A stretch of DNA of 26,921 bases from positions 1 through 26,921 of IMG/VR virus record IMGVR_UViG_3300020045_013539. One strand, given 5' to 3'. Position 1 is the first letter of the stretch, and each line of letters begins with the position of its first letter. The notes below the pieces were generated by a model. That model saw nothing but the letters and a program-made list of their open reading frames with translations, was not told the DNA's origin and ran no database searches. The position numbers and the translations under genes are program-made. Shown here one piece after another: positions 1 to 26,921 of this stretch. This DNA is from a virus. Its lineage: Duplodnaviria > Caudoviricetes.

Positions 1-2
1 GA

Positions 3-389
3 ACAAATCCTGCTGAGTCAAACCTTTTCTTTAGAGGTGAAAGCAGCGGAAAAGAGTATCAGCTAACTACGGCAAATCAATCTAATCAGGCAAGATTTGG
101 AAAAGATTCCGCTACAATACCCAATGGCTGGACGTTTCTTCCTGGGGGGCTAATTTTGCAATGGGGTGTAGTTTCAAGCCCTGGAAGCTCAGGAACTGTA
201 ACATTTGCAACAGCAAATATGATTTTTCCAACTGCGTGCATTAATGTAATGCTAACTCCACGAAATACAGATACGAGCCACTCTGCATTTAAGTATTAGG
301 TAGTTAATCCTCTCCTCACAACATCATTTCAGTATATGGGGTCAACATCCGGAAGTCCTGAACTCTATTGGATGGCCCTGGGGTATTAA
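3..389 (+). pseudogene. 5'-truncated tail-fibre-type protein (gp53-like C-terminal domain) interrupted by an in-frame TAG at 297-299
   Basis: Manual translation from nt 3: ...NGWTFLPGGLILQWG...FPTAC...SAFKY*VVNP...ELYWMALGY*. The motifs on both sides of the TAG belong to one domain, and the final TAA (387-389) overlaps the next ATG. Confidence 0.7.
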
Positions 390-3025
390 TGTCACTACAA
401 TCCATCACAATATCAGGGTTCAACTCAGGAGCAGCGAAAAACAAAAAACCTTTTCTCATTCCCGACGATGCGTTTGTTGAGCTAGAAAACGCCTTCGTTT
501 ATAGAGAAGAGCTTCGAAAGCGCGAAGGGTTGCAGCTAATAGGACGTTATAGACGCGTTTTAACATCCCAAGCGCAAGCGAATACCGATGGGACATCAGA
601 TTATACAATCGCTGATATATTATCGTCTGTAAGAGCAACAGAACCGGATTCAGAGTTAGAGCCTTCGAGTGTTGTAATGACTATTGATCCAGGTGGAGGA
701 AATGAGACAAAGTTTACTGACCAGGGCGACGGTACATTTTTAAGAACAAGCGGGACAGCATATCAGATCACAACAGGAACATACGTTAATTATGTTACTG
801 GAGAAGTGAATTTAGAGTGGCTAGGTGGCAGCACTCCAGCAGGTGGAATTACTGTAACGGCGAGCTACAACTATTTTCCTGAGCTTCCGGCAATGGGAAT
901 TATAGTTAGGGAAACGGATGCGATCAACGTAGAACAGACCCTTTGGTTTGATACAAAATATTGTTATTTACACGATGGAGCGAATTTTCAGGAATATTTA
1001 CCATCGCAGCTGGCTACGTGGGGCGGAACAGATGCTGATTTTTTTTGGGGAACTAATTATCGCGGATCCGACTCTGCGACCAGGTTATTTTTCGTTACTA
1101 ACGGAGTTAATGCGGCCTCTTCTCCAATGCGCTATACGAACGGTTCGACCTGGACAACGTTTAGGCCAATTATCGGAGGAGAATCGGAAACGGAAGTTTT
1201 AACGACGACGCTTGCGTTTGGTTCTGCTGCGTATGCAGGAGCGATTAGCGGATTGCCGATCGTTCAAGGGTCGGTTGTTATCACGGTGACGGATAATAAC
1301 GGAGAAGAACAAGATGTTATTTTCAGAGATACGCCGAAAGATGGCACACTCGTATCAAGTGGGTTAAATAGCGGAACGATAACATACTCTACAGGTGCAA
1401 TCACACTAGCGTTTAATCCTGTATTGCCTGGGGACGGAAACTGGACTGTTACTGTTGAATACAAGCAAGGGGGAACGTTTTTATTTTCCGCACGAATATT
1501 AATTCCGTACTACGGCAGACTCATTGCTCTAAATACGTATGAAGGGCAAACACAGGGTGCAGCAGCTAACATTTACAATAGAGCGCGGTTTTGTCAAATC
1601 GGTAGTCCTGTTGAACAAGATGCGTGGCGTTCTGATACCTTTGGGAAGGGTGGTTTTGTAGATGCGCCAACAAATGAACAGATCATAAGTGCCACATTCT
1701 ATAAAAACACTCTGATAGTATATTTTGAGCGATCTACATGGAGACTACAGTATCTAGGTGAATACGGAATGCCGTTTATTTGGGAAAGAATATCCAGCGA
1801 TTTTGGGTCAGAGTCTACATTCTCTCCGGTGCTATTTGATAGTGGAGTATTAGCCGTAGGAGATAAAGCCATTGTCGGAAGCAGTGGAAACGATGTGCAG
1901 AGAGTTGATTTAGATATTCCTGATGTCGTTTATGATTTTAAAAACGCAGATAATGGAGTGAAGCGCGTTCACGGAATCAGAGATTTTAGATATGAACTCG
2001 TCTATTGGTGTTATCCTGACTACCCAATATTGCAATCTGGGCAATATTTTCCGAATAAATCCGTTGTTTACAACTACAGAAATAATACATACGCGTTTTT
2101 CAGAAACAATGTGACATGTTTTGGAAATTTTCAATATCCTGCAAATATCACGTGGGATAGATTAGACGTCTACTGGGATGACTATAATGTGTTTTGGGAT
2201 AGTGGAATCCAGGAAAATTATCCTTGCATCGTATGTGCTAATCAGCAGGGATTCGCTCATTTCTACGGATATCCGGACGCAGAAACTAGCGTAGACAGCA
2301 CTATCGATGCAAATGACCAAGAAAGCCTTTCGATTAAAAGCGTAACGATTACGGATATCGTTATACTAGAGATACCAAACCACAATCTATTAGAAGGGGA
2401 TATCATTTACATTGCTGGATTAATCTATTTAAATCTATCTGGATCAATACCCGCAAACATATCTCTAAACGATGGTATTTTTTACGTAAAATACGTCAGC
2501 GTTGATGAAATCTCATTGATGCAGTATAACTCGACAACTGGACAATATGCCGATGATTTTGATGTTGAGATCACAAACGCCAGCACAGACGCTCCGATAG
2601 ATGCGACATACATCGGAGGGGGCGTAGTTGCTTTATTTCCAAACATCAATATTCAAACAAAAGACTTCAATCCAGCAAAACAAGTTGGGCAAAATATCAT
2701 TGTGTCATATATCGACTTTCTATTCGATGCTACGATAAGCTCAGCGATCAGTGTTGATATGCGTATGAATACAAATTCAAATAATAAAGCGAATCTTCTT
2801 GTTGGTAATAAGAGTATTGAATCATACCCTGGAAACTATTTCTCTTTAAACGCTTCATACACATGGCACAGATTCATATCTACAGCATACGGACAATATC
2901 TTTCTTTAGTAATACAGTATAATGCGGAGCAAATGAATCAGATCAGCACGCATCGACAAAACTTTGTGTTAAACGCAATGCAGATCTACTACAGAGCAGC
3001 AGGAAAAAATATTTTTGGTAAATAA
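389..3025 (+). CDS. Large virion/tail protein (tail tubular protein B / P22 gp10-like DNA stabilisation protein)
   Basis: About 880 aa, beta-rich, with an N-terminal 'LENAFVYREELRKREG' motif, lying upstream of ejection-like genes. Start moved to ATG 389 because of the TAATG overlap with the upstream stop. Confidence 0.7.
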   Translation: MSLQSITISGFNSGAAKNKKPFLIPDDAFVELENAFVYREELRKREGLQLIGRYRRVLTSQAQANTDGTSDYTIADILSSVRATEPDSELEPSSVVMTIDPGGGNETKFTDQGDGTFLRTSGTAYQITTGTYVNYVTGEVNLEWLGGSTPAGGITVTASYNYFPELPAMGIIVRETDAINVEQTLWFDTKYCYLHDGANFQEYLPSQLATWGGTDADFFWGTNYRGSDSATRLFFVTNGVNAASSPMRYTNGSTWTTFRPIIGGESETEVLTTTLAFGSAAYAGAISGLPIVQGSVVITVTDNNGEEQDVIFRDTPKDGTLVSSGLNSGTITYSTGAITLAFNPVLPGDGNWTVTVEYKQGGTFLFSARILIPYYGRLIALNTYEGQTQGAAANIYNRARFCQIGSPVEQDAWRSDTFGKGGFVDAPTNEQIISATFYKNTLIVYFERSTWRLQYLGEYGMPFIWERISSDFGSESTFSPVLFDSGVLAVGDKAIVGSSGNDVQRVDLDIPDVVYDFKNADNGVKRVHGIRDFRYELVYWCYPDYPILQSGQYFPNKSVVYNYRNNTYAFFRNNVTCFGNFQYPANITWDRLDVYWDDYNVFWDSGIQENYPCIVCANQQGFAHFYGYPDAETSVDSTIDANDQESLSIKSVTITDIVILEIPNHNLLEGDIIYIAGLIYLNLSGSIPANISLNDGIFYVKYVSVDEISLMQYNSTTGQYADDFDVEITNASTDAPIDATYIGGGVVALFPNINIQTKDFNPAKQVGQNIIVSYIDFLFDATISSAISVDMRMNTNSNNKANLLVGNKSIESYPGNYFSLNASYTWHRFISTAYGQYLSLVIQYNAEQMNQISTHRQNFVLNAMQIYYRAAGKNIFGK

Positions 3026-3504
3026 TGTCATATTCAAGCGATAATCCAGCACTACAGAATCAATTGCCGCTGAGCATTGAGCTACCGACAGATCAGGCGC
3101 AATTCCGCAATAGAATGAATGATCTATACCAAAAAATAGCCTCCAGCGTTAACAGTAAAGAGGGCGGCCTATACGTTCCGGAGGAAAAAGTTACTGGGCA
3201 GCAATATTTTGATTCTACAAATCCTCAGAAAAACAAAAACGTTTATCGAATGGTGGTCGATTTTGGAGCACTTCCAAATTCCACAAGCAAAAGCGTTTCG
3301 CATAATATTCAAGGTTTGAATGGGGAAACCAGGCTAACGAGAGCGCACGGTGCATCAACAGACATAGATTCAATAGAATTCTTACCAATACCAAATGACG
3401 GTATACTATTAGAAATTAATTCACAAAATGTTATAGTAACGACAACAAGCGATCTCACGGCGTTCACTGAAACTACCGTCACGATCGAGTACACGCGAGG
3501 TTAA
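3025..3504 (+). CDS. Putative virion structural protein
   Basis: 159 aa, TAATG-coupled to the upstream gene, beta-rich C-terminus ending 'TVTIEYTRG'. Confidence 0.6.
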   Translation: MSYSSDNPALQNQLPLSIELPTDQAQFRNRMNDLYQKIASSVNSKEGGLYVPEEKVTGQQYFDSTNPQKNKNVYRMVVDFGALPNSTSKSVSHNIQGLNGETRLTRAHGASTDIDSIEFLPIPNDGILLEINSQNVIVTTTSDLTAFTETTVTIEYTRG

Positions 3505-3506
3505 AA

Positions 3507-4061
3507 ATGTCTTGGGCACCATTTGCAATAGCAGCAGGATCATCACTCCTAGAGAAATTTATGGGTGGGGATAAAATGAAAAAAGTACCCACTTACACGA
3601 AAGAACAAAACGCTCTATTAAAACAAATTCTAGGAATGTTAAATCCAGGTGGTCAGCTTGGGCAAGGATATGGACAATCACTAGATTATCAAAAACAATT
3701 GATGGATCCTTCTAGTGAAGCTGTTAATCAATTTGCGCAGCCATACATGCAAGAGTTTGAGCAGCAGACAGTACCTGGACTTGCTGAGAGATTTGCTGGA
3801 ATGGGAGCAATGGGAGGGGGGCTAAGCTCGAGTGGATTTGGACAGTCACTAAGCTCAGCCGGAGGAAATCTACAGTCTCAATTGGCTGCGCTAAAAGCAG
3901 GGCTTGGACAACAAGCGGCTCAATCGCTAATGGGGCAATATGGGGGAATGGCCGGAATGGGATTGGGTGCTCAGCCGTTCGGATACCAGCAACAAGGGCC
4001 ATCGATGCTAGGCGGATTAATAGGTGCGTGGGGAAAAGCTGGTTTTCCTGGAATTAAATAG
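3507..4061 (+). CDS. Putative DNA ejection/pilot protein (Gly/Gln/Ala-rich)
   Basis: Low-complexity G/Q/A/M composition with an 'LSSSGFGQSL' segment, at the position of internal virion proteins in podoviruses. Confidence 0.6.
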   Translation: MSWAPFAIAAGSSLLEKFMGGDKMKKVPTYTKEQNALLKQILGMLNPGGQLGQGYGQSLDYQKQLMDPSSEAVNQFAQPYMQEFEQQTVPGLAERFAGMGAMGGGLSSSGFGQSLSSAGGNLQSQLAALKAGLGQQAAQSLMGQYGGMAGMGLGAQPFGYQQQGPSMLGGLIGAWGKAGFPGIK

Positions 4062-4075
4062 TAAGCGAGGATTGT

Positions 4076-5350
4076 ATGGTACAGGTATTCACTCCGTCTC
4101 CTAGAGCAATGCAAATGGGGCAAATTGGAGAGTCTATAGGCCAAGGAATGGCAAAAAGACTAGGACTTATGGAAGCTGAACAGGGATTGCAACAGGCTCA
4201 AGGAAATCCATTCAAATTAGCTACAGCAATGGCAAGATTGATTAGTACTAGTCCTGAGCTTGAAAGGGCTGCAGCACCAATGTATAATGCTATGATGAAT
4301 CTTAATAAAGCACAAGCAGCAGCACAACAATATGGAAAAATAGGCAGCGAAAATCAATTTTCACCAGGAACTCAACAAGAAATTGAAAGATATACGAAGC
4401 AAGACCAAGGAAAACAACAAGTAACACCTGATCTAACAACAAGAGAATCAGCACAAGAGACTATAAGGCCATATCTTCCTAGAACGAGAGATCAAAACAT
4501 GCAAAGAGCAGTGGAATTATTGCAGAAAAATCCACAACTTTTCGAAAATGATTTAAATAAAGCCTATGAATCAGCTGTGCAAGAGGACGCGACAAATTTA
4601 CAACGAAGTCAGGCAATACAAGCATCCGGACAGTCTCAAAAAACGGCGCAGGAATCAATAAAAACACAATTAAGAGATTTAAATCAAAAGTTTGGAGGAG
4701 GAAAAATAGTTCCTGAAAATATGTATAACAGAATACAAAATGAAGCCTTGGAATCTATGCTACCAAAAAGTGAAGGCGGTGAAGGGCTAACCGAACAAGA
4801 AGCATCGCAAAAGTATATAGGGAAGTTAGATAAAATTGCGCGAGACTACAAAGCGGTTGATGATTTAGGTGATTGGACGATGGCATGGCAGTCTCGTAAT
4901 AGTGTTTTAACAAATATGGAAAATCTTCGTCAGCAATTTGAGAAAAATAACGATCTAGAAAATTATGCTGACTATATGATATCACATAATGATCTATCTC
5001 CAAGATTTGCCTACTCAAGAGCATATCCAATAAATAAAGATATACCTGTATATCAAGAACTAAAAAATCTTAAAAGTATAGATCCGTCTTTGATAGATGC
5101 GCCAAAAACAGAAACAAAAAAGATAATGAAAAAAATTGCTGAAAAATTAAATCCGAATTCTAGTCCTTTATCGATCGCACATTATTTATCAAGAAAAAAC
5201 TATGATCCTCAACCTTTTTTAGAATACTTAGTGCAAAACCAAGATCAATTAAAATTGACAGCTGCGCAGGTTAGGCAGCTTAGTAAGGGGCAGCAGTTAT
5301 TTCCTAAACTAAATGATTTATGGTTAATGTCACAGATAGGAGAAGAATAA
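4076..5350 (+). CDS. Putative internal virion (ejection) protein, helical
   Basis: 424 aa, Q/E/K-rich helical composition, 'GQIGESIGQG' N-terminus, GAGG RBS. Confidence 0.55.
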   Translation: MVQVFTPSPRAMQMGQIGESIGQGMAKRLGLMEAEQGLQQAQGNPFKLATAMARLISTSPELERAAAPMYNAMMNLNKAQAAAQQYGKIGSENQFSPGTQQEIERYTKQDQGKQQVTPDLTTRESAQETIRPYLPRTRDQNMQRAVELLQKNPQLFENDLNKAYESAVQEDATNLQRSQAIQASGQSQKTAQESIKTQLRDLNQKFGGGKIVPENMYNRIQNEALESMLPKSEGGEGLTEQEASQKYIGKLDKIARDYKAVDDLGDWTMAWQSRNSVLTNMENLRQQFEKNNDLENYADYMISHNDLSPRFAYSRAYPINKDIPVYQELKNLKSIDPSLIDAPKTETKKIMKKIAEKLNPNSSPLSIAHYLSRKNYDPQPFLEYLVQNQDQLKLTAAQVRQLSKGQQLFPKLNDLWLMSQIGEE

Positions 5351-5970
5351 TGCAGCCATGGCAAGAAGCAGGAGACGCAATAAAAGAAAGTGCAAGATAT
5401 CCATTTTTACAAATGAAAAAAGCGTCTAATTTACTTTCATACATAGTACCAACAGGGTTAGCAGTACAAGGATTAAGCAAAGTAAACCCTAAAATAAAAA
5501 AATTCTTTAATATGGCTCAAATGTTTGGATTTACAGCTGAAGAAGCAATTGATAGCATTAGAAAAAAAGTAGAAAAATCTGAACAGCCGGAAAACAAAAA
5601 TCTTTTCCAAAGATTAATTGGAAATGTTGATATCACAAAGCTTAGCGATAGCGATCAAAAGCAACTTAGTTTTTTAGAGCAAATTGCAACTCAGCTTGAG
5701 CAAAAAGGGAAGGATGAAAGTGACCCAGCTATAAAAAATCTAAAAAAGAAAATCATGAATATTTTAAAAGGTAAGGCTGGACTCATATTAGAAGAAGCAA
5801 CTCGAGACATAAGTATGGAACAACAGCAAATGCAACCTCAAGAAATAATACAACCACCTATTATGCAGCAACAAATGCCTGAACAAATATCACAACAGCC
5901 TGGACAGGGACAACAAGCACTGATGTCGATTCTGCAAAAAATCAAGGCCATGAGGGGCGACGGTGGATGA
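5350..5970 (+). CDS. Putative internal virion protein with Gln/Pro-rich C-terminus
   Basis: Start moved to ATG 5350 (TAATG overlap). C-terminus 'QQPGQGQQALMSILQKI'. Confidence 0.55.
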   Translation: MQPWQEAGDAIKESARYPFLQMKKASNLLSYIVPTGLAVQGLSKVNPKIKKFFNMAQMFGFTAEEAIDSIRKKVEKSEQPENKNLFQRLIGNVDITKLSDSDQKQLSFLEQIATQLEQKGKDESDPAIKNLKKKIMNILKGKAGLILEEATRDISMEQQQMQPQEIIQPPIMQQQMPEQISQQPGQGQQALMSILQKIKAMRGDGG

Positions 5971-6433
5971 GTTACAAAATCTTGAGCAACTCCTAAATGA
6001 GCTACTGGATGGTATTCAGAGTGTAATCCAATCGGGTGAGATACTAAGCGATGAGTTCCAGGGAGTGCTTGCTGAGGAGTTAAACTATCTCACATCACGC
6101 ATTGACGAAATAAGGACTGCGCAAACACCTACTATCCCTTCGTTAGATAAGTCAATGAAGTCCAGTGTCATTAACGCTTTTAAGTATGACCCAAAAAACG
6201 GAAACTTACTCGTGCAATTTAAGGGAAAGTTCCCGAATGAAGAAGGAAGTATTTATTCATACAGAGGCGTTGATCCTCAAATATTCGAGCTTTTTAAAAA
6301 GGGAGCAATTCCAGCTAAAACAACAGGAAATAATCAGTGGGGAAATTGGTGGACAGGTAAAAATCCTTCTATCGGAAGTTCTATGAATGTATTACTTAAG
6401 GGTTTAGGGATTCCATTTCAAAGGTTGACATGA
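5963..6433 (+). CDS. KTSC-domain protein with acidic N-terminal helix
   Basis: 'SSVINAFKYDPKNGNLLVQFKG...YSYRGVDPQIFELF' fits the KTSC pattern. GTG start after GAGGGG. Confidence 0.75.
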   Translation: MDELQNLEQLLNELLDGIQSVIQSGEILSDEFQGVLAEELNYLTSRIDEIRTAQTPTIPSLDKSMKSSVINAFKYDPKNGNLLVQFKGKFPNEEGSIYSYRGVDPQIFELFKKGAIPAKTTGNNQWGNWWTGKNPSIGSSMNVLLKGLGIPFQRLT

Positions 6434-6532
6434 ATCTACCTTAGGAGAATAATCGACCTAAAAAAGGTTGATTATGCTCGGAGAAAAATATGTAAACACA
6501 TATAATTTTTTATAAAAGATAAGCCTCCCTGC

Positions 6533-6739
6533 TTATCGTCGTTTCTTCTCAATTTCTAAAAGCCTCTCGTGAAAATCTTTCATTTCCATCTGAACAGCTT
6601 CTTTAAATTCTTTATGCTCTGCATACATTAACTTCCAGTCTTCACGAGACATTTTCCAATCTTCACGCGCTTCTCTTCTAAACCACCAAATAACACCAAA
6701 ATTACTCAGAATCACTGTTAGCAACTGAAAATTATCCAT
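6533..6739 (-). CDS. Small membrane-anchored coiled-coil protein
   Basis: Hydrophobic N-terminus followed by a charged helix ending 'EMKDFHERLLEIEK'. Confidence 0.7.
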   Translation of the reverse strand: MDNFQLLTVILSNFGVIWWFRREAREDWKMSREDWKLMYAEHKEFKEAVQMEMKDFHERLLEIEKKRR

Positions 6740-6765
6740 TCTATCCGCCTACTATTTATAATAAA

Positions 6766-6787
6766 GTCCAGGGCCTATACCCTGGAC
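6766..6787 (-). terminator. Putative intrinsic terminator
   Basis: 8-bp stem GTCCAGGG-N6-CCCTGGAC followed on the minus strand by TTTATT, downstream of 6849..7250. Confidence 0.5.
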
Positions 6788-6848
6788 ACTTATGCGATAT
6801 GTTCAAACGAAAACGAAAAGGAGAAATCAACATATCGCCAAGCTATTT

Positions 6849-7250
6849 TTATTTATCTGAGAAAAATGCGCATGATCCACAAAATTTATCGGTTGATAAA
6901 TGACAAAATACTTTCATTCCATTCTCAAATGACAATACGTATTGATCGATATCGATTTGATACGTATTTTCAGCAATACTACGCATAATTTTATCATCAC
7001 TTATGTAAATAAATGCCGATGGAAAATCTTTTCTATCTCTTTTGCAAAAAACGACATATCCGATTTTATGGAAATTTCCAGCAAACATAAAAATATTTTT
7101 ACTTTTTCGACATTCTAAATCTAAAATGTTTTTTGAATCAGCTTTGCTATCTATAGTTACCTCATGATCAAATACCATGAATTTCTCTATTTGAGCAGCT
7201 GACGCACTTGCAGAACACATTAATGCTAGTGCCATTACTAACTTTTTCAT
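6849..7250 (-). CDS. Exported protein with Sec-type signal peptide
   Basis: MKKLVMALALMCSASASA-AQ has a basic n-region, hydrophobic core and AxA cleavage motif. AAGGA RBS, ATGA overlap with the upstream gene. Confidence 0.75.
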   Translation of the reverse strand: MKKLVMALALMCSASASAAQIEKFMVFDHEVTIDSKADSKNILDLECRKSKNIFMFAGNFHKIGYVVFCKRDRKDFPSAFIYISDDKIMRSIAENTYQIDIDQYVLSFENGMKVFCHLSTDKFCGSCAFFSDK

Positions 7251-7447
7251 AAAATTTCCTTATTTTTGCATATATTACGCTCTATGATCTCTAGTCGTTC
7301 TGAAAGATCATCTATCATTCGCTTTTGTCTATTATTTTCAGCAAAAAGCTTTTTTCTTACTCTCTCAGCAGTTTCCTTCGTTACCCTCATTTCATTTTCA
7401 AGCCTTGATATCTCAGGGCTTTTAAAAAAATCAAGTTGGTAACTCAA
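7247..7447 (-). CDS. Small coiled-coil hypothetical protein
   Basis: TTG start preceded by GGAGG. 'QLDFF' N-terminus and heptad-like helix. Confidence 0.7.
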   Translation of the reverse strand: MSYQLDFFKSPEISRLENEMRVTKETAERVRKKLFAENNRQKRMIDDLSERLEIIERNICKNKEIL

Positions 7448-7583
7448 TGAATATATCCTCCGGTTTTATTAGATTTTCATCTTCATCATCTTCATCATCA
7501 AAATAATCATCTACAAATGACTCAAGCTCTTCAAATTCCTCTTGAAATATTTCTTTTAGTATTTCTACGTTCCGATCATTCAT
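7431..7583 (-). CDS. 50-aa highly acidic protein (not in ORF track)
   Basis: MNDRNVEILKEIFQEEFEELESFVDDYFDDEDDEDENLIKPEDIFIELPT. GGAG RBS, overlaps both neighbouring genes and exactly fills the gap in the operon. Confidence 0.7.
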   Translation of the reverse strand: MNDRNVEILKEIFQEEFEELESFVDDYFDDEDDEDENLIKPEDIFIELPT

Positions 7584-7785
7584 TTTCTACTCCATTTTGA
7601 TATTTCTGATATTGTTCCGCTGAAAATCGATCAAGCTCTCCGGATAGTATCCTGTAGCTTTTTCTTTTTGTTCCTGAAATTTGCAACGCCTTTATCCTCC
7701 CCTCCAAAATCATTTTAATCACGGATCTCGGGGTGATCTTCAAAAGCTTCGCTACTTCACTTGGTTTCAAATATTCATCATTCAT
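7576..7785 (-). CDS. Excisionase-like (HTH_17/MerR-type) helix-turn-helix protein
   Basis: 'YLKPSEVAKLLKITPRSVIKMILEGRIKA...YRI' is the typical excisionase-family HTH pattern. Confidence 0.85.
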   Translation of the reverse strand: MNDEYLKPSEVAKLLKITPRSVIKMILEGRIKALQISGTKRKSYRILSGELDRFSAEQYQKYQNGVENE

Positions 7786-7792
7786 GGTTCCT

Positions 7793-7822
7793 AATATATC
7801 ACAGCGTTCGTAATAAAGTCAA
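7793..7822 (-). promoter_or_regulatory. Sigma70-type promoter of the HTH operon
   Basis: Minus strand TTGACT-18 nt-TG-A-TATATT. The predicted start site is within a few nt of ATG 7785. Confidence 0.55.
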
Positions 7823-7846
7823 TAAAAATAATAGAAAAAGAAAAAT

Positions 7847-7875
7847 TTGACATAATCTAAAAAAATAGTTAGAGT
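7847..7875 (+). promoter_or_regulatory. Sigma70-type promoter of the tail-fibre cluster
   Basis: TTGACA-17 nt-TAGAGT upstream of AAGGA RBS and ATG 7908, divergent from the HTH promoter. Confidence 0.6.
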
Positions 7876-7907
7876 AAGGTCAAAATAAAAGTTACAAGGA
7901 TAACATC

Positions 7908-10409
7908 ATGGTTTCAAAAAAAATTCAGCAGGCAGTAGGAAGGGGATCTACATATGTTGACGTTCTACCGACACCGATTTTAGCTCAAAGAGCTCCTGCG
8001 AGTTCGGATATTCTTCCTGCTGGTCAATTATTTATTGATGAGTCAACTAGTCCGTCTACGGTCTATACGAGTTTAGGAAATGGGGATTTTGCTACAGGTG
8101 GAAATGAAATCGCAAGCGCAACCACGTATGGTATCGTGTTACTGACGGACAATGATGCGCCTACTGGAACTGTTGCCTCAAAAGCGTATGTTGATAATAT
8201 TGCAATCTCCGGTTCTCCGGTATCTACTGAAACTGTTGCTGGTATTGGGCAATTAGCTACGAATGCTGAAGCGGTTGCAGGAACTGCATCAACAGGAGTT
8301 CTTGCATTATTCGTCACGCCTTCAAATCTATCATCAGTATTTGCAGCTAATCCAGCAATTGGTGGAACAACTCCCGCAGCAGCAACAGTAACAGATTTTA
8401 CAGCAACAGGAACGATCTCTATCGCATCCGCTGCGCCGATTGTCATTGACGTTACTGGAGCCGGAAATGATCTAACTCTATCGAGCGACGCAGGTCGAGT
8501 AATAGTTAATGGTGAAGAGGCTGCAGCAAATGCTGTGACTATTGTTTCGGCAGTAGGCGGCGTTGATTTAGACGCAGCATTGCAGGTTAATATCGCATCG
8601 TCTCAAAATGCCGCAGATGCTATTCGAATTGTAGCATCGGCCGGAGGAATTGATGTCGACGCTGTTGGCAGTGCCGGAGAAGATATCAATATTACGAATA
8701 CTGGTGGTAGCGTTGTTATAGTGGCAACTGAAAGTGCGGCAGATTCCGTTGTAATTCAGTCAACTCTTGGGGGTATCGATATTTTAGCTAGTGGAGCTAG
8801 TGCTGGCGAGGATATTGATATCATTGCGACGGGTAGTTCGGTGAATATTACGAGCACTGAAAACAATTCTGGAGCTATATTAATTACGGCAAACGGAGGA
8901 ACTTCAGAAAGAATTACTTTGAATTCTGCACAAGGTACAGGGGCAGACAGCATCAATCTCGAGTCTACTGCTGGTGGTATTACACTTTCAGCAGCCCTTG
9001 CCAGCGCGGACGCTATTAATCTTGCAGCTAGTGCTGGAGGAGTTGATATCGATGGAGCGCTTCAGGTCAACATTGCATCAAGTCAAAACGCAGTGGATGC
9101 GATCAGAATTGTAGCAAGTGCCGGAGGTATTGACATCGACGCCGTCGGAGCAGCCACAGAAGATATCAATATTACGAATACTGGTGGTAGCGTTGTTATA
9201 GTGGCTACAGAATCGGCAGCAGATGCTATTAGAATGAATGCGTCAGGAGCTGCTGGAGGTTTTGATATCGACGCTGGAACTAACGGCTTTATCGTCGATA
9301 CGACAGGGGCTATATCATTAGATTCAGCAGCGGCATCTAATTTTACTGTAACTGGAGCTTTCGATCTCAGTCTAATTTCAAGTCTAGGGTCAGTAAACGT
9401 AACAGCAGGAGAGGATGCAGCCGACGCAATTGTATTGAGCGCAGGAGCTGGAGGAATCGATATTTTAGCGACTGGTGCAGCTGGGCAGGATATAGATATC
9501 GTTAACACTGGTGGTTCAGTAAATATTTCAGCAACGGAAAACGATGCCGGAGCTATTGCGATCACAGCTAACGGTGGAACGTCAGAAAGAATTACTCTTA
9601 CAGCGTCTCAGGGCACTGGAGCAGCTAGTATTGGTCTAACGTCAACAGCTGGTGGAATAACGTTAACAGGTGGTTTAGCAACGGCAGATGCAATTAACAT
9701 TGTGGCATCAAATGCAGCTGGAGGAATTGATATCGACGCTGGAACTAACGGTGTGATTGTCGATACTACTGGAGCTATCAGTTTAGATAGTGCAGCAGCG
9801 TCTAATTTTACTGTAACCGGAGCTTTCGATTTAACATTAAATTCAACAGCAGGAAGCGTGAATTTGACGGCAGGAGAAAGTGCCGCTGATTCAATGGTAT
9901 TTACAAATAATGGTATGGATATCGTTATTTCTGGAGCAGCTGGACGAGATTTCGATCTAACGAATACTGGAGGATCGATCAATATTACGGCAACGGAAAA
10001 CGTAACAGATGCTATCGTTATTAATGCGTCTGGTGCAGCGTCTGCTATTTCTGTTGATTGCGGAACAGGATCATTTAGATTTGGAACTGGTATTGTTGTT
10101 CCAGTAACATCAAAAGGAAACGCAGATACACCCTATACAGTTCTTGGAACAGATTATTTCATTTCATGCGATACGTCTGGCGGTGTTTTAACTGTGACAT
10201 TACCAGCAGCTACAGCGCTGGCAGGACGTACATTTGTTATCAGAGATACAGGAGGAGCCGCAGCCGTAAACAATATTACGATCGGCGGAGGAGGCACAAA
10301 CTTAGTTGGGGGTGGGGCTTCTGCGGCATCAAAAACATTGAGTGCAGCATACTCCGGGGCTAGGGTAATCTCAAATGGAACGACCTGGAATTACGAATAT
10401 ATTGCATAA
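7908..10409 (+). CDS. Long repetitive tail-fibre/adhesin-like protein
   Basis: 833 aa, A/G/S/T/I/D-rich. Fibre-type motifs 'ASATTYGIVLL' and 'STETVAGIGQLATNAEA', many 'AADAIxIxASAGGIDIDA' repeats, and a C-terminal 'TDYFISCDT...LP' domain. Confidence 0.75.
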   Translation: MVSKKIQQAVGRGSTYVDVLPTPILAQRAPASSDILPAGQLFIDESTSPSTVYTSLGNGDFATGGNEIASATTYGIVLLTDNDAPTGTVASKAYVDNIAISGSPVSTETVAGIGQLATNAEAVAGTASTGVLALFVTPSNLSSVFAANPAIGGTTPAAATVTDFTATGTISIASAAPIVIDVTGAGNDLTLSSDAGRVIVNGEEAAANAVTIVSAVGGVDLDAALQVNIASSQNAADAIRIVASAGGIDVDAVGSAGEDINITNTGGSVVIVATESAADSVVIQSTLGGIDILASGASAGEDIDIIATGSSVNITSTENNSGAILITANGGTSERITLNSAQGTGADSINLESTAGGITLSAALASADAINLAASAGGVDIDGALQVNIASSQNAVDAIRIVASAGGIDIDAVGAATEDINITNTGGSVVIVATESAADAIRMNASGAAGGFDIDAGTNGFIVDTTGAISLDSAAASNFTVTGAFDLSLISSLGSVNVTAGEDAADAIVLSAGAGGIDILATGAAGQDIDIVNTGGSVNISATENDAGAIAITANGGTSERITLTASQGTGAASIGLTSTAGGITLTGGLATADAINIVASNAAGGIDIDAGTNGVIVDTTGAISLDSAAASNFTVTGAFDLTLNSTAGSVNLTAGESAADSMVFTNNGMDIVISGAAGRDFDLTNTGGSINITATENVTDAIVINASGAASAISVDCGTGSFRFGTGIVVPVTSKGNADTPYTVLGTDYFISCDTSGGVLTVTLPAATALAGRTFVIRDTGGAAAVNNITIGGGGTNLVGGGASAASKTLSAAYSGARVISNGTTWNYEYIA
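8678..9205 (+). repeat. Identical 48-nt direct repeat, 480 nt apart, within the 833-aa gene
   Basis: AGAAGATATCAATATTACGAATACTGGTGGTAGCGTTGTTATAGTGGC at 8678-8725 and 9158-9205. A 25-nt identity TTGATATCGACGCTGGAACTAACGG also occurs at 9262 and 9727. Confidence 0.9.
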
Positions 10410-10427
10410 TAAGCGAAGGGGTAGAAC

Positions 10428-10757
10428 ATGTCAAACAACTCACAACGCTTAGGTTGGGATACTGAGAGGTCGCTAGCTGCGACCTCTTTCAATGGTTCAT
10501 CTCAAAACATAGGTAGTGCTCTCACAGAGAATCCCGTAATCATCGTCTACGATAATCAAACGGATGTAGCCGTCCCACTCTATGCCGATGGTGTTTTATG
10601 GAAAACATTTAGTGCAGGCCAATGTTTTGTAGAGGATCTCAGAGCAAATATAGGGATTGCGTCGAATTATACGATAGATCTGGGAACACAGTTCAGCACT
10701 AATGCTAGCGTGGGAACATCGGGCAGTTTTAGAATCTCCATACATTTCGCGAGGTAG
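10428..10757 (+). CDS. Small beta-rich virion-associated protein
   Basis: 109-aa ORF with AAGGGG RBS within the fibre cluster. Confidence 0.6.
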   Translation: MSNNSQRLGWDTERSLAATSFNGSSQNIGSALTENPVIIVYDNQTDVAVPLYADGVLWKTFSAGQCFVEDLRANIGIASNYTIDLGTQFSTNASVGTSGSFRISIHFAR

Positions 10758-10758
10758 A

Positions 10759-11229
10759 ATGTCACAAATTTATAAAGATTCTCGAAGCTCTCCAATGCCC
10801 CCGTCGGTTGCGACAACGTACGTAACTGATTCTGGAAACGCAGTGCCTGCAGCAAATATTTTAAATGTTATCGGTGGAGCTGGGTGCTCAACTACTGGTT
10901 CTGGAAATACTGTTACTGTTGTTGTTGACGGCACAGCGGTTTCATACGTTAACGTAACAAATGCAATGTCTCCATATGTTGTAACTGCGACAGACTATTT
11001 TATTTCATGTGATACAACTGCCGGAGATGTGATTATTCAGTTACCGAACGCACCAACGCAATATGATCAGTTTGTTGTAAAATATCGAACAGGAACGCTT
11101 CCGAATACAGTTACAGTGACAACTGTAGGTGGTGTGGTAACAATTGACGAAAGCACCTCACAAGTGATGGCAGATAAATATGAGGCCCTAGAGTTACTAT
11201 ACAATGGGTCTGGATACGAGTCGTTTTAG
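10759..11229 (+). CDS. Short tail-fibre-like protein
   Basis: Start moved to ATG 10759 (GAGGT RBS). Shares 'TDYFISCDT' with the 833-aa protein and 'SVATTYxTDSGNA' with the next gene. Confidence 0.7.
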   Translation: MSQIYKDSRSSPMPPSVATTYVTDSGNAVPAANILNVIGGAGCSTTGSGNTVTVVVDGTAVSYVNVTNAMSPYVVTATDYFISCDTTAGDVIIQLPNAPTQYDQFVVKYRTGTLPNTVTVTTVGGVVTIDESTSQVMADKYEALELLYNGSGYESF

Positions 11230-11251
11230 TAGGAAATTTTAGAGGAAAATA

Positions 11252-11977
11252 ATGGCAAACGTCGGAACAGCAACAGCAGGAAAAGTCCTTACAGCAACTG
11301 GTCTGCTATCATCATCAACATTTCAACCTCTTGGAACTAATTCAGGTTTAACAGATAACGGAGTGATTATCGGGGGTGGAAACGGCCCTCTAACATCAAC
11401 AACGGCTCTTACAAATGGACAAGTAGTAATCGGAGCAACTGGCAGCGATCCTGTTGCTGCATCGATTACTAGTACAGGTGGCACGATTACGTTTACTCCT
11501 GGATCCGGAACATTAAACATGGAGGCTGGCGGTGGTTCTGTTGCCACGACGTATACTACAGATTCGGGAAACGCAACCCCTGCAGCAGGCGTATTAAACG
11601 TATTAGGAAGATCTGGATCGAAAATTTCAGCATCTGGAGCAACGGTTACAGTAAAAAGCCCCCCATATGCTGACGCCGGAGCTTCTGCAACATCATCACT
11701 TAATACAGGAGAATTTGTTACAGGAGCGTATACTAGGACGCTTCCGGCATCTGCTGGTTTAGCTGATGGAGACCTTATAGAATACGTATGTACATCAGCA
11801 TCAGCATTAGTGATACAGGCAGTGGGAGCACAAACAATTCGGCTAGGATCGTCTGTTTCAAGCGCAGCTGGTACAGCTACATCAACAGCAATCGGAGATT
11901 CGATTTCGCTTAGATTTAGATCTACGAATCAGGTGTGGTACGCTACTAGCGCAATCGGTTTATGGACATTAGCATAG
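11252..11977 (+). CDS. Tail-fibre-like protein
   Basis: G/T/S/A-rich with 'GKVLT', 'LTNGQVVIGATG' and 'TDSGNATPAAGVLNVLG' fibre motifs. GAGGA RBS. Confidence 0.7.
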   Translation: MANVGTATAGKVLTATGLLSSSTFQPLGTNSGLTDNGVIIGGGNGPLTSTTALTNGQVVIGATGSDPVAASITSTGGTITFTPGSGTLNMEAGGGSVATTYTTDSGNATPAAGVLNVLGRSGSKISASGATVTVKSPPYADAGASATSSLNTGEFVTGAYTRTLPASAGLADGDLIEYVCTSASALVIQAVGAQTIRLGSSVSSAAGTATSTAIGDSISLRFRSTNQVWYATSAIGLWTLA

Positions 11978-11984
11978 GTGAAAA

Positions 11985-13328
11985 ATGGTAAGAGCAACTC
12001 CCGATAATAGATATGGCCCAACAACCTGGATTGTGGACGCAAGCGCAGCTAAAGGCAGTCATACCACGATCGCTTCCGCTATTGCAGATTCATCCGCAGG
12101 TGATACGATCTATGTACACTCCGGAACATATACTGAAAATATCACAACGAAAGCGGGCGTGCGTATCATGTCGGATCTAACAGGTATGCAGGGACCGGCA
12201 GCGATAATCGCTGGAACTGTAACTATGACGGAAGGCGGCGTACATTCGCTTGCAGGTCTGCAAATTTCATCAAATGGAGCAGTATGCATCGACGTCACAG
12301 GTTCTAATACAATTCAATCCGAGGTAGTGAATTGTAGAATTAATATGACGAACGGAGATGGGGTAGCGATTAACAATGCAAATGCCGGAATCAATTTTGT
12401 AAACTGCCGATTTGATCAAACTGGAAATAATCTAGATTATTTCAATCTAACCTCATGTTCGTTTGTAAAATTTATGTATTGCGATTTTTTGGCATCAGCA
12501 GCAACTAAAGGTACTAGTACCATTGCATCAGGAGAAGTTCAGCTGAGATGGTGTGCGATCCAGGGTCATCAGTTTACAACATCCTCCAGCGGAGTTATCG
12601 AATTCTGGGATAGTTATAGCGATCAGGAGGGGAACATTGTATTTTTAACGACTGCTGGAACAGGAACGAGCGCGATATTTGGGTGTTATATCGAAAGTGG
12701 GACATCTGCTGCAATATCCGTTGGAGCAGGAACAACAGTAAACCTACGTGATTCATGCATAAAATCGTCCAATGCTGCGCCTGTGGCGGGTGCTGGAACG
12801 ATTAACTATGTTAACGTGTCGTTTGCAGGGACTACATCAGAGATTACGACAACTACTCAAAGCGCAGGATATACTCAATTAGGTAAATGGAGAGCATTAG
12901 GTCAACCGGCATTTCTTGCGACAGGTAGCAATGTTAACGACGTGACAGGAGATGCTACGGCGTACACATTGACGTTTACAACAGAAGTGTTTGATCAAAA
13001 TAGTAATTTTGATGGAACCAGTACATTTACAGCACCTATTACAGGAAGGTATGAGTTAAATTGTTTTGTATCCACTCAACAAATCGGAGCCGGTCATACT
13101 ACGGGAACATTAGCACTTGTAACATCAAATCGAACTTACACACAATTTACCGGAAATCCAGCAAATATGGCAACAGCCGGAGGAGCTTGGAGAGGTGGAT
13201 TTTCTGTGTTAGCAGATATGGACGCAGCAGATACCGCAACAGTTGTTGTAACTATTTCAGGAAGCACAAAAACAGTCGATACACAAAGCTCTCCAGCTAG
13301 TACATTTTCAGGTGCATTAATAGCTTAA
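11985..13328 (+). CDS. Tailspike-like receptor-binding protein (pectin-lyase-like beta-helix plus C1q-like C-terminal domain)
   Basis: N-terminal 'HTTIASAIADSSAGDTIYVHSGTYTENI' beta-helix cap and C-terminal 'FTTEVFDQNSNFDGTSTFTAPITGRY' C1q-like motif. Confidence 0.75.
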   Translation: MVRATPDNRYGPTTWIVDASAAKGSHTTIASAIADSSAGDTIYVHSGTYTENITTKAGVRIMSDLTGMQGPAAIIAGTVTMTEGGVHSLAGLQISSNGAVCIDVTGSNTIQSEVVNCRINMTNGDGVAINNANAGINFVNCRFDQTGNNLDYFNLTSCSFVKFMYCDFLASAATKGTSTIASGEVQLRWCAIQGHQFTTSSSGVIEFWDSYSDQEGNIVFLTTAGTGTSAIFGCYIESGTSAAISVGAGTTVNLRDSCIKSSNAAPVAGAGTINYVNVSFAGTTSEITTTTQSAGYTQLGKWRALGQPAFLATGSNVNDVTGDATAYTLTFTTEVFDQNSNFDGTSTFTAPITGRYELNCFVSTQQIGAGHTTGTLALVTSNRTYTQFTGNPANMATAGGAWRGGFSVLADMDAADTATVVVTISGSTKTVDTQSSPASTFSGALIA

Positions 13329-13342
13329 TTTAAGGAAAAAAT

Positions 13343-13678
13343 ATGCAAATAAGACAAGAAAAACTTGAAAACGGTGATCTACAAATGATATTCACATTGG
13401 ACGAATACGATCAGTTGTGCTTAGAACATGATCTAGTAGATATAGTAGAATGGTACAAAACAGGTCCAACCCAGCAAAAAATCTACAATTGTAGATCCCG
13501 CATGATTCAGGAAAACAAAGAAAAGCTCATGCAATCACCCGAGTTTTTAAAAAAGACCGTAGCTGAAGTTAACGCAATATTTTCTGATGAAATAGCGATG
13601 GTTCGGGAAATTAAATCAATGCCTGGATATAAAAATCGCGCGCAACGAGAAGCCGAATTGTCTAGCAAAATGATTTAG
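13343..13678 (+). CDS. Hypothetical protein, possible fibre assembly chaperone
   Basis: 111 aa with AAGGA RBS, directly after a fibre gene, ending 'PGYKNRAQRE'. Confidence 0.55.
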   Translation: MQIRQEKLENGDLQMIFTLDEYDQLCLEHDLVDIVEWYKTGPTQQKIYNCRSRMIQENKEKLMQSPEFLKKTVAEVNAIFSDEIAMVREIKSMPGYKNRAQREAELSSKMI

Positions 13679-13686
13679 TAAAATTT

Positions 13687-14583
13687 ATGGCTGGAAATAA
13701 TGCAATCAATGCCGGAGCTACTGGCATAATCAGGCATAATGGATCAGGTGTATTTGACGGGGTAACAACAACGCAATATAATGCGCTGATCGGAGCATCA
13801 TCAAATGGAATTACAAGTGTAGCTCCATCGGCAACAAGTGGGGTTCCGATAATATCTCAGGGGTCATCAGCAAATCCAACATTTGGAACTGCGGTAGTTG
13901 CAGGCGGTGGAACAGGGTTAACATCAGCTACAGCATATGCAGTTTTATGCGGCGGAACATCTAGTACCGGAGCTCTTCAATCAATAGCTGGAGTAGGTGT
14001 GTCGGGCCAAGTTTTGACGTCAAACGGAGCATCAGCGCTTCCGACATTTCAAACAGCAGCATCAGGAGGAGCATTTGTATTTGTCTCATCCGCTAGTGCA
14101 TCAAACTCATCTAGCATCACATTTACATCTCTCACAGCATCATCGCTGTATTATTTAAATATTAGAAATTTAAAAGTTGCTACAGATTTAGCGCAGGTAT
14201 TTTTGCGCGTGAGTACGGATAATGGATCTTCATATGCAGCCGTAGACTATCAATATGATTCTGCGCAAGGAGGTTCCTCAACATCCGCAACAGCTATATC
14301 TCTAACAGGAAGTGGGGGCATCGGAAATGCCACTGGAGAATTCGGATCCTCATTTAATATATTTATGCACGGAATGAACATAGCGTCTAACCCGCTATGG
14401 GTTAACTGGCAAGGTGCGGCCATGTCAGAATCGGGAGAACTAATCGATACGCAGGGTGCCGGAGTGAGCGCAGACGATCTAAATGGAGGATCAACTCAGG
14501 AAATCGATGCAATACAGATCATATGTTCGACAGGAAATATTTCATCTGGTGAGTTTTATCTTTACAGAATCGCAACGAGCTAG
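13687..14583 (+). CDS. Tail-fibre protein
   Basis: 'VAGGGTGLTS', 'GQVLTSNGASALPTFQ' and C-terminal 'DAIQIICSTGNISSGEFYLY' are typical phage fibre segments. Confidence 0.75.
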   Translation: MAGNNAINAGATGIIRHNGSGVFDGVTTTQYNALIGASSNGITSVAPSATSGVPIISQGSSANPTFGTAVVAGGGTGLTSATAYAVLCGGTSSTGALQSIAGVGVSGQVLTSNGASALPTFQTAASGGAFVFVSSASASNSSSITFTSLTASSLYYLNIRNLKVATDLAQVFLRVSTDNGSSYAAVDYQYDSAQGGSSTSATAISLTGSGGIGNATGEFGSSFNIFMHGMNIASNPLWVNWQGAAMSESGELIDTQGAGVSADDLNGGSTQEIDAIQIICSTGNISSGEFYLYRIATS

Positions 14584-14592
14584 GATAAAAAA

Positions 14593-14793
14593 ATGGCATT
14601 ACATAAAATAGAAAATGGAATTCGTATAGATTTATCTCAGGAAGAAGAAGTAAAAGTCATTGCTCAATGGTCAATTGACGATCAGCGATTTCGAGATGAA
14701 ATTCTAAATAGAACTACTCTAAAAAATTCAGCTATAGTAAAGATGACTGCTATGGGATTTTCTCAAGGCGAAATTAGCCAAATTATAAAATAA
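14593..14793 (+). CDS. Small tail-fibre assembly chaperone-like protein
   Basis: 66 aa after a fibre gene, 'NGIRIDLSQEEE...KNSAIVKMTAMGFSQGEI'. AGGA RBS. Confidence 0.6.
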   Translation: MALHKIENGIRIDLSQEEEVKVIAQWSIDDQRFRDEILNRTTLKNSAIVKMTAMGFSQGEISQIIK

Positions 14794-14799
14794 GTCTAT

Positions 14800-15117
14800 T
14801 TATGCTATCTTAGTAGCAGAATCCAATGCATCACGATAACCGCTTCCGTCAATATCGTTAAGGTCTTCCGGATACGTTTCATCACTATTAGAATTTAGCC
14901 ATTCCTCATTTTTCTCATCCCATGCAGGATCTCCACGTCTATATTTTCCTGCTAGCATTACGGCATCAACAGAATTAATATACGCGCAGGCATCACATTC
15001 CGCAGGTTTTCTCGATTCATTCACATAAATGACACACGACGTGACAAATCCACACATTAGAATACTGCAAAAAATTATTCCAAAAATAGCTAGACTTATA
15101 ATAGAGGTTTTAGACAT
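14800..15117 (-). CDS. Membrane-anchored hypothetical protein
   Basis: Start moved to MSKTS (AAGGA RBS). One long hydrophobic segment, then CxxC and an acidic tail. Confidence 0.6.
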   Translation of the reverse strand: MSKTSIISLAIFGIIFCSILMCGFVTSCVIYVNESRKPAECDACAYINSVDAVMLAGKYRRGDPAWDEKNEEWLNSNSDETYPEDLNDIDGSGYRDALDSATKIA

Positions 15118-15145
15118 AACATATCCTTTTTTCAAATATGATACG

Positions 15146-15445
15146 TTATTGATGATTACGTTTCAATGAGTTTGTTTTTTTTCGCAGACATGAAAATGGA
15201 CTAATGCATAAAATCGCATCCCATTTTCGTAAACGTTCATGTTCGGGTGTTTTTTTTAGAAAAACATGACAGATTTGACAATATTTCGCAACGCAATCGC
15301 GTTTTTTTCTATTTCGTGAAAATTCATAAAGAGGTTTGCTTTCGTTACAGTTTGGGCAAATCTTGCACTTAATTTCCAGAGGCTGGCGTGAAATCAATGT
15401 CAACTCCAGTATAATGCTCGAAAATCCCTTCCGCGCATTGCTCAA
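15146..15445 (-). CDS. Small zinc-ribbon protein (start uncertain)
   Basis: 'KICPNCNESKPLYEF...KYCQIC' has two CxxC pairs. The annotated N-terminus overlaps the upstream gene and may not be real. Confidence 0.5.
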   Translation of the reverse strand: MSNARKGFSSIILELTLISRQPLEIKCKICPNCNESKPLYEFSRNRKKRDCVAKYCQICHVFLKKTPEHERLRKWDAILCISPFSCLRKKTNSLKRNHQ

Positions 15446-15590
15446 TTAGGTTATCCTCAGAGAGACCGAAATGCTCGTTTATATAATGACATGAGCTTAA
15501 AAATCCCACAAATACTACACAAAAAATACAAATTCCACGCATGATAGTCCAAACCTCCGGATCAACCACAAAACTTTCCGTTGTCGTCAT
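15369..15590 (-). CDS. Small membrane protein
   Basis: AAGGA RBS, one TM segment followed by 'DNLIEQCAEGIFEHYTGVDIDFTP'. Confidence 0.7.
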   Translation of the reverse strand: MTTTESFVVDPEVWTIMRGICIFCVVFVGFLSSCHYINEHFGLSEDNLIEQCAEGIFEHYTGVDIDFTPASGN

Positions 15591-15723
15591 AAAATCCTTT
15601 AAATGTAATGAGCATTATCGCCCATGATCCAATAGCTATTAATATAGAAGCAGGCATTTCTACATAACATAAAACAATAATTGGAGAAATAATTAAAAAA
15701 AATATCGTCATCAAGTAAAGCAT
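15562..15723 (-). CDS. 53-aa two-TM membrane protein (not in ORF track)
   Basis: MLYLMTIFFLIISPIIVLCYVEMPASILIAIGSWAIMLITFKGFYDDNGKFCG. TAATG overlap with the upstream gene. Confidence 0.6.
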   Translation of the reverse strand: MLYLMTIFFLIISPIIVLCYVEMPASILIAIGSWAIMLITFKGFYDDNGKFCG

Positions 15724-15968
15724 TATTTTACACGAATATAATGACCATCTAACGTATCATTATCCCCTAAAAGTTTTTCTAGCTTCCTGTGCGCCGATCC
15801 AATATCACTACATACTGCGACGGATCTCCACTGGCTATCAGCCGTATTAAATGGCCTAAAAAATATTTCTCTAATCCGCAAATCTACACGGCTCATTGTT
15901 TTTTTCTCGGAATTTTTTTCAGCAGCCAGAGCAGGATACGCAGATTTACGACATTCAATTGAGTACAT
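15723..15968 (-). CDS. Hypothetical protein
   Basis: Start moved to MYSIEC (GGAG RBS inside the end of the upstream gene). Confidence 0.55.
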   Translation of the reverse strand: MYSIECRKSAYPALAAEKNSEKKTMSRVDLRIREIFFRPFNTADSQWRSVAVCSDIGSAHRKLEKLLGDNDTLDGHYIRVK

Positions 15969-16332
15969 CACGTTCTCCGTACATTTCATAAATTCTATTG
16001 ACAATCTCAGCTAATCTTTCCGATGTGATATACTCATCGCAGTCATCGCCGATATTAATACGAGTTTTTAAACGTTCGAATAAATCGTTGCTATTGATAG
16101 GATCCAGTGTAATGCAATTTTTTACGATATGCGCGAGCCGTTGATTCGCTTGAATTCGCTCGTGATAGTTTGTTTTCGTCACCTTTTTAATGACGTAATT
16201 TTCGTCTATCGTGTACTGTTTTTTGGATTTAGCTCTCCAGAAACAACAACATCCGCATGAATCCGATCCCTGTGGAGGATTGACGGTTTGGCTAAATTCT
16301 GGATGTAACTCAAGTGTGGGCTGAACGTTCAT
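15955..16332 (-). CDS. Hypothetical protein with CGCCC cluster
   Basis: 125 aa, GAGG RBS. Confidence 0.65.
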   Translation of the reverse strand: MNVQPTLELHPEFSQTVNPPQGSDSCGCCCFWRAKSKKQYTIDENYVIKKVTKTNYHERIQANQRLAHIVKNCITLDPINSNDLFERLKTRINIGDDCDEYITSERLAEIVNRIYEMYGERDVLN

Positions 16333-16383
16333 AATAAAACCTCAAATTCAGTTTTACCATGAACCGCATTTTAGTAAAAGATG

Positions 16384-17379
16384 TTATTTTTGAGCGCGTT
16401 TTGTCTTTTCATATAGAGCATCAAACTGCTCTTTATTATCTGATACTGACATTAGCGTATTGACTTTAGCAATCTGTTTTTCAAGAGCTGGACAGCCGAT
16501 ATCATGTGTTAATAGTTGATGGTGTCTATTATTTCTGTATCCCTTTTCATTGATGGGGTTTCTTCTTCTCAATTCTTCATGAATTTCTGTAGAAAGCTCG
16601 CGATAGATAAATTTATTAATTAATGTTCCGGCAAATTGAGGATTTCCTTTTAGATGCTCAAGACCATACATTTTTTTTAAATTTGTGAAAAAATCAGGAG
16701 GAAACCTTTTAATCCAAGGCTGAATTTCAATAGCAATAAATTTTGAAAACAGTTTCTGAAGTTCATCATTTTCTTTGTCTCTTTCAAATCCTGTAGCCTC
16801 ATCAACAAGCGCGATTATTCCGGTCTTAGCCAATGCTTGCAAGATGATCTCAGCTCTATCTGCAATGGCAAGCTGAGATTTTACCAATACGCCGGCTCTT
16901 CTAGCATCTAAATAAACTTTGCAAATTTCTGGTATTGATTCCGCCTTATGTCCATAGGCTTTTCCTCTGCTAGAATGAATAAAAACAGTGATATTCGCTC
17001 CATCTATTAAACTATTGGGTATGAATGGTATAAGATTCTTCGACTCTAAAAAAGCGGGAACTTTGCCCCCTTTATCAATATCATTTGTATTTTTAGTTGT
17101 TTTTCTTCCAGTTCTAACTCTTCCAAGAGCTTCGAAAACTGATTTCTCTGTAATTACACGAGTGCCATCAGGCAAAACAGCGCATGAAATTGAGAAATCT
17201 CCAAAAACTAATTCACCGACGTGTGTAGCTCTAGGATATTTCTGCATACATTTTTTGCTAGAATTCGCTTTAATGGCGCGCTCTTTGCGTTGCTGTGGAG
17301 TCATTTTAGCAGCAGCGGCTTTTCCGGCTAAAACACCGGATTCTTGACGCGTTAATGGTCTTTTGATATCATTAGACAT
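16384..17379 (-). CDS. P63C-domain protein (phage antirepressor-associated family)
   Basis: 'HVGELVFGDFSISCAVLPDGTRVI', 'LAKTGIIALVDEATG', 'PWIKRFPPDFF' and 'HHQLLT' are P63C-family motifs. AGGAG RBS. Confidence 0.9.
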   Translation of the reverse strand: MSNDIKRPLTRQESGVLAGKAAAAKMTPQQRKERAIKANSSKKCMQKYPRATHVGELVFGDFSISCAVLPDGTRVITEKSVFEALGRVRTGRKTTKNTNDIDKGGKVPAFLESKNLIPFIPNSLIDGANITVFIHSSRGKAYGHKAESIPEICKVYLDARRAGVLVKSQLAIADRAEIILQALAKTGIIALVDEATGFERDKENDELQKLFSKFIAIEIQPWIKRFPPDFFTNLKKMYGLEHLKGNPQFAGTLINKFIYRELSTEIHEELRRRNPINEKGYRNNRHHQLLTHDIGCPALEKQIAKVNTLMSVSDNKEQFDALYEKTKRAQK

Positions 17380-17412
17380 AGAAAAACTCCTTTTTTTTGT
17401 TTCTCTAAATAA

Positions 17413-17441
17413 ATACTAGGAGTTTTTCTCTTTTTACTCAA
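17413..17441 (-). promoter_or_regulatory. Dedicated promoter of the P63C gene
   Basis: Minus strand TTGAGT-17 nt-TAGTAT. The spacer contains one arm of a 12-bp inverted repeat (17380-17391 / 17418-17429). Confidence 0.6.
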
Positions 17442-18013
17442 GAAAATTGAACAAGAGCCTTATAGCATTCCATCAAATGTTTAACCCCATTCATAGCTCG
17501 ATGAGGCTTTTCTTCCGGAGGTATCCCAAATTGTCGTGCAATGTTATCTTTTGAAAGCGTAACAACATACCCGATATATTTTGTGTGTTTTGCAAAATAT
17601 CTCATCCACGCCATTGATCCTAAATCAAACCAGTGGTAGGGCATTTCAACCTTTTCTTGCTCATCAGTTCCGACGATTTGAGTAAAAAACATTCTATCAA
17701 ATGAGGGATTTTGACAGATAAATACTGAATTAAACCGATTAACTCCATTGCTAACGAATAAATCTATAATTTTGCATCCAACACTAAAAGCGCTTGGAGC
17801 TTTCAAAACATCTGAGAATTCAATTTCATTAATCAACATCGATGACAGATCTCTAAATGCCCACTCTCTCTTTGACATTTTTATAAATGAAGAATATTCG
17901 AAAATTGGACTCATATCATGTAGATTTACGCAAATACACGCAATTTCTATTGGAGCATGAGAGTATGGATCGAGGCCATTTGTCTCTAAATCTAAAAAAA
18001 TACCCTTCATCAA
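17438..18013 (-). CDS. DEDD-family (DnaQ/oligoribonuclease-like) 3'-5' exonuclease
   Basis: ExoI 'FLDLETNGL', ExoII 'QNPSFD' and ExoIII-like 'HRAMNGV'. Confidence 0.9.
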   Translation of the reverse strand: MMKGIFLDLETNGLDPYSHAPIEIACICVNLHDMSPIFEYSSFIKMSKREWAFRDLSSMLINEIEFSDVLKAPSAFSVGCKIIDLFVSNGVNRFNSVFICQNPSFDRMFFTQIVGTDEQEKVEMPYHWFDLGSMAWMRYFAKHTKYIGYVVTLSKDNIARQFGIPPEEKPHRAMNGVKHLMECYKALVQFS

Positions 18014-18201
18014 TTAGCTCCAGAATTAATGTTTAATACAAAAAAGGATGATCGATTGCATGATTTGCATGATATTTTTAGGTATTCCCTATACGAATTA
18101 TCTAAACGCGACACCGACAGCGTTTCTTTCTCAAAATTTCCGAATAAGAGATTCTCGCAATTACATAGTTTTTTTTCGATAAAACACCTATTTTCAAACA
18201 T
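18010..18201 (-). CDS. Small Cys-containing (zinc-ribbon-like) protein
   Basis: Start moved to MFENRC (overlaps the upstream TGA). CxC...CxxC pattern. Confidence 0.5.
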   Translation of the reverse strand: MFENRCFIEKKLCNCENLLFGNFEKETLSVSRLDNSYREYLKISCKSCNRSSFFVLNINSGAN

Positions 18202-18352
18202 CTTTCGGAATACTCGCATGATCGTGAACAATATTCATCATCTCACAATATTTACAGATCCAGGGATTTCCGTCATTGATTTTTCCAGAACAGTCCGCGT
18301 TGACCTTATTTTCACAAGCGCAAAAAGAACAGTTCTGGAAAATATCACACAT
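18194..18352 (-). CDS. 52-aa zinc-finger-like protein (not in ORF track)
   Basis: MCDIFQNCSFCACENKVNADCSGKINDGNPWICKYCEMMNIVHDHASIPKDV. CxxC...CxxC, GGAG RBS, fills the operon gap. Confidence 0.6.
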   Translation of the reverse strand: MCDIFQNCSFCACENKVNADCSGKINDGNPWICKYCEMMNIVHDHASIPKDV

Positions 18353-18353
18353 A

Positions 18354-18620
18354 TTAACGAAATTCTCCGTAAGATAATCCTGAATTAATATTTACGCTTC
18401 CATTAGGAATTTTATTTATACAAAAACTACTGATAGGTTCTTTTTTTGTAGCAAACTTTTCGATAGAAAATAGTTCATAAGACTCGATTTGATTTTTATT
18501 TTTAAATATCCATTCCATCGCATCTTCAATCACCTCGAATTCATGATATGTGTTTTTTAAACCGATTGATATTCCTAGATCTGGACTAACAACTGTCTGG
18601 ACTTTTACTAAAACCTTCAC
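18354..18620 (-). CDS. Hypothetical protein
   Basis: GTG start after GGGAG, tightly packed in the early operon. Confidence 0.6.
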   Translation of the reverse strand: MKVLVKVQTVVSPDLGISIGLKNTYHEFEVIEDAMEWIFKNKNQIESYELFSIEKFATKKEPISSFCINKIPNGSVNINSGLSYGEFR

Positions 18621-18623
18621 GAC

Positions 18624-19238
18624 TTACTCCCTTACTTCATTTCTTTTGTTAATCCACTGCGATATATATTTGTGAAATTTCTCTAAATCATGATTAGACT
18701 CATTCACAGCAATCGCCATCTCGCATTTTTTATGTGCGCAGTATGCTGATAGATATCCTATTACATCTGAATTCGAATATTTTGTCGACATCTCATCGAT
18801 CCATGCCTGAGTATCTACTGCCTGAATTTTTTTTTGTGCCTGTTCCGGAGCATGTTTCATCGCTAATGCGCCGTCGTCATCAGTCGTGCTAATTCCAAGC
18901 GCAGCTAAAATACCGTAACGTCTCGCGTAAGTGGCAGCAGATCCGACGCTCTGAGCGTCGCGTTTCGACATGGGAATTAAAAGAGGCGAACTTTCGATTA
19001 TCTGCCCTGATTTATGCATTAAAATTGTTGTAACAGAACAGCCCCTTTCATCCGAAGACGTGTCCTGATAAACACTCAGTCCGTTTCTCTCTAACGGCTC
19101 TCTAATCCCATCCCATACAGACGCCAGATCGGTATATTTATAATTGTAAGCTTTTGCAGATTTGTGCAAACTGCCGATCTCACCCTGAAATTTCGATAGC
19201 GCAGCAGCTAACTCCGCAATATTCTCAGACATTCTCAT
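18624..19238 (-). CDS. erf: ERF-family ssDNA annealing protein (recombinase)
   Basis: 'ELAAALSKFQ...YKYTDL...QSVGSAATYARRYGILAALGI...DDDG' is the ERF signature. Start moved to ATG 19238 (AAGGAG RBS, ATGA overlap). Confidence 0.92.
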   Translation of the reverse strand: MRMSENIAELAAALSKFQGEIGSLHKSAKAYNYKYTDLASVWDGIREPLERNGLSVYQDTSSDERGCSVTTILMHKSGQIIESSPLLIPMSKRDAQSVGSAATYARRYGILAALGISTTDDDGALAMKHAPEQAQKKIQAVDTQAWIDEMSTKYSNSDVIGYLSAYCAHKKCEMAIAVNESNHDLEKFHKYISQWINKRNEVRE

Positions 19239-19816
19239 ATTTTTCTCCTTGTTTTTTGCATTTCGAAGAATCTGTATAACTCCAAGCATTTGAAGAACAC
19301 TTCCAGATCCTCGTTATAAGTTTGATATTCAATAAGCTTCGGATATCTCGCATTTTTATCTAATCGAACAAACACAAACTTCCTCATAGCGCGCCCACTC
19401 AATTCATAGAGATATCTGTATGCTGCCGCCTGCAAACGCCATGCGCGATTATGTTCCCGCGAGCTCGTTTTCCAGTCAAACGCAATTGCACCATCAGCAG
19501 TCTCAATAACGCAATCTAACTGACCTGTTATCTGATGTGTATCGCAATATAGTCGCTGCTCTAAAATCATGCGTCCATCTAATTTCGCAAAATCCTCTTC
19601 ATAGAAGCGCTCAAAACTTTTTACGTACATACCTACGTCATCATCGTAGAAAATAGCAGGAAACCCGCTTAAAATCGTTTCTATCGCATCATGCACAGAT
19701 GTACCGCGCTCACATGCGCGAGTCAGATAAACTTCTGGAATAAACTCGATTCCACTGAATGGGGCCACTACATCAGTAGCTCTAAGATAGTGTTCTTTTC
19801 CTTTTTCGATATCCAC
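19235..19816 (-). CDS. PD-(D/E)XK exonuclease (Cas4/RecB-like), partner of ERF
   Basis: 'RGTSVHDAIE', 'GQLD', 'DWKTS' and 'LQAAAY' motifs. GTG start with AGGAG RBS. Confidence 0.88.
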   Translation of the reverse strand: MDIEKGKEHYLRATDVVAPFSGIEFIPEVYLTRACERGTSVHDAIETILSGFPAIFYDDDVGMYVKSFERFYEEDFAKLDGRMILEQRLYCDTHQITGQLDCVIETADGAIAFDWKTSSREHNRAWRLQAAAYRYLYELSGRAMRKFVFVRLDKNARYPKLIEYQTYNEDLEVFFKCLELYRFFEMQKTRRKI

Positions 19817-19817
19817 G

Positions 19818-19846
19818 TTGACTCCTATTCACTAACATGTTATGAT
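19818..19846 (+). promoter_or_regulatory. Rightward early promoter with overlapping palindrome
   Basis: TTGACT-17 nt-TATGAT with extended -10 TG. Palindrome TAACATGTTA (19833-19842) overlaps it, and TCAGT-ATA-ACTGA lies at 19856-19868. Confidence 0.7.
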
Positions 19847-19894
19847 TAGCAAATATCAGTATAACTGAATATACAAATAAAGGAAAGCAAAATT

Positions 19895-20107
19895 ATGAAG
19901 ATTGAACAATATTTAGAGGAAAAAGGTCAGACGATGACGCAATTTTCCGTAGATGCAGGAGTATCATTTTTTCAAGTGTATCATATTGCGAGGGGGAGAA
20001 CCCCGACGCTTGTGACCGCATTAAAAATCGAAAAGGCAAGCGGTGGTGCGGTTACTGGGCGAGATATGATTAGCGATAAACTAGTTCGGGAAATATACGA
20101 AACCTGA
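19895..20107 (+). CDS. Cro-like HTH transcriptional regulator
   Basis: 70 aa, 'QFSVDAGVS...GRTPTLVTALKIEKASGGAVT'. First gene of the rightward operon, before the replication gene. Confidence 0.85.
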   Translation: MKIEQYLEEKGQTMTQFSVDAGVSFFQVYHIARGRTPTLVTALKIEKASGGAVTGRDMISDKLVREIYET

Positions 20108-20108
20108 T

Positions 20109-20132
20109 AAAAAACCCCTCTTATGAGGGGTT
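20109..20132 (-). terminator. Minus-strand intrinsic terminator
   Basis: Stem AACCCCTC-TTAT-GAGGGGTT with the A-run on its left, which is the U-tract on the minus strand. Confidence 0.6.
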
Positions 20133-20257
20133 AAACAATAGGACTAAAATGCGGAAATTCAAGAGCGCAGAGAAGGGTAACTTCTGCGCATTTCTATTTT
20201 GAAATTTTTCCTGTTTTTCTTCAATAGAAGAATCACTAAACGTTATGAAATTGATGG

Positions 20258-20287
20258 AAAAAGAATCGGAGGCCAGATGGCCTCCGA
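20258..20287 (-). terminator. Minus-strand intrinsic terminator
   Basis: Perfect 10-bp inverted repeat TCGGAGGCCA-GA-TGGCCTCCGA followed on the minus strand by TTCTTTTT. Confidence 0.55.
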
Positions 20288-20492
20288 ATATCCTTGAATA
20301 AAATTTCCAAGATAGATATTTTTGATATAAACATACACACAATCTCCCAACAGCTGTATGTTTATTTAAACAACTTCGGGCTATCCAAATATTAGCAAAT
20401 CGGCTAATTTCTGCATAGCGAAAAGTTGTTTAAAATAAAGATTAAACAGTGGGCACATAATTGCAGAGAAAGTTTAAAAAAGAAAGTAGAAT

Positions 20493-20556
20493 AAAAAAAG
20501 CCGATCCAGGAAGATCGGCTTAGATTGCGATTTACGCAACAAGAAGAAAAAAGAGT
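20493..20556 (-). ncRNA. Candidate counter-transcribed antisense RNA (about 65 nt) in the replication-gene leader
   Basis: Minus-strand promoter TTGACA (20591-20586)-17 nt-TAACAT (20568-20563), internal hairpin TTGCG-N5-CGCAA, and terminator AAGCCGATC-N6-GATCGGCTT plus U-tract. Confidence 0.6.
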
Positions 20557-20608
20557 TCTTCTATGTTACGAAATTCACTGAATTTTGTCAATACCGTAGG
20601 AGGATAAT

Positions 20609-21727
20609 ATGACAACTAATCAAGATCAAAATAAAGATTTACAAGAATCAATTCAAAAACTGAACTTCATGTCCATTTGCGACATGGCGGAATCAAACGC
20701 AAATAAAATAGCAATCGATAAGTACAATATAGAAATAATGGGAGATTTGGCGGGTGGTGCATTTTTAACACAACTCCGCTACTGGTTTTCTCCTACAACA
20801 AAAAAAGCGGTTAAGGGGAATACAAGAGTTAGCATCAGAAGAGAAGGAAAGCTATGGTTAGCAAAAACAGACGCCGAATGGTGGGATGAATGTTGCGTAA
20901 CCCCAAAACAAGTCCGGCGTATAAAAGCAAAACTCATTGAGCTTAAGCTGGTTGAGATAAAACTCTTTAAATTTCAGAACGCTCCGACAATACATTATCA
21001 TCTGGATTTAGAGAGATACTGTGAACTCTATCACAATCAAAGGCTTATGAACTATGAAAAAGAAATTCATGAACAAGAAAATCATGATATAAACAATGAT
21101 TCTCGCAGGGATTCTGCCCAAAGGGCAAAGTCGATTCTGCCCAAAGGGCAAAATGGATTCTGCCCAAAGGGCCAAAACCTAAACATATCATCTACACATC
21201 TCACTTCTTCATTTAATTTAGAAAAACATATGCGAAATGTTTCTTTCATAAAAAATGAGGAAAATGAAAAAAAGATGTGTTTTGGTCTGACAGGAAAACC
21301 GTTGGAGACATATAATGCCCTTGACAACGATTATAAAGCCTCCTACGCGGCTTTAGTGACTCTACCCCCATCAAAAGAGGGTGGGGCATTAGTAAACCCC
21401 GTACAGGCGCTTAGAATGAGTGTGGAGTTTTTTCCTCATGAAGTCATGGATGGTCTTAAAGTGTTGGAAGAACACATACATTCCGGCAAAAAGATCAAAA
21501 ATACCGGAGCTTACATCTCATGGATATTGAAAAAAGGGCTCAAGCCGGAATCTCCGAATGTCAAGATAAACCGTGATTTTTGGGACTCTATAAAAAACAG
21601 ATTTAAAAAGTCTAGCATAAAAGAACATAGAGATTGTATAGAAGTTAACGACTTAGAAGCATTCTATTTTTGGATGAAACCAGAGGTATTCAAAAGCGGA
21701 TTATCTCGAACCATAAGAAATGATTGA
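20609..21727 (+). CDS. Phage replication initiator (lambda O-like, N-terminal winged HTH)
   Basis: 'AFLTQLRYW...WLAKTDAEWWDECCVTPKQVRRIKAKLIELKLV' wHTH, AGGAGG RBS, internal iterons, located downstream of cro. Confidence 0.8.
   Translation: MTTNQDQNKDLQESIQKLNFMSICDMAESNANKIAIDKYNIEIMGDLAGGAFLTQLRYWFSPTTKKAVKGNTRVSIRREGKLWLAKTDAEWWDECCVTPKQVRRIKAKLIELKLVEIKLFKFQNAPTIHYHLDLERYCELYHNQRLMNYEKEIHEQENHDINNDSRRDSAQRAKSILPKGQNGFCPKGQNLNISSTHLTSSFNLEKHMRNVSFIKNEENEKKMCFGLTGKPLETYNALDNDYKASYAALVTLPPSKEGGALVNPVQALRMSVEFFPHEVMDGLKVLEEHIHSGKKIKNTGAYISWILKKGLKPESPNVKINRDFWDSIKNRFKKSSIKEHRDCIEVNDLEAFYFWMKPEVFKSGLSRTIRND
21110..21176 (+). repeat. Three 23-nt-period iterons, probable replication origin
   Basis: GATTCTGCCCAAAGGGC at 21110, 21133 and 21156, each containing the palindrome GCCC-AAA-GGGC, followed by an AT-rich tract. 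Confidence 0.85.
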
Positions 21728-21826
21728 CATAAAATTAGAAAATGATTGAAATATTACTATATATTTAAAATAACACAACAATGTTAGCATTAACGAATTA
21801 GTTGAGAAGTAAAAAATATAAGGGGA

Positions 21827-22177
21827 ATGTTGTTTTTGATGGAAAAATCAAATAAAGCAGTATGGAGATGCTGCAAAACCGATGTTCCAGAAACAGGAAA
21901 AAAAGTTCTTTGTCATCGAAAAGGGGATATTTATGTAGCTATGAGAATGAAAAATTACTACATTCCTATTCCATTTGCCGATCATAGGTTTGCGACAGAT
22001 TTATCGCAACCGGATCTTTGGAGCGAGATTTCGTTTCCGGGTGCATTGACCGGAAAAAACAGAGTTATAATAGAAGGTGGAGATCCGATTACATTTTCTG
22101 AGATGGAGGTTGATTATCCGGAAGAATTTTGTAAAATTGTAGCACGTATGATCTCAATGTTAGGAAAAGAAGAATAA
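21827..22177 (+). CDS. DUF551-like phage protein
   Basis: 'WRCCKTDVPETGKKVLC...PDLWSEI' pattern. AAGGGG RBS. Confidence 0.6.
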   Translation: MLFLMEKSNKAVWRCCKTDVPETGKKVLCHRKGDIYVAMRMKNYYIPIPFADHRFATDLSQPDLWSEISFPGALTGKNRVIIEGGDPITFSEMEVDYPEEFCKIVARMISMLGKEE

Positions 22178-22418
22178 AATATGCGCACGACAATTATACC
22201 GCTTTCGCATAGATTGGCAGAGAATTGGTATATAGCCATTGAAAAATTTTTAGAAAAAAGATAATCTAAAGCTTCGCGAGTTGCAAATCGCGAACGTAGA
22301 CGCAATGGATCCGTGTAAAAATTGCCGTTTGAGTGACACTTTTTCGTTATAATAAGTGTCTAGTTCGTGGGTTATCTACGTGATCAGGAAAACCCACCTT
22401 GTAAAATAAAATTGCAAT

Positions 22419-22745
22419 ATGAAAAATCTTAGACATAAATTTAATGCGAAATCGACAATGATTGACAACATTAAATTTAGCTCAAAAAAAGAAGCGGCTC
22501 ACTATCAAAAGCTCAAGCAGCTAGAAAAAGAGGGAAAAATCTTGTTTTTCTTGCGTCAAGTCCCAATCCAACTATGTGATAATATCAAATATATTTTAGA
22601 CTTCTTGATTTTCCATGCGCCAAAAGATGCAGATTCTCCTGGAGAAGTCGAATTTTGCGAAGTGAAAGGATATATGACTAAAGACGCAAAGATTAAAATT
22701 TCCATGGCAGAGAAAATTCTTGGCGTGAAAATCAATATTGTTTAA
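22419..22745 (+). CDS. DUF1064-family endonuclease
   Basis: 'HKFNAKSTMIDNIKFSSKKEAAHY...LRQV...YILDFL...EVKG' signature. Confidence 0.88.
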   Translation: MKNLRHKFNAKSTMIDNIKFSSKKEAAHYQKLKQLEKEGKILFFLRQVPIQLCDNIKYILDFLIFHAPKDADSPGEVEFCEVKGYMTKDAKIKISMAEKILGVKINIV

Positions 22746-22778
22746 TATCTAGTTTCACAAAATCAAAATGGAGCCACA

Positions 22779-23069
22779 ATGTTTTTCTCAAAATTTACAG
22801 AATATCGAAATCAAATTGTCCAAGCCATGCTCAGTTCAGAAAATAGGATTATCGATCATCAAAAAAGAGACAGTATGGAAATGTCTCGACATATGCAAAA
22901 ACGATTAGACGATTTAGAAAAAATAAATCTTTCATCTCTACAGATCGTAGCTGAGAAAATAGTCGAGTTAGAGAAGGAAATCGCGTCTGTCAAACATATT
23001 TTAGAGAAAAAACAAGATAGTGGATGCACAATGCAAAAAGCATGTGCTAGAGTAAAAAAAAACCAGTGA
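22779..23069 (+). CDS. Coiled-coil hypothetical protein
   Basis: GGAG RBS, heptad-like helix. Confidence 0.6.
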   Translation: MFFSKFTEYRNQIVQAMLSSENRIIDHQKRDSMEMSRHMQKRLDDLEKINLSSLQIVAEKIVELEKEIASVKHILEKKQDSGCTMQKACARVKKNQ

Positions 23070-23164
23070 TATCGATAAGAATTTTGACAAACAAATAATA
23101 TTTTACCCCGCTTGAATGCAACGATAAGTTCCTCCATTACTTATTAAGCTGCTCGCGGGGTTTT

Positions 23165-23332
23165 TTACGAAAAAATCCTATGCTTTTGTAGAATTATTTC
23201 CAGCAGGATGTCCGCAATTAAATCGATCTGATTATCAGACATTCTATGGATTTGAATAGAGAAGCCTGGAGTATTTTCTATGATACTCTCGACCTCTCTT
23301 TTAAAATTGATTCGTGCATCAGGATTTTTCAT
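23165..23332 (-). CDS. 55-aa hypothetical protein (not in ORF track)
   Basis: MKNPDARINFKREVESIIENTPGFSIQIHRMSDNQIDLIADILLEIILQKHRIFS. ATGA overlap with the upstream gene. Confidence 0.5.
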   Translation of the reverse strand: MKNPDARINFKREVESIIENTPGFSIQIHRMSDNQIDLIADILLEIILQKHRIFS

Positions 23333-23649
23333 TCACCACGTAGATCTTTTTCCAACTCATCAATATCTATGAAATCTCTTGTTTCCAGGGAATCACATAG
23401 ACGCTCACAATATTTTTGCAGACTATGCATTTTTTCTAAAAGATCTTTTGTAACTTTAGCGATTTCCGCGTCAATTTTCATAGTTCCCTCTAGATGATCC
23501 GTTTCCCAGTCGATCACATCGATAAATTCTTTTAGACAGTCGATATAATTCTTTCTGGAAACTTCCGCTTCTTGAACCATGTGATGGTCAAACATCGCAT
23601 CCCCCATTATATCATCGTAGCTATAGCCGTCGTCATTCGTTGAGTACAT
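23329..23649 (-). CDS. Acidic hypothetical protein
   Basis: AAGGAG RBS, own promoter, D/E-rich. Confidence 0.75.
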   Translation of the reverse strand: MYSTNDDGYSYDDIMGDAMFDHHMVQEAEVSRKNYIDCLKEFIDVIDWETDHLEGTMKIDAEIAKVTKDLLEKMHSLQKYCERLCDSLETRDFIDIDELEKDLRGE

Positions 23650-23679
23650 CTTTTTCTCCTTGTTTTGCTTTATATCTTA

Positions 23680-23710
23680 ATTATGCCACACCTGTGATTT
23701 TTTGGCAACC
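23680..23710 (-). promoter_or_regulatory. Promoter, copy 1 of a shared motif
   Basis: TTGCCA-17 nt-CATAAT with extended -10 TG. Shares GGTTGCCAAAwAATCA with 24200-24215. Confidence 0.65.
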
Positions 23711-23835
23711 GAATATTCACTAAAATCGATTGCGTGCTCTTTTTATTTGTGCGTAAAAATCTAGTGTGATAACGTGAGCATATCCTAACTGTACAGTACT
23801 GTACTGTATAGTAAGTGCCTCCTTTTGTTTACCCC

Positions 23836-24132
23836 CTAGATTAGGGGGTTTTTTTCTGTTTCTACTTGTTTAATCCAGTTGTCAAATTTCTCCTCAGATC
23901 CGTAACAATGGTGCGGGAACTGTGTAGCGATAAAATGAAGATAGTTTAGGGCATGATTTGATAGATCTCCATCTCGATGCAATACAACTCCTTTTAGATC
24001 ATTTGATAGAACAGATCTTAAAAATGCACATGTAGGTTTTTTCCTGTACTCTACGTAATCCAGAAGTTGAATCATTTTTTCTACTTCTACCCCCCAAAAG
24101 TCTTTGAGGTAAATTTTTTCTTTTTCATTCAT
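23836..24132 (-). CDS. Hypothetical phage protein
   Basis: Start moved to MNEKEK (AAGGAG RBS). 'FLRSVLSNDL...CYGSEEKFDNW' resembles a recurrent small phage protein. Confidence 0.75.
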   Translation of the reverse strand: MNEKEKIYLKDFWGVEVEKMIQLLDYVEYRKKPTCAFLRSVLSNDLKGVVLHRDGDLSNHALNYLHFIATQFPHHCYGSEEKFDNWIKQVETEKNPLI

Positions 24133-24184
24133 TTTTTTTCTCCTTTTCTTGTTTCTAGAACATCTTCTTACTTTTATACACACT

Positions 24185-24215
24185 AATATAACAGTATGCT
24201 GATTATTTGGCAACC
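24185..24215 (-). promoter_or_regulatory. Promoter, copy 2 of a shared motif
   Basis: TTGCCA-17 nt-TATATT with extended -10 TG. Confidence 0.65.
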
Positions 24216-24328
24216 TAAAAATGTAGAAAAATGCATTTATTTTAATACTATGCTATATCAACACGTTTCCTCTTTTAGCAACCTTTTTCAGTGAGTGCTA
24301 TTTTTTCGATGAAATCAAAAATATACTC

Positions 24329-24357
24329 TTGCAAAATCATAAAAAATTTAATATCAT
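24329..24357 (+). promoter_or_regulatory. Promoter of the packaging operon
   Basis: TTGCAA-17 nt-TATCAT upstream of GAGGT RBS and ATG 24379. Confidence 0.6.
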
Positions 24358-24378
24358 TTAAAAAACGAGGTTACACAT

Positions 24379-24591
24379 ATGAGTTGCGAGATCAGTGTCA
24401 TTGTTAAAGATGATGAAAAGCGTTTGAATAAAAAATTTGTTGTGTACGATAATGATACGTTCGATCAACTCCCTGTTAGAGCGTCTATCAGCGATCCAAC
24501 AATTAAAAAATACATTAACGAGGTGATGGAAAATTTTGATAGCCAGAGCCAAGATATAGATGTTAAAGTAAAAATAGAATTATCAATTTAA
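24379..24591 (+). CDS. Hypothetical protein upstream of terminase
   Basis: 70 aa, GAGGT RBS. Confidence 0.7.
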   Translation: MSCEISVIVKDDEKRLNKKFVVYDNDTFDQLPVRASISDPTIKKYINEVMENFDSQSQDIDVKVKIELSI

Positions 24592-24604
24592 ATGGAGAGG
24601 CTGC

Positions 24605-25084
24605 ATGGTTGCAGGTAGACCGAGAGAAACAACTCCACCTCCCGAAGAGTGTATTGAACTTGGAAAAAAACTTGTAAAGTGGGCAACAGAGAAAATACCA
24701 GAAGGAGAACCATTACGCTCTAGATTCTGCGAATGGTACACTTTAGAAGAAATTGGAATGATTAGAAATGAATGGGAAGCTCTATTAAAGATCCCAGAAT
24801 TCCGCGTGTATTATGAGAGAGCACAAGCTGCATTAGGTAGAAAACTAATTGATGGGACAATTAATCCTAGCATTGGCCATCGTTTTATGTGGCATTATGT
24901 TCCTGAAGCAAAAGATCAAGAAATCGAAAAAATGGAAGCTCAGGCACGGATCAATAAAGCTAATGAAACTGCATCTACTCCGCAAAAAATAGTATTCGAG
25001 GTAAATTATCCAACCAACATTAACAATCAAGTCGAAATTTTATCCGCGGAATTATCAGATAAAAATACTTCAGGCATTAAATAG
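24605..25084 (+). CDS. terS: Terminase small subunit (putative)
   Basis: N-terminal 'MVAGRPR', helical, 159 aa, overlaps the start of the large subunit. Confidence 0.7.
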   Translation: MVAGRPRETTPPPEECIELGKKLVKWATEKIPEGEPLRSRFCEWYTLEEIGMIRNEWEALLKIPEFRVYYERAQAALGRKLIDGTINPSIGHRFMWHYVPEAKDQEIEKMEAQARINKANETASTPQKIVFEVNYPTNINNQVEILSAELSDKNTSGIK

Positions 25085-26921
25085 TGGGATTAAACGCGCG
25101 ATATGGTGCTGCCACCGTCGCGCCGGAAAAGACGTCACAATATTTAACTGGTGCATCGAGCAGCTCATTAAAGAAACTTGTACCTGTTTCTATGTCATGC
25201 CAACGTATTCTCAGGCAAAAAAAGTTATTTGGGATTCGACAACGAATGATGGATTTCGCATTATAGATTATATTCCGAGTGAATTTATTGCACAAAAAAA
25301 TCAGCAGGAGATGAAAATACGTTTGACAAATGGATCGTTATTTCAGCTGATTGGCAGTGATAACATCGATTCATTAATGGGAACAAACCCGAAAATAGTT
25401 GTATTCAGCGAATATGCACTACAGACACCAGCGGCGTGGGATTTTATTCGACCGATTTTAAAAATTAATGGGGGATATGCAGTATTTATTAGCACTCCAC
25501 GCGGTAGGAATCATTTTTTCGAACTGTGCGAGATGTCTAAAACGCAACCAGATTGGTTTTATGAGAAATTGACATATCGAGATACCAGTGTTTTAACAGA
25601 CGAAGATATTAAAAAAGAAATCGCAGAGGGAATGAGCGAAGAGCTTGCCGAACAGGAATACTCATGTTCATTCGATCGAGGTATCGACGGTGCGTTTTAC
25701 GCTAAACTGATCAATAAAATGCGTAACGAAGGCAGAATTATCGATCTATCATACGACCCATATAAACTCGTACACGTGAGTTTTGACCTTGGATGGGATG
25801 ATTGCACCGCGATAATATTTTTTCAAATAGACGGAGAGAAAATCAAAATTATAGACTGCGAGGAGCATAGCAATAAAACTCTCGCGTGGTATTCGGAGCT
25901 TTTAAAAAAAAAGGGATACAATTACGGAACATATTTATTTCCCCACGATGTGAAACAGGTAGACGGATTATCTACAGGGCTGACTAGGCAAGAGATTTTA
26001 GAGGATTTACAGATTCCTGTAACGATTGTTCCTAGGAGTTTTATCGTCGACGGTATTGAAGCTGTAAAAGCAATGCTATCATCAAAGATAATCATCAACG
26101 AAAAATGTTTTACATTGATAAAAGCTCTCGAAAATTATCACAGGGAATGGGATGATAAAAGAAAGGTTTACAGTAATAAACCAAATCACAACTGGTCTTC
26201 GCACATGTGTTTTGATGGAGACACACTCTTAAAAATGGAATCAGGATATAAAAAAATTTCAGAAATTAACGTTGGGGATTTAGTTTTTACTCCAAACGGA
26301 CCAAAAAAAGTTTTGAAAAAATTTATTCACGAAACTACTTCTTTAAGGAATATCCAAACACAAACTTACAGTTTAAAATGCACGGACAAACACAAGATAT
26401 TTGCGAGAAAAGGATTGATTTGTTCTGACACATTAAGGTATAATGATGAGATATATACCTTAAAGGACTTAGATATATGTCAGAAGATTGGATTCCTTGG
26501 AAAGGCGAAAAATTTAGGATTTCGGGATTATTTCTTATTAATGAAGACGAAGAGTCTCTTTACTTCAATGGCAGAAGATATAAATGGGATGGAAACTACT
26601 ATAAAAAAGGATACACGGAAGAATCACCATTTTCAACGCTCCAAAGAGCTGTTTGGGCTTACTATAAAGGAAAAATTCCAGAAGGTTATCACGTTCATCA
26701 TAAAGACGGCAACAGAAAGAATAACGATATATCAAACTTTGAGCTTATTTCATCTTCAGACCATTCCAAACTTCACATGTGTACAGAAGAAAGAAAAGAA
26801 CTATCGCGAAAAAACATTTACAAAGCTATGGAACATGCAAAAGAATGGCATCAATCAGAAGAAGGCAGAAAGTGGCATAGAGAACACGCACAAAAATGCA
26901 ATTTTGGAAAGAATAAACCAG
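25008..26921 (+). CDS. terL: Terminase large subunit, intein-containing, 3'-truncated by the window (not in ORF track)
   Basis: Manual translation, open from 25005 to the end: adenine-binding 'PRNYQ', Walker A 'HRRAGKD', Walker B 'VVFSEY', motif III 'ISTPRG', RNase H-like 'FDLGWDD', 'PHD' and 'KPNHNWSSH'. Confidence 0.95.
   Translation, partial: MQPTLTIKSKFYPRNYQIKILQALNSGIKRAIWCCHRRAGKDVTIFNWCIEQLIKETCTCFYVMPTYSQAKKVIWDSTTNDGFRIIDYIPSEFIAQKNQQEMKIRLTNGSLFQLIGSDNIDSLMGTNPKIVVFSEYALQTPAAWDFIRPILKINGGYAVFISTPRGRNHFFELCEMSKTQPDWFYEKLTYRDTSVLTDEDIKKEIAEGMSEELAEQEYSCSFDRGIDGAFYAKLINKMRNEGRIIDLSYDPYKLVHVSFDLGWDDCTAIIFFQIDGEKIKIIDCEEHSNKTLAWYSELLKKKGYNYGTYLFPHDVKQVDGLSTGLTRQEILEDLQIPVTIVPRSFIVDGIEAVKAMLSSKIIINEKCFTLIKALENYHREWDDKRKVYSNKPNHNWSSHMCFDGDTLLKMESGYKKISEINVGDLVFTPNGPKKVLKKFIHETTSLRNIQTQTYSLKCTDKHKIFARKGLICSDTLRYNDEIYTLKDLDICQKIGFLGKAKNLGFRDYFLLMKTKSLFTSMAEDINGMETTIKKDTRKNHHFQRSKELFGLTIKEKFQKVITFIIKTATERITIYQTLSLFHLQTIPNFTCVQKKEKNYREKTFTKLWNMQKNGINQKKAESGIENTHKNAILERINQ
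26208..26921 (+). mobile_element. Intein (Hint domain) inserted in TerL, C-terminal part outside the window
   Basis: Block A 'CFDGDTLL...KKISEINVGDLV' begins right after 'NWSSHM'. Block B 'LKCTDKHKIF' contains TxxH. Confidence 0.92.
26477..26921 (+). CDS. HNH homing endonuclease encoded in an alternative frame inside the intein (3'-truncated)
   Basis: AAGGA RBS (26463-26467) and ATG 26477. MSEDWIPWKG...LQRAVWAYYKGKIPEGYHVHHKDGNRKNNDISNFELISSSDHSKLH..., no stop before the window end. Confidence 0.9.
   Translation, partial: MSEDWIPWKGEKFRISGLFLINEDEESLYFNGRRYKWDGNYYKKGYTEESPFSTLQRAVWAYYKGKIPEGYHVHHKDGNRKNNDISNFELISSSDHSKLHMCTEERKELSRKNIYKAMEHAKEWHQSEEGRKWHREHAQKCNFGKNKP

Follow-up and report, generated by a model that had tools for sequence, protein, structure and literature searches.

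The gene for the large terminase subunit (terL) at the end of a 26,921-nt stretch of Caudoviricetes DNA (IMG/VR record IMGVR_UViG_3300020045_013539, positions 1 to 26,921; hereafter the window) very likely contains an intein, predicted to splice, that is overprinted in the −1 frame by an HNH endonuclease gene equipped with a ribosome-binding site and a start codon of its own; the nuclease, likely made as a separate protein, would probably cut intein-less terL and in this way spread the element. That a separate HNH gene lies within an intein whose middle is an open linker had been proposed from the letters of this DNA alone (the sequence-only reading), and the proposal is now supported by 58 parsed relatives, by the dN/dS ratios of the two frames and by the predicted structure of the intein in the nearest viral locus, all of which are given below. 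The features of the locus are listed in Table 1.

Table 1. The terL locus in the window (window numbering).
Feature	Position	Strand	Basis or remark
Gene 5′ of terL, small terminase subunit position	24605..25084	+	159 aa; label by position only
TerL N-extein: ATPase and the greater part of the RNase H-like nuclease domain	25005..26207	+	Terminase_6C, phrog_2
N-terminal splicing region of the intein, with Cys1 and blocks A and B	26208..26474	+	Hint matches, invariant residues, L001 model
Sigma70-like promoter candidate TTGATT-18-TATAAT inside the intein coding sequence	26415..26444	+	10/12 match
TGA closing the HNH frame on the upstream side	26447..26449	+	sequence
Shine-Dalgarno-like AAGGA, 9 nt 5′ of the HNH ATG	26463..26467	+	sequence; duplex energy −5.3 kcal/mol; family enrichment
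Intein-frame linker overlapping the HNH gene	26475..26921	+	open to contig end
HNH endonuclease gene, −1 frame	26477..26920	+	first 148 of ~225 codons; HNH_3
A-AAT-TTA heptamer, intein register	26510..26516	+	not conserved; probably incidental

The TerL frame opens at 25005, is stop-free to the window end and spans the last 1.9 kb. Its N-extein matches Terminase_6C (E 5.7e-5) and the terminase large subunit family phrog_2 (E 7.7e-30), and the frame runs directly into the intein, as the sequence-only reading had it. Cys1 is encoded by TGT at 26208 and lies in the TerL frame within a conserved host motif, at which empty alleles read Met-Cys-Asp; block B is T59xxH62 at 26382–26393. C1 and H62 are invariant across 63 aligned inteins, and the matches between the window intein's N-terminal portion and Hint families are all below cut-off (E 5e-4 to 3e-3). 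For the product of the gene 5′ of terL, Pfam and PHROG searches gave no meaningful match. At the position where relatives begin with ATG, the TerL frame of the window contains neither ATG nor GTG nor TTG; having no standard start codon, the window copy could be defective.

The HNH reading frame, which had been described in the sequence-only reading as a −1 frame with its own AAGGA and ATG just after an in-frame TGA, was confirmed: the ATG at 26477 is located 27 nt past the TGA and is followed by an open frame of 148 codons up to the contig end, of which residues 55–97 match Pfam HNH_3 above cut-off (E 1.5e-15). The HH..N..N/H catalytic motif (26690–26746) is intact. Pfam gave no match of the window HNH to the endonuclease VII family. 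The zinc-ribbon tail present in the HNH proteins of relatives would fall past the contig end. From Cys1 to the contig end the intein frame contains 0 stops in 238 codons, so that the layout of a split intein, with a stop after the N-half, is not found in the window; nor is that of a canonical full intein, in which blocks B and F flank an in-frame endonuclease. Present instead is a separate nuclease ORF within an open intein frame (nested layout). The window stops before the C-terminal splice junction, about 94 codons short of where it is expected from the nearest relatives (inteins of 330–333 aa), and blocks F and G of the window copy fall past the contig end.

The nearest viral locus (L001) encodes an HNH protein of 225 aa that is 62% identical to that of the window, and a TerL of 830 aa containing an intein of 332 aa that ends with Ser-Asn/Ser and in which TIGR01443 was found above cut-off; its HNH frame stops 52 nt before the junction. 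AlphaFold modelled this intein with pLDDT values of 92–98 for residues 1–90, of 91–97 for residues 301–332 and of mostly 41–77 in between, and the model matched the gp41-1 intein with E 4.8e-7 and rmsd 1.7. For the intein of L001 a Hint fold is thus predicted with confidence, whereas the middle is of low confidence and disordered. The model of the L001 HNH protein has a mean pLDDT of 95.5. When the HNH family profile was used, the only PDB match was I-HmuI (1U3E, E 0.0023), and Foldseek with the HNH model gave nothing under E 0.001, the top row again being I-HmuI as a weak match (E 0.078). I-HmuI is encoded by an intron; it shares the HNH core with the window family and differs from it by not having the C-terminal zinc ribbons.

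To see how relatives are built, 170 loci were classified: the window, L001, the best 80 of 570 confirmed viral hits, the best 80 of 449 metagenome hits and 8 cultured-phage regions chosen from 24 records. In 104 of them a contiguous intein resumes TerL and the HNH gene is in the −1 frame; the remainder comprises 6 loci whose contiguous intein has the HNH gene in the +1 frame, 25 in which the intein halves are non-contiguous, 14 without an intein and 21 that are cut or one-sided, including the window. Among genome hits (best 80 of 94) there were 48 nested in the −1 frame, 1 nested in the +1 frame, 10 split or broken, 19 without an intein and 2 one-sided. Since duplicates were kept and hits were ranked by likeness to nested queries, the proportions in all these counts are biased. 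The records of the 48 nested genome loci are assigned to 16 phyla (3 unassigned), many of them being bins with uncertain hosts. At below 70% identity 107 representatives were obtained, namely 72 nested in the −1 frame (including the window), 20 split, 10 free and 5 nested in the +1 frame; this set does not include L086, L087, L145, L192 or the remaining loci that are cut or one-sided.

In 58 parsed loci the intein frame reaches blocks F and G and resumes TerL, and the HNH frame stops 34–91 nt before the junction. All 44 host ORFs scanned match intein or Hint families, and at least 29 of them match a terminase family among the matches listed; the junctions listed for the others carry the same terminal motif. 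The HNH catalytic motif is intact in 71 of the 72 nested representatives. The nested form also occurs in four cultured phages (phiCDHM19, Highwayman, TJE1 and LS06-2018-MD07), in which terL is annotated and the HNH gene is not. The sequence-only reading had named a stop in the intein frame before the junction, an intein C-terminus in the HNH frame and an indel as findings that would speak against it; relatives provided none of these except for 2 of 170 loci, L145 (one base short as compared with L021) and L192, in which the C-part of the intein lies in the HNH frame.

The sequence-only reading had also suggested examining stop avoidance and dN/dS in both frames of homologues, and the outcome was in its favor. 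From 12 independent pairs of nested relatives that are 75–99% identical, the window belonging to none of the pairs, a pooled dN/dS ratio of 0.18 was calculated for the HNH frame, as compared with 1.24 for the intein frame where it is overlapped and with 0.24 for the splicing domain (first 70 codons); 325 of the 566 substitutions in these pairs are at third positions of HNH codons. When the window was compared with four relatives, the identity was 57–62% in the HNH frame versus 31–41% in the intein frame. Purifying selection acts on the HNH frame and is relaxed in the overlapped intein frame.

The +1 frame of 30 free or split HNH genes contains 3.5–3.8 stops per 100 codons and is open in 0/30, versus open in the 72 distinct nested HNH genes, which is so by definition of the class; NTA codons are depleted in the nested genes to 1.66 per 100, as compared with 4.4–5.2 per 100 in the free and split ones. 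The claim that every NTA and NTG codon of the window HNH gene is followed by a base that avoids a stop in the intein frame is true, but it refers to only 6 codons. In simulations with the window gene the +1 frame remained open in 422 of 20000 recodings with the codon usage of the window (2.1%), in 407 of 20000 codon-order shuffles (2.0%) and in 8258 of 20000 synonymous permutations (41%). Within the window gene taken by itself stop avoidance is therefore a weak and only suggestive sign; the strong evidence comes from the family.

Sequence signals for expression of the HNH gene were examined in the nested representatives. A start codon near the start of the HNH domain was found in 67 of 70 (29.9 expected), and a strong Shine-Dalgarno sequence precedes 34 of 88 candidate starts versus 27 of 334 control triplets (p 5e-11), which by locus amounts to 34 of 67. 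A −10-like hexamer (at least 5/6) is present 4–49 nt from the start in 40 of 67 loci as compared with 63 of 334 controls. In 14 loci without a strong Shine-Dalgarno sequence such a hexamer is located 5–7 nt upstream, as in leaderless messages (controls 21/334), and 19 of the 67 have neither a strong Shine-Dalgarno sequence nor a −10 box at leaderless distance. From these signals it is likely that the HNH protein is made separately from its own start. A hairpin over the HNH ribosome-binding site of the window was discarded as a feature, its z score being −1.58 and 13 of 200 shuffles being equally good.

The promoter candidate of the window (Table 1) is located 32 nt 5′ of the HNH ATG, and its −10 box is formed by the Tyr-Asn codons of an LRYND motif. 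This motif class occurs in 22 of the 72 nested representatives and in none of the 20 split ones; of 11 Tyr-Asn pairs at the motif 8 are written TATAAT, versus 21 of 64 in exteins. The scan of the window region yielded 4 promoter sites versus 3.0 expected, which is no significant excess. An internal promoter for HNH is thus suggested as a candidate by statistics that ignore relatedness, low GC and the choice of the start.

That the window contains an ordinary in-frame HNH intein disguised by a one-base assembly error is next to impossible. Contigs from public runs match positions 26289–26439, 26458–26617, 26685–26835 and 26732–26921 without a difference or gap; none of these contigs bridges 26440–26457. 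Two of the runs, X1 and X2, whose contigs extend 54 bases beyond the window end, seem to be a single data set, and the runs may include the source of the window. The indel was rejected mainly because the layout is conserved across the family, which is a stronger argument than the contig matches: the offset is identical in independent genomes, and so is the distance from Cys1 to the ATG, which in L001, L003 and L118 is 269 nt, as it is in the window. An HNH gene in frame within a contiguous intein was found in 0 of 170 loci and in 0 of 80 genome loci, and the intein-frame peptide of the window over the overlap aligns in register with that of L001. Very improbable is also the alternative left by the sequence-only reading that the HNH frame is entered by −1 frameshifting at A-AAT-TTA, which would yield a TerL-intein-HNH fusion. 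The heptamer in the window is canonical and in the right register, but heptamers in register were found in only 4 of 70 nested loci versus 5 in other registers. Moreover, HNH residues 5′ of the heptamer are conserved in the HNH frame, and one related contig (depth 2.8), the likeness of which begins at the HNH ATG, has the heptamer altered by a change that is silent in the HNH frame. The frameshift route was therefore rejected.

There remain two unlikely readings, one concerning the function of the nuclease and one, which is less probable still, concerning the integrity of the window copy. Instead of being a homing enzyme, the HNH protein could have been domesticated as a cofactor of the terminase in packaging, since about 10 of 14 free-standing relatives immediately follow a terL-like gene (as inspected by eye at the ORF ends) and a terminase-associated role has been raised for the nested HNH protein of a brucellaphage (PMC4422536). 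Against such a function are the absence of an intein at the TerL site of the window in 24 of 24 TerL relatives compared (32–82% identical), the occurrence of the element in very different terminase families and the resemblance of the family profile to the homing enzyme I-HmuI. The window copy could be split or broken past the contig end, like the 25 of 170 loci with non-contiguous halves, or the phage could be defective, with which the missing start codon of TerL would be in line. In 23 of the 25 split loci, however, the frame of the N-half closes at most 37 codons from the start of the HNH domain, whereas the intein frame of the window is open for 138 codons past this point; a frame that breaks after an equally long open stretch is seen in L145 and L192 alone. 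From this it follows that the window intein is very probably contiguous.

In the window the intein is inserted immediately ahead of the final conserved Asp in the nuclease motif of TerL; in the family the insertion is at most a few codons away from this residue, there being several adjacent sub-sites. The 24 intein-less relatives keep empty sites resembling Met/Tyr-Cys-Asp, the sequence being Met-Cys-Asp in L091, L092 and L094. In their exteins the nearest intein-bearing loci are only 37–42% identical to the window, whereas the closest empty alleles are 76–81% identical, a distribution that fits lateral spread of the element. The similarities of HNH and of extein to the window are weakly correlated (Spearman 0.30, p 0.015, n=64), which indicates that spread of the element is in part confined to related exteins or in part vertical. 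In an HNH tree (FastTree, unrooted, many weak forks) 9 of the 10 rows of the clade of the window, which has 98% support, are nested; the four states are clustered and yet require 13 changes, the minimum being 3. No order of events among the states is given because the tree is unrooted.

We propose that the terL of the window harbors an intein whose middle doubles as the −1-frame HNH gene. The intein, the window copy of which would be complete past the contig end, is predicted to splice by the standard Cys1/Asn/Cys+1 route, restoring the essential terminase. The HNH protein would be made separately from its own ribosome-binding site and start, possibly with the help of an internal promoter, and would, like I-HmuI, nick or cut intein-less terL, into which the element would then be copied by recombination. 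The element may have originated by entry of a free-standing, terL-associated HNH gene into a mini-intein; the same origin model is proposed in the accessible part of a preprint on actinobacteriophages (10.1101/2025.01.02.630785).

An out-of-frame nuclease within an intein is a layout already published, and the novelty given to it in the sequence-only reading was overrated: the dnaX case dates from 1998 and 2026, the brucellaphage case from 2015 and the actinophage case from 2025. The window family differs by the order of the nuclease domains and by its position at the nuclease active site of TerL. In brucellaphages Tb and Pr a terL intein with an out-of-frame HNH gene was reported in 2015 (PMC4422536; GenBank JN939331, ORF7/ORF8). 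Tb and the window have in common the host gene, a contiguous intein and a whole HNH gene (~228 codons in Tb) on the same strand in another frame. The Tb intein, however, follows TerL residue 174 and thus lies in the ATPase half (close to Walker B by our own reading), that of the window in the C-terminal nuclease motif; and the Tb HNH gene is in the +1 frame with the zinc-binding part preceding the HNH motif, whereas in the window family it is in the −1 frame with the HNH motif preceding the zinc ribbons. The family profile aligned with the Tb protein in short pieces only (E 1.1e-10), and Tb was absent among the tblastn matches listed.

In the cyanobacterial dnaX intein a LAGLIDADG homing endonuclease is encoded in a +2 ORF, as described in the available part of a preprint that credits Gorbalenya 1998 (10.64898/2026.09.14.751524). 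As in the window family, the frames overlap, the nuclease gene has its own Shine-Dalgarno-like motif, the intein-frame linker is disordered, and dN/dS is low in the nuclease frame and raised in the intein frame; differences are the LAGLIDADG nuclease, the cellular host gene and the restriction to one phylum. Among the non-canonical inteins of actinobacteriophages, frame-3 endonuclease VII-like and antisense nucleases are described (10.1101/2025.01.02.630785, accessible part). They have in common with the window family a separate same-strand nuclease ORF inside the intein, many cases being in terL, and they differ in that the nuclease is of another family, that the arrangement is called rare and that HNH is listed there as in-frame only.

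Split inteins with a GIY-YIG or Vsr-like nuclease between the halves have also been described (PMC2677866); in the part of that article available to us HNH nucleases are suggested to be able to do likewise, none being reported in split inteins. About 22 relatives are built in this way, and in 22 of 22 the C-half could be translated from a start codon of its own; the window, by contrast, is unsplit within the available sequence. The ShiLan insertion, a hidden out-of-frame HNH gene in a phage methylase (PMC11855218, accessible part), is likewise overprinted on an open host frame, but lacks a splicing domain and resides in a non-essential gene. The mycobacteriophage terL inteins treated in the accessible part of PMC5050341 are located in the ATPase domain. 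Our literature search, in which subscription journals were poorly covered, found no paper on this HNH family at the TerL nuclease site.

We give even chances to the broader proposal that the window represents a lineage of inteins, very abundant and hitherto undescribed, that targets the active site of the terminase nuclease. A single HNH family would occur in it free behind terL, as a wedge between the halves of split inteins and overprinted in two registers; it would have switched repeatedly from one state to another, and a nuclease promoter would be contained in intein codons. What makes the finding valuable is how broad the family is and that free, split and nested states coexist in it. If the proposal is correct, dual-coded inteins would be common rather than rare: in the available parts of recent preprints out-of-frame intein nucleases are called rare (10.1101/2025.01.02.630785; 10.64898/2026.09.14.751524), as against 152 complete nested loci from one family among 250 examined (104/170 plus 48/80; duplicates kept, top-ranked hits). 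The path from a free endonuclease to a full or split intein would then be traceable within one family. The free, split and nested forms provide a natural series on which both the acquisition of endonucleases by inteins and the splitting of inteins can be tested. The family furthermore supplies a large data set on the evolution of overlapping genes, about 22 natural split-intein candidates, and a predicted nuclease family whose target may be guessed from the insertion site.

Among the related loci (L-numbers), two cultured phages, Lactobacillus phage CL2 and Brochothrix phage BL3, carry two separate terL intein halves, with an HNH gene between them in CL2 and a partial one in BL3. Judged from their sequences, these are apparently natural split inteins; in CL2 the C-half and the TerL tail are without annotation. 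The intein of phage phi CD119 is interrupted after 67 residues and its gene is annotated as two genes, whereas in the cultured phage phiCDHM19 the element is contiguous at this point. The interruption may be either a natural break or a sequencing error.

Some terL genes bear more than one insertion. The terL gene of L078 contains two inteins, and each of them is overlapped by an HNH gene in the −1 frame. The first intein occupies another position, in the stretch of TerL that separates the ATPase domain from the nuclease domain. The terL gene of L046 has, besides the HNH-type element, an upstream LAGLIDADG match, which probably represents a second, canonical intein. The TerL match of L106 begins only at query residue 57, and the unrelated in-frame sequence preceding it is perhaps another insertion.

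An HNH of the window's family is nested, that is, lies whole and out of frame within a contiguous intein, in the +1 register in L126, L128, L129, L131, L144, L186 and L261, with the TerL site unchanged. In L145 and L192 the HNH frame holds the C-part of the intein. Sequence comparison showed L145 to be one base short relative to L021, and therefore to contain an indel or an assembly error.

Coordinates of features in the window and in related loci
Locus	Position	Feature
CL2 (L089)	506-2771	HNH between intein halves
BL3 (L087)	727-2607	partial HNH between intein halves
phi CD119 (L086)	778-2595	interrupted intein
L078	162-3380	two inteins in a single terL
L046	3-3314	terL with LAGLIDADG match
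L106	upstream of 1090	unrelated in-frame sequence
L145	2435-3268	intein C-part in HNH frame
L192	218-931	intein C-part in HNH frame
Window	7908-10409	repetitive protein
Window	25005-25197	start region of terL

The open TerL frame of the window reaches back to 25005, into the 3′ end of the gene upstream. Comparison of starts revealed no ATG, GTG or TTG in the start region at the position used by the relatives, where L094 and L105, for example, have ATG. Translation could begin at an ATT or ATC preceded by GAGGT; alternatively, the window copy or its assembly is possibly defective. Elsewhere the window encodes a repetitive 833-aa protein of low complexity, whose gene lies with others that probably specify virion components.

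In L033, L064, L078, L179 and others a −10-like box lies 5-7 nt before the HNH start codon and no Shine-Dalgarno sequence is found directly upstream of it, an arrangement that looks as it does for leaderless messages.
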